Origin: a phage
Reading direction: 5' to 3' (one strand)
Sequence record: PZ445554.1
Length of the DNA: 64,000 nt
How positions within the stretch are numbered: position 1 is the stretch's first letter; every line of letters starts with the position of its first letter. Shown here piece after piece: positions 1 to 64,000 of the stretch. The notes under the pieces were generated by a model, which saw only the letters and a list, made by a program, of their open reading frames with translations, had not been told where the DNA came from and did no database searches. The position numbers and the translations under genes are program-made.

Positions 1-169
1 AGTCCAAGCTTCATTTCTATTGGACATTATTTTTGTATATTCTGCTTTAAATGCATTCTTAAGCATAGATTCAGTAACTATATGCTCTTCATTAGAAAAA
101 TTATTTCTCAGAATATATCGTTTTATTTCAGGAATAGTTAATAGATGCTGTCCAGTTGAATATTCCATG
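1..169 (-). CDS. hypothetical protein, 5' part only (runs off window start)
   Basis: Minus-strand ATG at 169 preceded by GGAGGAAAAAC RBS; frame open to position 1 (MEYSTGQHLLTIPEIKRY...); immediately downstream of gene 46. Confidence 0.4.
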
Positions 170-223
170 TTTTTCCTCCATAGAGATTATACTCTAATAA
201 ATTAAAGCATAATCTCTTATAAA

Positions 224-1906
224 TTAAACCATTACAGTAAATCGACCAACTTTCTTCATTTGAAGATGCTGACCGTATTCTTGCGGGTCATGGTCTTTAT
301 GCGAAATTATAAAAACATTAGTGTTTTTCATTGAATTTATAATATTAGCTACACCTTTAATACCTTCGGCATCAAATGACCCATCAAACACTTCATCGAG
401 TATTAATGTACTAATACTAACACCAGATACAATAGAAGCAATATCACGCCAAGTAAATAAAAGAGCAATATCAATTCGCGCTTTTTCACCTTCACTAAAT
501 GAAGCATAACTAAAATCTTCGCGACCACGGGATTTAATTGTCTCATTAAATTCTTCATCTAATGTAAACACATAATCCGCTTCCATTATTTTAAGATAAT
601 GGTTAATCTGCTTATTAAATAATGGAATGTACTTTTTAATAATAGCACCTTTAATACCAGAATCTTTGAGCATATCAGTCAAAATTCCTCGGTGGTATTT
701 TTCCATTACTAAATTAGTTTTTGTCTTAACAATTTTATCAAGTTCTTCTTGAAGCAGTGCTATTTCATCAGCATGGTCAATAAACTCAGAAGATGCTTTT
801 TCTATAGCCGCTTTAACCTTTTTAGCTTTATCTACTGCTGCGATCAGAGATTGCTTTTTATTGCGAATATCATTTGCCAACGACTGCTGGGTTTTAATAT
901 TATCTCGGTATTCATCAACAAGAACTTTTAAATTATCACGGTGTGTTGAAAGCTGTTCAAACGAATGCGTACATTCAGAAACTTTATCTTTAATTTTAGA
1001 AACAACTTTATCACCGGAACTTAATTGTGACAAACAGGTTGGACATAATCCACCTTCGTGATACATATTAATGACTTTATTATACGAGTCAATTTTTGAT
1101 TTAATTAAAACTGCTTCTTGACCGATTTTATTAAATGCATCAGTCGGGTCTTCATCTAAAACAATATTAACTAATCTTTCATTAGCTTCTTCTATTTCAG
1201 ATTTTAGCGTTCTAGCTTCTTTTGCCAAATCATCATACATATTTTGTAGACGCGTAAGGTTGTCACCCGTTAATTTTTTCTGGCGTTCAACGTTATCATT
1301 ATATATTTTAATTTGTTGGATAATACTATCTTTTTTAACATCAAGCACTTGGTTTTGTGAATTTAATTCGCGTATTAGTGCTTTATTAAGCTTATCCATT
1401 TCAGCTAATGTTCCTACCTCGAGCAGGTCTTCCACAAGCTTTCTTCGCGCAGGGGTCGACAAACCCATGAAAGGGGTATACCCTGCTGTACCAAGGACAA
1501 CAATCTGCTTGAAACTGGCATATGACATTCCGATAAGCTGTTCAAATTCTGCTTGGAAATCTTTACTACTGGCAGATTCATTAAGACGTGTACCGTTAAC
1601 GGTGATTTCGAAAACGTTTGGTTTTTGTCCTCTTTTGATATAGTACTTTTTCTCATCATATTCCATCCACAGTTCAACTAAAAGTTCTTTCTTATTTGTG
1701 CTGTTTATTAATTGGCCTTTCTTTACATCACGAAATGGCTTGCCAAAAAGCCCAAATGTGATGGCTTCTAGCATAGTAGACTTACCACCGCCATTTCGTC
1801 CAGTAATAAGAGTTTTTTGAACCTTATCTAATTGAATGTCAATAGGATTTCCACCTACTGACATTATATTTTGATACCTAACTCGGTTTAGTTTAAAATT
1901 CTTCAC
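224..1906 (-). CDS. 46: recombination endonuclease subunit gp46 (Rad50/SbcC-like ATPase)
   Basis: 560 aa; Walker A GRNGGGKST near N-terminus, long central coiled-coil, CPTC zinc hook, C-terminal ABC signature/Walker B LILDEVFD; 4-nt overlap with gene 47. Confidence 0.93.
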   Translation of the reverse strand: MKNFKLNRVRYQNIMSVGGNPIDIQLDKVQKTLITGRNGGGKSTMLEAITFGLFGKPFRDVKKGQLINSTNKKELLVELWMEYDEKKYYIKRGQKPNVFEITVNGTRLNESASSKDFQAEFEQLIGMSYASFKQIVVLGTAGYTPFMGLSTPARRKLVEDLLEVGTLAEMDKLNKALIRELNSQNQVLDVKKDSIIQQIKIYNDNVERQKKLTGDNLTRLQNMYDDLAKEARTLKSEIEEANERLVNIVLDEDPTDAFNKIGQEAVLIKSKIDSYNKVINMYHEGGLCPTCLSQLSSGDKVVSKIKDKVSECTHSFEQLSTHRDNLKVLVDEYRDNIKTQQSLANDIRNKKQSLIAAVDKAKKVKAAIEKASSEFIDHADEIALLQEELDKIVKTKTNLVMEKYHRGILTDMLKDSGIKGAIIKKYIPLFNKQINHYLKIMEADYVFTLDEEFNETIKSRGREDFSYASFSEGEKARIDIALLFTWRDIASIVSGVSISTLILDEVFDGSFDAEGIKGVANIINSMKNTNVFIISHKDHDPQEYGQHLQMKKVGRFTVMV

Positions 1907-2118
1907 AAAAGATTCCTTTTAATGTATCTTTTAGACCATTCTATCATATCATCATAATCTAAAAAGTATTCATCAAATTCAGCCATGCAAACAACACCTT
2001 GTGCTGCTTTTGATGTGATATAAATTATTCCAACATATCTAGAATCTTCTTCGGTATAATCAATATTTGCTATGAATTCATCATTAATGTCAAATGTCGA
2101 AAACTTCACAGTATGCAT
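1903..2118 (-). CDS. hypothetical small protein (46.1-like position)
   Basis: ORF-track ORF 1903..2166; stop overlaps gene 46 start; start probably internal Met because of overlap with next ORF. Confidence 0.4.
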   Translation of the reverse strand: MHTVKFSTFDINDEFIANIDYTEEDSRYVGIIYITSKAAQGVVCMAEFDEYFLDYDDMIEWSKRYIKRNLL

Positions 2119-2353
2119 CCTTAATACAAGATACAGCCATATCTCGTAATGATTTAGGGGTGTCATTATCTAAAATGTTGAAGTTAAAAGATACAGCCCA
2201 GTCAGTGCAGACCGTAACCTTTTTAATACAATTATCTTCAACTTCTAGTGGTTCAAACCAGTATTCAATAATTTCTTTATGACCAATATCATCTTTTACT
2301 TCGCATTCAAAATGCTGACTCATCATAACATTTTTAAATTCATCAAAAGTCAT
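2090..2353 (-). CDS. hypothetical small protein (46.2-like position)
   Basis: 87-aa ORF; stop/start overlap with gene 47 (2350) typical of T4 coupling. Confidence 0.45.
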   Translation of the reverse strand: MTFDEFKNVMMSQHFECEVKDDIGHKEIIEYWFEPLEVEDNCIKKVTVCTDWAVSFNFNILDNDTPKSLRDMAVSCIKDAYCEVFDI

Positions 2354-3369
2354 TGTGTTGCCTCTACATATAGCTGATTTGCATATTGAATAAGTGCTTC
2401 ACGATCAGAATCAGTGATGTCTGGAATTGCATTAATATACTCTTCCATTAATGTCTGAAGCGATTGAACTTCAACTTCTTCACTGTCATCTGACTCGACA
2501 GAGTTATCAATCTTTGACACAACTCGTAATGAATGCACAACTTTTTCTAGTTCAGATTCGAATTTCGTCAGATTTTTGTCTACTTCAGTTACTATAACAC
2601 GTACTGATAGATTTGTAAAATCTTTATAGTCAATTTTTCCTTTAAATGGATAATGAATTCTACGATGCCAGGTAGTATTGTTTGGAATAAATTCCATTCG
2701 TTCTGTTTCTGTATCAAACATCCAGAACCCACGAGGGTCATTCTCGTCACCTGCTGTTAGTGTCCATGGTGTCCCAATATATCTGACGTTTGCAGCCTCA
2801 GAAATAGTATGGAAGTGACCAGACCACACTTCTTTATAAGTCTTAAGGAAATCAGGTTCAAGACCGTGAGATTTCATTCCTTTATAAAAATAAAATCCAT
2901 TCAGTTCCCAGTGACCAACACAAAAAGAAGCAGATGAAGTTTTGATGTGTTCAAGAATTTCACCAGTATTTTCTTCGCACATCCAAGGAATTAAATCAAT
3001 CAAACACCCGTCAAAATCTACTGTAGTAGGCTTATCATATACTTTAACATTAGGATATTTAGCCAAAAGCTCAGTAGAGGCATTTGGATGCATTACATTT
3101 TTGTAGTGGAGATCGTGATTTCCTACAATAGTATGTAATGTGATTCCAGCGTCATCAAGCATTTGAACTATTTCACGGGCAAACTCCATAGTTTTATGTG
3201 TGATTGCTTTTCGCACATCAAAAATATCACCATATTGAATCCATACAGTAATTCCATTTTTCTTAGAATATTCTATCGCTTGCTTAATTCCATCAATTTG
3301 AATACCGCGAATCCACTCATCATCAGCTTTAACGCCTAAATGCCAATCACCCAAGTTTAGTATTTTCAT
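2350..3369 (-). CDS. 47: recombination nuclease subunit gp47 (Mre11/SbcD-like phosphoesterase)
   Basis: 339 aa; N-terminal LGDWHLG and GNHD calcineurin-like phosphoesterase motifs; adjacent to gene 46 as in T4. Confidence 0.93.
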   Translation of the reverse strand: MKILNLGDWHLGVKADDEWIRGIQIDGIKQAIEYSKKNGITVWIQYGDIFDVRKAITHKTMEFAREIVQMLDDAGITLHTIVGNHDLHYKNVMHPNASTELLAKYPNVKVYDKPTTVDFDGCLIDLIPWMCEENTGEILEHIKTSSASFCVGHWELNGFYFYKGMKSHGLEPDFLKTYKEVWSGHFHTISEAANVRYIGTPWTLTAGDENDPRGFWMFDTETERMEFIPNNTTWHRRIHYPFKGKIDYKDFTNLSVRVIVTEVDKNLTKFESELEKVVHSLRVVSKIDNSVESDDSEEVEVQSLQTLMEEYINAIPDITDSDREALIQYANQLYVEATQ

Positions 3370-3970
3370 GGTGTCTTTTCCATCCTAATTTAGCTGCTTT
3401 TGAAACCAGTTCTTTAATTTTTCCTTTTGTCCATTCAGGACCAGGAGGTTCATGACATAACATTTGCTTAACTCCGTTATTATACCATTTTTTACCTTTA
3501 TTATGTGATGAAGCTTTAAATTTATTTGACCTTCCTTTTGCATAACCTTCTGGAATATAAGGCAAAAAGGCAGATTTTCCTGTTAATGGATCATGTGAAT
3601 GTATATTTCCTTTACAATTATGAGAACCATATAATGGATGATTTTGTCCTTTATTATCTCTTCCAAATGAACCTTTTGGAGCAGCATATGACATATTAAA
3701 GAATAATGGATTTTTAACTGCATCATGCAATCGTTGATAATATAACTCGCATTTAATAGCTTCTTCACGCGTATCAAATTCAGCTAAAATGCATGAATCA
3801 AATAAGTGAGGATTATCTGAAAGCTCTTTATTATAAATTTTCTTATACTTTTTAGATAAAACTGAACCATGATATCCAGCTAAATGCCTATCTAAAGACG
3901 TAGATCCAATATAAAAAGGAGGAAGTTTATCTCCACTATATATTGTTAAATAAGTTATATATTTTTTCAT
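3347..3970 (-). CDS. GIY-YIG family homing endonuclease (Seg-like)
   Basis: 207 aa; N-terminus YLTIYSGDKLPPFYIGST..R..H...ILAEFDTREEA..E fits GIY-(8-11)-YIG with conserved Arg/Glu; basic Gly/Lys-rich C-terminus typical of DNA-binding linker; overlaps gene 47 start by 23 nt. Confidence 0.7.
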   Translation of the reverse strand: MKKYITYLTIYSGDKLPPFYIGSTSLDRHLAGYHGSVLSKKYKKIYNKELSDNPHLFDSCILAEFDTREEAIKCELYYQRLHDAVKNPLFFNMSYAAPKGSFGRDNKGQNHPLYGSHNCKGNIHSHDPLTGKSAFLPYIPEGYAKGRSNKFKASSHNKGKKWYNNGVKQMLCHEPPGPEWTKGKIKELVSKAAKLGWKRHHENTKLG

Positions 3971-4107
3971 ATATCAAGAACCGTCATTGAAATGCAAAAT
4001 AAAATTATTGAAATAAATCCATCTGGAGTGCTAAAGAACCCAATCCAACATGCTCTAGTGAATAGATAAAATGCAAGAAAAAGTATCACATATCCAAGAA
4101 ATATCAT
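3967..4107 (-). CDS. putative small hydrophobic peptide (46 aa)
   Basis: Hand-translated MIFLGYVILFLAFYLFTRACWIGFF...; its TGA overlaps ATG of the GIY-YIG ORF (ATGA); below ORF-track size cut-off. Confidence 0.25.
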   Translation of the reverse strand: MIFLGYVILFLAFYLFTRACWIGFFSTPDGFISIILFCISMTVLDI

Positions 4108-4130
4108 TATATCAAACTCCGTATAAAGCT

Positions 4131-4148
4131 AAAGGGCCGAAGCCCTTT
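4131..4148 (-). terminator. rho-independent terminator after a-gt
   Basis: AAAGGGC-TTCG-GCCCTTT hairpin (minus strand) at the a-gt stop, followed by U-rich tract. Confidence 0.5.
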
Positions 4149-5349
4149 ATTTTGTAATAATGTCAAACTGTTCTTTAAAGCAGAAGCTTGAATCTTGATG
4201 CTGATACAAAAATTCATATGCTTTTTCTCGCTCACGGTCATAAAGAGCTCGGTCAGATGACAGTTCTTTAATACGTTCAAATGTTGATTCCATGTCATTT
4301 TCATCAAACCAAATGATACCGCTATCATGCGAGGTCAAAGGAGTATTATCAACACGGAATTTTAAATTTTCGCCAGTAGATTTCCAAAATACCGGAATTG
4401 TTCCACATGCACCAAGCTCGAGATGAGTATATTCTAAAGAACGTTGTAGATATTTTTTATCCAACTTACTCAACTGATAACCAAAACCGGATTTACTCAT
4501 GCGTTCAAGCATTTCGCTATTTACATAACGGTCAAGAATTTGCGTTGGCAAATTAGGAGCAATTTTAATTTGGTCTACTTGATGAAGACGATAATACTCG
4601 TATGGAATTCCTTTTTCTTTAATAGGAATGAACGCTGGAGAACGTTCCAGACCTTCCATAATAGTACTTAGTCCTGCAGGTTTAAGATGTTTTTCGTGAA
4701 AATCAAACATCTGATAAAAACCTTTCCATGTAGTCGTACGACCAATCCAACGATTGATATTCATGTTAATTTCAGAAACATCTTTCCAGTAGGTTGACCG
4801 AACCTTCGCAATATCCATAGGAGGCTGAAAGTTATATACTGTCGGCGCTTCTTCAATATCATCAAATAAAGAAACTGTTTCAGGATACCACTCTTTCATC
4901 AGAACTTTATTAAAATCACCATTATCAGAATGACTAAAAATAACATCAGCTCGACGAACAGTTTCTTCTAATCCCAAATTTCGGCGCAAAGAAAGAGAAG
5001 AGTGGTCATGTTGATAAACTACAACACGAACCGAAGGTTTAATGTTATCAATAATTTTTTTATAGTTATTAATAGTGTCTTCTTCAACTGAAGTAGCAGG
5101 AACTGAATTGATAATTAGAATATCACAATCATTTACCAGCTTAAGTGTTTTATCGTATTCTTTTGCCAATAAAACCGGAATTGAAAATGATTTATAATCA
5201 TGTGCACAGTTACGAGTAAATGATTTATCTTTAGCATAAACCAAAGTTACTTCATGACCATTTTTAATAAACCAATCACGTTGCTCAAGAGAAAATTTAG
5301 TTACACCACAACCTTCAAGACCCCGAGCCATAAAAATACATACTTTCAT
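4147..5349 (-). CDS. a-gt: DNA alpha-glucosyltransferase (hydroxymethylcytosine glucosylation)
   Basis: 400 aa; begins MKVCIFMARGLEGCGVTKFSLEQRDWFIKNGHEVTLVYAKDKSF, recognised as the T4 alpha-gt sequence; same length as T4 enzyme. Confidence 0.95.
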   Translation of the reverse strand: MKVCIFMARGLEGCGVTKFSLEQRDWFIKNGHEVTLVYAKDKSFTRNCAHDYKSFSIPVLLAKEYDKTLKLVNDCDILIINSVPATSVEEDTINNYKKIIDNIKPSVRVVVYQHDHSSLSLRRNLGLEETVRRADVIFSHSDNGDFNKVLMKEWYPETVSLFDDIEEAPTVYNFQPPMDIAKVRSTYWKDVSEINMNINRWIGRTTTWKGFYQMFDFHEKHLKPAGLSTIMEGLERSPAFIPIKEKGIPYEYYRLHQVDQIKIAPNLPTQILDRYVNSEMLERMSKSGFGYQLSKLDKKYLQRSLEYTHLELGACGTIPVFWKSTGENLKFRVDNTPLTSHDSGIIWFDENDMESTFERIKELSSDRALYDREREKAYEFLYQHQDSSFCFKEQFDIITK

Positions 5350-5400
5350 TTAATATCCTCTTTGTTTTGGTTTATTTTACCAAAAATTTATAAAGCAATA

Positions 5401-5418
5401 TAGGAGCCGAAGCTCCTA
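5401..5418 (-). terminator. rho-independent terminator
   Basis: TAGGAGC-TTCG-GCTCCTA hairpin overlapping stop of the upstream small ORF, followed by T-rich run on minus strand. Confidence 0.4.
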
Positions 5419-5589
5419 TCCACATAATACGCCATACAGAGGCTCGTTAGAACTTTTAAATTTTATGCGCTTATATGTTATAGTTCCTTCTGCTTTAGCT
5501 TTATCATGAGACTCTTTAAAGCGTCTCATCATTTCCTCTTTAGAGGAACGAATTTTATTATAATCTATTTCAGAAGTCTGGGTGTTCAT
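5416..5589 (-). CDS. putative small protein (57 aa)
   Basis: Hand-translated MNTQTSEIDYNKIRSSKEEMMRRFKESHDKAKAEG...; start 3 nt after stop of upstream ORF; not in ORF track (<60 aa). Confidence 0.3.
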   Translation of the reverse strand: MNTQTSEIDYNKIRSSKEEMMRRFKESHDKAKAEGTITYKRIKFKSSNEPLYGVLCG

Positions 5590-5592
5590 CTT

Positions 5593-5799
5593 TCATAACT
5601 GCCACCATTTTTTAACTTGATAAGAATCAACCCACACTTTCATATTAGGGTCTGCTCTTACAATAGGAGGATTAACTTCTTTAATTGAACTATCATGGTA
5701 TTCTTTTTCAGAAATTTTCACACAAAGATGACCATTCAAAGATTCAGTAAATCCTGCATTAATTTTAAGACGCTTGAATTTTACGTGTGTAAGCATCAA
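5593..5799 (-). CDS. hypothetical protein
   Basis: 68-aa ORF in the a-gt/55 intergenic cluster of small early genes. Confidence 0.4.
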   Translation of the reverse strand: MMLTHVKFKRLKINAGFTESLNGHLCVKISEKEYHDSSIKEVNPPIVRADPNMKVWVDSYQVKKWWQL

Positions 5800-6082
5800 T
5801 CATATCCTCAATCTGCGATCTAGTAGTCTTCCAAAGAATACTAATGAGTTCATCGTTATATGGCTGTTTTAGAATATCCCGACTTTTCTTGATAGCATAT
5901 TCGTATTGAGCAAAATTATTATTTTCAGCTGCAATCTGAGCGTGCTTATAAAGACGATTCAGTTCGCGTTTGTTTTTATGCAATAACTTATTTGCTTTTC
6001 TTTCTGCTTCAAGACGGTTCTTTTCTTCAATAGAAGAAATAAGCTTTTCCACTTCATCATTAATTTCGGGTTTATCAGTCAT
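5765..6082 (-). CDS. hypothetical protein
   Basis: 105-aa ORF, charged/helical; tightly packed with neighbours. Confidence 0.5.
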   Translation of the reverse strand: MTDKPEINDEVEKLISSIEEKNRLEAERKANKLLHKNKRELNRLYKHAQIAAENNNFAQYEYAIKKSRDILKQPYNDELISILWKTTRSQIEDMIDAYTRKIQAS

Positions 6083-6083
6083 A

Positions 6084-6329
6084 TTATTTCTCTAATATAA
6101 AATAAAAATCATCATCTGTTAAATGATACCGATAGTTTAATTCTACACCATTAGATTTAAAAGCGGTATCATACGGATTTTCTGGATCAATATCAATGTC
6201 AAGAGCTAAAACCTCCCTGAGATACATTTTAAGTAAATAGGGAATAGCTTCAACTTCAGGTATTTCTTCCAAGAATCCGGAGAGGTTAATCGTTAGCCTC
6301 ATATAAAAAATCCAAACTAGGAGAATCAT
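6084..6329 (-). CDS. hypothetical protein
   Basis: 81-aa ORF; start likely an internal Met because it overlaps the end of gene 55. Confidence 0.4.
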
Positions 6330-6843
6330 CTACAACACTTTTCTTTTCAGCCCCCGGTGTTCTATAGGTTGATTCTTCGTAATGCGTCATTTTATCGTAG
6401 ATGTCTTGAATAAAAGTTTCATCTACTAACGCAACCATATCGTCGTCACGGCTGTCATAGACATTGTGAACGAAGTAACTATATTTCTTTGCAACTTCCT
6501 TACGTTCCTTTTTAATACGTTGGACGAATGCATTAAAACAAGCTTGAGTTATATATGCATGTGGGTTTTTATATTTCGTTTCATCAAAATTATGAAGCCC
6601 CTTAATAGAAGCTTCTATACCATCTGCAATCATTTCTTGTTTCCAAGATTGGGTGTATCCTGAAAAGTTGAAACGTTTAGATAAGCCTTCTGCAATAAGC
6701 ATAATGGCTAATCCGATAGTATCATTCTGACGAACTACTTTATTTGGGTCTTTATTATTTGCTAATTCTGTTTTCCAATCAATAATAGCTTGTAAAAGCT
6801 CTTTATTGTTTACGTAATTATATTTAGGCTTAGTTTCTGACAT
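6286..6843 (-). CDS. 55: late-transcription sigma factor gp55
   Basis: [30 protein letters not shown]... recognised as T4 gp55; 185 aa from second Met. Confidence 0.93.
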
Positions 6844-6921
6844 TTTCACCTCTTAGCTCAATTCATAGATCTATTATATCATAATATTTGAAGATCTATC
6901 TTAAAGCATAGAGAATATCAG

Positions 6922-7191
6922 TTATCTAAGTAAGCAGTATGCTTGGAACACTTTCTCCATCATCTTTTTAAATTCATGAATATCTATATAATGACTAGTT
7001 AGATCAGCATGATATAAAAAGTCTAAAAACTTTTCATGTGTACTAACATATTCACTTTCATTTAATTCAGAAACATGACTTTCCCAATATCCAACACCAG
7101 TCTTATTTGGGAAAAATGAAATTTTCATGTATTGGTCAACATAGAAAATGCCATAATTTTCAATAGTAATAGAAATATTAATAAATTTCAT
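6922..7191 (-). CDS. hypothetical protein
   Basis: 89-aa ORF upstream of gene 55. Confidence 0.45.
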   Translation of the reverse strand: MKFINISITIENYGIFYVDQYMKISFFPNKTGVGYWESHVSELNESEYVSTHEKFLDFLYHADLTSHYIDIHEFKKMMEKVFQAYCLLR

Positions 7192-7409
7192 ACATTCATC
7201 AACTTAGCCGCTTCAAGAGCTGCATCTAGTGAATCAAATTGATCAACATATTCAATCAATTCGCCGTAATTGGCATATAACCACCATTGGCTAAATTCAT
7301 ACTCAAGGATGAATCCGTTTCCTTCAATTTGAGTTAAACCAATGCCATTTGTATTTACTTCATATCCGGCAAGACGCAAATCGTTAATAAGAGCTTCGTT
7401 CATATTCAT
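7188..7409 (-). CDS. hypothetical protein
   Basis: 73-aa acidic ORF; 4-nt overlaps with both neighbours. Confidence 0.5.
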   Translation of the reverse strand: MNMNEALINDLRLAGYEVNTNGIGLTQIEGNGFILEYEFSQWWLYANYGELIEYVDQFDSLDAALEAAKLMNV

Positions 7410-7732
7410 ACCTTAGCAATTTTCAGGTCTGCAAATTTTTTCTTGCGTTGATTTTTCATGCGACGAATAGTTTTATCGGAAATTTCATGCTTTTGATAAG
7501 CTTTAGATTCTACGCCAAAAGCTTTAACATCAAATTCCGACAAGATATATTGAACCAGCAATTCACGGACAGTATTACGTCCAATCTTCTGATCATTCTG
7601 TTTCATCGTCTGATGAAGCTCTTTTTCCCATTTATCCAAAATTTGAGGAGTTACAATATCGCCTTTTTCTAGCAAAGAAACTACTTTATCATATGCGTAA
7701 GAATTAATGACGTTTTTAATTTGAATAGTCAT
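7406..7732 (-). CDS. hypothetical protein
   Basis: 108-aa ORF, basic C-terminus. Confidence 0.5.
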   Translation of the reverse strand: MTIQIKNVINSYAYDKVVSLLEKGDIVTPQILDKWEKELHQTMKQNDQKIGRNTVRELLVQYILSEFDVKAFGVESKAYQKHEISDKTIRRMKNQRKKKFADLKIAKV

Positions 7733-7769
7733 ACATTATCCTCAATTACGTTAAAATTTTATTATCCAA

Positions 7770-7789
7770 AAAGGGCCGAAGCCCTTAGC
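7770..7789 (-). terminator. rho-independent terminator
   Basis: GGGC-TTCG-GCCC hairpin directly after stop at 7785, followed by TTTTT on minus strand. Confidence 0.55.
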
Positions 7790-7985
7790 TAAACTTTTTG
7801 GCACCCTTCCAGCCTTCGTACATCATTGCGACTGACAATGACAAAGCTCCTTCACATGCTGCATACTTATTATTCCAGAACCAATTTAGAAAAACTTCAT
7901 CCTCAATACCATTGTGTTTCATGTTCTGGAAAAATTTGGCGCGTTCTTCAGCAATTCGCTGCGATAATTTAGATTCAGGATTCAT
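7785..7985 (-). CDS. hypothetical protein
   Basis: 66-aa ORF. Confidence 0.5.
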   Translation of the reverse strand: MNPESKLSQRIAEERAKFFQNMKHNGIEDEVFLNWFWNNKYAACEGALSLSVAMMYEGWKGAKKFS

Positions 7986-8117
7986 TTAAATTTCCCAATT
8001 ACCATTTTCATCAATAAATTTAATCCAGTCATTTACTGACCACTTAGTTGTATCGCCTTTTGGAGTAGCATTTAAAGTATATAGCCCTTGCTTAAAAAGC
8101 ATTCGTTTGATATTCAT
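7986..8117 (-). CDS. hypothetical small protein
   Basis: ORF 7986..8201 trimmed to internal Met with GAGG RBS to avoid overlap. Confidence 0.3.
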   Translation of the reverse strand: MNIKRMLFKQGLYTLNATPKGDTTKWSVNDWIKFIDENGNWEI

Positions 8118-8124
8118 ATTTTCC

Positions 8125-8418
8125 TCAGCTGTAACGATAACACTCGTTTGATTTACGTTTAGCAACTCGTTGAGAAGTATTATAATCAAAATCATCGTCA
8201 ATGTAAACTGATTTTTTCAACTTTCTTACTTCACCGCGTAATTGACGATTTAACTCATCTTTAACTTCTGAATCAATACCTTTCATTCTACGCCATTTAT
8301 CTGAGCGAAAAATGTTTTCAACCATATCTTTATGACTTACACCATCAGGAGCTTTACGCTTTCCGAAATAGTCATAATCACGAACTTTCAAGTCTTTACG
8401 ACGATACGTTTTACCCAT
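8125..8418 (-). CDS. hypothetical basic protein
   Basis: ORF 8125..8457; probable start MGKTYRRKDL with AAGGA RBS. Confidence 0.45.
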   Translation of the reverse strand: MGKTYRRKDLKVRDYDYFGKRKAPDGVSHKDMVENIFRSDKWRRMKGIDSEVKDELNRQLRGEVRKLKKSVYIDDDFDYNTSQRVAKRKSNECYRYS

Positions 8419-8593
8419 GGAGTTTAATTTCCTTAGCAACTGAACTAAATGCAGCACGATCGCAAATCATGCGTTTATGTAACTTGAGTATAATATAGCA
8501 AACTTCAAAACTATTTACATGAGTAACACGAACAGCATTACCATTAATGAGATAATACTGTCCCTTTTTAATTTCTTTATCAACTACAACCAT
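8411..8593 (-). CDS. hypothetical protein
   Basis: 60-aa ORF. Confidence 0.4.
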   Translation of the reverse strand: MVVVDKEIKKGQYYLINGNAVRVTHVNSFEVCYIILKLHKRMICDRAAFSSVAKEIKLHG

Positions 8594-8734
8594 ATCAATT
8601 CCTCAAAGGTAATTCATATGTTAATAATACCATGGTTTGAACTTGTTGTAAACAACTTTGTGAAAAATATTTTAGGGAATGATAAGAAAGGAACGATAGC
8701 TTAGAATGGTAATATACAGAATGTGAGAAAGAAA

Positions 8735-8748
8735 GGCCCAGAGGGCCC
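8735..8748 (-). terminator. rho-independent terminator after nrdH
   Basis: GGCCC-AGA-GGGCC hairpin 4 nt past stop, then TTTCTTTCT on minus strand. Confidence 0.5.
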
Positions 8749-8751
8749 GTC

Positions 8752-9075
8752 TTAATCTTCTATGATATCTCTATCATATCCAAGTGAAATGAGAGTTTCT
8801 TTGAAGTGTTTAATGTTCTTTTGTCTAGAATCATTAATGAAAATGACTGGATAACGAATGTTAAGAGATGTGAATCCAGCGCGTTTAGCAAGAGATACAA
8901 TCAGTGGACGATCATACTCAATCTTACCATTATTTGTAAGAACTTTATAGAAAGTAAAAGGAGCATTGAGCTCCTTTAGAAGTTTTGTAACTGATTGACA
9001 TCCAGGACAACGACCTACTTCATCTGGAATTCCATAGACTTCAATCTTATTCTTTAAGTTCGAGTTTTGTTCCAC
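8752..9075 (-). CDS. nrdH: glutaredoxin-like protein NrdH
   Basis: KIEVYGIPDEVGRCPGCQS with CPGC redox motif; position upstream-adjacent to nrdG/nrdD; true start uncertain (no nearby ATG, GTG candidate at 9075). Confidence 0.6.
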   Translation of the reverse strand: MEQNSNLKNKIEVYGIPDEVGRCPGCQSVTKLLKELNAPFTFYKVLTNNGKIEYDRPLIVSLAKRAGFTSLNIRYPVIFINDSRQKNIKHFKETLISLGYDRDIIED

Positions 9076-9337
9076 GAGAAATAATTCCTTGGTAAGCCCA
9101 ATAAGGAGGATTAACAGAATCCTCGTCAGAGTTTTCTTCAGGAAAATAAACCTGGATAACAAATCCAGATGCATCAAAGGTAAAATAAACCGTAGGCAGT
9201 TCACCTAACAATTCGGCACGAGCATTAATTTCTTCGAGATCTCGTTCACGTCCAGCCCAAAAACTAGGATTTAGACTACATTCGTAAAAATAATAGTCAT
9301 TACCGAACATGTCAAAACCCTTCCAACTCTCTACCAC
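9047..9337 (-). CDS. hypothetical protein
   Basis: 96-aa ORF. Confidence 0.5.
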   Translation of the reverse strand: MVESWKGFDMFGNDYYFYECSLNPSFWAGRERDLEEINARAELLGELPTVYFTFDASGFVIQVYFPEENSDEDSVNPPYWAYQGIISRGTKLELKE

Positions 9338-9360
9338 ATACCGCTCAAAACTAATTATAA

Positions 9361-9576
9361 TTAAGCCTTTTTATCAAGAACAGAATTCAGCTTGTTAGTA
9401 ATTTTATCCAGACGCTCATTGAACTCACTAGAAGATAAGCCCTTTTCTGGAGAAATCAAACTAATCACGAAAAATATAGCAATAAAAGGAATAAGGAAAA
9501 TAGCTCCAACTGCCATAAACAGAAAGAATGTTACAGTTGTAAGAAAATCAGCTAAACCTTTACGAAATTTATACAT
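9361..9576 (-). CDS. small membrane protein
   Basis: 71 aa; hydrophobic stretch TVTFFLFMAVGAIFLIPFIAIFFVISLI. Confidence 0.5.
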   Translation of the reverse strand: MYKFRKGLADFLTTVTFFLFMAVGAIFLIPFIAIFFVISLISPEKGLSSSEFNERLDKITNKLNSVLDKKA

Positions 9577-9691
9577 ATTTTACCCTTAATTAATTAACCA
9601 AGCATTGATAAGCACTAAACTATATTGGGAATAAAATTCTGGACCAAAATGAAAAATCATATCATTTATAGTATCCATAATATAATTCAAT

Positions 9692-10162
9692 TTAATCATG
9701 TTTCCACACCCCATCGGTATTTGACCAAAGCCGCTGATTATCTGATCCTCGCCACAGCTTTTTAGTCGGAAGATTTTTCTCATACTTCCCATCAATAATA
9801 ACATCAACATATTTAAGCATTTCTAGTTGTTTAATATCTTCAAACTTATATCCTGTCCACAACCAAATGCTTTTATTGGGATAAAGATTTTTTACTGTTT
9901 GAACGATGCAATGAATAACATCTCGGTTATCAGGATAGAGAGGGTCTCCTCCAGTTATAGTTAATCCTTCTATATAATCATTATTCAAACATTCAATTAA
10001 TTGTTCTAGTGTTTCACCAGTGAATGGAATACCATTTCTAGCATTCCATGTTGATTTATTATAACACCCTTCACATTTATGCAAACAACCTGTAACGAAA
10101 AGAACGACCCTGCAACCAGGGCCATTCACAAAATCACAAGGATAAAATCTATCATAATTCAT
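9692..10162 (-). CDS. nrdG: anaerobic ribonucleotide reductase activating protein (radical SAM)
   Basis: 156 aa; CLHKCEGCYN radical-SAM cysteine cluster; 4-nt overlap with nrdD. Confidence 0.9.
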   Translation of the reverse strand: MNYDRFYPCDFVNGPGCRVVLFVTGCLHKCEGCYNKSTWNARNGIPFTGETLEQLIECLNNDYIEGLTITGGDPLYPDNRDVIHCIVQTVKNLYPNKSIWLWTGYKFEDIKQLEMLKYVDVIIDGKYEKNLPTKKLWRGSDNQRLWSNTDGVWKHD

Positions 10163-11976
10163 TGATGCTTAACCCTATGCATGATTTCTTTATTTTTACC
10201 GAGATTAAATCCGCGTTCGTTAGGATTTCCCAAATAACCACATGTTCTTCTTATTGTGTTCATCTTTTTAGGATCAGTTTCTCCACAAATAGAACAAACA
10301 AATCCGTTTTCAGTAGGAGTCATTTCATGGGTACTTCCGCATGTAAAACATTTATCTACCGGCATGTTAACACCAAAATAATCTAAATGTTGTGCAGCAT
10401 AATCCCATACGGCCTCAAGACCCTTTAAGTTATTTTTCATATCAGGAAGTTCAACATAAGAAATGTGACCACCTGTCGCAATGAAATGATATGGCGCTTC
10501 ACGAGAAATCTTTTCAAACGGAGTAATATTTTCTTCTACTGAGACATGGAAACTGTTAGTGTACCAGCCTTTATCGGTAACATCTTTTACGCTTCCATAT
10601 TTTTCTGTATCGAGTTTACAGAAGCGATAACAAAGGTTTTCAGCAGGAGTCGAATATAAACTAAAAGCAAATCCGGTTCTTTCAGTCCACTGTTTAAGAT
10701 GAGCATTCATTTTAGTTAAAATTTCTCGTCCAATATCACGACCGACAAGAATATTCAATTCGTGAATACCAATGTATCCTAAAGACACTGAACTTCTACC
10801 GTTTTTAAATAACTCAATTATGTCGTCATCAGGTTTAAGACGAACCCCAAATGCACCTTCTTGGTAAAGAATAGGAGCAACAGTAGCTTTAACTCCTTTT
10901 AAGGAACTAATTCTACACATCAAAGCTTCAAAACATAAATCCATTCGTTCATTGAATAATTCAACAAATTTCTGTTCATTGAACTGTGTTCCAATATAAG
11001 AATCTAACGCGATGCGAGGAAGATTCAATGTTACAACACCAAGATTATTACGTCCATCAAGAATTTCATTGCCAGTCGAATCTTTCCATACGCTCAAGAA
11101 ACTACGGCAACCCATTGGAGAAACAGGAACAGATGAACCAGTGATAGCTTTATTATTCTTAGCTGAAATAATATCAGGATACATTCTTTTGCTTGCACAC
11201 TCTAGAGCAAGCTGCTTAATATCATAGTTCGGATCGTCTTTATAAAGATTAACACCTTCTTCAACGAACATAACAAGCTTAGGGAAAATAGGAGTTATCC
11301 CATCACGACCAAGACCTTTAATACGATTTTTCAGAATTGCTTTCTGAATCATTCGTTCAGTCCAGTCAGTTCCCGTACCAAATGTAATTGTTACAAAAGG
11401 AGTCTGTCCGTTTGAACTAAAGAGAGTATTTACTTCATATTCATAAGCTTGGAATGCATCGTATACGTCTTTTTCTGTTTTAGATTGAGCATAATTCAAC
11501 GCATCAGCGATTTGCCATTTTTCTGCATCCTCAATATGTTTTGCATAGGTGCGTTTAACATAAGGAGAAAGTACTTTATCTACATTCGCAAAAGTCGTTC
11601 CGCCGTATTGGTGAGAAGCAACCTGTGCAGTAATTTGTGCCATAATTGCAGTAGCAACGCCAATTGATTTAGGAGTTTCAATCTGTGCATTACCAAGCTT
11701 AAATCCGTTCTCAAGCATTCCTTTTAAATCTACTAAACAGCAATTAGTAAATGGAAGAGCAGGGGAATAATCAATATCATGGAAATGAATAATTCCGCTT
11801 TCATGCGCTTTCATAATAAAAGACGGGACCATATTTTTGGCAATGTGTTTAGACACAATACCAGCCATAAGGTCCCGTTGAGTTGGAAAAACACGAGAAT
11901 CTTTATTAGCATTCTCGTTTAAAAGGTCTTTATTAGTTTTATGAATCAATCCTTCAATTTCTTTTTCAATTGTCAT
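10159..11976 (-). CDS. nrdD: anaerobic ribonucleoside-triphosphate reductase (glycyl radical enzyme)
   Basis: 605 aa; C-terminal glycyl-radical motif RTCGYLG and Zn-ribbon cysteines (CFTCGS...CSICG); one uninterrupted ORF. Confidence 0.95.
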   Translation of the reverse strand: MTIEKEIEGLIHKTNKDLLNENANKDSRVFPTQRDLMAGIVSKHIAKNMVPSFIMKAHESGIIHFHDIDYSPALPFTNCCLVDLKGMLENGFKLGNAQIETPKSIGVATAIMAQITAQVASHQYGGTTFANVDKVLSPYVKRTYAKHIEDAEKWQIADALNYAQSKTEKDVYDAFQAYEYEVNTLFSSNGQTPFVTITFGTGTDWTERMIQKAILKNRIKGLGRDGITPIFPKLVMFVEEGVNLYKDDPNYDIKQLALECASKRMYPDIISAKNNKAITGSSVPVSPMGCRSFLSVWKDSTGNEILDGRNNLGVVTLNLPRIALDSYIGTQFNEQKFVELFNERMDLCFEALMCRISSLKGVKATVAPILYQEGAFGVRLKPDDDIIELFKNGRSSVSLGYIGIHELNILVGRDIGREILTKMNAHLKQWTERTGFAFSLYSTPAENLCYRFCKLDTEKYGSVKDVTDKGWYTNSFHVSVEENITPFEKISREAPYHFIATGGHISYVELPDMKNNLKGLEAVWDYAAQHLDYFGVNMPVDKCFTCGSTHEMTPTENGFVCSICGETDPKKMNTIRRTCGYLGNPNERGFNLGKNKEIMHRVKHQ

Positions 11977-12446
11977 TTTAAACTCTTTCTAAGCTGCTTC
12001 TTAAATGAAGCTATTAACTGTGTTTTGGTGTCAGATTCATTATATTCAAATCCTCTTTGAAGCATCTCGGCCATCATTTCCTCTTTTCCTAAACGAGAAA
12101 ATTCCTTTGATTTATCTCCAACAAAGTTAGGGTGAATATTATTTTGGGTGTAATCGGATTTTAAATAAGTAAGTAAATTTTCTAACCATTCAAGATAATC
12201 AACACCTTGTCCCTTTAAGCCAGAACGATTAAATTTGTGCTTCATTTGACCTTCTGCGGCATTGCAGAGATTACAAAGCAATCCACGTACCTTTCCTGCT
12301 TTTGGTCCATTTAATTCATGGTCATGATCAAGATGATTAGCTTGAACATCAGGATTTAGTTCTCGTTGGCAAATTAAGCATTTACCGTTTTGTGCATTAT
12401 AAAATTTCTGTTTTTCTTCTTTGTATAATTTGCCAGTCAATAACAT
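11973..12446 (-). CDS. 49: endonuclease VII (Holliday junction resolvase)
   Basis: 157 aa; MLLTGKLYKEEKQKFY... with CLIC..HLDHDH..CNLCN zinc/HNH-like motifs, recognised as T4 gp49. Confidence 0.93.
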   Translation of the reverse strand: MLLTGKLYKEEKQKFYNAQNGKCLICQRELNPDVQANHLDHDHELNGPKAGKVRGLLCNLCNAAEGQMKHKFNRSGLKGQGVDYLEWLENLLTYLKSDYTQNNIHPNFVGDKSKEFSRLGKEEMMAEMLQRGFEYNESDTKTQLIASFKKQLRKSLK

Positions 12447-12454
12447 AATAAAAC

Positions 12455-12490
12455 CCTTACCTTAAATAGATAAGGGTATTTATTATTTTT
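12455..12490 (-). promoter_or_regulatory. RBS-sequestering hairpin upstream of gene 49
   Basis: Inverted repeat ACCCTTA..TAAGGGT encloses the gene 49 Shine-Dalgarno; matches known T4 gene 49 translational control. Confidence 0.4.
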
Positions 12491-12665
12491 AAGTATTGTA
12501 AAACATTCGATGCAATCGTTTATACTGTCGAATCATCTTTTTAGTAGGACGAGAATAGGTTCCTACGCAAGTGGTCATATGAGGGTCCGTAGAATGTCCT
12601 TTAATAAAAAGTTTCCAAACCTTACCGCCATTTAACTTTTCAGTATAAACCAATTCGGTTTTCAT
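12489..12665 (-). CDS. small ORF (58 aa) whose C-terminal 15 aa duplicate the pin C-terminus
   Basis: Hand-translated MKTELVYTEKLNGGKVWKLFIKGHSTDPHMTTCVGTYSRPTKKMIRQYKRLHRMFYNT; AAGG RBS; last 46 nt are a ~89% copy of the pin 3' end. Confidence 0.35.
   Translation of the reverse strand: MKTELVYTEKLNGGKVWKLFIKGHSTDPHMTTCVGTYSRPTKKMIRQYKRLHRMFYNT
12491..12536. repeat. 46-nt imperfect direct repeat, copy A (copy B at 12707-12752 is the pin 3' end)
   Basis: 41/46 identical; 4 of 5 differences synonymous in the encoded MIRQYKRLH(Q/R)MFYNT. Confidence 0.8.
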
Positions 12666-12676
12666 TAAAATGCCTT

Positions 12677-12779
12677 GTCAGAAAAAGAATTTTGAGTTTT
12701 TTTTTTCAAGTATTATAAAACATTTGATGCAATCGCTTATATTGCCGAATCATTTGGTCAGAAAAAGAATTTTGAGTTT
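12677..12779. repeat. perfect 23-nt direct repeat pair (12677-12699 and 12757-12779)
   Basis: GTCAGAAAAAGAATTTTGAGTTT occurs twice, flanking copy B of the 46-nt repeat; second copy encodes ETQNSFSD of pin. Confidence 0.85.
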
Positions 12780-13191
12780 CAAGCCATTCAATATATTCTG
12801 CCGCAGCTTGCATCAGGTTACCTTCATAATCATCAATATCTTTTTTCAATGCCACTTTAGCTAATGCATATGAAATACGTTCACCTTGAAAAGCGGCTTT
12901 AGGCTTCTGAACATCTTGGCTAGTTCTCTCTACAACTTCCTCGATTTCACCATTTTCAACGGATTCAGTATTCCACAAACACCAATACGTAATTGGCTTA
13001 TCATAGATGTTAATAATCTTTCCGTCGGAAAGTTCAATTTCAATAATTCCAGTGTCAGGCTCTATATCATCTTCACATTCTTTTGCAAGTTCACGAACTT
13101 TAAAGACAGTACCTGCACTAAGTTCCGGCCAGTAATTACATAGCCCTGTATCAACACGATTAATTCTAAACCACTTATCTACTGTAATCAT
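12706..13191 (-). CDS. pin: protease inhibitor Pin-like protein
   Basis: 161 aa from internal Met (MITVDKWF...) with GGAG RBS; position between 49 and nrdC as in T4. Confidence 0.7.
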   Translation of the reverse strand: MITVDKWFRINRVDTGLCNYWPELSAGTVFKVRELAKECEDDIEPDTGIIEIELSDGKIINIYDKPITYWCLWNTESVENGEIEEVVERTSQDVQKPKAAFQGERISYALAKVALKKDIDDYEGNLMQAAAEYIEWLETQNSFSDQMIRQYKRLHQMFYNT

Positions 13192-13314
13192 GTCCCATCT
13201 CCATATCAATTAAGTCATTTATCGTTGGTTCATTATATACTGTTTCTTCATCAGTGTAAACCGGTTCTTCCGGCTCTGGCTCTACAGTTTCCCATCTAGC
13301 CGCCCACCAAGGTT

Positions 13315-13635
13315 TTATAGCGTAATCCATTCTCGTACTGTCTGAGTTACTACACGTTCTCGAAGCTCAACCAGTTCAACGGTAGGAACTGCATAATACC
13401 AGTCAGAATGGTAAGAACCTGAGCGAGATTCATTTACAGCCACATGTACATTATGTTTTGGACTAAAATAAACACACTGACGATATTGGCATTTACCATC
13501 TTGCACCCAGTCTTCTATTTCGATAGGTTTAAGATAGTCGGAAAAATCGAAATCATAGTTTTCCGAAAATGCATCATGGTCTTCGATGATTTCACTCAGA
13601 ACTGCATCAACATCTAATTTATTTTCAATAGTCAT
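13315..13635 (-). CDS. hypothetical protein
   Basis: 106-aa acidic ORF. Confidence 0.5.
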   Translation of the reverse strand: MTIENKLDVDAVLSEIIEDHDAFSENYDFDFSDYLKPIEIEDWVQDGKCQYRQCVYFSPKHNVHVAVNESRSGSYHSDWYYAVPTVELVELRERVVTQTVREWITL

Positions 13636-13646
13636 TTTTTCACCAA

Positions 13647-13856
13647 TTAATTTCGCAATTTATTAAGTTCTTCATAATCAATCCAGGATTCTAATCCTGA
13701 TGGCAAATCAGATTCAATTTCCCACAGAAGTTCTTCAATTTTATGAAGACGATCTAATTCTTCAGCTGGAATAGTAACCATTGATGGAGCTCTTGATACA
13801 CTAATATCGTAAATCATATTTACCCCAGTTTGACCATACAATCGCCGTATTTCCAC
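13647..13856 (-). CDS. hypothetical protein
   Basis: 69-aa ORF. Confidence 0.5.
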   Translation of the reverse strand: MEIRRLYGQTGVNMIYDISVSRAPSMVTIPAEELDRLHKIEELLWEIESDLPSGLESWIDYEELNKLRN

Positions 13857-14035
13857 TTAGAAATAGACTTTTCGCCGTTAGAATAATAAACTTCGAGTTT
13901 AGCACGATTATTTTTAATTTGAATAACCTTGGCTGTCATTAAAGTTCCATACCCATAGTAAACTGCAACTTCATCACCTACATATACCGCGCTTCCGCGG
14001 TAATCATGGATATAATCAGTTCCTTCGAGCATCAT
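13820..14035 (-). CDS. hypothetical protein
   Basis: 71-aa ORF; 4-nt overlap with nrdC. Confidence 0.5.
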   Translation of the reverse strand: MMLEGTDYIHDYRGSAVYVGDEVAVYYGYGTLMTAKVIQIKNNRAKLEVYYSNGEKSISKWKYGDCMVKLG

Positions 14036-14295
14036 TTAAAGTATTCCCGCAATTGGTCAAATCCACCAATATGACTTCCATCAGGAGCAAATACCTGAGG
14101 CATTGTCAAGCCAATTTGAGTATCACGACCTAGTTTAGTCAGAAGCTCAGCAATTTTCTCATCGTCAAAAACACCTTTTTCCGGCATAATGTTGATAAAC
14201 TCAAACGGCTGTTTCTTCACGGTCAAAAGACGTTTTGCATTATCGCAATACACACATTTATGGATGTTGCTATCATAACCATATACTTTAAACAT
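14032..14295 (-). CDS. nrdC: glutaredoxin/thioredoxin NrdC
   Basis: 87 aa; MFKVYGYDSNIHKCVYCDNAKRLL with CVYC active site, recognised as T4 NrdC. Confidence 0.9.
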   Translation of the reverse strand: MFKVYGYDSNIHKCVYCDNAKRLLTVKKQPFEFINIMPEKGVFDDEKIAELLTKLGRDTQIGLTMPQVFAPDGSHIGGFDQLREYFK

Positions 14296-14296
14296 A

Positions 14297-14554
14297 TTAT
14301 TCCTTAATTCCTAGTACTTGTTTAAAAGTCTCGTCGTAATCAAGACTTTGACCCGTTTGTTCTTTATGTTTGTATATAATATCACTTACTTCTGATAGCA
14401 TATTTTTATATGAACGAGTTAAAGCAGATTTAAGCACGCTGTATCTATCAGGAAATTTACCGTGTTCATTATAATAAGCTATTGCTAATTCACGGACTGC
14501 CTTTTCGGCAGTCTCCATATATTCTTTACGCTTGGTCATTTTCTTCTCGGTCAA
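14297..14554 (-). CDS. hypothetical protein
   Basis: 85-aa ORF. Confidence 0.5.
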
Positions 14555-14840
14555 ATCGGTGTTTACAATGGCGACATTTATAACGAAGATTATTAGTCTG
14601 CCAATGGACTAATTGCACCTGTTCAGTTCCACATTCAGGGCAATTAGGAACGTTTTTAGAAGCACGTTCGCGGCGTTCAACCATGACCATTACAGAATCC
14701 CAATTAATAGGGCTGCTATAATCATCACAACCATGAATCTTTCCACGCATTTCCAGATCGTCTTCTTCACCAGCCATAATAATTTTAATTAGACTAGAAT
14801 TACTTGAAGCTGCAATGTCTTCTAATAGACGCTTTTTCAT
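14526..14840 (-). CDS. hypothetical zinc-ribbon protein
   Basis: 104 aa; CPECG...CRHCKH four-cysteine motif near C-terminus. Confidence 0.5.
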
Positions 14841-15766
14841 TTCAATACCTCAATAGCATTACGTAAACCATTTGCTTTTGCATTAAGAGCTTTTAACAAT
14901 TTGGTGTGTTCTTCAATTTGGGCTTCAACTTCAATCAAACGAGCATTGAGATATTCACGTTCTTCGCTCAAGTTATCAACCTTTTCTACTTTAGGTTCTT
15001 TTACAACTGGCTTATACGTATTAGGGTTCTTCAGTTTAATTAGAATGCGTGAACTGTATAACATTGAACCATTATCTTCGGTTTCATCATGCATTTCTAC
15101 TACGTCCATGATTTTTAACATCATGCGAAGTTTATAAGACAACGAACGAATAGTTTTGTTGTGCTTATTAATTTCTCTAGCTGTCATGGTGCCGAGATTA
15201 CGTGAGTAATAATAAGGAACCTGGATATTAATTAATACTGATGAACCACCTGGCTTGTGTGTTACTTCATCAGCAATAACCCAGTCCTTAACATGAACTG
15301 TATTTGTACGGTCATCGCCCATGGTAAACAGTTTGCGAGCATGCTTAAAAAGCATATTCACTTGAGTATTGAATTGACAAGCAAATTTATCAGCAAATTT
15401 AGTTTCAGGAATGGTAGATAACCAATCAGCCAAATGGGTCTTTTTAACATCGTTAATAATAGTAAATTCAACCAAATCGGTTATAGATGTCGCAGATTTA
15501 ATGAAGCTCGGCTTCATAAAGTTTTTAATGTTATCGCGAGCTACAGTAGAAGATAACATACGAGAACGTTTAAACCATTCAAGCAAATTGCCTAACGAAT
15601 GAGAATAAGCGTTTTGAGTATCTTTACAGATATGATTTTCCTGGCCAACATATTGAAGGAAATCACGAAGAATATTATTGATTACTGCTCTGTGCCCGAT
15701 CTGATAATTACGGTGTTTAGTAATAAGACTGTCAAAATAATCAATATAATGTTTACGAGTTTTCAT
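14837..15766 (-). CDS. hypothetical protein, paralogue family member A (C-terminal coiled-coil)
   Basis: 309 aa; shares FxxxRKLF and KxMDVV motifs with three following ORFs; C-terminal heptad-rich tail. Confidence 0.6.
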   Translation of the reverse strand: MKTRKHYIDYFDSLITKHRNYQIGHRAVINNILRDFLQYVGQENHICKDTQNAYSHSLGNLLEWFKRSRMLSSTVARDNIKNFMKPSFIKSATSITDLVEFTIINDVKKTHLADWLSTIPETKFADKFACQFNTQVNMLFKHARKLFTMGDDRTNTVHVKDWVIADEVTHKPGGSSVLINIQVPYYYSRNLGTMTAREINKHNKTIRSLSYKLRMMLKIMDVVEMHDETEDNGSMLYSSRILIKLKNPNTYKPVVKEPKVEKVDNLSEEREYLNARLIEVEAQIEEHTKLLKALNAKANGLRNAIEVLK

Positions 15767-15818
15767 GTTCTTCTCACTTGGTTAATGGTTTATACTCCGA
15801 GCCATCCTTGGCTTTAAA

Positions 15819-16871
15819 TTACTTAATTAACTGTAAAGCTTGTTCAAGACGATCCAGGCGATTAACAGATTCTTCCCAAATCCTTTTAGCCTGCTCATAT
15901 TCTTTCTGTGCTTTATTAGAAATTTCTAGAACTTCTTTATAAGCTTTTTCTAGTGCAATAACTTCTGGACGAATTTCTATCGGTTCAGGTGAATCGTCAA
16001 GACATTCCATTAGTTCCTCAAGGGTAGTTTCTTCTTTAGGAGTATTCACAATTTCATCACATTTTTGTTGGTAAATTTCTTTATCAGTCGGTGAGTACGC
16101 ACACTTTACTTCACGAAGACTAACTACAATTTTATATCCTTCCCAACCGCATATATTCTTAAAAGGATAAGTATGAATATTTTCTACTGTTTCCATACAA
16201 AGTAATGCAGTCTCTAACTGACGAGTTATATCACTAGCAATTGAGAAAAATTTATTAATGTTCTTTTGATTAGCTTCTGGTGTAAAAAATTCATAATTCA
16301 CAAAAATAGCTACTTTATTTTTATCAAGTTCATATTCTTTTATGATAATCATATCAGAAGCCAAAGGATGAATTTGACGATAATCGCCATAGCATAATTT
16401 AGAAGCTGATTTCAAAATTTGCTTCTTGAAAAGTCTAAAATTACTAACCCAACGACGAGTAAAAATATTCTCAGGGTCTTCTTTAATATTAAGATGATAA
16501 GAATTAACATCACCGAACCAATTGTATCCTACTACATCTTTAGTTCGTTTAATTTCTTTCCCAAATTTACTAAGAATATCTTGATTAACTAAATATGAAA
16601 GAAGACGAGACCCTTTAAAGGTTTCCTTAATATCATCTTTATCTGCACGACTAGAAATTTTATGAACTTCATGAATAAATTTGCTGGAAGAAACAATACT
16701 TGCATCAGTATTATTGAGCCATTGATTGATAATGGAAATAACGCTATTCTGACTAGACATAGGTTTAACTTTATCATCAATAACGCTATTGAATGATTTG
16801 ATATATTCGTTACGAGTCATATTAATCTCCTCAGTAGAAAGTAAGAACATTATACCACATCCTTGTGGCAA
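15819..16871 (-). CDS. hypothetical protein, paralogue family member B
   Basis: 350 aa (probable start MTRNEYIK); WVSNFRLFKKQILKSASKL and LCMETVENIH align with member C; C-terminal coiled-coil. Confidence 0.6.
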   Translation of the reverse strand: MPQGCGIMFLLSTEEINMTRNEYIKSFNSVIDDKVKPMSSQNSVISIINQWLNNTDASIVSSSKFIHEVHKISSRADKDDIKETFKGSRLLSYLVNQDILSKFGKEIKRTKDVVGYNWFGDVNSYHLNIKEDPENIFTRRWVSNFRLFKKQILKSASKLCYGDYRQIHPLASDMIIIKEYELDKNKVAIFVNYEFFTPEANQKNINKFFSIASDITRQLETALLCMETVENIHTYPFKNICGWEGYKIVVSLREVKCAYSPTDKEIYQQKCDEIVNTPKEETTLEELMECLDDSPEPIEIRPEVIALEKAYKEVLEISNKAQKEYEQAKRIWEESVNRLDRLEQALQLIK

Positions 16872-16877
16872 AGTAAA

Positions 16878-17897
16878 CTAGTTCAGTGCATTTAGTGCAT
16901 TATTCAGTTTAGAACGTTGCTTTGCCAGATTTTGAACCCTTGACTGAGCTTGTTCTAACACCTTTTCAGCTTCTAGCACTTCATTGGTCGCTTTAACGAG
17001 TTCATCATCTACTGCCTTGATAGACTTCTCAATCGCATCCGCGTGCCATTTTTCAACGGGTTTAAGACTCGGATTTTCAACAGGAAGAAAATTCACTTTA
17101 TTGAATTTCCATGCATCTTTATTACCTGAACTATACATCCAAAATTTAGGATCGTTTGATGAGTAATTAGATAAATTTAAGTTATCTTGCACTTCTTGCT
17201 TTTTCTCTTGCGGGACTTCGTCCTTTCTCAAAAAATCGTATTTAAATGAAACGACCATATCAAGTTCATATGTTGTTGTATGTTCCCAATTTCGCTCAAA
17301 ACGAGGTAAAATCTTAGAATGAACAGCGGCAACAACATCCATATACTTAAATGCTTCTGTCAACTGCGATTTAAGGCATTCACAAATTGAAAGAGAATTT
17401 TTTGTATTAGGTTTAAAGCTAATTCGCGCAGTTCTATTATTTTCTTTTAATGGTCTTACTTCCATCTGAAGAGTATAACCATCAAATTTCAGGTTCTTTA
17501 AGTTAATGTCAGAACCTTTTAATCGACTAGCCGTCGACAAAATTTGCTTTAATTGTTTACGGAATAGAGCAATAAATCTCCATTCAATACGATAATGATT
17601 TGGATTGAAAAATCCAGATGATAAATCGACCTTACTCTGACCAACACCTTGAACAAATAGAGGATTTTTATAATCAATAGTTTTACAGAAATCGGTGAGC
17701 TGCTCACGAGCAGTCATTTGTGTAATATACCCCGCTTTACTAAAATGACGTAATAATTCACTGCTATTTAGATATTTAAAGTGAATAGCACGATTAACTT
17801 TATCAGGGTCTAAATTATTTTCACACAAAAATGTCATAACATTACGAGTATCGCTGCCAGTACGAACCATATCTTCAATTTGAGAACGAGTTTTCAT
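16878..17897 (-). CDS. hypothetical protein, paralogue family member C
   Basis: 339 aa; EWRFIALFRKQLKQILSTASRL and FKYMDVVAAVH align with members A/B; C-terminal coiled-coil. Confidence 0.6.
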   Translation of the reverse strand: MKTRSQIEDMVRTGSDTRNVMTFLCENNLDPDKVNRAIHFKYLNSSELLRHFSKAGYITQMTAREQLTDFCKTIDYKNPLFVQGVGQSKVDLSSGFFNPNHYRIEWRFIALFRKQLKQILSTASRLKGSDINLKNLKFDGYTLQMEVRPLKENNRTARISFKPNTKNSLSICECLKSQLTEAFKYMDVVAAVHSKILPRFERNWEHTTTYELDMVVSFKYDFLRKDEVPQEKKQEVQDNLNLSNYSSNDPKFWMYSSGNKDAWKFNKVNFLPVENPSLKPVEKWHADAIEKSIKAVDDELVKATNEVLEAEKVLEQAQSRVQNLAKQRSKLNNALNALN

Positions 17898-17905
17898 GGT
17901 GTTCC

Positions 17906-18808
17906 TTAAGATTTAAGTAAATCAACAATTTTAATTAACTTTTCACGCTCAGATTTAGCTTTACTACTCAGTCCAGATAGTCTGAAAATTTCATCATCAT
18001 ATTGTTGAATAGAAATATTCAGCTCTTCAATCTGTTTATTAAAATAATCAATTTGTTCAGAATGTTTTTCGTTACTACGAAATGGTACAGGTTTTGTAGG
18101 CAATTTAGTTGAATTGGATTCATCCGGGCGATAAATTAAAATACAACTTGAACCAATCGGACATTTAGCACCAGATGAATATTCTAACGTTCCAGCTTCT
18201 TTTAAAACTTCAAAAGCTAAACAGAGATGATGCCCCATATTGACATAATCTGTAGAGCGAGCTCTGATATAATAATCATCGCCGCGAATACTAAATTTAA
18301 AGCATTTAAGGTCTTCTGTATTATTGGTCTTAAAAATCATTTGTTTATCTAGACCTTTAGCTAATCGAGCGCCTAATGCTAATAATCGTCGTTGATTTTC
18401 CCACAAATCCGCAATCATTTGATCGAATGATAATTTCGGCATTAGTCGACCATAAAGGTCATATCCTTTATTATAATTGCGAAGGATTTCACTCGCATTA
18501 ATACGAGACAACGCTCCAATTTTATTAAGGGCTTTCATGATGCGATTAGATAAACCCATTCCAGACCCGTTTGTTCGTTGTAAATGTTTATCTAATCCAA
18601 ACCCAATATCAACTTTAAATTTATCTAAAATTTCAGCATGAACATCTCTGTCAATAACATTCAAATCCAAAGTTGGGTTAAATCTATGAAAAAATTTATC
18701 TGGCTCTCCACGACGAAGTACAGTCCATTCATTTAATTTTTTATTAACTAAAGATTTAATTACTGCGTTGACATTATTAATTACTACTGACATATTTTCC
18801 TCACTCAA
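17906..18808 (-). CDS. hypothetical protein, probable paralogue family member D
   Basis: 300 aa; similar size and C-terminal coiled-coil; weaker similarity. Confidence 0.55.
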   Translation of the reverse strand: MSEENMSVVINNVNAVIKSLVNKKLNEWTVLRRGEPDKFFHRFNPTLDLNVIDRDVHAEILDKFKVDIGFGLDKHLQRTNGSGMGLSNRIMKALNKIGALSRINASEILRNYNKGYDLYGRLMPKLSFDQMIADLWENQRRLLALGARLAKGLDKQMIFKTNNTEDLKCFKFSIRGDDYYIRARSTDYVNMGHHLCLAFEVLKEAGTLEYSSGAKCPIGSSCILIYRPDESNSTKLPTKPVPFRSNEKHSEQIDYFNKQIEELNISIQQYDDEIFRLSGLSSKAKSEREKLIKIVDLLKS

Positions 18809-19209
18809 TTTTCAATTTTACTAAATACACAGAATATGATGGAAAAGACTATATAAGCACCGCATACAGATTGAACTAATACCATTCCAAAGAACCAAAC
18901 AATATTATCAAACAGTGTCTGTTTTACGTCGAAAGGACGTAAACTTACAGTAATATTATCACCTTTTTCTATTGAAGAATACATCTCTGGTGAAATATAT
19001 TCGCTAAATCTATAACCGTCTTTGAGTTCATATACGGCAATAAACGATAAACTAGACCCCTTTCCTTGAGTTCCTGTAAGGGTATTAACTACAGTAACAT
19101 CATAATCTTTATAATGCATATAATCATTAATTGCGTAATAACCATATGCAACTACTACACATAAACAGCATATCAATAAATTCAATCTTTTAATTATCAA
19201 CTGTTTCAT
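18805..19209 (-). CDS. membrane protein
   Basis: 134 aa; hydrophobic N-terminal (LLICCLCVVVAYGYYAI) and C-terminal (IVWFFGMVLVQSVCGAYIVFSIIFCVF) segments. Confidence 0.55.
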   Translation of the reverse strand: MKQLIIKRLNLLICCLCVVVAYGYYAINDYMHYKDYDVTVVNTLTGTQGKGSSLSFIAVYELKDGYRFSEYISPEMYSSIEKGDNITVSLRPFDVKQTLFDNIVWFFGMVLVQSVCGAYIVFSIIFCVFSKIEN

Positions 19210-19267
19210 AATAATAATCTCAATTAAAAGGGCTTAGAACCATTATACCATCCTTGGTATAAAGCGG

Positions 19268-19795
19268 TTATGCGAGTACCGTCTTTAACCGTTCTTCAAA
19301 CTTCCGAAGAGTATTTTGGCGTTCAGCTCTTTGCTTTTTGTAAGTTTCAATACGCTCTGAAATGAGATTGTATCGTTCATTTACTGATTCTTTCATAAAA
19401 TCAGGAATTTCACGAGAAGCTTTAATCTCGTCAAATTTATCAATAACAGCTTGCTCTTCAGCAATTAAGTTATCATACATCAAAATATCTTTCTTGATGA
19501 ACTCAATATCTTCTTGAGTTACACGAGATAATTTAGATGCTTTATCCTTTTTGTACTGTTCGTTAGTATCACGAGACCAGTGTAATGTACGATTTTTATT
19601 CGTATTCTTGTAAATTTCTACAATACCAATCTCATCGATAATAACGATCCAATTCCAACGGGATTTGTAAATTTGTCCTCCATCAACCGTGATTTCACCT
19701 CCGATTGAGATGTCATTAAAGAACTTGCTTTGTGCTTCAGATTTAAATTTACCATCGTTGTAATTTACCAGGTTGAAAATATCTTTAGCGTTCAT
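19268..19795 (-). CDS. hypothetical protein
   Basis: 175 aa; GGAGGAAC RBS; directly downstream of early promoter. Confidence 0.55.
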   Translation of the reverse strand: MNAKDIFNLVNYNDGKFKSEAQSKFFNDISIGGEITVDGGQIYKSRWNWIVIIDEIGIVEIYKNTNKNRTLHWSRDTNEQYKKDKASKLSRVTQEDIEFIKKDILMYDNLIAEEQAVIDKFDEIKASREIPDFMKESVNERYNLISERIETYKKQRAERQNTLRKFEERLKTVLA

Positions 19796-19823
19796 TTTGT
19801 GTTCCTCCGTAGTTGATAGTTGT

Positions 19824-19853
19824 ATAGTACCACAGAGGAACAGTCTTGTAAAC
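19824..19853 (-). promoter_or_regulatory. T4-type early promoter
   Basis: Minus strand GTTTAC-N18-TACTAT with upstream TGG; conserved module also at 21263, 24835, 36359. Confidence 0.5.
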
Positions 19854-19855
19854 CA

Positions 19856-20170
19856 CTAAAAGAAACTTCTTTCACAATTTTTTCCACTGAACCACGCGCT
19901 CACTGCTTTCTTAGTCTCAGGAGCAGTGTTATCCATAAACCATTCAAAGGCAGCCTTTTTATGATTCTGGAGGGCTTCTCGGGCTTTAATCTGCTCACGG
20001 TCTATTAACACTAACATATGAGCCTTTCTTGTCACCAAGGGCTTCTTATGATTCTTGGAGTATTCCCAGTCATTTGTCCAACGCATTGTCGTTGCGAACT
20101 GATGAACCGCGTCTTTAATTTTAGTTTCGTAAATTTCACGAGCCTTTGAGTATAACATCACTACCTCCAT
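19856..20170 (-). CDS. hypothetical protein
   Basis: 104-aa ORF. Confidence 0.5.
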   Translation of the reverse strand: MEVVMLYSKAREIYETKIKDAVHQFATTMRWTNDWEYSKNHKKPLVTRKAHMLVLIDREQIKAREALQNHKKAAFEWFMDNTAPETKKAVSAWFSGKNCERSFF

Positions 20171-20259
20171 TTACCAGTTTAATTCTAATCATCTTTTTGA
20201 TGGCAGTCCATATAATCTATTTCTGAACTGCCTTTTTGTCATAGAAGGCCTCTTATGAA

Positions 20260-21240
20260 TTATTTCAGAAGAGTAACCTCAGCAATTTCTTCCCAACCGT
20301 TTTTGTCGGTCATAATAAAGTCAGCAAGATAAAGTGCAGTACGCAGTGAAACATTGCGTAAACGATTAACATTGACTTTCATCCATGATAATGCTTTATA
20401 AGTTTCTTCATCAGAAAGACCGCGCTTTTGCATCATGTCAGTTGAAAGAATAACATCTTCAACCCTGACCATAATTTCTTCATTAGTGTGAACACCCAAA
20501 TCCAAATAAACTGAGCGGGACACTAATGCTTGTAAATGTGGAGCAAGTTTAGTACCACGGTCTAATTCGCGGTCAATATCAACGTTTGTGATAAAAACAA
20601 TTGTTCCTTTAAATTCAAACTCACGGTCAATGCCTTTTTCTTCTAAGTAAGAAGATGCAGTACTCCAGCAGACTTTACGGGTCTCTCCAGTGTCCAGAGC
20701 AGCTTTCAGAAGATTAAGAATGTCCATATCAGAGAAAACATCCACATCATCAATCAAAAGGACAGAATTCTCTTCACGATTATTCCAAAGCTGCTCATAA
20801 AGACCGATACCAGAGATTTTACCATTAATGCTTTTATACTCAATGTATCCAATATCATTTGCTTTATTTAAAGCTTTATCTAAAGAATACGTTTTACCAA
20901 TACCCGCCGCACCAGAGATAATTAATGAACGAATGTTTCCGTTAATAATACCATTCGTCATCATTCCCATAACATTAAATCTTTTATTAATGCGGGTTTT
21001 CATATCTTCATATGATTCTTTAACTTCTTCAACTTTTACGCCATCATATGAAATGTCTGATTTGTAAACCCAAACACCGCGACGTTTACCGTCAATTTCA
21101 ACAAAAACTTTACCATCTCCTTGTGCATCTACCGGAGCATTATCTGGGAACCATTCGCCTAAGAGCTCAAAAGTTCCAGAGATTTCTTTACCGAAGTAGA
21201 TACCCTTATTGATAGTTACAGTTTTCATTTTATTCTCCAA
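20260..21240 (-). CDS. AAA+ family ATPase
   Basis: 326 aa; Walker A GAAGIGKT, Walker B VLLIDDVD, sensor-like TIVFITN; ~90-aa N-terminal beta-rich domain. Confidence 0.7.
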   Translation of the reverse strand: MENKMKTVTINKGIYFGKEISGTFELLGEWFPDNAPVDAQGDGKVFVEIDGKRRGVWVYKSDISYDGVKVEEVKESYEDMKTRINKRFNVMGMMTNGIINGNIRSLIISGAAGIGKTYSLDKALNKANDIGYIEYKSINGKISGIGLYEQLWNNREENSVLLIDDVDVFSDMDILNLLKAALDTGETRKVCWSTASSYLEEKGIDREFEFKGTIVFITNVDIDRELDRGTKLAPHLQALVSRSVYLDLGVHTNEEIMVRVEDVILSTDMMQKRGLSDEETYKALSWMKVNVNRLRNVSLRTALYLADFIMTDKNGWEEIAEVTLLK

Positions 21241-21262
21241 ATCCGTATCAGTTGATAGTTGT

Positions 21263-21292
21263 ATAGTACCATAAAGCTTTATGCTTGTAAAC
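21263..21292 (-). promoter_or_regulatory. T4-type early promoter
   Basis: GTTTAC-N18-TACTAT (minus) followed by conserved leader ACAACTATCAACTG and GGAG RBS of the ATPase gene. Confidence 0.5.
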
Positions 21293-21322
21293 CGTTTTGT
21301 GAAAAATTTTTGAAATAAAAAA

Positions 21323-21340
21323 GGGAGCCCGAAGGCTCCC
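21323..21340 (-). terminator. rho-independent terminator
   Basis: GGGAGCC-TTCG-GGCTCCC hairpin immediately after the nucleotidyltransferase stop, then TTTTTT. Confidence 0.55.
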
Positions 21341-21342
21341 TA

Positions 21343-22356
21343 TCATTTATAATAACTTCGGTGGTTTTCAAGATAGACCTTCTCAAGGAAGTCATCCCAG
21401 AAACCCATGTCTACTTTTTGCTGCATACCGTTCTTAGAAGCTTCAGTAGATGCTGCTTCTACTTGATCGACCACATCTTCCAAAAACTCTTGAACTGTTT
21501 TAAATGGATGCTTACCCAACTTCACGTCGAGAATAAATGGAGCATCTTGGAGTGGATAAACCAAGTCACCGGTTTTGTAAATTTCCAATAGTTGAAGTCC
21601 ACCACGACAAGCATGGCTCAGAGCTTTCCAGTCAATACCTTCATTGGCTTCGGCCTTACGAGCACGTTCACCATATTCAGCATCTAATTTGTTCAGTGAC
21701 TGCTTAAGCTCAATAAGAGAAAGAGTTGTCTGATATTTACGACCCAACACAGTGTAGAACGTTTGTGGGCCTGTTTTCTCATGATTATAGAACACCCATT
21801 CACAGAATTCGTTTTCTGGAAGACGATGCTTAATATCTTCAACTTTAGTACGACGCTGCTTAATGGAACCGTCTTCTTGGTAATCAACCCATTGCTCAGG
21901 GATTTGATTAACTACTTTCAATACATCACGTAATGCAGCCAAACGAGAACCCTTGACACCGTATTTAGAAGCTTGCTTACGGACATATCCTAAATAGGAT
22001 TTCATGTTAGTCGTATAAAAACGAGAACGGTTGTCTTGAATAAACTTCCACACGTCAGGCAAATCAGATTTAACCACTAGCTCAGGTGGAGTGTGAAGCA
22101 TATCCAATGCTACAGTTTCACCATCTGCTGCTAATTTAAAGAAATATTTAAGACTGTATAGTTCATGGTCAATATCATCTTTAGTGTTTTTAGATGATGT
22201 GTTGTTAGTGTTTTTACTCATGTGCTCTTTGACATTTCCGATAAGAATATCGCGAGCAGGAGGAACAAAGATTTCTTTAAAATCTATATCAGATTCTGGG
22301 GTAGAAGTTCCATAAAGATGACTACCAAAATAGCTTTTCATTACTGTTTTCATCAT
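21343..22356 (-). CDS. nucleotidyltransferase-fold protein (Pol-beta superfamily)
   Basis: 337 aa; N-terminal GSHLYGTSTPESDIDF fits the GS-x(9-13)-DxD NTase motif; C-terminal ~200 aa of unknown fold. Confidence 0.65.
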   Translation of the reverse strand: MMKTVMKSYFGSHLYGTSTPESDIDFKEIFVPPARDILIGNVKEHMSKNTNNTSSKNTKDDIDHELYSLKYFFKLAADGETVALDMLHTPPELVVKSDLPDVWKFIQDNRSRFYTTNMKSYLGYVRKQASKYGVKGSRLAALRDVLKVVNQIPEQWVDYQEDGSIKQRRTKVEDIKHRLPENEFCEWVFYNHEKTGPQTFYTVLGRKYQTTLSLIELKQSLNKLDAEYGERARKAEANEGIDWKALSHACRGGLQLLEIYKTGDLVYPLQDAPFILDVKLGKHPFKTVQEFLEDVVDQVEAASTEASKNGMQQKVDMGFWDDFLEKVYLENHRSYYK

Positions 22357-22814
22357 TCAGCCTTATATTCAATAACAGGACATACTTTAGCTTTACGAGC
22401 TTTTAAAAATTCAACGATAACCGATTTCTTGGGTTGAATAGGAGGTAAACCTTTATACGCCCTATCAATATTTTCTACGTGTAAAGCATAATCCTTTTTC
22501 CATTTATAATCTTTATATTTTTCACGCAAATGTGCAGGAATAACAAATGAACCAATAATAAGTAAAACAACCAAAAGCGCAAGTATAAATGCCGATGGAA
22601 GAAGAGTCCATAAACTACCAAAAATAAGCCAGCGCTGTAAACTTTCTGCACAAATAATTGTTAGCCCTACGAGTATAGCACACCCAAAAATAGAAACGAA
22701 AAATGTAGGGATAACAATAGACCAAAAATATGCGCATAGTGTCTTAGGTCGTTGCCATTCATCGTTAAACAATTTGAATAATTTATAATGCCAAGAGTTT
22801 TCATTAATAATCAT
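22353..22814 (-). CDS. membrane protein
   Basis: 153 aa; two long hydrophobic segments. Confidence 0.55.
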   Translation of the reverse strand: MIINENSWHYKLFKLFNDEWQRPKTLCAYFWSIVIPTFFVSIFGCAILVGLTIICAESLQRWLIFGSLWTLLPSAFILALLVVLLIIGSFVIPAHLREKYKDYKWKKDYALHVENIDRAYKGLPPIQPKKSVIVEFLKARKAKVCPVIEYKAE

Positions 22815-22816
22815 AA

Positions 22817-23338
22817 TTATCCTTTCATTGAAGGTGTAACAGTTGTTAAATACTTAATCATAGCTTCAGCTTCTGATTTTGATAATGAAATTTCTCCATT
22901 GTTTTGACGAATAGAAATAAAATCCGGATGACGGTCACCACCAGCTTTTAAAACACACATATAAGTATCAACTTCGCCTTCAATATTTGAAATGATTGAA
23001 GCAGTTCCACATGAATGCGGTTTTTGATAAATCAATACAGCTTTTCTTCCGCCATTTGACTGCTCATAGGCTTTTAATACATCAAGCAAATCAGTTCTTT
23101 TATCAATAGCTAAAATGTTATTTTCATCTTCAATGTTAAATCCTTCAGATACTTCATAAAGCGTTACCCATAAATCACCAATGTCAATAACAGCATTTAC
23201 TTTTCCACGGCTTTCAAGAGTATGACAAATTTTCTTGATTTCGTCATAACTCATTTTAATAATATCATCTCCTTGACTAAGGAAGATGTCATTTTTAAAT
23301 TCAACACGAATTAAACCACTTCCACTTGAAATAAACAT
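22817..23338 (-). CDS. hypothetical protein (paralogue of next ORF)
   Basis: 173 aa; C-terminus ISLSKSEAEAMIKYLTTVTPSM matches ITLNKDEAIALKTYLDSVIPTM of 23345..23890. Confidence 0.55.
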   Translation of the reverse strand: MFISSGSGLIRVEFKNDIFLSQGDDIIKMSYDEIKKICHTLESRGKVNAVIDIGDLWVTLYEVSEGFNIEDENNILAIDKRTDLLDVLKAYEQSNGGRKAVLIYQKPHSCGTASIISNIEGEVDTYMCVLKAGGDRHPDFISIRQNNGEISLSKSEAEAMIKYLTTVTPSMKG

Positions 23339-23344
23339 ATTTCC

Positions 23345-23890
23345 TCACTTTGAAATCATAGTTGGAATAACAGAATCAAGATAAGTCTTTAACGCAATAG
23401 CTTCATCTTTGTTTAATGTAATGATATGTGATCGAAAATCGTCAATTTGACGAATAGATACTACATCTCCCTCTTCATAGCATTTTGACACATTTAAAAT
23501 AGTTTCATCATTCTGATTATAGGAGTTAGTAATAATAGCATTGCAATTTTTGAGCCATTTTAAACTATGTTTTCTTTCATTAGAATAATAAAAATATTTA
23601 ATCTTAGCTATAAAACTATCCCAATGGATAACTGATAAACACATTGACTCACTTTTAATATTAAATCCTGGGCATGAAGAATAAAAATGAATTTTGTGCT
23701 CATCATTGATGCTTACTATTTTATCAGTATAAGGATATTCAATTTGGGTTAAATGAATAATTTCACTAGGTGTAAAATACAGCATATCGTCTTCTTGCGT
23801 CAAACGATACATATTATTTACTTTTTCTATAGCCAATTCACCAAAAAGTGGACTAACTTCTAATACTAATCGTTTCGCCTCGCTCATCAT
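23345..23890 (-). CDS. hypothetical protein (paralogue of previous ORF)
   Basis: 181 aa; AGGAG RBS; shared C-terminal motif with 22817..23338. Confidence 0.55.
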   Translation of the reverse strand: MMSEAKRLVLEVSPLFGELAIEKVNNMYRLTQEDDMLYFTPSEIIHLTQIEYPYTDKIVSINDEHKIHFYSSCPGFNIKSESMCLSVIHWDSFIAKIKYFYYSNERKHSLKWLKNCNAIITNSYNQNDETILNVSKCYEEGDVVSIRQIDDFRSHIITLNKDEAIALKTYLDSVIPTMISK

Positions 23891-23994
23891 TACATACTCC
23901 TTTGAATCATATCAATAATATTGTTCACCAGATTATAGGTAAACAAAGGATAATTATATTGAATCATCACATACACAACAAACAAAATTTTCAT
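23890..23994 (-). CDS. putative 34-aa hydrophobic leader peptide
   Basis: Hand-translated MKILFVVYVMIQYNYPLFTYNLVNNIIDMIQRSM; GAGGAGAAGAGA RBS; TAATG overlap with the 181-aa ORF; just downstream of promoter. Confidence 0.3.
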   Translation of the reverse strand: MKILFVVYVMIQYNYPLFTYNLVNNIIDMIQRSM

Positions 23995-24022
23995 TCTCTT
24001 CTCCTCAGCAGTTGACAAGATT

Positions 24023-24052
24023 ACTATACCATAACCTTGCCAACTTGTAAAC
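24023..24052 (-). promoter_or_regulatory. T4-type early promoter
   Basis: Minus strand GTTTAC-N18-TATAGT. Confidence 0.45.
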
Positions 24053-24054
24053 CA

Positions 24055-24228
24055 TTAAATGACGTTTTCGATAAAATTCTGAAGCTTTGTATGAGCATCA
24101 ACCATGATTTTCATTTCTTCTTTGGCGAAAGCTATACCTCTTTCCCGAGAAGAACATTCATAGTCAGAAACTGCATTAGCGTATTCTTCAATTAGCTTCA
24201 TTAAAAACATCTGCTTTTCAGTTTTCAT
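24055..24228 (-). CDS. putative small protein (57 aa)
   Basis: Hand-translated MKTEKQMFLMKLIEEYANAVSDYECSS...; below ORF-track cut-off. Confidence 0.3.
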   Translation of the reverse strand: MKTEKQMFLMKLIEEYANAVSDYECSSRERGIAFAKEEMKIMVDAHTKLQNFIENVI

Positions 24229-24412
24229 TATTCCACCTAATCATTTCAAGATATTGAACTAACTTAGCTTTAGATTTATCCAAATCCTTTTTAGCTGCTT
24301 CTATACCGTCGTATGAATATCCTTCACAATGCTCAACTGCTAATTGATATGAATCTATTTCAATATCACGTGCTAATTTAATGATTTTTTCAAACTGTTC
24401 GCGTGTTAGCAT
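24218..24412 (-). CDS. hypothetical protein
   Basis: 64-aa ORF. Confidence 0.45.
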   Translation of the reverse strand: MLTREQFEKIIKLARDIEIDSYQLAVEHCEGYSYDGIEAAKKDLDKSKAKLVQYLEMIRWNNEN

Positions 24413-24414
24413 AC

Positions 24415-24654
24415 TTAAACTCTCGTATTATGATCGATAATTTCATCAAGAAACATATCTAACGCTTCTACAGCATTATTAACTTTATCTTCAAGTTCTT
24501 CAATACCTTTATTTGCAATGCCTGACGAAAACCAAGCAAAGTCACTAAGTTCCTCATCTGCTTTACGAATTAAAGCTACCAATTCCTTAATTTTATCCGC
24601 TTGTTCGATACTAATCATTATTCTACCACATATGAAAGAGAGAATATTGCACAC
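24415..24654 (-). CDS. hypothetical protein
   Basis: 79-aa ORF (start possibly internal Met). Confidence 0.45.
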
Positions 24655-24806
24655 GCCATGTGAGTTGCAACTTCATCACACATATTATAACGTTTCTTAA
24701 GAAGTTCTACAAGTTCTTCACTAGTAACTTCATCCATGTCGACGAAAAAATCACCATTAATGATGACGTAGATATTTCCTTCTTGATTGAGTGCTTCAAT
24801 TTTCAT
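24618..24806 (-). CDS. hypothetical protein
   Basis: ORF 24618..24851 trimmed to [10 protein letters not shown] start with AAGAGGAGAA RBS, downstream of the promoter's predicted start site. Confidence 0.45.
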
Positions 24807-24834
24807 GATGTTCTCCTCTTTATCTGATAGTTGT

Positions 24835-24864
24835 ATAGTACCACAACTCAAACGGAAAGTAAAC
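24835..24864 (-). promoter_or_regulatory. T4-type early promoter
   Basis: GTTTAC-N18-TACTAT plus conserved ACAACTATCA leader. Confidence 0.5.
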
Positions 24865-24879
24865 CGGTAAAATGAAAAA

Positions 24880-24897
24880 AGTCTCCCGAAGGAGACT
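24880..24897 (-). terminator. rho-independent terminator
   Basis: AGTCTCC-TTCG-GGAGACT hairpin after stop at 24902, followed by TTTTTT. Confidence 0.5.
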
Positions 24898-24901
24898 AAT
24901 G

Positions 24902-25288
24902 TTATTCGAGGGAAAGAAGATACTTACTCTGGTAAAACATTCCAGTAATATCATCTATCGTGCTTTGAATGGCTGGAGGCATTTCTTTATAAATGCTGTT
25001 AGATTGGTCTAGTATACGATCAATCATTTTAATTGTGTCGGTAGGAAGTTTACTGGCATTTGGAATTGAAGGTGTGTATTTTCTACCAGAATACCCCAAA
25101 TATTGCTCACCAAATTTATCAATCAAATCTGGCAACTCGGAGAAAATAAAATCGTATGCTTTGTGTCTAGCATAACTTTTAGTTTCAAAATGCGCAGAAT
25201 GAAAATAAGCTTGTGCAGCCATTAATAAACCTAAGTATTCATCTGCCTTTGAAGGTTTTCCACTTTGTGAAAAGTCGCTGAATTTCAT
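24902..25288 (-). CDS. hypothetical protein
   Basis: 128-aa ORF; 4-nt overlap with rI. Confidence 0.55.
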
Positions 25289-25578
25289 TCAGTCTCCAAT
25301 TTAATATTCATAATTCTAGCGTATGATTGTGCCATCTCCGCGCCTCGTTCTATACATTCAAAATCAGAAGAGCACGGGTCATTTTTATAGGTCGTTCTCA
25401 TAAAACTATAGAATTGTTCAGACGATTCTACGCTTTTATTTTCAAAAAGCATATAAACGTGTCTAATACCAGATTCCATAAATTTATCAAAATGAGGATC
25501 GACATTCGCTTCAATCGGTGGAGATAAAGCAAACGCTAATCCTAGCATGGCAAATAGTGCCGTTGCTTTTAAGGCCAT
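25285..25578 (-). CDS. rI: lysis inhibition regulator rI
   Basis: 97 aa; MALKATALFAMLGLAFALSPPIEANVDPHFDKFMESG... signal-anchor plus periplasmic domain, recognised as T4 RI. Confidence 0.85.
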   Translation of the reverse strand: MALKATALFAMLGLAFALSPPIEANVDPHFDKFMESGIRHVYMLFENKSVESSEQFYSFMRTTYKNDPCSSDFECIERGAEMAQSYARIMNIKLETE

Positions 25579-25590
25579 AAAGGCCTCCTA

Positions 25591-25803
25591 TCATTTTTGT
25601 CCTGTATTTACTTTATGCCGATGCACGGCCTTAACTTTATCAAGGTATTTTTCAAAATTTCGCAATCTAGTATAGTCTGCCGGAGATTGATTGAGTGATA
25701 CTTCTCGACGCAAAGCTGAAATAACATTTCCAACTTCCCTACGAATTTCATCTAATTGAAGCACAGTAAGATTGCGAAGTTGCTTTTCAGTTAATTGTAG
25801 CAT
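25591..25803 (-). CDS. hypothetical protein
   Basis: 70-aa basic ORF upstream of rI. Confidence 0.5.
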
Positions 25804-25828
25804 ATATACCCCTTTAGTTAGATAAACC

Positions 25829-25836
25829 TATTTATA
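25829..25836 (-). promoter_or_regulatory. putative late promoter
   Basis: Exact TATAAATA on minus strand 25 nt upstream of ATG at 25803. Confidence 0.35.
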
Positions 25837-25845
25837 ACTTTTGCA

Positions 25846-26427
25846 CTAACCGAGCTTTTTAGTTAATTCATTCCAATGTTTTCTACACAAGGAAACATAA
25901 ATTTCATCGCCAATACAGATTTGATTACCCTCTTTAACTGGTGTTCCATCTTCCATTAATCGAGCTGTCATAATCGCTTTTTTACCACAATGACAAACTG
26001 CTTTTAGTTCAATAAGTTTATCTGCAATCGCCAAAAGTTCTTTAGAACCTTCAAACAATTTTCCAGCGAAATCAGTCCTTAGCCCATAAGCCATAACAGG
26101 AACATTATATGTATCAACAATTCGACTTAATTGATGCACTTGTTCAGTTTTTAAAAACTGAGCTTCATCTACAAATACGCAATGAATATCTTTTTGTGCT
26201 TCAGCCCATTTATAGAACTCAAAAATATCCATATCATCTGTAATAATATTCGCTTCCTGCTTAATTCCAATGCGAGAAACGACTTCACAGACAGAATCGC
26301 GAGTATCAATAGCAGGCTTAAGAACTAATACACTCATTCCACGTTCTTTATAATTATGTGCAGCAGTCAAAAGAGAAGCAGATTTTCCAGCATTCATTGC
26401 TGCATAAGTAAAAATTAAACTCGCCAT
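25846..26427 (-). CDS. tk: thymidine kinase
   Basis: 193 aa; P-loop AAMNAGKS, zinc-ribbon cysteines (CHCGKKA...C..C), recognised as T4 Tk. Confidence 0.93.
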   Translation of the reverse strand: MASLIFTYAAMNAGKSASLLTAAHNYKERGMSVLVLKPAIDTRDSVCEVVSRIGIKQEANIITDDMDIFEFYKWAEAQKDIHCVFVDEAQFLKTEQVHQLSRIVDTYNVPVMAYGLRTDFAGKLFEGSKELLAIADKLIELKAVCHCGKKAIMTARLMEDGTPVKEGNQICIGDEIYVSLCRKHWNELTKKLG

Positions 26428-26428
26428 C

Positions 26429-26617
26429 TTAGTCCTTAGTTAAATTTTCTAAATATGTTTCTAAATCATTTTCAGCTTTATCGATAGATTTTACTAATTC
26501 GTAATATGTTTCGGCATCTCCATATTCAGAAGATATTTCAAAAGACAAATCCTTTTCTAAACTAATAATTTCACCAACTAAAAATAATATTTCGTTCTTT
26601 TGTTCGCGAGTAATCAT
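26429..26617 (-). CDS. hypothetical small acidic protein
   Basis: 62 aa; paralogue of next ORF (MITREQKNEILFL vs MSLSKEQKDKLFSL). Confidence 0.5.
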   Translation of the reverse strand: MITREQKNEILFLVGEIISLEKDLSFEISSEYGDAETYYELVKSIDKAENDLETYLENLTKD

Positions 26618-26799
26618 AAGGAATTTATATAATTAATAAGTTCTTGTTCTTTATTATCGAATTCTTTAGAAAGTTCTTCGTACTCGTTTGCACTAAAAGG
26701 ACCGCATTCATTACAAACTTTTTCCAATTCGCTATTTTTATCCATAACTTCGTGGATAAGAGAAAAGAGTTTGTCTTTTTGTTCTTTGCTTAGGCTCAT
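26614..26799 (-). CDS. hypothetical small acidic protein
   Basis: 61 aa; 4-nt overlap with previous ORF. Confidence 0.5.
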   Translation of the reverse strand: MSLSKEQKDKLFSLIHEVMDKNSELEKVCNECGPFSANEYEELSKEFDNKEQELINYINSL

Positions 26800-26969
26800 A
26801 TATTAATTTCCAGAAGTTTTAAAATAATTCGCTTTTGCTTAAATATTTCCATAGTTAAATGATCAGTATCTTTTTGACCAATTCCAATGGCAAAACCTTT
26901 ATTAGCAGCGAGTTCAATTAAATTATCAAGTTCACGTAACACTTCGTACTGTAACTCAGAACTATTCAT
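26796..26969 (-). CDS. putative small protein (57 aa)
   Basis: Hand-translated MNSSELQYEVLRELDNLIELAANKGFAIGIGQKD...; ATGA overlaps at both ends with neighbouring genes. Confidence 0.45.
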   Translation of the reverse strand: MNSSELQYEVLRELDNLIELAANKGFAIGIGQKDTDHLTMEIFKQKRIILKLLEINI

Positions 26970-27178
26970 TTCGGTTTACCTTCTTTAACGAAATCTGGAT
27001 AAGGATAAAATCCCGAATAAAATCCTTCACCTTTATGATTGATGCATCCTTTATTAGAACAATAGCACCAATAATCGAAATCACAAGCCATTTCATCGTT
27101 GCATAAAGCAAAAACAACCGGCCACTTACACTTTTCACAATGGGCATTTTTAAGAATACTAGTTTGGCTCATAACCAT
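26966..27178 (-). CDS. cysteine-rich small protein
   Basis: 70 aa with 8 Cys (CEKCKW...CNDEMACDFDYWCYCSNKGC). Confidence 0.5.
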   Translation of the reverse strand: MVMSQTSILKNAHCEKCKWPVVFALCNDEMACDFDYWCYCSNKGCINHKGEGFYSGFYPYPDFVKEGKPK

Positions 27179-27396
27179 GTCACCTTTAAGCAGTATTCTT
27201 CTACATGCTGTTTACGACCTTTCTTATCAATAAAGGTATATTCAACGAATGTTCCAATGTAGTCTTTATCTACATCATGTGGACTATTAATTGGACATTT
27301 AGTACGGCAAATGCGTTCCCATTGACGAATAATTACTGCCTTATTCTTTGGGTCATACGGATGTGGATAATGTATATTCATAATAACGGTTCCCAA
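27169..27396 (-). CDS. hypothetical protein
   Basis: 75-aa ORF. Confidence 0.45.
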   Translation of the reverse strand: MGTVIMNIHYPHPYDPKNKAVIIRQWERICRTKCPINSPHDVDKDYIGTFVEYTFIDKKGRKQHVEEYCLKVTWL

Positions 27397-27845
27397 TCAA
27401 CAATCACAATTTCTAATTTAGAGGAATATGTATCTAAAATCCCCTCAATAATATCCCAGTTCCCTTTACCTATGCCTGCACCAATCCTAGGCATATAGAT
27501 TGTAGGTTTAATCAGTTTATTTTCACCAAACTCATTTAATTCTAACATACAATTCATTAAAGCGGAATACTCAAAATTTGGCCCCGGTTGAAATTGAGTA
27601 TAAAGATTGAAGCAGTAAGCTTTATGAGTCCTAAAGTATTTTTCATAGACTGAGTAAGAACCGAGTTTAGTTACATCGCCCCATTCTGTCTGTAATTTAT
27701 CAGCTTCCAAAATTTTAGGGAAAGCTTTGGTTAATTGACCCGCTACGCCTGAACCCATAGTATGAAAACAATTGCATCCATGCGCAATATTTTTACCTTC
27801 AGCGAAAAGGGCGACAATATCGCCCTTGATATATTTTACAATCAT
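27378..27845 (-). CDS. macro domain protein (ADP-ribose binding/processing)
   Basis: 155 aa; GDIV...NIAHGCNC...GSGVAGQL and later PRIGAGIGKG match macro-domain motifs. Confidence 0.65.
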   Translation of the reverse strand: MIVKYIKGDIVALFAEGKNIAHGCNCFHTMGSGVAGQLTKAFPKILEADKLQTEWGDVTKLGSYSVYEKYFRTHKAYCFNLYTQFQPGPNFEYSALMNCMLELNEFGENKLIKPTIYMPRIGAGIGKGNWDIIEGILDTYSSKLEIVIVDWEPLL

Positions 27846-28189
27846 CTAGTACTCAATCCTCGATTATAAGAATCTACCAAACGGTCAACCATTGAATGAC
27901 AAGCGGCTTTATCTTTCTCCTCCGCAACTGAGCATTCTAAGGTATTCCACTTTTTAGCATATCGTTTTAATAATGTATCGTTTTTGTATCTGCTTGATTT
28001 ATCTCTTTCTCCGTCTTTATATGCATATATTAATTTCTGTGCAAATTCAGCTTGGCATGCTTTATTTTTCCCACAATAATCTGCCGCAGTGCGGTTTACA
28101 TATTCTCTAATTTCAGTATATGATGTATCTGCTGATGCAGAAGCAGAAAATGAAATTAATCCTATACATAAAACCAAAATTTTAGTCAT
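27842..28189 (-). CDS. secreted/periplasmic small protein
   Basis: 115 aa; N-terminal signal peptide MTKILVLCIGLISFSASASA; four Cys. Confidence 0.55.
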   Translation of the reverse strand: MTKILVLCIGLISFSASASADTSYTEIREYVNRTAADYCGKNKACQAEFAQKLIYAYKDGERDKSSRYKNDTLLKRYAKKWNTLECSVAEEKDKAACHSMVDRLVDSYNRGLSTR

Positions 28190-28727
28190 TTACTATTTCC
28201 AAAAGTTTATTATTTTTAAGGTAATTAGCCTTTTCTAGGACTTCAGAAGCATATTTAGAACCTGCTTTAACATTCCATCCCGAATTATAAGAGGATATTG
28301 CTTTTCTTATATCGCCCTTATGTATATTTAACCAATAAGAAAGTTCAATGTACGCCCAGGAAGCTGAATTGGATCGTTTATTCAACATTCTTTTTATTTC
28401 AGCATCAGTCATATTATAACCAAGTTCCTTAACTCTCGCTCGCATAGTAGGCAAATAATTTTGGAACATTCCATAAGCGTGATGCTTTGGTTTAGATTTT
28501 AAATTAACTCCGCCAGAGCTTTCTTGCCATAAAATGGCTGCCATTATATGACCTAATCCGCTCTTGTGGATATTTTTATGTGTTTTATATTTTCCATCCT
28601 TAGAAAATTGTTCCCCGAATTGATACGCGTAACGCATGTTATCGAGTTGGACATTACTGAAAGTATGCTCGGAGCTATGTGCCATCATTGAAATGGCCAA
28701 TAGACCAGCGAGTAGTGCTTTTCTCAT
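28182..28727 (-). CDS. secreted lytic transglycosylase-like protein (SLT domain)
   Basis: 181 aa; signal peptide MRKALLAGLLAISMMAHS; ES...GMFQ...YNSG motifs resembling family-1 lytic transglycosylases. Confidence 0.6.
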   Translation of the reverse strand: MRKALLAGLLAISMMAHSSEHTFSNVQLDNMRYAYQFGEQFSKDGKYKTHKNIHKSGLGHIMAAILWQESSGGVNLKSKPKHHAYGMFQNYLPTMRARVKELGYNMTDAEIKRMLNKRSNSASWAYIELSYWLNIHKGDIRKAISSYNSGWNVKAGSKYASEVLEKANYLKNNKLLEIVND

Positions 28728-28734
28728 GCTTACC

Positions 28735-29196
28735 TCATTGAGTTTTAATTACTGCTTTAGAAGCCTTTCCTGGTAAACGACGACTGTTAATAATTGCCAT
28801 CCTACATTGAAGTGACGGGTCTTTGAACTTCTCGTTAGGTTTACAAACTGTAAATCCAAGCCAAAGATTTCCATCTGTGATTTCTAAACGTCCAGGACGA
28901 TATTCAACCCCATCAATAAAATCCTCGTCAATGTCAGGACGCGGAGGCATACTCAGGAATTCATTAACTTCTAAAACATGGTCTTTTATTTTATGGAATA
29001 ATTCAAAAACATATGTCTCATCAATCTCCCGCTGAATTGCGCGATCAAGAAGATGCTGAGAATATTTTAGATGAAACGATGAGACCCTTGCTGCTTTTGA
29101 TGCCTCACGAATCTCATTGTTAATTTGACGAAACTCCGACTCAAAGTGACGACGAAGCTTATTTCGACGGATAAAAACTTCTGTATTGATAGTCAT
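28735..29196 (-). CDS. regB: site-specific endoribonuclease RegB
   Basis: 153 aa; MTINTEVFIRRNKLRRHFESEFRQINNEIRE... recognised as T4 RegB. Confidence 0.9.
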   Translation of the reverse strand: MTINTEVFIRRNKLRRHFESEFRQINNEIREASKAARVSSFHLKYSQHLLDRAIQREIDETYVFELFHKIKDHVLEVNEFLSMPPRPDIDEDFIDGVEYRPGRLEITDGNLWLGFTVCKPNEKFKDPSLQCRMAIINSRRLPGKASKAVIKTQ

Positions 29197-29223
29197 GTTG
29201 TTCTCCTCTTAACTGATAGAAAA

Positions 29224-29253
29224 ATTATACCACAGTCAAGAGGAAAAGTAAAC
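29224..29253 (-). promoter_or_regulatory. T4-type early promoter upstream of regB
   Basis: GTTTAC-N18-TATAAT with TGG extension; GAGGAGAA RBS follows. Confidence 0.5.
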
Positions 29254-29255
29254 AG

Positions 29256-29576
29256 TTATTCTTTAAATCTAATCAATTTATTCATAGACTTTGAAACTTC
29301 TGCACGAACCTCATGTAGATTTTTGAGCTGTTCAAGACGCTGCGTATAGTAAGCAATTTCATCTTCTTCGAGACAGTCCTGCGAATCTTCTTTAAGATAA
29401 CGTGCATAGTCCTGAAAAGCGTTACGGATTACTTCCTGGAAGTCATCAAGACTTTGAATTTTCTTAGGAGCAGCAGATACACGACGAGGGGCAGTATAAT
29501 ACTCATAACCAAACCCTGCGCTTAATTGAGCCATTAGTATTTTTCCTCTGGTTGGAACACTGCACGACAAGCCCAC
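29256..29576 (-). CDS. hypothetical protein
   Basis: 106-aa ORF (likely start MAQLSAGF). Confidence 0.5.
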
Positions 29577-29836
29577 ATACTGGCTTCTTTGAGTTTCGTT
29601 TTAGCAATAGTTAACTGATCGAGGCTTTCGGCGTAATTCTTCGCGAGTTCATCATCTTCACAGCTATCAAATGCTTCCCAAAATTCATCGTATAAAGCAT
29701 CAAAGATAAGTCCTAAACGAACTTCAGCGTCTTTAATAGCATTTACTTTACCGATTTTTTCGTCGGTATGTGGCTTATAACCTTTAATATCTTCAATCAT
29801 ATTTGACTTCCTCACCAGTACATAAATCGTATTCAA
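29534..29836 (-). CDS. hypothetical small helical protein
   Basis: 100-aa ORF (likely start MIEDIKGY); by position could correspond to T4 vs.4, not verifiable here. Confidence 0.5.
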
Positions 29837-30014
29837 CTAAACGAATAGGTTCATGAATGCCATATCCCTGAACAGAAATTTCTGTAGTAGGATAAATTCC
29901 ATTAATATCACCCATGTTCCATGCTTCGTTAAATTGCTGTTCGCCTGAATTACTAAACCATTCAGCGAAAGCATTTAGCACATCTTCAGAACCTTCAATA
30001 ATTATCTTTGCCAT
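29793..30014 (-). CDS. hypothetical protein
   Basis: 73-aa acidic ORF. Confidence 0.5.
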   Translation of the reverse strand: MAKIIIEGSEDVLNAFAEWFSNSGEQQFNEAWNMGDINGIYPTTEISVQGYGIHEPIRLVEYDLCTGEEVKYD

Positions 30015-30376
30015 TACAAACTCTCGGTAAAGGTACGAGCGATAACATCGCGCTGCTGTTCCGGAGTCAGAGAGTTAAAGCGAACTGCATAACCGGATAC
30101 ACGGATGGTCAGCTGCGGATATTTTTCCGGATGCTTAACTGCATCTTCCAGAGTTTCGCGACGCAGAACGTTAACGTTCAGGTGTTGACCACCTTCAATT
30201 TTAACTGTAGGCTGTTGCTCAATTTCAATTTCACGGGCATGCAAACCGTAGAAAATTTCTGGGTCTACAAAAGAGTCCTCTTTAAAGGTTTTGGAGACAA
30301 TAATTCGTGCTTGAATACCATCTTCAAAATAAATAGTACCTTTATGTGTGCCTTCAAGAATTTGATATGCTTTCAT
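30014..30376 (-). CDS. autonomous glycyl radical cofactor (GrcA/YfiD-like)
   Basis: 120 aa; C-terminal [59 protein letters not shown] is the PFL/GrcA glycyl-radical domain (RVSGY). Confidence 0.85.
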
Positions 30377-30383
30377 ATAAACC

Positions 30384-30713
30384 TCAATTAGAAAATAAAT
30401 TTATCCAAGATTGTTCTTTAATTAAAAATGGCTCAGAATCATATGCCATTAAACTTTGCGTAATTAATCCTTTAAAAGGTCCATCAATAAATTCCATGGT
30501 AAAATATGGAATTTTATTCATTAGCCGTGCATTAGGAGCAGTGCACAAAACTCTGCATCCTTTGAATACGCCTTTTTGTAATTTGTATTGCTTAGGATAA
30601 AATTCACTTAAAATGTTATTTTTTGCCAAAATTTCAAAATGATTCACCAATTTATTTTTAATAGTTTTTGGCGAAAAATAAAGATATTCGAAAAGCTGAG
30701 TGTCTGTCATCAT
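30384..30713 (-). CDS. hypothetical protein
   Basis: ORF 30384..30764 trimmed to ATGATGA-coupled start. Confidence 0.5.
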
Positions 30714-31249
30714 TGCATTCCAATCACAAAAAATTGAGGACGAGTAATACCACCAATGCAACATTTACTATTACAGCAGTAGTGTACAGTGTCAATATGG
30801 ACACTATAAATCTTATCCATATCAGGAGATTTGACAGGCTCATCAATTATATACAAAATTCGCGAAAGCGATAAACCTCTGAACTTGCTTCCTTTATTAC
30901 CAATAAAACTGCGCACAGAATCAGTAAATAAACGAAAACGTATATCATCATTAGAATAACGCGAAAATTCCTTTTTAATGTTATTTGCAGAAATTTTAGC
31001 GTAAGCTGAAGTATTAGAAAGAACAATAACTGTTCCGCCATCATACAGCCAATTAGCAGCAAAGTTAGTCACAGCAATTGATTTACCAGATTGACGTCCA
31101 CCGTCTAGTCGAAGTGTGCAGTACTGTTTAAGTAATTCTTCAAATGGCGGGATATATTCGTTTTTACAAATTTCTTCTACTCTAGCATCAGAATGGTGTG
31201 TAAAAGCATTCATCAGGGATAGATAAGGACCAGTTAAAAATGTTCTCAT
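30710..31249 (-). CDS. small P-loop NTPase-like protein
   Basis: 179 aa; Walker A GGRQSGKS and Walker B-like ILYIIDEP. Confidence 0.55.
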   Translation of the reverse strand: MRTFLTGPYLSLMNAFTHHSDARVEEICKNEYIPPFEELLKQYCTLRLDGGRQSGKSIAVTNFAANWLYDGGTVIVLSNTSAYAKISANNIKKEFSRYSNDDIRFRLFTDSVRSFIGNKGSKFRGLSLSRILYIIDEPVKSPDMDKIYSVHIDTVHYCCNSKCCIGGITRPQFFVIGMQ

Positions 31250-31389
31250 TTCTTCTCTCTAAGTTTGGGCCATTCCATGGCGCATGAATTGTCCATTTCT
31301 GTATTTACCCATTACCGCGCTTTGGCTCGACCTTATCACAGGTTGGCGGGAATCCCTCATAGAATCATGAGGTCCAGGTTGTTCCCATA

Positions 31390-31863
31390 TTATTTGAACG
31401 ATTTAACGTACTGAATAGAACCTTTACTATTCACGAAAGCGATTTTACCATTTTTATTATACATGGTAGCAGTACGTTGATAGCCATAAGTTTGTTTACC
31501 AGATTGATAACCAACTAATGCAAAATTATCTTCACCCATTTTATTCTGTTTAGCGCGAATGCGTTCATGACCATGTGCCATAAGAACCTTAGCATCACCA
31601 GTTGCAATGGATCGACGAGTTTTTTCATCTTCAACTGTATTAACAAAGTCGTCAAATGAATCAAATTTAGCATGAGATTTATTATACAATTTTCCATCTA
31701 CTGCATAATTATATCCCTGTACATCCATCTCAACTTCTGTACCATCATCCAATACAGCAGTGATTTTTTGACCTTTTTTAAATTTCAAAAGATCAGTAAA
31801 AGATTCAGCAATAATTTGAGAATTAATAGCTGCTTCAGTAATAAATTCTTGATATGTTTTCAT
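31390..31863 (-). CDS. internal protein-like (capsid targeting sequence-bearing)
   Basis: 157 aa; N-terminus MKTYQEFITEA matches the T-even internal-protein targeting leader. Confidence 0.6.
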   Translation of the reverse strand: MKTYQEFITEAAINSQIIAESFTDLLKFKKGQKITAVLDDGTEVEMDVQGYNYAVDGKLYNKSHAKFDSFDDFVNTVEDEKTRRSIATGDAKVLMAHGHERIRAKQNKMGEDNFALVGYQSGKQTYGYQRTATMYNKNGKIAFVNSKGSIQYVKSFK

Positions 31864-31872
31864 ATGTTTCCT

Positions 31873-32289
31873 TTAAATGTAAATATTTTTGCCGTAATAC
31901 TTGTACCAGTGTGGCTTCATTAAAATTTTTTCATCAAGTCGTTGTTGACTCAATTTAATAGCTGATTTGCATGGATTATAATCATTTTTCCATTCTGCTG
32001 GAATATCGCTGATGTCAGGAACTTCAGTATCTTTTATACTGAACCCGCGTTTTAAGCATTCCGTTATAATGTCTAATTGACGCTTTCGCAAAAATTCTAA
32101 CTTATCGTAAAAGAAAGTAACATGACCAGAACCTAAAATAAATTTAGAAGATATTTTAAAATCTTTAACGCGCTTACCGTTTGCCACATGCTTACGAACT
32201 ATACCAAAAACACGTGGCAATTCACGGTATTCTGCTATTAAATGTTGATCAGCAAGTTCAGATACTAAAGTCAAATTAATACGAGTCAT
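31873..32289 (-). CDS. denV: endonuclease V (pyrimidine-dimer DNA glycosylase)
   Basis: 138 aa; [43 protein letters not shown] recognised as T4 DenV. Confidence 0.92.
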
Positions 32290-32314
32290 TTTATCCCTCC
32301 AAGTAACTGTGAAT

Positions 32315-32344
32315 ATACTATCACAATTCTAGGAGAAAGTAAAC
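32315..32344 (-). promoter_or_regulatory. T4-type early promoter upstream of denV
   Basis: GTTTAC-N18-TAGTAT (minus), GGAGGGA RBS follows. Confidence 0.45.
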
Positions 32345-32348
32345 AACT

Positions 32349-32879
<531 letters not shown>

Positions 32880-33335
32880 TTAAAAGAGGTTGTTCATTAT
32901 TCGGTAAAGTGAAGGACCCATCACATATTGCCACTGAGTACGAGGAATAAGAGCAAAAGCATCCATCTCTGGAATCATAACGCCATCTTTATTTTCAAAA
33001 TAAGACTCACAATAGCAATTTCTGAACATCTCATGCTCTACTGGAATCGTATAATAAAATAACTGTAAGTCTTTATTACTAGAATATTTAAATACACCTA
33101 GGTCTTCTAGAAGGTCTGGATTATAATTGCTAAAACCAGTCTCTTCTAAGCATTCTCTTCGTGCTGCATCTAGTGCGCTTAAATCAGAATTTTCTACGCG
33201 GCCCTTTGGAATATCCCAACGATGTGCCATCATTCCAGGCTTACGAGAACCAGTAACCCGACCCATAAATAAATCTTTATCTTCTGTCATAAAGATAATA
33301 CCAGCTGATAATGTTTTCATTTTAATTTCCTGCAT
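32880..33335 (-). CDS. nudE: Nudix hydrolase
   Basis: 151 aa; Nudix box GRVENSDLSALDAARRECLEETG. Confidence 0.85.
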   Translation of the reverse strand: MQEIKMKTLSAGIIFMTEDKDLFMGRVTGSRKPGMMAHRWDIPKGRVENSDLSALDAARRECLEETGFSNYNPDLLEDLGVFKYSSNKDLQLFYYTIPVEHEMFRNCYCESYFENKDGVMIPEMDAFALIPRTQWQYVMGPSLYRIMNNLF

Positions 33336-33805
33336 TCAGTGATAAAGTTATTTAAATTTTGAGCATATTTCTTTTCATCAAAAATCTTTTGTTGTCTGCG
33401 TAACCGCCATGGCATTTCAATGAACACACACCATATTCCGGATAATATTGCTGCAGTAAAAATATTAACAAATATAGTACAAAGAGCCCAATCTCCTATT
33501 CTGTCCATTGGATTTTTTCCAAAGAAGTAAAATACGAATGATGACGCAGGAAGACTAATGATATACCACAGAAGCATATTCTTATCCGTAAACCATTCAG
33601 CGTTCGTTAACTTAGCACGACCGTTTTGAATACAAACGAATTTATCGTCTGTTACAGTAGATGGCTTAACTGCTTGATATCCCATTCTAAACTCCCTAAT
33701 CAACAAATTTTTCATATCTTCGGAACAGCCATTCCAATCAACTCTATCAACTGGAATGCCATCATCTCCATCATCTAAATCATACCAGCGAGTTTTTAAA
33801 ATCAT
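33317..33805 (-). CDS. membrane protein, junction-repeat family member
   Basis: 162 aa; two hydrophobic segments; C-terminus ...FITECRKLK. Confidence 0.55.
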   Translation of the reverse strand: MILKTRWYDLDDGDDGIPVDRVDWNGCSEDMKNLLIREFRMGYQAVKPSTVTDDKFVCIQNGRAKLTNAEWFTDKNMLLWYIISLPASSFVFYFFGKNPMDRIGDWALCTIFVNIFTAAILSGIWCVFIEMPWRLRRQQKIFDEKKYAQNLNNFITECRKLK

Positions 33806-34176
33806 TTAATTTTCCTGCAATCACTCACAAACTCTTCCATTGATTCTTTTTCAATATAAGACATGTAGTTATTATATTCTTTTAATTGTATTTTGTAATC
33901 TTTTTTTCTTTGCCAATTTATTTTAAAATTATCATAATGAAAATATAACATGGTACCAAAGAATGAAAATAATGAAATCGCTATAGTATAATGAAGTTCA
34001 CTCCAAACTTCTATTATATCTATTATACCGCTGACGTTACTACGGATGTTTAAAATAAAACAGTCAATTAACAATCCAATAAGACTACCTGCAAGAGCTG
34101 CAAATGCTGATACGGCAAGAATTAATAGTGCCTCTGGAAACGAATATTTAACTTTATTTAGTTTTGGCTTTTGCAT
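33802..34176 (-). CDS. membrane protein, junction-repeat family member
   Basis: 124 aa; hydrophobic segments; C-terminus ...EFVSDCRKIK. Confidence 0.55.
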   Translation of the reverse strand: MQKPKLNKVKYSFPEALLILAVSAFAALAGSLIGLLIDCFILNIRSNVSGIIDIIEVWSELHYTIAISLFSFFGTMLYFHYDNFKINWQRKKDYKIQLKEYNNYMSYIEKESMEEFVSDCRKIK

Positions 34177-34571
34177 CGTGATTCCTTAACAAATTTCATA
34201 ATTTCATCAAATTCATACGCAGCAAGTTTAAGCTGATGTTCCTTTTTAATCTTTTTACACTGAGCTTTCCATTCGCGTACGCGTTTACGATAATGTCTTC
34301 CTTGATACCAGTATCCTACCCAATTTACAGGTACTAATAAAAATGGAACTACTAATGGAAGAATTAATACTAACAGAAATACTGCGTCTGATTCAATATC
34401 AGTAGTAACATCTATAACTATTCCAATAATCATTAGGATTATAAATGATACAGCTGTCACAGGACCTACTAATACATCAGTAGGAATTAGCTGGCGCTTT
34501 AATTCATACTTCAACGGTTTACTTGGAAGGTATAGTGATGGTTTTGACATATTCTCTACATTCCTTAACAA
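34158..34571 (-). CDS. membrane protein, junction-repeat family member
   Basis: 137 aa; hydrophobic segments; C-terminus ...KFVKESRCKSQN. Confidence 0.55.
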   Translation of the reverse strand: MLRNVENMSKPSLYLPSKPLKYELKRQLIPTDVLVGPVTAVSFIILMIIGIVIDVTTDIESDAVFLLVLILPLVVPFLLVPVNWVGYWYQGRHYRKRVREWKAQCKKIKKEHQLKLAAYEFDEIMKFVKESRCKSQN

Positions 34572-35127
34572 ATTTTTCTAATAATAAATCGCTTTCAAAA
34601 TTGGGATTTTCTACGAATTTATCAAAAAGATCATCAACAATAGTTAAGATATTCTTTTTACTAAGAATACGTTTATTTTCATGCTTCGTTTCAGAATCAA
34701 CTATAAGAGTAAAGAAATATTTCTTTCCCTGAAATTTTACCGTAGTATCAATATAAAATAAATTTGACTTTTGTAAATTACGTTTAAACCATGCGTCGCT
34801 TAAACTATAAACACCGAGATAATCAAAATCGTCGTTTAAATAACATACGGTCCATTCAGGAGAAATGAAATCAGTAAATTCAACATCAAAATCGCATGTC
34901 AATGAATAAATTGATTCAATACTGTTAATAAGTATTCCAGGACGTATTAAAGACTTTTTACCTCTGGAAAATCTTCCAGAAAGACTTTCATCAGTTTCAT
35001 ATGAAGAACCCCAATAATAATTACGTCCTTCTGCCATACGTTTAAGAGCATTTAGCAATTGGTCTGGAACATCAACCTGTCTTTGGAACTCTTCAAACAT
35101 TGAATTGAAATCACTTTGCATTTTCAT
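34519..35127 (-). CDS. hypothetical protein sharing C-terminal KFVKECR motif
   Basis: 202 aa, soluble; C-terminus ...EKFVKECREYVK. Confidence 0.55.
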   Translation of the reverse strand: MKMQSDFNSMFEEFQRQVDVPDQLLNALKRMAEGRNYYWGSSYETDESLSGRFSRGKKSLIRPGILINSIESIYSLTCDFDVEFTDFISPEWTVCYLNDDFDYLGVYSLSDAWFKRNLQKSNLFYIDTTVKFQGKKYFFTLIVDSETKHENKRILSKKNILTIVDDLFDKFVENPNFESDLLLEKFVKECREYVKTITIPSK

Positions 35128-35148
35128 TCCTATTTACTCCAAGTAATA

Positions 35149-35162
35149 GGGGCCGAAGCCCC
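35149..35162 (-). terminator. possible rho-independent terminator
   Basis: GGGGC-TTCG-GCCCC hairpin after stop at 35169; weak U-tract. Confidence 0.35.
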
Positions 35163-35168
35163 TTATCA

Positions 35169-35762
35169 TTATTTCAGAGAATTAATATATTCCTGAACAT
35201 CGGCAGAGGTAGTTTCAACCCCAGAAATATTACCATTAAAGGTTTCAACTCGAGCAAGAGTATCTTCAATATCAACCTTAGTCAGTGCTGCAATTTCAAC
35301 TACATCATCAGCAGTACTAATTCCAAGTGCATTCGCTGCACGAGTTTCACGGATATATTCCAATTTAACTGCAAGTTCTTGGCGAGCATCATCTAACTCA
35401 ACTACTTTCTTGGCGATTTCAATTCGCATTTCAGCATACCCATCAGCTTTAGTAGTCAACTGCTCAGCTGTTCGACGATATAGCAAGCCGAGTTTAGCAT
35501 GCATTGTTACATCTTGACCTTCGGAAAGAAGCTTGCGAATTTCACGCTCTTTTGATTCAGCCTGTTTATTCTTTTCAACAATAAGTTCACGAATACGCTT
35601 TTCTTCATTAATAGATTTAACAGAAGCAGTTTTTAGATCTTTAATCTTATCAAGTAGTTTTGCTGCTGCAGCAGTATACTGTTCTTCAACAGATAGATTT
35701 TTAGCCATAGCAGAACCAAGTTTAGTGCGAATAAACTCAACAATTTTCTTCAGTGTGTTCAT
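35169..35762 (-). CDS. coiled-coil protein
   Basis: 197 aa; predominantly heptad/charged helical sequence. Confidence 0.55.
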
Positions 35763-35806
35763 AGTATTTCCTTAGGTTAATTAAGATTTAAAATCCATGA
35801 GAGTAT

Positions 35807-35983
35807 TATACTCCGGATAGTTTGTAAACTATTTCAACATCGCCTTTTGCTGCTTTATAACCTTCAGCCCAAGATACAACCGAGTTTTTATCTGAAGATT
35901 CAAATTCTGGCATTGGGCTTTCGCCAATGTTCACGCAGTATGTTTCTTCATTTTCGTCAAACCAAATAATTAAAGTAGTCATT
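35807..35983 (-). CDS. putative small acidic protein (58 aa)
   Basis: Hand-translated MTTLIIWFDENEETYCVNIGESPMPEF...; ACGGAGAAATAA RBS; below ORF-track cut-off. Confidence 0.3.
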
Positions 35984-36051
35984 TATTTCTCCGTTTTCTG
36001 TATTTGTTTTGATAAGTCTATAATAACACCGTCCTTGGCGTTTGTACACAA

Positions 36052-36327
36052 TTATTTCATATTATTGAAATATTCTTCTGCAATTTCGTCGTTATCATGG
36101 TAAACTTTAGAAGACAGTTTAACATAACCTTCAGCAGTGAACATGTTAATCACAACCTTTACAGTATACCACTGACCGTCTTCATTACCCATTACTGCAT
36201 AAGTTTCAAACATCGGATGGTCAGGACCGATAACTTTAATATCATTCACCGTACGACCAAAATCTTCTGAAACACATTTCATAAAGAAGTTGAACAGTTC
36301 ACCGTAATTATCCATTTCATTCTCCAA
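36052..36327 (-). CDS. hypothetical protein
   Basis: 91-aa ORF, GGAGAATGAA RBS, downstream of early promoter. Confidence 0.5.
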   Translation of the reverse strand: MENEMDNYGELFNFFMKCVSEDFGRTVNDIKVIGPDHPMFETYAVMGNEDGQWYTVKVVINMFTAEGYVKLSSKVYHDNDEIAEEYFNNMK

Positions 36328-36358
36328 GTTGTTTTCTGTATCAGCAGTTGATAGTTGT

Positions 36359-36388
36359 ATAGTACCATGGAAGAACAGGGATGTAAAC
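36359..36388 (-). promoter_or_regulatory. T4-type early promoter
   Basis: GTTTAC-N18-TACTAT with conserved ACAACTATCAACTG leader and A/T-rich upstream element. Confidence 0.5.
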
Positions 36389-36496
36389 AGTTTTGTGAAA
36401 AAATTTTTAAAAAGTTTTAGGGAATTCTAGGGTCAGGAGGGGCAATTAAAAGGTAGGATAATATATTATAAAGGGTATAAACTAAATGATGCCTAG

Positions 36497-36548
36497 AGAG
36501 GCCCGAAAAGGCCTAGATACCAAAAAGCCCCAACCTTTCGGTCGGGGC
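36497..36548 (-). terminator. tandem rho-independent terminators ending the tRNA/stable-RNA operon
   Basis: GCCCCGACC-GAAA-GGTTGGGGC followed by TTTTTG (36521-36548) and AGGCC-TTTTCG-GGCCT (36499-36514) on minus strand. Confidence 0.6.
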
Positions 36549-36836
36549 TAAGCCTTGCGGCAACCTTGTCGGGGTTCCACCTGCTAAGGCAAGTGTTTGT
36601 ACGAAACGCCGGGACTTGAACCCGGTTATTAAGTAGTTGACGCTACTCAATATTTTTAAAAGGCCATATCTCGACCATATCCGAACGTTCCGTCAAAAAC
36701 GCTACTCGGCTTACGGCAAAGATATTTCCTCGAATCGATAATTCGGTGCGCCGTTTCTGCTGTGATGTAAGAGGGCATCAATAAACGCAAAGATTATTAA
36801 CGCAATTCCTTACTCAGGGAACATCAGTCCGACGAC
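36549..36836 (-). ncRNA. probable small stable RNA(s) downstream of tRNA-Arg
   Basis: No ORF; GC-richer than surroundings; contains tRNA T-arm-like CCGGGTTCAAGTCCCGG; by position analogous to T4 stable RNA species; boundaries not defined. Confidence 0.3.
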
Positions 36837-37391
36837 TTACCGGTAGCGACCCGGTTTCTCATTTGGTATTTCAAATTGTGTAGATTTAGTATCTAATTTT
36901 TTAACTATGGAACTTATGTCATGAAAGAAAAACCATTCACCATTTATATGGTCCTGATTATAAATGCTGTGCATATATTTTTCAAGTTCTACTGCATCCT
37001 GGGAATATCTAAATGATACTATTTTAAAACTTTTAAACGGTGAAAATGTATTTGCTGTTATAACTCTAACATCAGGTTCTATACTTCTTCCTATTTTATA
37101 ATAATTAGGATTTGTAGTATCTACCATTATGTATACGAAAGCCTGTCGATAGCTTTTTTCTATATCAAATTCATCTTTAAATTTCAAAAGATTTAGGGCG
37201 GCAGTCCTACAAAATACTTTCCATTTTGACAAGCGTTTGGCTTTAGTCATAGAAAAGAATTTTTTCTTATCTGTTATTTTAAGAAAAGCAACATTTTCAA
37301 TTAGTTCTTGTGTTATTTCAAAATTACCATGGTATATTAATCCAGCTTTTATAGCCAAATTAATTTGGTCCCAGTCTACATCACTTCTCAT
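36837..37391 (-). CDS. T5orf172-domain protein (GIY-YIG superfamily, putative mobile endonuclease-like)
   Basis: 184 aa; C-terminal half FVYIMVDTTNPNYYKIGRS...SQDAVELEKYMHSIYNQDHINGEWFFF matches the T5orf172 core (YKIGxT...E..xH...GEWF). Confidence 0.65.
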   Translation of the reverse strand: MRSDVDWDQINLAIKAGLIYHGNFEITQELIENVAFLKITDKKKFFSMTKAKRLSKWKVFCRTAALNLLKFKDEFDIEKSYRQAFVYIMVDTTNPNYYKIGRSIEPDVRVITANTFSPFKSFKIVSFRYSQDAVELEKYMHSIYNQDHINGEWFFFHDISSIVKKLDTKSTQFEIPNEKPGRYR

Positions 37392-37412
37392 AATATTATT
37401 CTCTCAATAATT

Positions 37413-37489
37413 TGGCCAGGGTGAAAGGATTCTAACCTTTAACCTGCGGTTTAGAGGACCGCTACTCTATACAATTGAGTTACACCCCG
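37413..37489 (-). tRNA. tRNA-Arg (anticodon TCT)
   Basis: Cloverleaf: acceptor CGGGGTG/CACCCTG, D-stem ACTC/GAGT, anticodon stem GCGGT/ACCGC loop CCTCTAA, T-arm AAAGG-TTAGAAT-CCTTT, CCA encoded; unusual C33. Confidence 0.6.
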
Positions 37490-37615
37490 TAATTAGTTCA
37501 CAGCAATACCTACTCCAACAATCAAGATGTCTTCACACGAAATTAAGAGAAGAGTGATCAGTTCAACCCCTATAATCGCGTCAAGTAGATATTAATGTGA
37601 CAACTGTCACAAGTT

Positions 37616-37690
37616 TGGCGGACGTGATAGGATTCGAACCTATAACCAATCGCTTAACAGGCGATCGCTCTGCCATTGAGCTACACATCC
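37616..37690 (-). tRNA. tRNA-Asn (anticodon GTT)
   Basis: Acceptor GGATGTG/CACGTCC, D-arm GCTC-AATGGCA-GAGC, anticodon loop CTGTTAA, T-arm ATAGG-TTCGAAT-CCTAT, GCCA 3' end. Confidence 0.7.
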
Positions 37691-37694
37691 AAAT

Positions 37695-37781
37695 TGGTGG
37701 GGAGTGGTGGAGTCGAACCACCCGAGTCGCAATGACAATGAATTTACAGTCCACACCGCTACCTCTACGGGATAACTCCCC
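37695..37781 (-). tRNA. tRNA-Tyr (anticodon GTA)
   Basis: Class II tRNA, long variable arm; acceptor GGGGAGT/ACTCCCC, anticodon loop CTGTAAA, T-arm GGTGG-TTCGACT-CCACC, CCA encoded. Confidence 0.6.
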
Positions 37782-37794
37782 CTAATTCGTAATT

Positions 37795-37869
37795 TGGTGA
37801 CCCTGGGTGGAATTGAACCACCATCTGGCGATTATGAGTCGCTTGCTTGAACCTTCCAGCTACAGGGCC
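37795..37869 (-). tRNA. tRNA-Ile (anticodon CAT, lysidine type)
   Basis: Anticodon stem-loop GCGACTCATAATCGC identical to E. coli tRNA-Ile2; acceptor GGCCCTG/CAGGGTC; T-arm GGTGG-TTCAATT-CCACC; CCA encoded. Confidence 0.65.
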
Positions 37870-37870
37870 T

Positions 37871-37946
37871 TGGTGCTGATTGACGGAATCGAACCGCCGA
37901 CGTCCTCATTACAAGTGAGGTGCTCTACCTACTGAGCTAAATCAGC
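37871..37946 (-). tRNA. tRNA-Thr (anticodon TGT)
   Basis: Acceptor GCTGATT/AATCAGC, D-arm GCTC-AGTAGGTA-GAGC, anticodon stem CCTCA/TGAGG loop CTTGTAA, T-loop TTCGATT, CCA encoded. Confidence 0.7.
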
Positions 37947-37951
37947 AAAAC

Positions 37952-38041
37952 TGGCGGAGGCGATAGGATTTGAACCTATGAGTCGCCGGAGCGACTGCCG
38001 GTTTTCAAGACCGGTGCATTAAACCACTCTGCCACGCCTCC
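37952..38041 (-). tRNA. tRNA-Ser (anticodon TGA)
   Basis: Class II; acceptor GGAGGCG/CGCCTCC, anticodon stem CCGGT/ACCGG loop CTTGAAA, long variable arm, T-arm ATAGG-TTCAAAT-CCTAT, CCA encoded. Confidence 0.7.
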
Positions 38042-38043
38042 AG

Positions 38044-38117
38044 TCTCCGTGGCAGGATTTGAACCTACGACATTCTGCTCCCAAAGCAGACGCTCTACCA
38101 AACTGAGCTACACGGAG
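38044..38117 (-). tRNA. tRNA-Pro (anticodon TGG)
   Basis: Acceptor CTCCGTG/CACGGAG, D-arm GCTC-AGTTTGGTA-GAGC, anticodon stem TCTGC/GCAGA loop TTTGGGA; CCA not encoded. Confidence 0.65.
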
Positions 38118-38127
38118 TAAATTAAAT

Positions 38128-38201
<74 letters not shown>

Positions 38202-38206
38202 AAATT

Positions 38207-38293
38207 TGGTGCGAGAAGTGGGACTCGAACCCACAAGGAAATCATTCCGCAGCATTTTAAGTGCTGTGCCTTTACCAATTTGACCATTCTCGC
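38207..38293 (-). tRNA. tRNA-Leu (anticodon TAA)
   Basis: Class II; GCGAGAATGGTCAAATTGGTAAAGGCACAGCACTTAAAATGCTGCGG...GGGTTCGAGTCCCACTTCTCGCACCA recognised as T4 tRNA-Leu. Confidence 0.8.
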
Positions 38294-38294
38294 G

Positions 38295-38367
38295 CTGGGA
38301 ATAAAGGACTCGAACCTTTGCATCCTGGAATCAAAATCCAGTGCCTTACCAACTTGGCTAATTCCCA
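38295..38367 (-). tRNA. tRNA-Gln (anticodon TTG)
   Basis: Acceptor TGGGAAT/ATTCCCA, anticodon stem CTGGA/TCCAG loop TTTTGAT, T-arm AAAGG-TTCGAGT-CCTTT; CCA not encoded; 1 nt from tRNA-Leu. Confidence 0.7.
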
Positions 38368-38436
38368 ATTATTAACAAAGGCTCTCTAACAAGAACCCTT
38401 GATGATAGAGGGTATTAATCAGTGCGGTATGAGTTA

Positions 38437-38462
38437 ATAATAACAAATAATTCTTAAAGCAT
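38437..38462 (-). promoter_or_regulatory. candidate MotA-dependent middle promoter for the tRNA operon
   Basis: Minus strand ATGCTTTA (MotA-box-like) followed 12 nt later by TATTAT, ~70 nt upstream of tRNA-Gln. Confidence 0.3.
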
Positions 38463-38464
38463 AT

Positions 38465-38752
38465 TTACCATTTATGCTGATACATATTTACGATGCATTC
38501 AAGACCCAAAGGATTCTTGAAAATATCATATTCAAGAGGACCTTTTTCTGTTTCAATAAAGAAATCAAAATTTACTGTGTTAAATTTACGGTCTTCCTTC
38601 ACTAATTTAACTTGAGAAGATGAACGGTCAACATAAACCTTTTCAACTTCAAAACATGTTAAAATGCCATAATCATCAATCAAGGCTTTAGCTGCTTCTT
38701 GATCATATTTATATCCATTTTCAATGGATGATACTTTAGCATAAAGAATCAT
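38465..38752 (-). CDS. hypothetical protein
   Basis: 95-aa ORF. Confidence 0.5.
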   Translation of the reverse strand: MILYAKVSSIENGYKYDQEAAKALIDDYGILTCFEVEKVYVDRSSSQVKLVKEDRKFNTVNFDFFIETEKGPLEYDIFKNPLGLECIVNMYQHKW

Positions 38753-38789
38753 TATCAGCCTCTATCAACGATAGTATGAGTATGGGCAT

Positions 38790-39164
38790 TTACGATTTGC
38801 CACCAATCAAAGCGATTGGAACCATAATCCGGTTTATTTCATTTTCTTTAATGATATCACGTAGTTTATCTTCTGTTTCAGCATACGCAATTAAATCATC
38901 ATATCCACCACAAGGATAATAATTATCACCTGCAAATAAAAGAAAATTTACCTTAGATGGATTTACGTAATAATGGTCTTTAGGATATTTAGTTCCTCTC
39001 CAATCAGTTACTTCAACATAACGGTAAGAAAATCCATTTTTACTTTCAATCCAACTCCACGCTTCAAAAGGAGTATTAAAAACTTTATCAGGTATTAAAT
39101 TACCTTCAAAATGAGAAGGATTTGCATAATCCCCAGCATAAACATAATATTCGTTAATACTCAT
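38790..39164 (-). CDS. hypothetical protein
   Basis: 124-aa ORF, Tyr/aromatic-rich. Confidence 0.5.
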   Translation of the reverse strand: MSINEYYVYAGDYANPSHFEGNLIPDKVFNTPFEAWSWIESKNGFSYRYVEVTDWRGTKYPKDHYYVNPSKVNFLLFAGDNYYPCGGYDDLIAYAETEDKLRDIIKENEINRIMVPIALIGGKS

Positions 39165-39350
39165 TTATTCACCTTTAGAAATTTTATCCATAACAATAGC
39201 AATTAAACCAATTAAAAATGCTACTACAAGTGAAAACACATTTTCTGCTGTAGTCAATAATCCACATATAAATCCAACAAACATTGAAAAACTAAAAGCG
39301 GAAGCAGAAATTGCAATAGCAACATTTCGAATTAATTCACAACGTTTCAT
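39165..39350 (-). CDS. small membrane protein
   Basis: 61 aa; two hydrophobic helices. Confidence 0.5.
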   Translation of the reverse strand: MKRCELIRNVAIAISASAFSFSMFVGFICGLLTTAENVFSLVVAFLIGLIAIVMDKISKGE

Positions 39351-39378
39351 TTTATTCTCCTCAGTAGTAGATAGGGTA

Positions 39379-39408
39379 ATAGTATCACTACCCTATCTAA
39401 AAGTAAAC
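39379..39408 (-). promoter_or_regulatory. T4-type early promoter inside an 11-bp inverted repeat
   Basis: GTTTAC-N18-TACTAT; -10 element lies in loop of perfect inverted repeat TAGATAGGGTA/TACCCTATCTA (39368-39399). Confidence 0.5.
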
Positions 39409-39642
39409 TTATTTTTTACGAAAAATTGATTTATTTTCTGCTGCCCATTTTTCAATAACTGCAGCAGGACCAGTAACAACAATTTTATCACCGTAATCTT
39501 CTGCGGCGAGTTGACCGAAATTATCTAATGCATCACGAAGAACTCCATGAGGCATTTCACCCATTTTATCTTTCTTGCCAGTGTAAATAAACTCAACTTT
39601 TACATCAGCAGTTTCAGCAATAAATTCTTGGTAAGTTTTCAT
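39409..39642 (-). CDS. internal protein-like (IPI-type position, capsid targeting leader)
   Basis: ORF 39409..39654; from MKTYQEFIAE 77 aa; leader matches T-even internal-protein capsid targeting sequence. Confidence 0.6.
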   Translation of the reverse strand: MKTYQEFIAETADVKVEFIYTGKKDKMGEMPHGVLRDALDNFGQLAAEDYGDKIVVTGPAAVIEKWAAENKSIFRKK

Positions 39643-39676
39643 TTTGATTTCCATTTGGTTTTGTTTTGATAGGGTA

Positions 39677-39706
39677 ATAGTATCACAACTAAAACCCTAT
39701 GTAAAC
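39677..39706 (-). promoter_or_regulatory. T4-type early promoter inside inverted repeat
   Basis: GTTTAC-N18-TACTAT; flanked by ATAGGGT/ACCCTAT; 30-nt upstream block GTAAACAACTTTGTGAAATTATTTTAAATC repeated at 40031. Confidence 0.5.
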
Positions 39707-39718
39707 AACTTTGTGAAA

Positions 39719-39976
39719 TTATTTTAAATCTTCTAATCGTTTCTTCATCTTAGAACCGTTCTTAGCGATTTCGCCTGCATCAGAGCATAATGCTAAAAGC
39801 GCTTTAACTTTAGTTTGATCTCCTTTAAAAGATGAAGGATCAACAGCAGCAGCAAGTTCTTTAATACGAGAGAAAAGGCGCTCAGCTTCAGCTAAAGCCA
39901 TTCCAAGCTTTACTTCCATACCGTGGGAAGATTCAGTAATAGTAGTTTTTGTAGCAAACTCTTTGAAAGTTTTCAT
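39719..39976 (-). CDS. internal protein-like (capsid targeting leader variant)
   Basis: 85 aa; N-terminus MKTFKEFATK resembles the internal-protein leader; helical. Confidence 0.55.
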   Translation of the reverse strand: MKTFKEFATKTTITESSHGMEVKLGMALAEAERLFSRIKELAAAVDPSSFKGDQTKVKALLALCSDAGEIAKNGSKMKKRLEDLK

Positions 39977-40006
39977 TTTATTTTCCTAATTAATTTTGAT
40001 GAGATA

Positions 40007-40036
40007 ATAGTATCACTACCTCATCAGTATGTAAAC
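40007..40036 (-). promoter_or_regulatory. T4-type early promoter inside inverted repeat
   Basis: GTTTAC-N18-TACTAT; flanked by TGATGAG/CTCATCA inverted repeat. Confidence 0.5.
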
Positions 40037-40048
40037 AACTTTGTGAAA

Positions 40049-40733
<685 letters not shown>

Positions 40734-40734
<1 letters not shown>

Positions 40735-41459
40735 TATAGTACCTTTAGTGTATTTTTAATTTTAGAAAAAAGTTCTTCAAGAGAACCATCGTTTGTAATT
40801 ACTAAATCGCCATCACGAATTGGCAATCCAGCTTCTGTAATATGTGTATCATTGGATTTTTGACCAGGACGAACTACATGAATTACTGTAGCACCCATCG
40901 CCCTAGCCGCATCCATTTCATGATCTTGACGGGTATCAGGAACGATATAATAATCATAACCTGAGTTAAATTTATCAAGATAATCTAAAGCAAATAATTT
41001 TACCCAGTACATGCGGTCGAAGTTATTAACAATCAAATCCGTACCTAGGGCTTGCATCAGACGACGGACTGACCATTGATCTTCAATATTATTTATAACG
41101 TCAATAATCTTGTTAAATGCTACGGAATTAACTGATTCTTGTCCTTCGTCATCAAAAACAAACACACCTTTAATTGGGCTTTTACCATTAAGATAGCAAA
41201 ATGCTTGTTCCATAATCGTGATTACTTCTAATTTAGTCAGATTTAAATTAGTCTCACGATCATAGTCAATTCCTTCAAACTCTTTACGAGTTAAGCAAGG
41301 ATAGTCAGTGTTTGCTGCAAATACTCCCCATGCATAAGCCAATGCATCCTTAATAGGACCGGCAAGTTGGTATTTAACTGCAGAATAATTGCTCATGATA
41401 AAATCAGCAGTAGTATCTTTTCCACTACGCTTTACACCGCTTAAAAAGATTAGTTTCAT
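40734..41459 (-). CDS. 1: deoxynucleoside monophosphate kinase gp1
   Basis: 241 aa from MKLIFLSGVKRSGKDT (P-loop), GAGGAGAAAC RBS; ORF-track version has a 13-aa N-terminal extension. Confidence 0.9.
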
Positions 41460-41508
41460 GTGTTTCTCCTCAAATTTAATTAAGATTATAACACACAAAA
41501 CTGAAGCA

Positions 41509-42039
41509 TTAAACTTCTGCTATAATTTTACCATCTTTTTCTACTTGAAAATACGTATAAGGAATCGTAGCTGTACATACTAAAGCCGGGTCTGAATCTT
41601 CTGTGTAGCTAAATTCTACTTCAGATAGGTCAGAAACCCAAGGCTTATAAAAATTTATTGACATCACGATTTCAGTTTTGCTATTATCTAAGATGTAAAG
41701 CGTAATGTACTCAGGACCTGTTTTTTGAGCAGTATTTTCACCTGTAAGATAGTTGCTAGTTCCTAGCATCCATTCATACATTCCTATCCATGACTTAAGT
41801 TCTTCATCAACTATAAATCTCACAATGAGTGGATCATACTCAAATGTAACACCTGGACGTTGTGCTCGACCCAGGCCAAATGGCCCAGTCACGGTATCAG
41901 TAACAGGTATTCTAATTCCTGGAATAGGAACTGACTGAGCATTTAAAGTAAAAGCAGATGTAGTATTACTATGTGGTATTGATACTACAAAGTTAGTTGT
42001 ATTTGCTTGGTTAAAAATTTGTTGCAGAGCTTGCGACAT
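41509..42039 (-). CDS. 3: tail tube terminator/tail completion protein gp3
   Basis: 176 aa from MSQALQQIFNQANTTNF with GAGGAA RBS; ORF-track ORF is longer. Confidence 0.8.
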   Translation of the reverse strand: MSQALQQIFNQANTTNFVVSIPHSNTTSAFTLNAQSVPIPGIRIPVTDTVTGPFGLGRAQRPGVTFEYDPLIVRFIVDEELKSWIGMYEWMLGTSNYLTGENTAQKTGPEYITLYILDNSKTEIVMSINFYKPWVSDLSEVEFSYTEDSDPALVCTATIPYTYFQVEKDGKIIAEV

Positions 42040-42145
42040 ATATTCCTCATAATGCTTTATAACTGTTGGTGGTATAATGGGTCTAAGTCCCTTCCATTCA
42101 ATTCCATTTAGAACAAACAACAGAAAAGAATGGAAGATAATAGAA

Positions 42146-42970
42146 TTAGATATTTGACCAGACTTTGTTTGCAGAGAAACGTTTTCCTTTTGAAACGAAC
42201 TGCTGAAGTGGCATTAACACAACGTTCGCCCAGTCTTTCGGGGCGATTTCAACAAGGCTACCCATAACATTACCAGGTATATATGCCTTAATCATTTGGT
42301 CTGCACCCCTAAATCCTTTCACTTGACTCCAATCAATTTTTAATTTCGTTTTATTAGTAATAGTCGGTGTATTTGCATATTGCTTTAAAAGCTCTTCTAG
42401 GAATTGCTGGCGAGCTTTAGGTGGAATATAGTGCAAGTTCAATCCGTACATTAAATTATGCTTACCTAAACCAAGGTAAATTATTAAAGGAAATTTATCC
42501 CAGTAAGGAAGAGTTTCCTTGTGTTTAGCATCATAAGCAAAAGCATATATTCGTCCCGGCTGCGGGCGAACAACTTTATGTCCTTTTACTTGCTTAATAG
42601 TTTCAGCAAACCACTTTCTGGTTTTATTATTAATTGCTGCACCTTCATTACGAATTTTATCACGCAATGTTTGTCTGAATGAATTTATCATAAGCAGTTG
42701 TCTTTCTTGCTTATTGAGTTTATTCATTGGTTTTGATTCAAGCTTTTGAATCTTTTCAGCCGTTTTAATTCCTGAAGCATATTTTGACATTGCCGAAGTA
42801 AACGTAGAGTATTTGATTCCTCTTTCTTCAGCAAATTGCTTTCCTGTCATTCCTTTTGCTTTGGCCTTTTTATATTCAAGACCTATCTGAATCCATTTCT
42901 TTTCGTTTAATGATTGCTTAACCTTTGGAACTTGGGGAGTGCTTTCATTAATTATTTGAAAAATAGCCAT
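42146..42970 (-). CDS. 2: DNA end-protector protein gp2
   Basis: 274 aa, basic; position between genes 3 and 4; T4 gp2 length. Confidence 0.85.
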
Positions 42971-43422
42971 TATGCCCCCTTAAAGCCAAGAGCTCGTAAT
43001 CCATCTTCTGTTAGAATTCTAAATTTTATTCCACGCTTTTCAGCTAAAGATTGTGCTGCTTTCCATTTGTCGGTATTAACAGACCAGGTATAAATTTCAT
43101 TCATAAATCTTTTCTTCGCTGCGGTTGTTAGATGTGCTGGTTTAACCGGTGGTTGTGTTTCTTTTTTAGGTTTTATTTCAATAAAAAATTCTTGTCCAGA
43201 AGAATCTTTCATCCAAATATCCATGAAGTATCTACGTTTTTTTCCTTCTGCATTACAAAAATAAGGAATTACTGCTGTTTCACTACCCCATGCAATAATT
43301 TCTGGATTTTTATCTAACCATTCAAAAAAGAATTTTTCCCAATTTGATCTATACGTAATTTTTTTAGGGTCACCTCTATACTTTGATATATTTTTAGGAA
43401 CCCATTTTCCAGAATATGCCAT
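42970..43422 (-). CDS. 4: head completion protein gp4
   Basis: 150 aa; divergent from gene 53 across a late-promoter region. Confidence 0.85.
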
Positions 43423-43433
43423 TGGATTCTCCT

Positions 43434-43456
43434 TATAAATAGATAATATATTTATA
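43434..43456. promoter_or_regulatory. divergent late promoters for gene 53 (+) and gene 4 (-)
   Basis: TATAAATA on plus strand 43434-43441 (29 nt before gene 53 ATG) and on minus strand 43449-43456 (27 nt before gene 4 ATG). Confidence 0.7.
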
Positions 43457-43469
43457 AACAGGAGGGCCC

Positions 43470-44060
43470 ATGCTCTTTACATTTTTTGATCCGATTGAAT
43501 ATGCGGCCAAAACGGTGAATAAAAACGCGCCGACTATTCCTATGACAGATATTTTTAGAAACTATAAAGACTATTTTAAACGCGCTCTTGCGGGATACCG
43601 CTTACGTACTTATTATATCAAAGGTTCACCACGCCCGGAAGAATTAGCAAATACTATATATGGAAATCCACAGCTGTATTGGGTTTTATTGATGTGTAAT
43701 GATAATTATGATCCGTATTATGGATGGATTACTTCACAAGAAGCAGCTTATCAAGCATCTATACAAAAATACAAAAATGTAGGTGGAGACCAAATAGTAT
43801 ATCATGTGAATGAGAACGGTGAAAAATTTTATAATTTAATATCATACGATGATAATCCATATGTTTGGTATGATAAAGGTGATAAAGCTAGAAAATATCC
43901 TCAATATGAAGGAGCACTTGCTGCTGTTAATACGTATGAAGATGCTGTTCTTGAAAATGAAAAACTTCGTCAAATAAAAATAATAGCAAAATCAGACATT
44001 AATTCATTTATGAACGACCTTATACGTATAATGGAGAAATCTTATGGAAATGATAAGTAA
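43470..44060 (+). CDS. 53: baseplate wedge protein gp53
   Basis: 196 aa; GGAGGG RBS; first late gene downstream of late promoter. Confidence 0.88.
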   Translation: MLFTFFDPIEYAAKTVNKNAPTIPMTDIFRNYKDYFKRALAGYRLRTYYIKGSPRPEELANTIYGNPQLYWVLLMCNDNYDPYYGWITSQEAAYQASIQKYKNVGGDQIVYHVNENGEKFYNLISYDDNPYVWYDKGDKARKYPQYEGALAAVNTYEDAVLENEKLRQIKIIAKSDINSFMNDLIRIMEKSYGNDK

Positions 44061-45771
44061 TAACCTTAATTGGTTTGTTGGTGTTGTTGAAGATAGAATG
44101 GACCCATTAAAATTAGGTCGTGTTCGTGTTCGTGTGGTTGGTCTGCATCCACCTCAAAGAGCACAAGGTGATGTAATGGGTATTCCAACTGAAAAATTAC
44201 CATGGATGTCAGTTATTCAACCTATAACTTCTGCAGCAATGTCTGGAATTGGAGGTTCCGTTACTGGACCGGTAGAAGGAACTAGAGTTTATGGTCATTT
44301 TTTAGACAAATGGAAAACTAACGGAATTGTCCTTGGCACGTATGGTGGAATAGTTCGCGAAAAACCGAATAGACTTGAAGGATTTTCTGACCCAACTGGT
44401 CAATATCCTAGACGTTTAGGAAATGATACTAACGTATTAAACCAAGGCGGAGAAGTAGGATATGATTCGTCTTCTAACATTATCCAAGATAGTAACTTAG
44501 ACACCGCAATAAATCCCGATGATAGACCGCTATCAGAAATTCCAACTGATGATAATCCAAATATGTCAATGGCTGAAATGCTTCGCCGTGATGAAGGATT
44601 AAGACTAAAAGTTTATTGGGATACAGAAGGATATCCAACAATTGGTATTGGTCATCTTATCATGAAGCAGCCAGTTCGTGATATGGCTCAAATTAATAAA
44701 GTTTTATCAAAACAAGTTGGTCGTGAAATTACTGGAAACCCAGGTTCTATTACAATGGAAGAAGCGACGACTTTATTTGAACGTGATTTGGCTGATATGC
44801 AACGGGACATTAAATCACATTCTAAAGTAGGACCAGTCTGGCAAGCTGTCAACCGTTCTCGTCAAATGGCGTTAGAAAATATGGCATTTCAAATGGGTGT
44901 TGGCGGTGTAGCTAAATTTAACACAATGTTAACTGCTATGTTAGCCGGAGATTGGGAAAAAGCATATAAAGCCGGTCGTGATTCATTGTGGTATCAACAA
45001 ACAAAAGGCCGTGCATCCCGTGTTACCATGATTATTCTTACGGGGAATTTGGAATCATATGGTGTTGAAGTGAAAACCCCGGCTAGGTCTCTATCAGCAA
45101 TGGCTGCTACTGTAGCTAAATCTTCTGACCCTGCTGACCCTCCTATTCCAAATGACTCGAGAATTTTATTCAAAGAACCAGTTTCTTCATATAAAGGCGA
45201 ATATCCTTATGTGCATACAATGGAAACTGAAAGCGGACATATTCAGGAATTTGATGATACTCCTGGGCAAGAACGATACAGATTAGTTCATCCGACTGGA
45301 ACTTATGAAGAAGTATCACCGTCAGGAAGAAGAACAAGAAAAACTGTCGATAATTTGTATGATATAACCAACGCTGATGGTAATTTTTTGGTAGCCGGTG
45401 ATAAAAAGACTAACGTCGGTGGATCAGAAATTTATTACAACATGGATAATCGTTTACATCAAATCGATGGAAGCAATACAATATTTGTACGTGGCGATGA
45501 AACTAAGACAGTTGAAGGTAATGGAACTATCCTAGTTAAAGGTAATGTTACTATTGTAGTTGAAGGTAATGCTGACATCACAGTTAAAGGAGATGCTACC
45601 ACTTTAGTTGAAGGTAATCAAACTAATACAGTAAATGGAAATCTTTCTTGGAAAGTTGCTGGGACAGTTGATTGGGACGTTGGTGGTGATTGGACAGAAA
45701 AAATGGCATCTATGAGTTCTATTTCATCCGGTCAATACACAATTGATGGATCGAGGATTGACATTGGCTAA
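44044..45771 (+). CDS. 5: baseplate hub/cell-puncturing protein gp5 with lysozyme domain
   Basis: 575 aa; internal T4-lysozyme-like segment MAEMLRRDEGLRLKVYWDTEGYPTIGIGHLI; C-terminal VxGxxxxxV beta-helix repeats. Confidence 0.93.
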   Translation: MEMISNNLNWFVGVVEDRMDPLKLGRVRVRVVGLHPPQRAQGDVMGIPTEKLPWMSVIQPITSAAMSGIGGSVTGPVEGTRVYGHFLDKWKTNGIVLGTYGGIVREKPNRLEGFSDPTGQYPRRLGNDTNVLNQGGEVGYDSSSNIIQDSNLDTAINPDDRPLSEIPTDDNPNMSMAEMLRRDEGLRLKVYWDTEGYPTIGIGHLIMKQPVRDMAQINKVLSKQVGREITGNPGSITMEEATTLFERDLADMQRDIKSHSKVGPVWQAVNRSRQMALENMAFQMGVGGVAKFNTMLTAMLAGDWEKAYKAGRDSLWYQQTKGRASRVTMIILTGNLESYGVEVKTPARSLSAMAATVAKSSDPADPPIPNDSRILFKEPVSSYKGEYPYVHTMETESGHIQEFDDTPGQERYRLVHPTGTYEEVSPSGRRTRKTVDNLYDITNADGNFLVAGDKKTNVGGSEIYYNMDNRLHQIDGSNTIFVRGDETKTVEGNGTILVKGNVTIVVEGNADITVKGDATTLVEGNQTNTVNGNLSWKVAGTVDWDVGGDWTEKMASMSSISSGQYTIDGSRIDIG

Positions 45772-45781
45772 TATACTTCCA

Positions 45782-46300
45782 ATGAGCGCTGATTTAGGAG
45801 AATCCATGGAAGGTTCTTCTATCGACGTCACCTTTACCGCTCAATTAGAAACAGGTGAAACGTTAGTATCTATAAATATAACTAGTTACGAAGAAACTCC
45901 TGGGGTTTTAGTAGAAGAAAATCGCTTATATGGAACATATGAATCTGTGTTTGGATTTGGAAATGACGCGTTGAAATATCGTTTAGTTGATGAATTTAAA
46001 ACTGCTGCTTCATGGGAAGACCTTCCAACTGATTCTAATACTCAGTTATATTTATGGAAAGCTCCTCAAAACCTCCAGAAGACATTCACTTACGAAGTAA
46101 CATTAATATATGACTACCAAGAACAAAGTGAATCTGGAGGTTCTGGCAGTAATTCTAGATCATCTTCTGATACTACTGAACCGACAGATCCTCCTGCTCT
46201 AGTAAGAAAAACTCTCGTTAAAAATTATACTAAAACTATAGTTGGAAATTGGAGTCGTTGGGCTAATAAATTAAGAAGCTATGTGTATGAGAGGTCATAG
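45782..46300 (+). CDS. hypothetical protein (5.1 position)
   Basis: ORF 45743..46300 trimmed to first Met after gene 5 stop. Confidence 0.5.
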
Positions 46301-46594
46301 ATGTCAGGATTAAGTTATGATAAATGTGTTACTGCTGGTCATGAAGCATGGCCTCCAACAGTTGTGAATGCTACACAAAGTAAAGTATTCACTGGAGGAA
46401 TTGCTGTTCTCGTAGCAGGTGATCCAATTACAGAACATACAGAAATTAAAAAGCCATATGAAACACATGGCGGAGTGACACAACCCAGAACTTCTAAGGT
46501 ATATGTCACTGGAAAGAAAGCTGTTCAAATGGCTGATCCAATATCATGCGGTGATACTGTGGCTCAGGCATCATCTAAAGTATTCATTAAATAG
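46301..46594 (+). CDS. 5.4: PAAR-repeat spike tip protein gp5.4
   Basis: 97 aa; small Gly/Val-rich PAAR-like protein following gene 5. Confidence 0.75.
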
Positions 46595-46602
46595 GATTTA
46601 AA

Positions 46603-48585
46603 ATGGCAAATACCCCTGTAAATTATCAATTAACAAGAACAGCAAATGCTATTCCCGAGATATTCGTCGGGGGTACGTTTGCTGAAATAAAACAAAACCT
46701 CATTGAATGGCTTAATGGCCAAAATGAATTTTTGGATTATGATTTTGAAGGCTCAAGATTAAACGTTCTGTGTGACCTTTTGGCTTATAATACATTGTAC
46801 ATTCAGCAGTTTGGTAATGCTGCTGTGTATGAAAGCTTTATGCGTACTGCTAACTTACGAAGTTCAGTTGTTCAAGCTGCACAAGATAACGGATATTTAC
46901 CTACTTCAAAATCCGCTGCGCAGACCGAAATTATGTTAACATGCACCGACGCATTGAATAGGAATTACATTACTATTCCTCGCGGAACTCGCTTTTTAGC
47001 ATATGCAAAAGATACTTCTGTTAATCCATATAACTTTGTATCTACCGAAGATGTTATTGCTATTCGTGATAAAAATAACCAATATTTTCCACGATTAAAA
47101 TTGGCCCAAGGACGTATAGTAAGAACTGAAATCATTTATGATAAATTGACACCTATTATCATTTATGATAAAAATATTGATAGAAACCAGGTTAAATTAT
47201 ACGTTGATGGAGCGGAATGGATTAACTGGACAAGAAAGTCAATGGTTCATGCTGGTTCTACATCAACAATTTACTACATGCGTGAAACTATTGATGGAAA
47301 CACTGAATTCTATTTTGGCGAAGGTGAAATTTCCGTTAATGCTTCTGAAGGAGCTCTAACTGCTAACTATATTGGAGGTCTTAAACCTACCCAGAACTCT
47401 ACTATTGTTATTGAGTACATCAGTACTAACGGTGCAGATGCGAACGGCGCAGTCGGATTTTCATATGCAGATACATTGACAAATATAACTGTCATCAACA
47501 TTAATGAAAACCCAAATGATGACCCAGATTTTGTTGGGGCTGATGGCGGTGGCGATCCAGAAGATATTGAGCGTATTCGCGAATTAGGTACTATTAAACG
47601 CGAAACCCAGCAACGCTGCGTAACCGCAACTGACTATGATACATTTGTCTCAGAAAGATTTGGTTCTATTATTCAAGCTGTTCAGACTTTCACTGATTCT
47701 ACTAAACCCGGGTATGCATTTATTGCTGCTAAACCTAAATCAGGATTGTATTTAACTACTGTGCAACGTGAAGATATTAAAAATTATCTCAAAGACTATA
47801 ATTTAGCTCCTATTACGCCATCAATTATTTCTCCTAATTATCTTTTTATTAAGACTAATTTAAAAGTCACATATGCTTTAAATAAACTACAAGAATCCGA
47901 ACAGTGGCTTGAAGGTCAAATAATTGATAAAATTGATCGCTATTATACCGAAGATGTAGAAATTTTTAACTCGTCTTTTGCCAAGTCTAAAATGTTAACT
48001 TACGTAGATGATGCAGATCATTCTATCATTGGTTCATCAGCTACTATTCAAATTGTTCGTGAAGTACAAAACTTCTATAAAACGCCTGAAGCAGGTATTA
48101 AATACAATAATCAAATAAAAGATCGTTCTATGGAATCTAATACGTTTTCATTTAATTCTGGACGAAAGGTTGTAAATCCTGATACTGGTTTAGAAGAAGA
48201 TGTATTATATGACGTTCGTATAGTATCAACAGACCGAGATTCTAAAGGAATTGGTAAAGTTATTATTGGTCCATTTGCTTCTGGCGATGTTACAGAAAAT
48301 GAAAACATTCAGCCGTATACGGGCAACGATTTTAACAAATTAGCAAATTCTGATGGACGCGACAAATACTATGTTATCGGTGAAATAAATTATCCAGCTG
48401 ACATGATTTATTGGAATATCGCTAAAATTAATTTAACATCTGAAAAATTTGAAGTTCAGACTATTGAATTATATTCTGACCCAACCGATGATGTTATCTT
48501 TACTCGCGATGGTTCACTGATTGTATTTGAAAATGACTTACGTCCACAATACTTAACTATCGATTTGGAGCCTATATCACAATGA
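46603..48585 (+). CDS. 6: baseplate wedge protein gp6
   Basis: 660 aa; position and size as T4 gp6. Confidence 0.9.
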   Translation: MANTPVNYQLTRTANAIPEIFVGGTFAEIKQNLIEWLNGQNEFLDYDFEGSRLNVLCDLLAYNTLYIQQFGNAAVYESFMRTANLRSSVVQAAQDNGYLPTSKSAAQTEIMLTCTDALNRNYITIPRGTRFLAYAKDTSVNPYNFVSTEDVIAIRDKNNQYFPRLKLAQGRIVRTEIIYDKLTPIIIYDKNIDRNQVKLYVDGAEWINWTRKSMVHAGSTSTIYYMRETIDGNTEFYFGEGEISVNASEGALTANYIGGLKPTQNSTIVIEYISTNGADANGAVGFSYADTLTNITVININENPNDDPDFVGADGGGDPEDIERIRELGTIKRETQQRCVTATDYDTFVSERFGSIIQAVQTFTDSTKPGYAFIAAKPKSGLYLTTVQREDIKNYLKDYNLAPITPSIISPNYLFIKTNLKVTYALNKLQESEQWLEGQIIDKIDRYYTEDVEIFNSSFAKSKMLTYVDDADHSIIGSSATIQIVREVQNFYKTPEAGIKYNNQIKDRSMESNTFSFNSGRKVVNPDTGLEEDVLYDVRIVSTDRDSKGIGKVIIGPFASGDVTENENIQPYTGNDFNKLANSDGRDKYYVIGEINYPADMIYWNIAKINLTSEKFEVQTIELYSDPTDDVIFTRDGSLIVFENDLRPQYLTIDLEPISQ

Positions 48586-51500
48586 CAGTAAAAGCACCTT
48601 CAGTCACTAGTCTCAGAATTTCCAAGTTATCCGCAAATCAGGTGCAAGTACGCTGGGATGACGTTGGTGCTAATTTCTACTATTTTGTAGAAATCGCTGA
48701 GACAAAAACAAACTCGGGGGAAAATCTCCCGAGTAATCAATACAGATGGATTAACTTAGGATATACTGCAAATAACAGCTTCTTTTTTGATAATGCTAAT
48801 CCATTGACATCGTACATTATCAGAGTAGCTACAGCTGCGCAAGATTTTGAGCAGTCTGATTGGATTTATACCGAAGAGTTTGAAACTTTTGCTACAAATG
48901 CTTATACATTTCAAAACATGATTGAAATGCAATTAGCCAATAAATTCATTCAGGAAAAATTTACTCTTAATAATTCTGATTATGTTAATTTTAATAATGA
49001 CACTATAATGGCTGCATTGATGAATGAATCATTTCAATTCAGCCCATCGTATGTTGATGTTTCATCAATAAGTAATTTTATTATTGGTGAAAATGAGTAT
49101 CATGAAATACAAGGTTCTATTCAGCAAGTGTGTAAGGATATTAACCGAGTTTATTTGATGGAATCAGAAGGAATTCTATATCTTTTTGAGCGCTATCAAC
49201 CTGTAGTTAAAGTATCCAATGATAAAGGACAAACCTGGAAAGCCGTAAAGCTCTTCAATGACCGTGTAGGATATCCTTTATCTAAGACAGTATATTACCA
49301 ATCTGCGAACACAACATACGTTCTAGGATACGACAAGATTTTCTATGGCGGCCGTAAATCGACTGACGTTAGATGGTCAGCAGATGATGTCAGATTCAGT
49401 TCGCAGGATATAACATTTGCTAAACTTGGTGACCAGTTACATTTAGGATTTGATGTAGAAATTTTTGCCACTTACGCGACTTTACCAGCGAATGTATACC
49501 GCATTGCAGAAGCTATTACTTGTACAGATGATTACATTTACGTTGTTGCCAGAGATAAAGTTAGATATATAAAAACGAGTAATGCACCTATAGATTCTGA
49601 CCCGTTATCACCAACATACTCGGAAAGACTTTTTGAACCTGATACAATGACTATAACTGGAAATCCTAAAGCAGTATGCTATAAAATGGATTCTATCGGT
49701 GATAAAGTTTTTGCTCTTATTATTGGTGAAGTTGAAACATTAAATGCCAATCCGAGAACTTCAAAAATAATTGATTCTGCTGATAAAGGAATATATGTTT
49801 TAAATCATGACGAAAAAACATGGAAAAGAGTTTTCGGTAATACCGAAGAAGAAAGAAGACGTATTCAACCTGGATACGCAAACATGTCAACTGACGGTAA
49901 ATTAGTTTCTCTGTCTTCGAGTAATTTTAAATTTTTAAGTGATAATGTTGTTAATGACCCTGAAACTGTGGTGAAATATCAGTTAATCGGTGCTGTTAAA
50001 TATGAATTTCCCCGTGAATGGTTAGCTGATAAGCATTATCATATGATGGCATTTATAGCGGATGAAAAATCTGATTGGGAGACTTTTACTCCTCAACCAA
50101 TGAAATACTACGCAGAACCGTTCTTTAATTGGTCTAAAAAATCTAACACACGCTGTTGGATAAACAACTCTAATAGAGCTGTAGTAGTTTATGCTGATTT
50201 AAAATACACTAAAGTTATAGAAAATATTCCGGAAACATCACCAGATAGATTAGTTCATGAATACTGGGATGATGGTGATTGTACGATAGTAATGCCAAAT
50301 GTTAAATTCACGGGATTTAAAAAATATGCGTCTGGGATGCTTTTTTATAAATCTTCTGGTGAAATAATTTCTTATTATGATTTTAACTATCGTGTGAGAG
50401 ATACAGTAGAAATTATTTGGAAGCCGACTGGAGTATTTTTAAAAGCATTTTTACAAAACCAAGAGCATGAGACTCCTTGGTCGCCAGAAGAAGAGCATGG
50501 ATTAGCTGACCCTGATTTAAGACCATTAATTGGCACAATGATGCCTGATTCTTATTTGTTGCAGGATTCGAATTTTGAGGCATTTTGTGAAGCATATATT
50601 CAATATCTTTCTGACGGATACGGAACTCAGTATAATAATTTACGAAATTTAATTCGTAATCAGTATCCACGAGAAGAGCATGCGTGGGAATATTTGTGGT
50701 CAGAGATATATAAAAGAAACATTTATTTAAATGCTGACAAACGTGATGCTGTTGCAAGATTTTTTGAATCACGTAGTTATGATTTTTATTCTACTAAAGG
50801 AATTGAAGCATCATACAAATTTCTTTTTAAAGTTCTTTATAATGAAGAAGTTGAAATTGAAATTGAATCTGGAGCTGGTACTGAATATGATATAATCGTT
50901 CAATCTGATTCTTTGACTGAGGATTTAGTAGGACAAACGATTTATACAGCTACAGGAAGATGTAATGTTACTTATATAGAAAGAAGCTATTCTAATGGTA
51001 AATTGCAATGGACCGTAACTATTCATAATCTTTTGGGACGATTAATTGCTGGTCAAGAAGTTAAAGCAGAAAGACTCCCTAGTTTCGAAGGCGAAATTAT
51101 TCGCGGGGTTAAAGGAAAGGATTTGCTTCAAAACAATATAGACTATATTAATAGAAGTAGATCATACTATGTAATGAAAATTAAATCCAATTTACCTTCT
51201 TCCCGCTGGAAATCTGACGTTATTCGTTTTGTTCATCCAGTAGGATTTGGATTTATAGCAATCACGCTTTTAACTATGTTTATTAATGTCGGTTTAACTC
51301 TTAAACACACAGAGACAATAATTAATAAATATAAAAACTACAAATGGGATTCTGGATTACCTACTGAATACGCAGATCGTGTAGCTAAATTGACTCCAAC
51401 TGGTGAAATTGAGCATGATTCGGTAACAGGCGAAGCAATTTATGAGCCTGGCCCAATGGCTGGTGTAGAATATCCTCTTCCTGATGACTATAATGCTGAA

Positions 51501-51683
51501 AATAACAATTCAATATTTCAAGGTCAATTGCCGTCTGAACGACGTAAATTAATGAGTCCTTTATTTGATGCATCTGGAACAACATTTGCGCAATTTAGAG
51601 ATTTAGTTAATAAACGTCTAAAAGACAATATAGGAAATCCGAGAGACCCTAAAAATCCAACACAGGTTAAAATAGATGAATGA
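48582..51683 (+). CDS. 7: baseplate wedge protein gp7
   Basis: 1033 aa; 4-nt overlap with gene 6. Confidence 0.9.
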   Translation: MTVKAPSVTSLRISKLSANQVQVRWDDVGANFYYFVEIAETKTNSGENLPSNQYRWINLGYTANNSFFFDNANPLTSYIIRVATAAQDFEQSDWIYTEEFETFATNAYTFQNMIEMQLANKFIQEKFTLNNSDYVNFNNDTIMAALMNESFQFSPSYVDVSSISNFIIGENEYHEIQGSIQQVCKDINRVYLMESEGILYLFERYQPVVKVSNDKGQTWKAVKLFNDRVGYPLSKTVYYQSANTTYVLGYDKIFYGGRKSTDVRWSADDVRFSSQDITFAKLGDQLHLGFDVEIFATYATLPANVYRIAEAITCTDDYIYVVARDKVRYIKTSNAPIDSDPLSPTYSERLFEPDTMTITGNPKAVCYKMDSIGDKVFALIIGEVETLNANPRTSKIIDSADKGIYVLNHDEKTWKRVFGNTEEERRRIQPGYANMSTDGKLVSLSSSNFKFLSDNVVNDPETVVKYQLIGAVKYEFPREWLADKHYHMMAFIADEKSDWETFTPQPMKYYAEPFFNWSKKSNTRCWINNSNRAVVVYADLKYTKVIENIPETSPDRLVHEYWDDGDCTIVMPNVKFTGFKKYASGMLFYKSSGEIISYYDFNYRVRDTVEIIWKPTGVFLKAFLQNQEHETPWSPEEEHGLADPDLRPLIGTMMPDSYLLQDSNFEAFCEAYIQYLSDGYGTQYNNLRNLIRNQYPREEHAWEYLWSEIYKRNIYLNADKRDAVARFFESRSYDFYSTKGIEASYKFLFKVLYNEEVEIEIESGAGTEYDIIVQSDSLTEDLVGQTIYTATGRCNVTYIERSYSNGKLQWTVTIHNLLGRLIAGQEVKAERLPSFEGEIIRGVKGKDLLQNNIDYINRSRSYYVMKIKSNLPSSRWKSDVIRFVHPVGFGFIAITLLTMFINVGLTLKHTETIINKYKNYKWDSGLPTEYADRVAKLTPTGEIEHDSVTGEAIYEPGPMAGVEYPLPDDYNAENNNSIFQGQLPSERRKLMSPLFDASGTTFAQFRDLVNKRLKDNIGNPRDPKNPTQVKIDE

Positions 51684-52680
51684 TTCAAGTGTTATCTATC
51701 GTGCGATAGTTACTTCAAAATTTAGAACAGAAAAAATGTTGAATTTTTATAATTCAATTGGAAGTGGTCCGGATAAAAACACTATCTTTATCACATTTGG
51801 AAGATCAGAACCGTGGTCATCAAATGAAAATGAGGTGGGCTTTGCCCCACCTTATCCAACCGATTCTGTATTAGGCGTAACTGACATGTGGACGCATATG
51901 ATGGGAACAGTAAAGGTTCTTCCATCAATGCTTGACGCAGTTATTCCTCGTCGAGATTGGGGAGATACTAGATATCCGGATCCATACACATTTAGAATTA
52001 ACGATATTGTAGTGTGTAACTCAGCTCCTTACAACGCTACTGAATCAGGCGCAGGGTGGTTAGTATATCGTTGTTTAGATGTTCCTGATACTGGAATGTG
52101 TTCAATCGCATCTTTAACTGATAAGGATGAATGCCTTAAATTAGGCGGAAAATGGACACCTTCTGTTAGGTCAATGACTCCTCCTGAAGGTCGAGGAGAT
52201 GCTGAAGGAACAATTGAACCTGGGGACGGGTATGTATGGGAATATCTTTTTGAGATTCCGCCTGATGTATCTATAAATAGATGCACGAATGAATATATCG
52301 TGGTTCCTTGGCCTGAGGAATTAAAAGAAGACCCGACTAGATGGGGATATGAAGATAATCTCACTTGGCAACAAGATGATTTTGGATTAATTTACCGGGT
52401 TAAGGCAAATACTATCCGTTTTAAAGCATATTTAGATTCAGTTTATTTTCCTGATGCTGCATTGCCAGGAAATAAAGGATTTAGACAAATATCAATAATC
52501 ACGAATCCTCTTGAAGCTAAAGCTCATCCAAATGACCCAAACGTTAAAGCTGAAAAGGATTATTATGATCCAGAAGATTTAATGAGGCATTCGGGCGAAA
52601 TGATTTATATGGAAAATAGGCCACCTATTATCATGGCAATGGATCAAACAGAAGAAATCAATATTCTGTTTACATTTTAA
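51676..52680 (+). CDS. 8: baseplate wedge protein gp8
   Basis: 334 aa; 8-nt overlap with gene 7. Confidence 0.9.
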   Translation: MNDSSVIYRAIVTSKFRTEKMLNFYNSIGSGPDKNTIFITFGRSEPWSSNENEVGFAPPYPTDSVLGVTDMWTHMMGTVKVLPSMLDAVIPRRDWGDTRYPDPYTFRINDIVVCNSAPYNATESGAGWLVYRCLDVPDTGMCSIASLTDKDECLKLGGKWTPSVRSMTPPEGRGDAEGTIEPGDGYVWEYLFEIPPDVSINRCTNEYIVVPWPEELKEDPTRWGYEDNLTWQQDDFGLIYRVKANTIRFKAYLDSVYFPDAALPGNKGFRQISIITNPLEAKAHPNDPNVKAEKDYYDPEDLMRHSGEMIYMENRPPIIMAMDQTEEINILFTF

Positions 52681-52685
52681 ATTAA

Positions 52686-52709
52686 GGGAGCCCATGGGCT
52701 CCCTTTTTT
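52686..52709 (+). terminator. rho-independent terminator after gene 8
   Basis: GGGAGCCC/GGGCTCCC palindrome followed by TTTTTT. Confidence 0.7.
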
Positions 52710-52712
52710 CTT

Positions 52713-52720
52713 TATAAATA
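52713..52720 (+). promoter_or_regulatory. late promoter for gene 9
   Basis: Exact TATAAATA 24 nt upstream of gene 9 ATG. Confidence 0.65.
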
Positions 52721-52744
52721 TTATAAACTCATAAGGAAACCGCT

Positions 52745-53611
52745 ATGTTCATTCAAGAACCAAAGAAATTGATTGATACCGGCGAAATTGGTAACGCTTC
52801 TACTGGTGATATCTTATTCGACGGTGGTAATAAAATTAATAGTGATTTTAATGCAATTTATAACGCGTTTGGCGATCAGCGTAAAATGGCAGTAGCAAAT
52901 GGCACTGGCGCTGACGGGCAAATTATCCATGCTACTGGGTATTATCAAAAACACTCTATTACAGAGTACGCAACTCCAGTGAAAGTTGGCACTAGACATG
53001 ATATTGATACCTCTACTGTAGGTGTTAAAGTTATTATTGAAAGAGGCGAACTCGGCGATTGTGTTGAATTCATTAACTCTAATGGATCAATATCAGTTAC
53101 TAATCCTTTAACAATTCAAGCTATTGATTCAATTAAAGGTGTTTCAGGTAATTTAGTAGTAACTAGCCCATATAGTAAAGTAACTTTACGCTGTATTTCA
53201 TCTGATAATTCTACATCGGTTTGGAATTATTCTATTGAAAGTATGTTTGGACAAAAGGAATCACCAGCTGAAGGTACATGGAATATTTCTACATCCGGAT
53301 CAGTTGATATTCCACTATTTCATCGCACTGAATACAATATGGCTAAATTGTTAGTTACGTGCCAATCGGTAGATGGAAGAAAAATTAAAACGGCAGAAAT
53401 AAATATTCTTGTAGATACTGTTAATTCAGAAGTCATTTCTTCTGAATATGCTGTCATGCGGGTTGGAAATGAAACAGAAGAAGACGAAATCGCTAATATT
53501 GCATTTAGTATTAAAGAAAATTATGTAACGGCAACTATAAGTTCTTCAACTGTCGGTATGAGATCAGCAGTTAAAGTTATCGCTACGCAGAAAATCGGGG
53601 TGGCTCAATAA
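52745..53611 (+). CDS. 9: baseplate wedge/tail-fibre socket protein gp9
   Basis: 288 aa. Confidence 0.9.
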   Translation: MFIQEPKKLIDTGEIGNASTGDILFDGGNKINSDFNAIYNAFGDQRKMAVANGTGADGQIIHATGYYQKHSITEYATPVKVGTRHDIDTSTVGVKVIIERGELGDCVEFINSNGSISVTNPLTIQAIDSIKGVSGNLVVTSPYSKVTLRCISSDNSTSVWNYSIESMFGQKESPAEGTWNISTSGSVDIPLFHRTEYNMAKLLVTCQSVDGRKIKTAEINILVDTVNSEVISSEYAVMRVGNETEEDEIANIAFSIKENYVTATISSSTVGMRSAVKVIATQKIGVAQ

Positions 53612-55416
53612 TGAAACAAAATATTAATATCGGTAATGTTGTAGATGATGGTACCGGTGACTACCTGCGTAAAGGTGGTATAAAAATAAATGAAAACTTT
53701 GATGAGCTTTATTACGAGCTTGGTGATGGAGATGTTCCATATTCAGCCGGTGCCTGGAAAACTTATAATGCTTCATCAGGACAAACATTAACAGCAGAAT
53801 GGGGAAAATCATATGCTATTAACACTTCATCTGGAAGAGTAACTCTACAACTTCCTAAAGGAACCGTTAATGATTATAATAAAGTAATTAAAGCTAGGGA
53901 TGTATTTGCAACATGGAATGTTAATCCAGTTACTCTAGTAGCCGCTTCTGGTGATACTATTAAAGGATCATCGTCATCAGTTGAAATTAATGTTCAATTT
54001 AGCGATTTAGAGTTAGTTTATTGTGCTCCAGGACGTTGGGAATATGTCAAAAACAAACAAATTGACAAAATTATTAGTTCAGATATTAGTAATGTAGCAC
54101 GTAAAGAATTTTTAGTCGAAGTTCAAGGACAAACAGACTTTTTAGATGTTTTCCGCGGAACTAGCTATAATGTTAATAACATCCGAGTAAAACACCGTGG
54201 TAATGAATTATATTACGGCGATGTATTTAGTGAAAACAGTGACTTTGGCTCTCCTGGGGAAAATGAAGGAGAATTGATTCCTCTTGATGGATTTAATATT
54301 AGGTTAAGACAGCCTTGTAATATTGGTGACACTGTTCAAATTGAAACATTTATGGATGGTATATCACAATGGAGAAGTTCATATACAAGACGCCAAATAA
54401 AAGTATTAGATTCAAAATTAACGTCAAAAACTTCTTTAGAAGGAAGTATTTACGTTACTGATTTATCAACAATGAAATCAATTCCATTCTCTGCATTTGG
54501 ATTAATTCCTGGAGAACCTATTAATCCTAATTCTCTTGAAGTTCGTTTTAATGGAATTTTACAACAACAAGCTGGAACAGCAGGATATCCTCTGTTTTTG
54601 TGTGAAGGTGCTAACTCAGATACGCAAGCAGGATGTATATCTCTTGGTGGTGAATGGAAAGAATCGAACACAGATTATTCTATAGAATATGAAGATGGAA
54701 AACCTGTCAGTCTTTTATTTGATAGAAAATTTGAATCAGGTGATATAATCGTTATAACATGGTTTAATAATGATTTAGGAACTCTTTTAGAAAAAGATGA
54801 CATTATTGAATTAACTGATGACCGTTATGTTAGTAAAGGATCATCTACTGAAGTTACTGGGGATGTAGCCTTAACAGATTTTGATAAAATCGGTTGGCCA
54901 AATGTTGAAAAAGTTGATTCTTATACTAGAACGTATAATTCAATATCATCTATTTTCGACAGCATTTATCCTGTTGGTTCAATTTATGAAAATGCTATAA
55001 ACCCAAATAATCCGGTGACTTATATGGGATTTGGTTCATGGAAATTATTTGGTAAAGGACAAGTTTTAGTAGGATGGAATGATGATGTTACGGATCCAAA
55101 CTTTGCTTTAAACAATAATGATTTAGATTCTAGCGGAAATCCTTCACATACTGCCGGTGGAACAGTTGGTACAACATCAGTAACGCTTGAAAACGCAAAT
55201 CTTCCTGCGACTAAAACTGATGAAAGAGTTTTAATTGAAGACGAAAATGGATCAGTTATTATTGGAGGATGTCAATATGACCCAGACGAAACTGGTCCTA
55301 TATATACAAAATATCGTGAAGACTACGCAACAACAAACTCTTCACATACTCCTCCTACTAATATTAGTAATATTCAACCGTCTATTACTGTATACCGTTG
55401 GATAAGGATTGCATAA
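53611..55416 (+). CDS. 10: baseplate wedge protein gp10
   Basis: 601 aa; TAATG coupling to gene 11. Confidence 0.9.
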
Positions 55417-56075
55417 TGAGTTTACTTAATAATAAAGCGGGAGTTATTTCCCGCTTAGCAGATTTTCTTGGTTTTAGAACTAAGAAAAATGATATTTCGG
55501 TTATGAATAATCAGCCGGTAGGCGCTGTAACAATTTCACAAATAGCAAAAGGTTTTTATGACTCAAATGTAGAATCTGCTATCAATGATGTTAGAAATAT
55601 GGCAGAGCAACAGGTTGGAGCTGTATTAATTAATATAAGCGGCGTATCTCCTACTGGCGTGCAACAAACCGACTATTGGTCATTTGAAGGAACTGTTACT
55701 GATACTTCAGCCAAACCAGGTGACCCAGTTATTGTTAACATGTTTGGTATTCCGGTTAAAGCTACTAATGGAATGACTTCAATTGAATTTACTAGTGCTG
55801 TTAGAACAGCTCTACAGGAAATGGTTGTAAAATTTATTGCAATTGATTCATTTGAAGACCATCCTACTATAGGGAATAAAATACAAGTTAAGTATTTAGA
55901 TAACCAAGAACATATCTTAGAGCAATACTCTGATAAAGGAATTACTTTCAAACAAGAAATAATTTCTCCTTCTAAACCCGGGTATGGAACTTGGCAATTA
56001 TTAGGTGCGCAAACTGTTACGCTAGATAGTCATACACAACCTACAGTATTTTATTATTTTGAGAGAATAGCATGA
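55416..56075 (+). CDS. 11: baseplate wedge protein gp11 (short tail fibre attachment)
   Basis: 219 aa from MSLLNNKAG; ORF-track ORF starts 6 codons earlier. Confidence 0.88.
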
Positions 56076-57622
56076 GTAACAATACATATCAGCACGTATC
56101 AAATGAATCAAAATATGTTAAATTCGATCCCACTGGATCGAATTTTCCTGGCACTGTTACGACAGTACAGTCTGCATTATCAAAAATAAGTAATATCGGC
56201 GTAAATGGTATTCCTGATGCAACTATGGAAGTTAAAGGAATAGCAATGATTGCATCAGAGCAAGAGGTTTTAGATGGAACAAATAATTCTAAAATCGTTA
56301 CACCAGCTACATTAGCAACAAGATTATTGTATCCAAATGCTACTGAAACTAAATATGGTTTAACGCGCTATTCAACAAATGAAGAAACATTAGAAGGCTC
56401 AGATAATAATTCATCAATAACGCCGCAAAAACTGAAATACCATACTGATGATGTGTTCCGAAATAGATATTCATCTGAGTCATCAAACGGGGTTATTAAA
56501 ATATCATCTACGCCTGCAGCTTTGGCTGGTGTCGATGATACTACGGCGATGACTCCGTTGAAAACCCAAAAACTTGCAATAAAATTAATTTCACAAATAG
56601 CTCCTTCAGAAGACACTGCAACAGAATCGGTGAGAGGAGTAGTTCAATTATCTACTGTTGCACAAACTCGTCAAGGAACTCTCCGCGAAGGATATGCAAT
56701 TTCCCCATATACCTTTATGAATTCTGTTGCAACACAAGAATATAAGGGTGTTATACGTCTAGGAACACAAGCAGAAATTAATAATAATTTGGGGGATGTT
56801 GCAGTAACAGGTGAAACACTAAATGGTCGAGGAGCTACCGGTTCTATGCGTGGGGTAGTAAAATTAACGACGCAGGCCGGTATTGCTCCTGAAGGCGATA
56901 GCTCTGGGGCATTAGCCTGGAACGCAGACGTAATTAATACTCGTGGTGGACAAACTATTAATGGTTCTTTAAATTTAGATCATCTCACAGCAAATGGAAT
57001 TTGGTCGCGCGGCGGAATGTGGAAAAATGGCGATCAACCTGTTGCCACTGAAAGATACGCGTCCGAAAGAGTTCCAGTTGGAACTATTATGATGTTTGCG
57101 GGTGATTCAGCACCTCCAGGTTGGATTATGTGTCATGGTGGAACCGTGTCAGGTGACCAATTTCCTGATTATAGAAACGTAGTTGGAACAAGATTTGGTG
57201 GCGATTGGAATAATCCTGGCATTCCTGATATGCGGGGTCTTTTCGTCAGAGGAGCTGGCACAGGCGGTCATATTTTAAATCAACGAGGACAAGATGGTTA
57301 TGGAAAGGATAGACTTGGCGTAGGATGTGACGGAATGCATGTTGGCGGTGTTCAAGCACAACAAATGTCATACCATAAACACGCTGGTGGTTGGGGAGAA
57401 TATAACAGAAGTGAAGGTCCATTTGGCGCGTCTGTTTATCAAGGATATCTTGGAACTAGAAAATATTCCGACTGGGATAACGCTTCATACTTCACCAATG
57501 ATGGATTTGAATTAGGTGGACCGAGAGATGCCCTTGGTACACTTAATCGCGAAGGATTAATTGGTTATGAAACTAGACCATGGAATATATCATTAAACTA
57601 TATTATTAAAGTTCATTACTAA
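56072..57622 (+). CDS. 12: short tail fibre protein gp12
   Basis: 516 aa; repetitive Gly/Thr/Ser-rich beta segments; ATGA overlap with gene 11. Confidence 0.9.
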
Positions 57623-59089
<1,467 letters not shown>

Positions 59090-59092
59090 CAT

Positions 59093-59108
59093 GGGGCCGC
59101 AAGGCCCC
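59093..59108 (+). terminator. possible terminator after wac
   Basis: GGGGCC-GCAA-GGCCCC hairpin right after wac stop; weak U-tract. Confidence 0.4.
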
Positions 59109-59120
59109 AAAGGATTTTAA

Positions 59121-60822
<1,702 letters not shown>

Positions 60823-60863
60823 TAAATATTATAAACTAATTAAAGCCCAGATTAGGAGAAATC

Positions 60864-64000
<3,137 letters not shown>

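Follow-up and report, generated by a model that had tools for sequence, protein, structure and literature searches.

The stretch of phage DNA analyzed here (the window; 64 kb, sequence record PZ445554.1) comes from a Tequatrovirus. The four genes under study, e.5, e.4, e.3, and e.2, lie on its minus strand and precede nudE and the lysozyme gene e (Table 1). The gene order, e.6, e.5, e.4, e.3, e.2, nudE, e, is identical between e.6 and nudE/e in T4, Ac3, and RB69 and, apart from the missing e.2, in T2. Positions 33000 to 35800 are 97% identical to vB_EcoM_C2-3 (megablast), and copies 78 to 100% identical to e.2 to e.5 are present in hundreds of Tequatrovirus records (tblastn). Searches against PHROGs (hmmscan) assigned e.5 to PHROG 2607 (E 3.9e-109), e.4 to PHROG 2604 (E 3.8e-70), and e.3 to PHROG 2330 (E 3.1e-61), each over its full length, and e.2 to PHROG 2203 (E 3e-76) over residues 1 to 160 of 162; precomputed Pfam tags were PF26896 (e.2-tail fragments), PF26873 (an e.4 fragment), and PF26876 (e.5). 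At the gene level, then, nothing differs from what has been described: e.2 to e.5 are already known genes without an assigned function.

Table 1. Genes, tail motifs, and repeated junction sequences of the e.5-to-nudE block
Feature	Position	Strand	Remarks
G+C-rich hairpin GGGGCTTCGGCCCC	35148-35163	minus	between e.6 and e.5; upstream edge of the gap-free e.5-to-nudE block
e.5	34519-35127	minus	202 aa, soluble; first of the overlapping block; tail ..LLLEKFVKECREYVKTITIPSK
e.5 tail motif LEKFVKECR	34555-34581	minus	K-E codons AAGGAA at -16 to -11 of the e.4 ATG
16-nt exact repeat AAATTTGTTAAGGAAT, copy one	34560-34575	minus	e.5/e.4 junction; encodes KFVKE plus one base
e.4	34158-34550	minus	130 aa; two-segment membrane hairpin; variant tail ..IMKFVKESRCKSQN
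e.4 tail motif IMKFVKESR	34176-34202	minus	AAGGAA at -11 to -6 of the e.3 ATG
16-nt exact repeat, copy two	34181-34196	minus	e.4/e.3 junction; repeat family D8
e.3	33802-34176	minus	124 aa; two-segment membrane hairpin; tail ..SMEEFVSDCRKIK
e.3 tail motif MEEFVSDCR	33814-33840	minus	R-K codons AGGAAA at -13 to -8, the e.2 Shine-Dalgarno sequence
30-nt imperfect repeat, e.3/e.2 copy	33802-33831	minus	left breakpoint of the T2-type e.2 deletion
e.2	33317-33805	minus	162 aa; acidic N-terminal domain, then two-segment membrane hairpin; tail ..NLNNFITECRKLK
e.2 tail motif LNNFITECR	33329-33355	minus	R-K codons AGGAAA at -13 to -8, the nudE Shine-Dalgarno sequence
30-nt imperfect repeat, e.2/nudE copy	33317-33346	minus	right breakpoint of the T2-type e.2 deletion
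nudE (e.1), Nudix hydrolase	32880-33320	minus	downstream end of the coupled block

Several details of the gene models bear on the comparisons below. The start of e.4 is the ATG at 34550 (MSKPS) and not the upstream TTG of the program-made list of open reading frames; its N terminus is kept as MSKP.LY.P.KP in Mosigvirus and as LYLPGKP in Dhakavirus. In the T4 reference, e.2 is frameshifted and, at 102 aa, no longer includes its tail. We set aside Ac3 e.4 as evidence of purifying selection, as its open reading frame has been rewritten throughout in E. coli-type codons and looks like a synthetic sequence. All tail-bearing families are restricted to three coliphage genera, which limits comparative depth, and a search for remote homologs of e.5 among 1.84 billion representative proteins found none, the sole weak extra match being a repeat protein.

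An earlier note on this DNA, drawn from the letters only, had described three membrane proteins and one soluble protein, and hydropathy analysis agreed: two hydrophobic segments, bordered on both the N- and the C-terminal side by K/R-rich sequence, are present in each of e.2, e.3, and e.4 (residues 28 to 46 and 57 to 75 in e.4 and 77 to 95 and 103 to 121 in e.2), and e.5 has none. Judged by hydropathy and the positive-inside rule only, the tail helix of e.2, e.3, and e.4 would be cytoplasmic. A single-sequence AF2 model of e.3 (pLDDT 75) contains a helix at residues 13 to 45 and a continuous helix at residues 48 to 122, extending from membrane segment two to the tail; in the AF2 model of e.5, which is of low confidence (mean pLDDT 63), residues 181 to 196, including the motif, lie in the terminal helix. 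As modeled, the motif is predicted to form the last turns of an alpha-helix.

These four families, together with RB69 ORF133c, have one C-terminal motif in common, which we have not found described; a search of the full-text literature on these genes or the motif yielded no description of a C-terminal motif common to them. The C termini read ..NNFITECRKLK (e.2), ..EEFVSDCRKIK (e.3), ..MKFVKESRCKSQN (e.4), and ..EKFVKECREYVKTITIPSK (e.5), and the common motif, 9 to 15 residues long, can be written as hydrophobic(-3)-x-x-F(0)-[IV](+1)-x-[ED](+3)-C(+4)-[RK](+5). The observation that four serial genes have like tails held up well. When the window was translated in all six frames, the strict pattern F[VI].[ED]CR had three matches, at the C termini of e.2, e.3, and e.5, where 0.13 would be expected, and at least three occurrences were reached in 0.3% of first-order Markov simulations; the e.4 tail, FVKESRC, is a variant outside the strict pattern. 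Within the first 85 kb of RB69, only the tails of e.5, e.3, ORF133c, and e.2 contain the strict motif. The cysteine itself is variable, with e.4 having S, I, or V at +4 and, in Tequatrovirus and Mosigvirus, a Cys two residues further on; this range of residues (C, S, I, or V) suggests that +4 belongs to the hydrophobic face of the helix. A profile of 12 tails run against a set of 5.8 billion proteins retrieved only fragments of the same families. When IMG/VR was searched with degenerate DNA encoding F[IV]xECRK-stop plus ATGA, 28 loci matched where about 18 chance matches were expected; by our own count, 12 of these loci are Dhakavirus or Mosigvirus e.2 or e.3, the others being short chance open reading frames.

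The motif is fixed relative to the downstream start codon and not to its own C terminus: the last motif codon ends from 1 nt inside to 10 nt before the next ATG, and 1 to 13 residues follow. Such a start-anchored position would also be compatible with a function in initiating translation, or with junctions having originated as a whole by copy-and-paste. The earlier note had described the tail codons as overlapping the start region of the next gene, and at all four junctions they did overlap or adjoin that start. Stop and start codons overlap as ATGA at 33317 to 33320 (e.2/nudE; the nudE ATG is at 33320, and the gene is annotated nudE in T2, Ac3, and T4) and at 33802 to 33805 (e.3/e.2), and the overlaps span 19 nt at 34158 to 34176 (e.4/e.3) and 32 nt at 34519 to 34550 (e.5/e.4). 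After the e.4 tail motif, the e.3 ATG lies inside the R-C codons (cgATGc). In each case, AGGAAA or AAGGAA is found at -6 to -16 of the next ATG, inside the upstream open reading frame, an arrangement that probably makes e.5 to nudE a single unit of coupled translation.

Signals of other kinds were sought at the same places. No promoters were found at the four junctions (19 promoter-like sites in 32300 to 36600 against 17.3 expected) and no terminator-like sites, nor was there a promoter or terminator signal anywhere inside the e.5-nudE block. On the minus strand, the hairpin between e.6 and e.5 lacks a T-run, and we do not claim a terminator role for it. Folds of 81 nt at the junctions were no more stable than shuffled sequences (z of +0.55, -0.34, +0.04, and +0.70). 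We also considered a RegA operator and rejected it: the 16-nt repeat discussed below fits the RegA SELEX consensus (AAAAUUGUUAUGUAA) at 12 of 15 positions, and the window contains 10 such matches where 13.4 are expected.

At the DNA level, the junctions fall into two pairs, e.5/e.4 with e.4/e.3 and e.3/e.2 with e.2/nudE. An element of about 20 nt had been described as reiterated at the junctions, with copies placed at 34180 and 34563. What stands is a 16-nt exact repeat (ATTCCTTAACAAATTT on the plus strand) at two junctions only, with coordinates about 2 nt from those given; the other two junctions differ. These have a 30-nt imperfect repeat (repeat families D1 and D2) whose copies are 80% identical around the core TGCAGGAAA. 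Measured against 105 other start regions in the window, the within-pair local-alignment scores, 31 for the TGCAGGAAA pair and 32 for the 16-nt pair, are significant (p about 0.002), whereas cross-pair similarity is at chance (p 0.09 to 0.87). By our own codon-usage estimate, the 16/16 identity is itself unremarkable given KFVKE and an AAGGAA Shine-Dalgarno sequence (p about 0.04 to 0.1), and the same two junctions in RB69 are 11/16 identical by our own count. A downstream extension of the similarity between e.3/e.2 and e.2/nudE (GCTGGTAT) was rejected: it lies in different reading frames, and the RB69 e.2 N terminus reads IHWSNMD where the window reads TRWYDLD, so the extension is probably due to chance.

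In Tequatrovirus, Mosigvirus, and Dhakavirus, the motif is kept as amino acids (hydrophobic-x-x-F-[IV]-x-[ED]-C-R) while its codons differ, F being encoded by TTT or TTC, Cys by TGC or TGT, and Arg by AGG, AGA, CGA, CGT, or CGC. The tail is also better preserved than the remainder of the proteins: between e.2 and its JS98 counterpart, 7 of 9 tail residues are identical against 31% elsewhere, and between e.5 and its Dhakavirus counterpart, 5 of 9 against 15%. The Dhakavirus orthologs of e.3 and e.4 (BLASTP E 5e-11 and 4e-16) retain FIKECK and FIKEVR. Furthermore, the Shine-Dalgarno sequence comes from the x-E codons (AAGGAA or GAGGAA) in RB69 e.3, JS98 e.2, e.4, and e.5, from the R-K codons (AGGAAA) in e.2 and e.3 of the window, and from the R-G codons (GAGGA) in ORF133c. 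Since different genes use different motif codons for this purpose, the peptide is the constant element, and the ribosome-binding site shifts within it.

The earlier note had allowed that the junction similarity might not exceed what ribosome-binding sites alone would impose. That explanation holds that the junction is simply the initiation region of the next cistron, with the peptide a passive readout of AAGGAA or AGGAAA. It accounts for the (A/G)AGGAA found 6 to 16 nt before the next ATG in every tail, for the placement of the motif by the downstream start instead of the upstream stop, and for phage FL31, in which the body of e.3 is deleted and its tail and junction are kept. The F and [IV] codons, however, lie outside any Shine-Dalgarno sequence; that sequence is drawn from differing motif codons among the genes with the peptide unchanged; third positions vary and the Arg codons switch between AGR and CGN, which contradicts a purely nucleotide-level constraint; cross-pair DNA similarity is at chance despite alike peptides; and neither RNA structure (z -0.34 to +0.70) nor likeness to RegA sites at the junctions exceeds chance. 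With the peptide kept through synonymous codon changes in three genera, the similarity goes beyond a ribosome-binding-site constraint, and on this codon evidence, the ribosome-binding site alone does not explain it; we consider the nucleotide-only explanation unlikely. A peptide that works while it is being made, acting in the ribosome exit tunnel to modulate termination and reinitiation on the next cistron, seems highly improbable to us. Position alone favors it, in that the end of the motif conserved as amino acids is never more than about 10 nt from the next start, but 5 to 13 further codons are translated after the motif in e.5 and e.4, the motif resembles an ordinary amphipathic helix end, and to our knowledge, nascent-peptide regulation of this kind has no T4 precedent.

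Common descent offers a different route to like tails. The earlier note had concluded that the array arose by expansion through unequal recombination, and our comparisons did not bear this out. With the tail cut off, hhalign found no homology among e.2, e.3, e.4, e.5, and RB69 ORF133c (probability 1.5% or less in all ten pairs); with the tail present, similarity was limited to the last 10 to 18 residues, except for one weak alignment of 58 residues between e.3 and e.4 (probability 52%). Pairwise BLASTP among the families likewise gave no paralogy beyond the tail. In tblastn searches, e.2, e.4, and e.5 each had no extra copies, with one place per record in 534 to 644 records, and e.3 was found at 609 places in 608 records, that is, with one extra match. 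We thus rejected the array as one tandemly duplicated gene: the tail-free comparisons are negative, and among relatives, the junction events documented are losses only. A version of this idea set in the distant past, in which unequal crossing-over produced e.2, e.3, e.4, and ORF133c from a single gene for a two-segment membrane protein, with only the tail undiverged and e.5 having received its tail by partial duplication, appears doubtful. The membrane members are built alike, with two hydrophobic segments followed by a basic stretch, then a helix of about 30 to 45 residues, and finally the tail; e.3 and e.4 both begin M-x-K-P-x-L and give the weak hhalign match; and the paired junctions are significantly similar. 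Against it stand the failure of every tail-free family pair to reach 2%, the presence of the same tail on the soluble e.5, and the lack of any duplicated member in the 534 to 644 records searched, and even under this explanation, selection would still be needed for the tail alone to survive.

Recombination does act at these junctions, in the direction of loss, and the suggestion that the junction repeats serve as recombination substrates was borne out by deletions in T2-type phages and in a Dhakavirus. The gene e.2 is a dispensable cassette: it is exactly missing from T2 and 42 other records (43 in all), and the resulting e.3/nudE junction is a chimera of the left half of the e.3 junction and the right half of the e.2 junction, with the crossover in TGCAGGAAA. 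In the Dhakavirus vB_EcoM_005, the e.4 ortholog is exactly lost by a crossover in AARGRGGTTC, leaving a chimeric junction that combines the e.5'/e.4' junction of L017 with its e.4'/e.3' junction, and SQ17 has lost ORF130c at the microhomology gATGAGTA. Similar stretches of 10 to 30 nt at successive junctions thus provide microhomology for the precise in-frame loss of whole cassettes, and after each loss, the remaining tail is chimeric and the downstream gene retains an intact start. It might be asked whether tail and start are kept as an adaptor for swapping cassettes without breaking downstream expression, the peptide having no function of its own. Three independent precise losses with chimeric junctions fit this scenario, as does the Dhakavirus counterpart of e.5, which has little beyond the tail in common with e.5. 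So does a neighboring array in Mosigvirus and Dhakavirus that has its own conserved tail, G[WF]V.SS..C-stop followed by TAAGGAA, and in which LH01 carries different alleles with the same tail. Recombination requires DNA identity, however, and between genera and at nonpaired junctions it is the peptide and not the DNA that is conserved; the microhomologies used are short (8 to 10 nt) and ordinary for phage deletions; and every documented junction-to-junction event is a deletion, with no insertion or swap documented at these junctions. We regard a functionless adaptor as improbable.

The tails, by comparison, show amino acid conservation independent of the nucleotides in otherwise unrelated proteins, as would be expected of a docking motif. 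We therefore favor, with a probability of roughly 55%, the reading that the tail is a cytoplasmic helix-end motif common to co-expressed, translationally coupled proteins, its conserved hydrophobic stripe (-3, 0, +1, +4) serving as a common docking or assembly surface. Such a stripe would let the co-expressed proteins bind one another or would let all of them bind one common partner; the same codons carry the Shine-Dalgarno sequence of the next overlapping cistron, and the repeats would be a by-product permitting cassette loss. As to what is docked, we can offer a tentative proposal: the terminal amphipathic helix turns of e.2 to e.5, and of ORF133c in Mosigvirus, may form a bundle or may all bind one host or phage factor on the inner side of the membrane. 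If this were true, the array would be one modular membrane complex, to which junction recombination adds or from which it drops subunits while stoichiometric coupled translation is left undisturbed.

Dozens of small accessory genes without assigned function occupy the hyperplastic regions of T-even phages, and a common motif provides a handle on them; its occurrence in five otherwise unrelated families of one block predicts joint action or a single target. A stretch of about 25 nt would here have three roles, as protein motif, as ribosome-binding site of the next cistron, and as microhomology for clean cassette loss. With the genes nonessential and confined to three coliphage genera, we see this as a useful lead for specialists and not as a surprise.

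The array can be compared with several known systems. The internal proteins of T-even phages carry an N-terminal capsid-targeting sequence, MKTYQEFIAE.., which targets them to the prohead and is then cleaved. Like the tails of e.2 to e.5, it is a short terminal peptide, conserved at the protein level, on nonhomologous neighbors in a variable region, and there, too, a conserved coding end yields nucleotide similarity at gene borders (in this comparison, the window start regions at 39976, 39654, and 31863 score 47 to 50 with one another). Unlike the capsid-targeting sequence, the motif described here is C terminal, is found on membrane and cytoplasmic proteins, and overlaps the initiation region of the next gene. 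ATGA overlaps and Shine-Dalgarno sequences within the upstream open reading frame are general in coupled bacterial and phage operons, and the e.3/e.2 and e.2/nudE junctions, with AGGAA-type sequences 6 to 16 nt upstream in the preceding frame, conform to this arrangement. Ordinary coupling, in contrast, does not involve a common peptide on the upstream proteins, and the overlaps of 19 and 32 nt are longer than usual.

A further parallel is offered by the promoter-early stem-loops (PeSLs), repeated regulatory cassettes mediating modular shuffling in T4-type hyperplastic regions (Arbiol et al. 2010, PMC2839356; Comeau et al. 2014, PMC4122927). These elements are intergenic, measure about 100 bp, and combine a sigma-70-type promoter with a stem-loop terminator. 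As with PeSLs, short conserved sequences are repeated at the borders of dispensable open reading frames in a hyperplastic region, and recombination between two copies drops the frame between them, leaving one chimeric copy with downstream expression intact. The e.5-nudE junctions differ in that they lie inside overlapping coding sequence, measure 10 to 30 nt, and have no promoter, terminator, or stable RNA fold; with both the sigma-70-type promoter and the terminator missing, we rejected them as PeSL-type elements. Since they are conserved as peptide plus Shine-Dalgarno sequence, the continuity that they maintain is translational and not, as in PeSLs, transcriptional, and they extend the idea of junction-mediated shuffling, so far one of transcriptional elements between genes, to translational elements within genes.

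A megablast search with window positions 33000-35800 matched 635 phage records, vB_EcoM_C2-3 at the top (97% identity) and T2, T4, T6 and the RB phages at 91-94%, which places the window as a Tequatrovirus genome segment. Every gene of the region lies on the minus strand, with the transcription order e.6, e.5, e.4, e.3, e.2, nudE, e. Names were taken from the T4, T2 and Ac3 annotations, and full-length PHROG matches (E-values 3e-76 to 4e-109) confirm those of e.2 to e.5, which are already known T4 genes. Not a single intergenic base separates the genes from e.5 to nudE, which overlap in order by 32, 19, 4 and 4 nt; we infer that their translation is coupled. Within this block, nothing resembling a promoter or terminator stands out. 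The hairpin preceding e.5 lacks a T-run after it on the coding strand and might serve as a weak terminator or in RNA stabilisation or processing.

Genes of the region (window positions) and second tandem arrays of related genomes (positions in each comparison sequence)
Feature	Coordinates	Strand	Remark
e.6	35169-35762	-	followed by the G+C-rich hairpin
G+C-rich hairpin	35148-35163		between e.6 and e.5; perfect, GGGGCTTCGGCCCC
e.5	34519-35127	-	
e.4	34158-34550	-	
e.3	33802-34176	-	
e.2	33317-33805	-	
nudE	32880-33320	-	
lysozyme e	32349-32843	-	downstream of nudE
Second array, RB69 (L003)	3357-4152		
Second array, L043	1558-2352		
Second array, L046	1558-2295		
Second array, vB_EcoM_005 (L029)	3681-4923		

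The earlier note had described three membrane proteins and one soluble protein with similar C-terminal tails, and our analysis bears this out. By hydropathy, e.2, e.3 and e.4 each contain a pair of hydrophobic segments, and e.5 has none. The six-frame translation of the 64-kb window contains F[VI].[ED]CR exactly three times, in e.2, e.3 and e.5, always no more than 11 residues from a stop codon, with 0.13 occurrences expected from Markov simulations; e.4 carries the variant FVKESRC. A scan of RB69 over its first 85 kb finds the strict motif only in the tails of e.5, e.3, ORF133c and e.2, ORF133c being a further small two-segment membrane protein (tail FIKECRGK). Mosigvirus and Dhakavirus genomes also have a second tandem array of three to five small genes just downstream of e.3, none of which is present in the window. 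These genes each end in G-[WF]-[VIW]-x-S-S-x-x-C and a stop, followed by TAAGGAA and the next ATG; LH01 has other alleles with the same tail.

Comparison with orthologues from RB69 and other Mosigvirus, from the Dhakavirus phages JS98, MX01 and vB_EcoM_005, and from IMG/VR contigs demonstrated that the DNA of the tail changes while the peptide is kept. In the window, e.2 ends in FITECRKLK; its counterparts end in FITECRNLR (RB69) and FIEECRK (JS98, MX01). The tail of e.3 reads FVSDCRKIK in the window, FIKECRK in RB69 and FIKECKS in Dhakavirus. The forms in the three genera are FVKECREYVK.., FIMECREYVK.. and FI[AK]ECREYAK.. for e.5, and e.4 ends in FVKESRC, FVKEIRC or FIKEVRN. Codon usage varies (Arg AGG/AGA/CGA/CGT/CGC, Cys TGC/TGT, Phe TTT/TTC), as would be expected under protein-level constraint. 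The purine-rich Shine-Dalgarno sequence of the next gene is drawn from differing parts of the motif: the x-E codons (AAG GAA or GAG GAA) in tails that end at CRK, the R-K codons (AGG AAA) in those with two more residues, and the R-G codons (cGA GGA) in ORF133c. Conservation is also higher in the tails than elsewhere in the proteins, with 7/9 identical residues against 31% between e.2 and its JS98 counterpart, and 5/9 against 15% between e.5 and that of Dhakavirus. Since the peptide persists through varied codons and a shifting Shine-Dalgarno sequence, the similarity exceeds what ribosome-binding-site constraints would impose, and sequence analysis, as far as it reaches, supports the shared C-terminal motif suspected earlier.

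With the aligned tails numbered from Phe as 0, position -3 is L, I, M, V or A, +1 is I or V, +3 is E or D, +4 is C (S, I or V in e.4) and +5 is R or K. On an alpha-helix, positions -3, 0, +1 and +4 fall on a single face. AF2 modelled residues 181-196 of e.5 as a terminal helix (mean pLDDT 63); for e.3, modelled from a single sequence (pLDDT 75), it predicted an unbroken helix that runs from the second membrane segment up to residue 122 of 124. Because I or V replaces it in e.4 orthologues, the Cys seems to serve in packing and not as a thiol or metal ligand. In e.2, e.3 and e.4, the N- and C-flanks are K/R-rich and the connecting loops K/R-poor, so by the positive-inside rule these proteins should form N-in/C-in hairpins with cytoplasmic tails. 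We read the tail as a cytoplasmic helix-end motif on a set of co-expressed small proteins, with a common docking or assembly surface as its favoured role; its codons double as the start region of the next cistron. Its placement keeps two other readings alive, namely that the motif contributes to initiation of the next gene, or that whole junctions arose by copy-and-paste: the last motif codon ends from 1 nt inside to 10 nt before the next ATG, and 1-13 residues follow it in its own protein, such that its position is fixed to the next start codon, not to the protein end.

At the DNA level, the repeated junction element of the earlier note resolves into two. The e.5/e.4 and e.4/e.3 junctions share a 16-nt exact repeat, AAATTTGTTAAGGAAT, and the e.3/e.2 and e.2/nudE junctions another sequence, with a TGCAGGAAA core within a 30-nt repeat of 80% identity. 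With 105 other start regions from the window as the null, the similarity within both pairs is significant (p about 0.002) and all four cross-pair similarities are at chance level, so no single element is reiterated four times. Searches for RNA structure and for a RegA-like operator at the junctions led nowhere. Elsewhere, the minus-strand starts at 19795, 21228 and 36315 share about 20-25 nt upstream (GGTACTATACAACTATCAAC..), probably copies of an early-promoter or leader sequence.

Expansion of the array by unequal recombination, also proposed earlier, finds no backing. Outside the tail, the four genes have no detectable paralogy: BLASTP alignments between families cover only the last 9-16 residues, and hhalign matches only the last 10-18, save for a weak 58-residue e.3-e.4 alignment (probability 52%). 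With the tail cut off, the hhalign probability was at most 1.5% for every family pair. The membrane members have a common architecture, and e.3 and e.4 both start M-x-K-P-x-L; a very old common ancestry of these members is conceivable. By tblastn (e.5 and e.4 in 644 records each, e.3 in 608, e.2 in 534), no record held extra gene copies, apart from one additional e.3 match.

Recombination at the junctions, the other part of the earlier idea, is supported in the form of deletions. The record counts mark e.2 and e.3 as dispensable members, and junction-to-junction deletions are directly visible in the sequences. In T2, nudE directly follows e.3, and the junction combines the e.3 side up to TGCAGGAAA with the e.2/nudE side beyond it, yielding the hybrid tail ..FVSDCRKLK; a 42-nt probe able to seed solely on this hybrid retrieved 43 records, including T2, PP01, UFV-AREG1 and Ozark. 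As e.2 lies just upstream of nudE in Mosigvirus and Dhakavirus too, with only ORF130c or orf118 between, the T2 state is most simply explained by deletion of a 485-bp cassette. The same junction occurs, without e.2, in two records named as T4 derivatives, LR597660.1 (T4_ev151) and LR597657.1 (T4_ev240), which suggests that these phages are recombinants or that the deletion recurred independently. A Dhakavirus-type contig (L017) has the order e.5', e.4', e.3'; vB_EcoM_005 lacks e.4', and its junction is a chimera with the crossover within AARGRGGTTC and the hybrid tail ..ECREYAKEVRNV. Mosigvirus SQ17 lacks ORF130c, e.2 meeting nudE at the microhomology gATGAGTA; there (L045 5962-6815) the e.8-to-e.3 stretch is also absent and e.2 is N-terminally truncated. 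Unlike these losses, an internal deletion removed most of e.3 in FL31, retaining tail and junction; about 240 nt are missing inside e.3 in FL31 (L044 1180-1330) and LF82-series phages, and in all of them the tail and the boundary with the next gene are preserved.

Three individual sequences deserve comment. Ac3 e.4 (L002, OK040907.1, 2659-3051, aligned to window 34158-34550) has nearly only synonymous differences from all relatives, toward E. coli-preferred codons (CTG, CCG, CGT, AGC) and precisely from ATG to stop; this recoding turns the e.3 start ATG into CTG and also changes the tail of e.5, which overlaps e.4 and is annotated in the record as a non-CDS feature. The Ac3 e.4 has the look of a synthetic, codon-optimised copy, acquired by the phage through recombination or introduced into the assembly. 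In the T4 reference (L004, AF158101), e.2 (3734-4207) is annotated as 102 aa and the tail-coding remainder (..FDEKKYAQNLNNFITECRKLK) still lies downstream in a different frame, so laboratory T4 e.2 appears frameshifted relative to the 162-aa form of the window and most relatives. An 83-aa predicted protein of P0006, a 524-bp ENA contig, carries the last ~20 e.2 residues (..FDEKKYTQNLNNFITECRKLK) behind an unrelated N-terminal part and is probably a chimeric assembly.

Searches for remote homologues of e.5 and for the tail motif in wider protein and DNA collections led nowhere, no useful fold match emerged for e.5, and full-text literature searches yielded nothing relevant on e.2-e.5 or the motif. 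For the recombination aspect, the closest known mechanism is the promoter-early stem-loop (PeSL) cassette of T4-type hyperplastic regions, where the flanked ORF is likewise lost and one chimeric element left (PMC2839356). The e.2-e.5 junction element differs in being intragenic and 10-30 nt long, without promoter or stem-loop. A short terminal peptide common to unrelated proteins is found in the N-terminal capsid-targeting sequence of T-even internal proteins, whose coding similarity is visible within the window itself. Minus-strand ORFs starting at 39976, 39654 and 31863 begin MKT[FY][KQ]EF.., the N-terminal leader common to the internal-protein family, and their start regions strongly resemble one another (scores 47-50). 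As a shared terminal peptide, this targeting sequence is the closest analogue of the e.2-e.5 tail, the one being N-terminal and the other C-terminal.

Follow-up and report, generated by a model that had tools for sequence, protein, structure and literature searches.

In the tRNA operon of a T4-like phage, an open reading frame (ORF) of 184 codons next to a tRNA-Arg gene is probably a free-standing homing endonuclease gene of the T5orf172 type that spreads together with the neighbouring tRNA-Arg allele, in a manner analogous to SegB of phage T4, to which it is unrelated in sequence and architecture. The window, i.e., the whole stretch of 64,000 nt that was analysed (record PZ445554.1), is a T4-like (Tequatrovirus) segment whose tRNA region is 95–98% identical to that of many Escherichia T4-like phages. 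As far as the hallmarks of a free-standing homing endonuclease gene can be computed, all of them are present at this locus, namely a nuclease fold with catalytic-type residues, a patchy distribution, a bounded transfer tract, a halo of low divergence, alternative alleles in the same slot, and tRNA genes as neighbours. This kind of selfish homing gene is already known, and the cassette described here is a fresh example of it. It places a T5orf172-type nuclease gene in T4's own genus, though T4 itself has none according to a recent survey of phage homing endonuclease genes (PMC10448857), and it is a clear case from nature in which a nuclease gene and a tRNA allele have travelled jointly across three genera. 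In addition, the label "hypothetical protein" that the product bears in these genomes can now be replaced with "T5orf172/GIY-YIG family putative homing endonuclease". Our search of the literature found no paper on this gene or on a T5orf172 gene in a T4-like tRNA operon.

Anatomy of the tRNA and stable-RNA operon

The operon lies on the minus strand and comprises ten tRNA genes (predicted with ARAGORN) in the order Gln, Leu, Gly, Pro, Ser, Thr, Met(CAU), Tyr, and Asn, followed after a 126-nt spacer by tRNA-Arg(UCU), a variant designated tRNA-Arg' below. The coordinates of all features discussed are collected in Table 1. As a previous sequence-only reading of this DNA had described, the ORF is located between tRNA-Arg and a G+C-rich stretch; it begins with an ATG, opens 21 nt downstream of tRNA-Arg(UCU), and is followed by homologues of the stable-RNA genes rnaD and rnaC. 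The same reading had left the G+C-rich stretch as anonymous non-coding DNA with tRNA-like elements, and here the stable RNAs held up and the anonymity did not: the stretch 3' of the ORF is collinear with the known rnaD/rnaC genes of T4 and 96.5% identical to them over 572 nt, and it is these two genes that had been seen as tRNA-like elements. Both genes were identified through the T4 annotation and not through Rfam, which has no family for either of them and returned only tRNAs in a scan of positions 35500–39000. The strong double terminator that had been proposed to close the operon was reduced to one, as the hairpin at 36549–36526 is a clear intrinsic terminator and the second one (36514–36499) has no T-run and is not conserved in T4. 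Within the window, neither segB nor a paralogue of the ORF was found.

Table 1. Features of the ORF locus in the window, with strand and basis of assignment
Feature	Coordinates	Strand	Basis and remarks
tRNA-Arg(UCU) variant (tRNA-Arg')	37413..37489	minus	ARAGORN; Rfam tRNA 59.3 bits; clean cloverleaf
Spacer of 21 nt with a weak Shine-Dalgarno-like GAGAG 9 nt before the ATG	37392..37412	minus	Sequence; near-identical in VR26
ORF of 184 aa, putative free-standing homing endonuclease	36837..37391	minus	PHROG 5032 family
N-terminal four-helix domain (aa 1–80), candidate DNA-binding or targeting module	37152..37391	minus	Helices in the structure model
T5orf172/MUG113 (GIY-YIG-superfamily) nuclease-like domain (aa 85–155)	36927..37139	minus	Pfam
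Laterally transferred cassette (tRNA-Arg', 21-nt spacer, ORF codons 1–176)	36863..37490	minus	628 nt; identity vs VR26
Overlap of the ORF (last 8 codons and stop) with the 5' end of rnaD	36837..36862	minus	Junction alignments with T4, slur04, and VR26
rnaD (species 2 stable RNA) homologue	36745..36862	minus	Aligned to T4 annotation 71053–71171
rnaC (species 1 stable RNA) homologue, tRNA-like T-arm CCGGGTTCAAGTCCCGG	36600..36738	minus	Aligned to T4 annotation 70908–71046
Intrinsic terminator closing the tRNA/stable-RNA operon	36526..36549	minus	10-bp stem, 7 G-C pairs, T-run; conserved in T4

The encoded protein and its nuclease-like domain

The T5orf172 core that had been recognised by eye in the C-terminal half of the protein was recovered by HMM search, with residues 85–155 scoring above the Pfam cut-off for T5orf172 (PF10544; E-value 3.4e−6, 27.9 bits, cut-off 20) and the protein also matching MUG113 (PF13455; E-value 2.7e−9, 37.9 bits, curated cut-off 22.3). 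The score against the generic GIY-YIG family (PF01541) stayed below the curated Pfam cut-off (13.1 vs. 22.6 bits), as is expected of a divergent T5orf172 branch. The match to PHROG 5032, a family of unknown function, was end-to-end (E-value 2.1e−59; residues 1–176 on profile positions 1–177 of 178), and the homologues KpV477, RN29, and T5p067 likewise exceeded the Pfam cut-offs for T5orf172/MUG113. NCBIfam contained no family for the protein, and a profile search of PDB sequences gave no match. In a library of 1.84 billion representative proteins, the number of matching clusters rose from 4 at E ≤ 1e−30 to 29 at E ≤ 1e−10 and 2869 at E ≤ 1e−3; among the matches listed, the closest ones aligned from end to end, and most of the weaker ones were confined to the C-terminal domain. 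Judged by these searches, the two-domain family is small and the T5orf172-type domain is widespread.

Across 13 homologues with identities down to 26%, Y87 (in the GIY-like context FVYIM), R109, and E152 (in GEWF) were invariant and Y98 was conserved in at least 90%. The YIG-like Y98-K99-I100-G101, E137, and H141 were invariant or nearly so in an alignment reaching as far as T5p067 (26% identity). Y87, Y98, R109, and E152 match the catalytic Tyr, Tyr, and Arg and the metal-binding Glu of GIY-YIG nucleases, their putative roles being assigned by motif position only. The AlphaFold2 model of the protein (pLDDT 90.7) contains the GIY-YIG fold, i.e., a three-stranded sheet with flanking helices, and the best structural neighbours of residues ~84–156 were the N-terminal GIY-YIG catalytic domains of I-TevI, Slx1, and UvrC; a Foldseek search of the model against the PDB returned nothing significant, though GIY-YIG proteins ranked top. 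These three nucleases share the conserved Tyr, Tyr, Arg, Glu pattern with the ORF protein and differ from it in setting, I-TevI being intron-encoded and Slx1 and UvrC being cellular repair nucleases, whereas the ORF protein falls below the Pfam GIY-YIG cut-off.

In the N-terminal domain, the model places helices at residues 7–15, 28–37, 42–47, and 50–74, and G17, F24, L30, R62, A64, A65, and K70 were invariant across the family alignment. No domain or fold match and no recognisable DNA-binding fold were found for this part in Pfam, in the PDB profile search, or by structural comparison. The ratio dN/dS relative to the copy in Gaprivervirus VR26 was 0.13 (0.021/0.166), therefore the ORF is a gene under purifying selection. 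Its G+C content (27–29%) is lower than that of the neighbouring sequence; low G+C is usual for the seg and mob genes of T4.

A cassette larger than the ORF has moved between genera

The extent of the transferred segment was obtained by comparison with VR26 (L008 2904–3529), with which the window shares 95.4% identity over 628 nt, against just 72–77% in the flanks and backbone. The 5'-terminal base of tRNA-Arg' is the exact start of this tract. A diverged copy of the cassette, with ~81% nucleotide and 78% amino-acid identity, is present in Mosigvirus AV110, where it is followed by rnaD/rnaC. Gaprivervirus VR20 has no ORF, though its flanks are 95–97% identical to those of VR26; the tRNA-Met/tRNA-Arg segment of these two phages is only 76.6% identical. 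By these alignments, the mobile unit exceeds the ORF and includes tRNA-Arg itself, and the cassette has moved between phage genera (Tequatrovirus, Gaprivervirus, and Mosigvirus) as one unit. Among the Tequatrovirus carriers, 0–2 differences per 100 nt were counted over positions 37599..36700, compared with up to 26 per 100 nt in the upstream tRNA genes. Such a low-divergence halo is the pattern that would be expected from recent spread with co-conversion of the flanks.

Alternative occupants of the slot and distribution of the ORF

A copy of the ORF with at least 90% identity was encoded in only 16 of the 1011 phage records that have this tRNA region, and segB was absent from every carrier examined, so the situation that the sequence-only reading had named as contrary to its proposal, an ORF present in all relatives together with segB, is not what these records hold. 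The carriers include UFV-AREG1 and 236Ecol005PP. The alignment of the tRNA region with T4 and relatives, which the same reading had suggested as a means of defining the insertion boundaries, placed the bounds of the cassette at 37490..36863 with VR26 and at similar positions with slur04, where homology breaks at 37505 and resumes at 36859. Relative to T4, homology is lost at 37858 (inside tRNA-Met/Ile) and returns at 36869. In slur04 and many other relatives, the slot is occupied by tRNA-His, another type of tRNA-Arg, and a 116-aa ORF of PHROG 3355, an allele that was covered to at least 80% in 279 records; the T4-type junction, in which tRNA-Arg is directly followed by rnaD, was covered to at least 80% in 62 records. 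The alternative ORFs of the slot (116, 157, and 79 aa) have no informative Pfam or PHROG annotation. Since the window, T4-type, and slur04-type occupants lie between shared flanks, at least three alleles alternate, on this alignment evidence, between the same conserved spacer from tRNA-Asn to tRNA-Arg' (37490–37615) and rnaD. What had been proposed as the insertion of a mobile element was thus upheld as to mobility and revised as to form: instead of a simple insertion of the bare ORF, the comparisons point to a 628-bp cassette that, with its own divergent tRNA-Arg, has replaced the resident allele.

The patchiness of the ORF also bears on whether the protein could have been domesticated, either as a DNA-binding regulator or as a nuclease directed against competitors such as other phages or satellites, without copying itself. 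T5orf172 domains can be domesticated for functions other than homing, strong purifying selection on the protein would fit such a role, the term T5orf172 appears in the text of papers on a "domesticated endonuclease" of a PLE satellite and on a "chimeric nuclease" of phage ICP1, and PADLOC returned weak matches to the nuclease domains of candidate defence proteins (PDC-S57, 3.5e−5; PD-Lambda-1, 3e−4). However, the ORF is rare and patchy within each genus, and its boundary coincides with that of a recombination tract, which is the signature of a homing endonuclease and not of a fixed accessory function. Moreover, cutting rival DNA to exclude its markers is mechanistically the same as homing (PMC2330249). 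For these reasons, we regard domestication as unlikely.

The tRNA-Arg' allele and its possible role as cargo

Several positions of tRNA-Arg' are unusual, as it has C33 instead of U, a T-loop reading UUAGAAU, and a D-loop without GG. In BLAST comparisons it does not align with the T4-type or the slur04-type tRNA-Arg. At ≥ 98% identity it was found in only 11 records, and all 7 distinct phages among these were also present in the ORF-containing match lists. C33 occurs in all three cassette copies (window, VR26, and AV110) and is absent from the cassette-free VR20, SG1, and slur04. A role of C33 as an immunity mutation against the ORF nuclease was considered and set aside as not specific to the element: tRNA-Arg(UCU) genes with C33 are present in 12 unrelated viral contigs, only one of which has the ORF, and C33 is therefore a recurrent phage variant and not a mark of the cassette (the two 15-nt pattern scans used for C33 tRNA-Arg returned mostly unrelated tRNA-Arg genes).

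This recurrence is one argument for an alternative in which the variant tRNA-Arg(UCU) itself is the selected cargo, for instance if its C33 and its altered T- and D-loops let it escape a host nuclease that targets tRNAs, and is spread by ordinary recombination and selection with the T5orf172 gene as a passenger or decaying relic. C33 does seem to be selected in its own right, given its presence in the unrelated contigs; it has been proposed that changes in the anticodon loop help phage tRNAs to escape the anticodon nucleases of the host (PMC10264068); tRNA-Arg' always travels with the ORF; and the loss of the native stop codon of the ORF (see below) would suit a passenger or relic. A decaying passenger is nevertheless hard to reconcile with the low dN/dS and the invariant catalytic-type residues. 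Furthermore, the homologues in Klebsiella and Serratia phages adjoin ordinary U33 tRNA-Arg genes and the T5-like paralogues adjoin other tRNAs (Lys, Asn, Thr), which makes the nuclease gene, and not tRNA-Arg', the constant element. We consider it improbable that the tRNA is the driver of the transfer.

The 3' end of the ORF

The ORF overlaps rnaD by its final 26 nt, stop codon included. Family members with a stop codon of their own end one or a few residues past an F-x-x-P motif at around residue 177 (AV110 ends with ...FDIPL*), and the tract common to the window and VR26 ends at ...TTTGAAATACCAA, after codon 176 and right behind the Pro codon. Both of these copies have lost the native stop and acquired foreign C-terminal tails by read-through, of 8 codons (NEKPGRYR*) in the window and 43 codons in VR26, which could mark the start of decay.

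The cassette ends with ATACCAA, the same 7 nt with which the T4-type tRNA-Arg ends (GATACCAA, then rnaD). An interpretation of these nucleotides as a relic of a disrupted T4-type tRNA-Arg was downgraded, because AV110 encodes the Ile-Pro of its F-x-x-P motif with ATACCA and then continues to its own stop; more probably, ATACCAA is a 7-nt microhomology that served as the recombination junction joining the cassette to a T4-type backbone.

Genomic context across the family

In 15 of 16 loci examined in GenBank phages and IMG/VR contigs, tRNA genes directly flank the ORF homologue on the same strand. In five T4-like genera (Tequatrovirus, Gaprivervirus, Mosigvirus, Jiaodavirus, and Muldoonvirus), the start codon follows the end of tRNA-Arg(UCU) at a distance of 15–21 nt; in the closest T5-like paralogues (39–40% identity), the ORF runs 33–39 nt into a downstream tRNA-Arg(UCU); and more distant T5-like paralogues are located between Met/Lys, Glu/Lys, or Cys/Asn tRNAs and read 10–24 nt into the next tRNA.

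Given the consistent location of the family in tRNA clusters, with ORFs running into the next tRNA gene, a role directed at RNA could be envisaged, whether in the processing of tRNAs or stable RNAs or in the cleavage of host tRNA-Arg, and it would explain the position in the operon. Apart from this location, there is a weak resemblance, scoring below the threshold, between the RN29 homologue and a viral RNase III-like family. Yet Pfam and NCBIfam scans of the ORF protein detected no RNA-binding or RNase domain, its structural neighbours named above are all DNA nucleases, and most T4-like phages lack the ORF and nevertheless have the same tRNA and stable-RNA genes. In addition, the location needs no explanation beyond the targeting of tRNA genes as DNA, as SegB illustrates (PMC2330249), and an RNA-directed function is thus highly improbable in our assessment.

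A broader extension of the homing interpretation is that PHROG 5032 constitutes a lineage of homing genes specialised on tRNA genes, which would shuttle variant tRNA alleles, here a tRNA-Arg(UCU) with C33 and altered T- and D-loops, among the genera of T4-like phages and perhaps also across the divide from T5-like phages. A further possibility concerns the recurrent arrangement in which the ORF lacks its own stop and ends in the tRNA or rnaD gene that follows, as expression of the ORF would then be tied to 5' processing of the tRNA. We put both forward only tentatively, as rather doubtful possibilities. If they were true, the family would be a driver of the evolution of phage tRNA repertoires through constant co-conversion of the adjacent tRNA allele, and a cut at the 5' end of the tRNA would turn the message into a non-stop mRNA, limiting the dose of a toxic nuclease.

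Proposed mode of spread and comparison with known systems

Under the homing interpretation that we favour, the ORF protein would, in a mixed infection with a related cassette-free phage, cut the genome of its rival within or close to tRNA-Arg or rnaD; the break would be repaired from the carrier genome via the two conserved flanks, i.e., the spacer between tRNA-Asn and tRNA-Arg' on one side and rnaD on the other. Such repair would copy not only the nuclease gene but also the divergent tRNA-Arg(UCU) allele to which it is tightly linked, resulting in biased inheritance of both, and the tRNA-Arg' allele would presumably be immune to cutting. Based on the structure model, the N-terminal helical domain may provide targeting and the C-terminal domain the nuclease activity of the proposed endonuclease. 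The neighbouring tRNA genes, being highly conserved, would make good homing targets.

Among T5-like phages, a close parallel in architecture is T5p067 of T5 (172 aa, tRNA region of Demerecviridae), which has the same two-domain organisation and length as the ORF protein, although the match extends over residues 14–170 with an identity of only 26–29%. T5p067 matches the Pfam T5orf172 family end-to-end and is located between tRNA-Cys and tRNA-Asn, reading 24 nt into the latter; we presume that it may be the founding "T5 ORF172". Together with its T5-like paralogues, it differs from the ORF in belonging to another virus family and in having other tRNA neighbours, and all of them are annotated as hypothetical.

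For ICP1, T5-like, and other phages, it has been proposed that T5orf172 genes are homing endonuclease genes and mark the boundaries of recombination (PMC10448857). Those of vibriophage ICP1 and other phages share with the ORF the nuclease domain family, the position at boundaries of recombination tracts ("HEG islands"), and evidence of exchange between lineages (PMC10448857). They differ in their N-terminal domains and in context, as the ICP1 study stresses sites near essential protein-coding genes (PMC10448857), whereas the ORF belongs to the tRNA operon of a T4-like phage and has a tRNA allele linked to it.

SegB of T4 is a proven homing endonuclease that targets tRNA genes and has been tested in phage crosses: its recognition sequence is the T-arm motif GGTTCRANTCC of tRNAs, its preferred place of cutting is tRNA-Asn of T2L, and the resulting conversion covers about 1.25 kb of the tRNA region of T2L (PMC2330249). 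Like the ORF, it is a free-standing nuclease gene of the GIY-YIG superfamily next to tRNA-Arg in the same operon (PMC2330249). SegB drags neighbouring tRNA genes along when homing (PMC2330249), and by analogy we infer the same for the ORF. The claim of the sequence-only reading that the ORF differs from segB in family and position was borne out on both counts. A BLASTP comparison with T4 SegB gave nothing significant, and the order of domains is different, with an N-terminal GIY-YIG and a C-terminal NUMOD3 DNA-binding part in SegB and an N-terminal helical and a C-terminal T5orf172 domain in the ORF protein; with no SegB similarity and a nuclease-like domain at the C-terminus, the protein falls outside the T4 Seg family (SegA–G). 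The slots are also distinct, because in T4 segB is located upstream of tRNA-Arg and rnaD follows 1 nt after this tRNA gene, whereas the ORF is located downstream of tRNA-Arg. Cleavage has been demonstrated for SegB, whereas the ORF protein is a putative nuclease. As SegB is already known from the same tRNA operon, the locus lends itself to studying how two unrelated nucleases may compete for one region and how such elements reshape the tRNA sets of phages. As a separate observation on tRNA-Arg', the change in its T-loop breaks the core of the SegB recognition motif (motif from PMC2330249).

Small-ORF occupants of the stable-RNA operon

Small ORFs occur as a hotspot at the site 3' of tRNA-Arg. 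The commonest alternative occupant of the tRNA-Arg/rnaD slot, present in slur04 and 279 other records, consists of a tRNA-His, a different tRNA-Arg and a 116-aa ORF; in the Gaprivervirus VR20 the same slot holds a 79-aa ORF (PHROG 33509). A second presence/absence cassette of the same operon is the segment of ~520 bp that codes for a 157-aa protein (PHROG 2280) in the relatives UFV-AREG1 and slur04, where the rnaC terminator hairpin is directly repeated (36 nt) on either side of it. At the corresponding empty site (36517-36552), the window has one repeat copy and lacks the ORF, as does T4.

Seven different genomic contexts contain members of the T5orf172 ORF's family that lack a native stop codon; these ORFs terminate 10–39 nt within the next tRNA gene or, in the window, within rnaD. 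This may reflect plain compaction of tRNA arrays, or else translation may be coupled to processing at the tRNA 5' end. A near-consensus sigma-70-like promoter match (TTGAAA, 17 nt, TATAAT; 11/12) within the 3' part of the window ORF is directed towards rnaD/rnaC; it may be due to chance, as the total number of such matches across the region did not exceed the shuffle expectation.

Features of the tRNA region and of related loci (L handles denote loci of relatives or homologues)
Feature	Sequence	Coordinates	Strand
tRNA-Asn with SegB core motif	window	37616-37690	minus
126-nt spacer, tRNA-Asn to cassette tRNA-Arg	window	37490-37615	minus
Non-canonical tRNA-Arg(UCU) of cassette	window	37413-37489	minus
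Sigma-70-like promoter match, 3' part of ORF	window	36985-36957	minus
ORF end inside rnaD	window	36837-36862	
Segment with 157-aa ORF (PHROG 2280)	L002 (UFV-AREG1); also L003	3442-4032 (L002)	
tRNA-His, different tRNA-Arg, 116-aa ORF (PHROG 3355)	L003 (slur04)	2497-3023	
ORF end inside next tRNA gene	L005	3005-3043	
ORF end inside next tRNA gene	L006	3025-3034	
ORF end inside next tRNA gene	L007	4469-4492	
ORF end inside next tRNA gene	L014	2014-2046	
ORF end inside next tRNA gene	L016	1827-1836	
ORF end inside next tRNA gene	L020	1929-1938	

tRNA genes and the SegB recognition motif

The tRNA-Arg(UCU) of the cassette folds into a clean cloverleaf despite C33 (anticodon loop CCUCUAA), a UUAGAAU T-loop with A in place of the usual C56, and a D-loop without GG. 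C33 was also found in tRNA-Arg(UCU) genes of 12 unrelated IMG/VR contigs, and the T-loop change disrupts the core motif of the T4 homing endonuclease SegB (GGTTCRANTCC). The extra tRNA genes of the window (Met, Tyr, Asn) correspond to a T2L-like set, and its tRNA-Asn includes the core motif recognised by SegB, GGTTCGAATCC; in T2L, the tRNA-Asn is where the preferred site of SegB has been mapped (PMC2330249). In a co-infection with T4, the window phage would probably lose its tRNA region together with the cassette.

No tRNA or Rfam family was detected in the spacer between tRNA-Asn and the cassette tRNA-Arg, whose fold, with an MFE of -31.9 kcal/mol (z = -2.45), is more stable than that of shuffled sequences and which is conserved with slur04 up to 37505.
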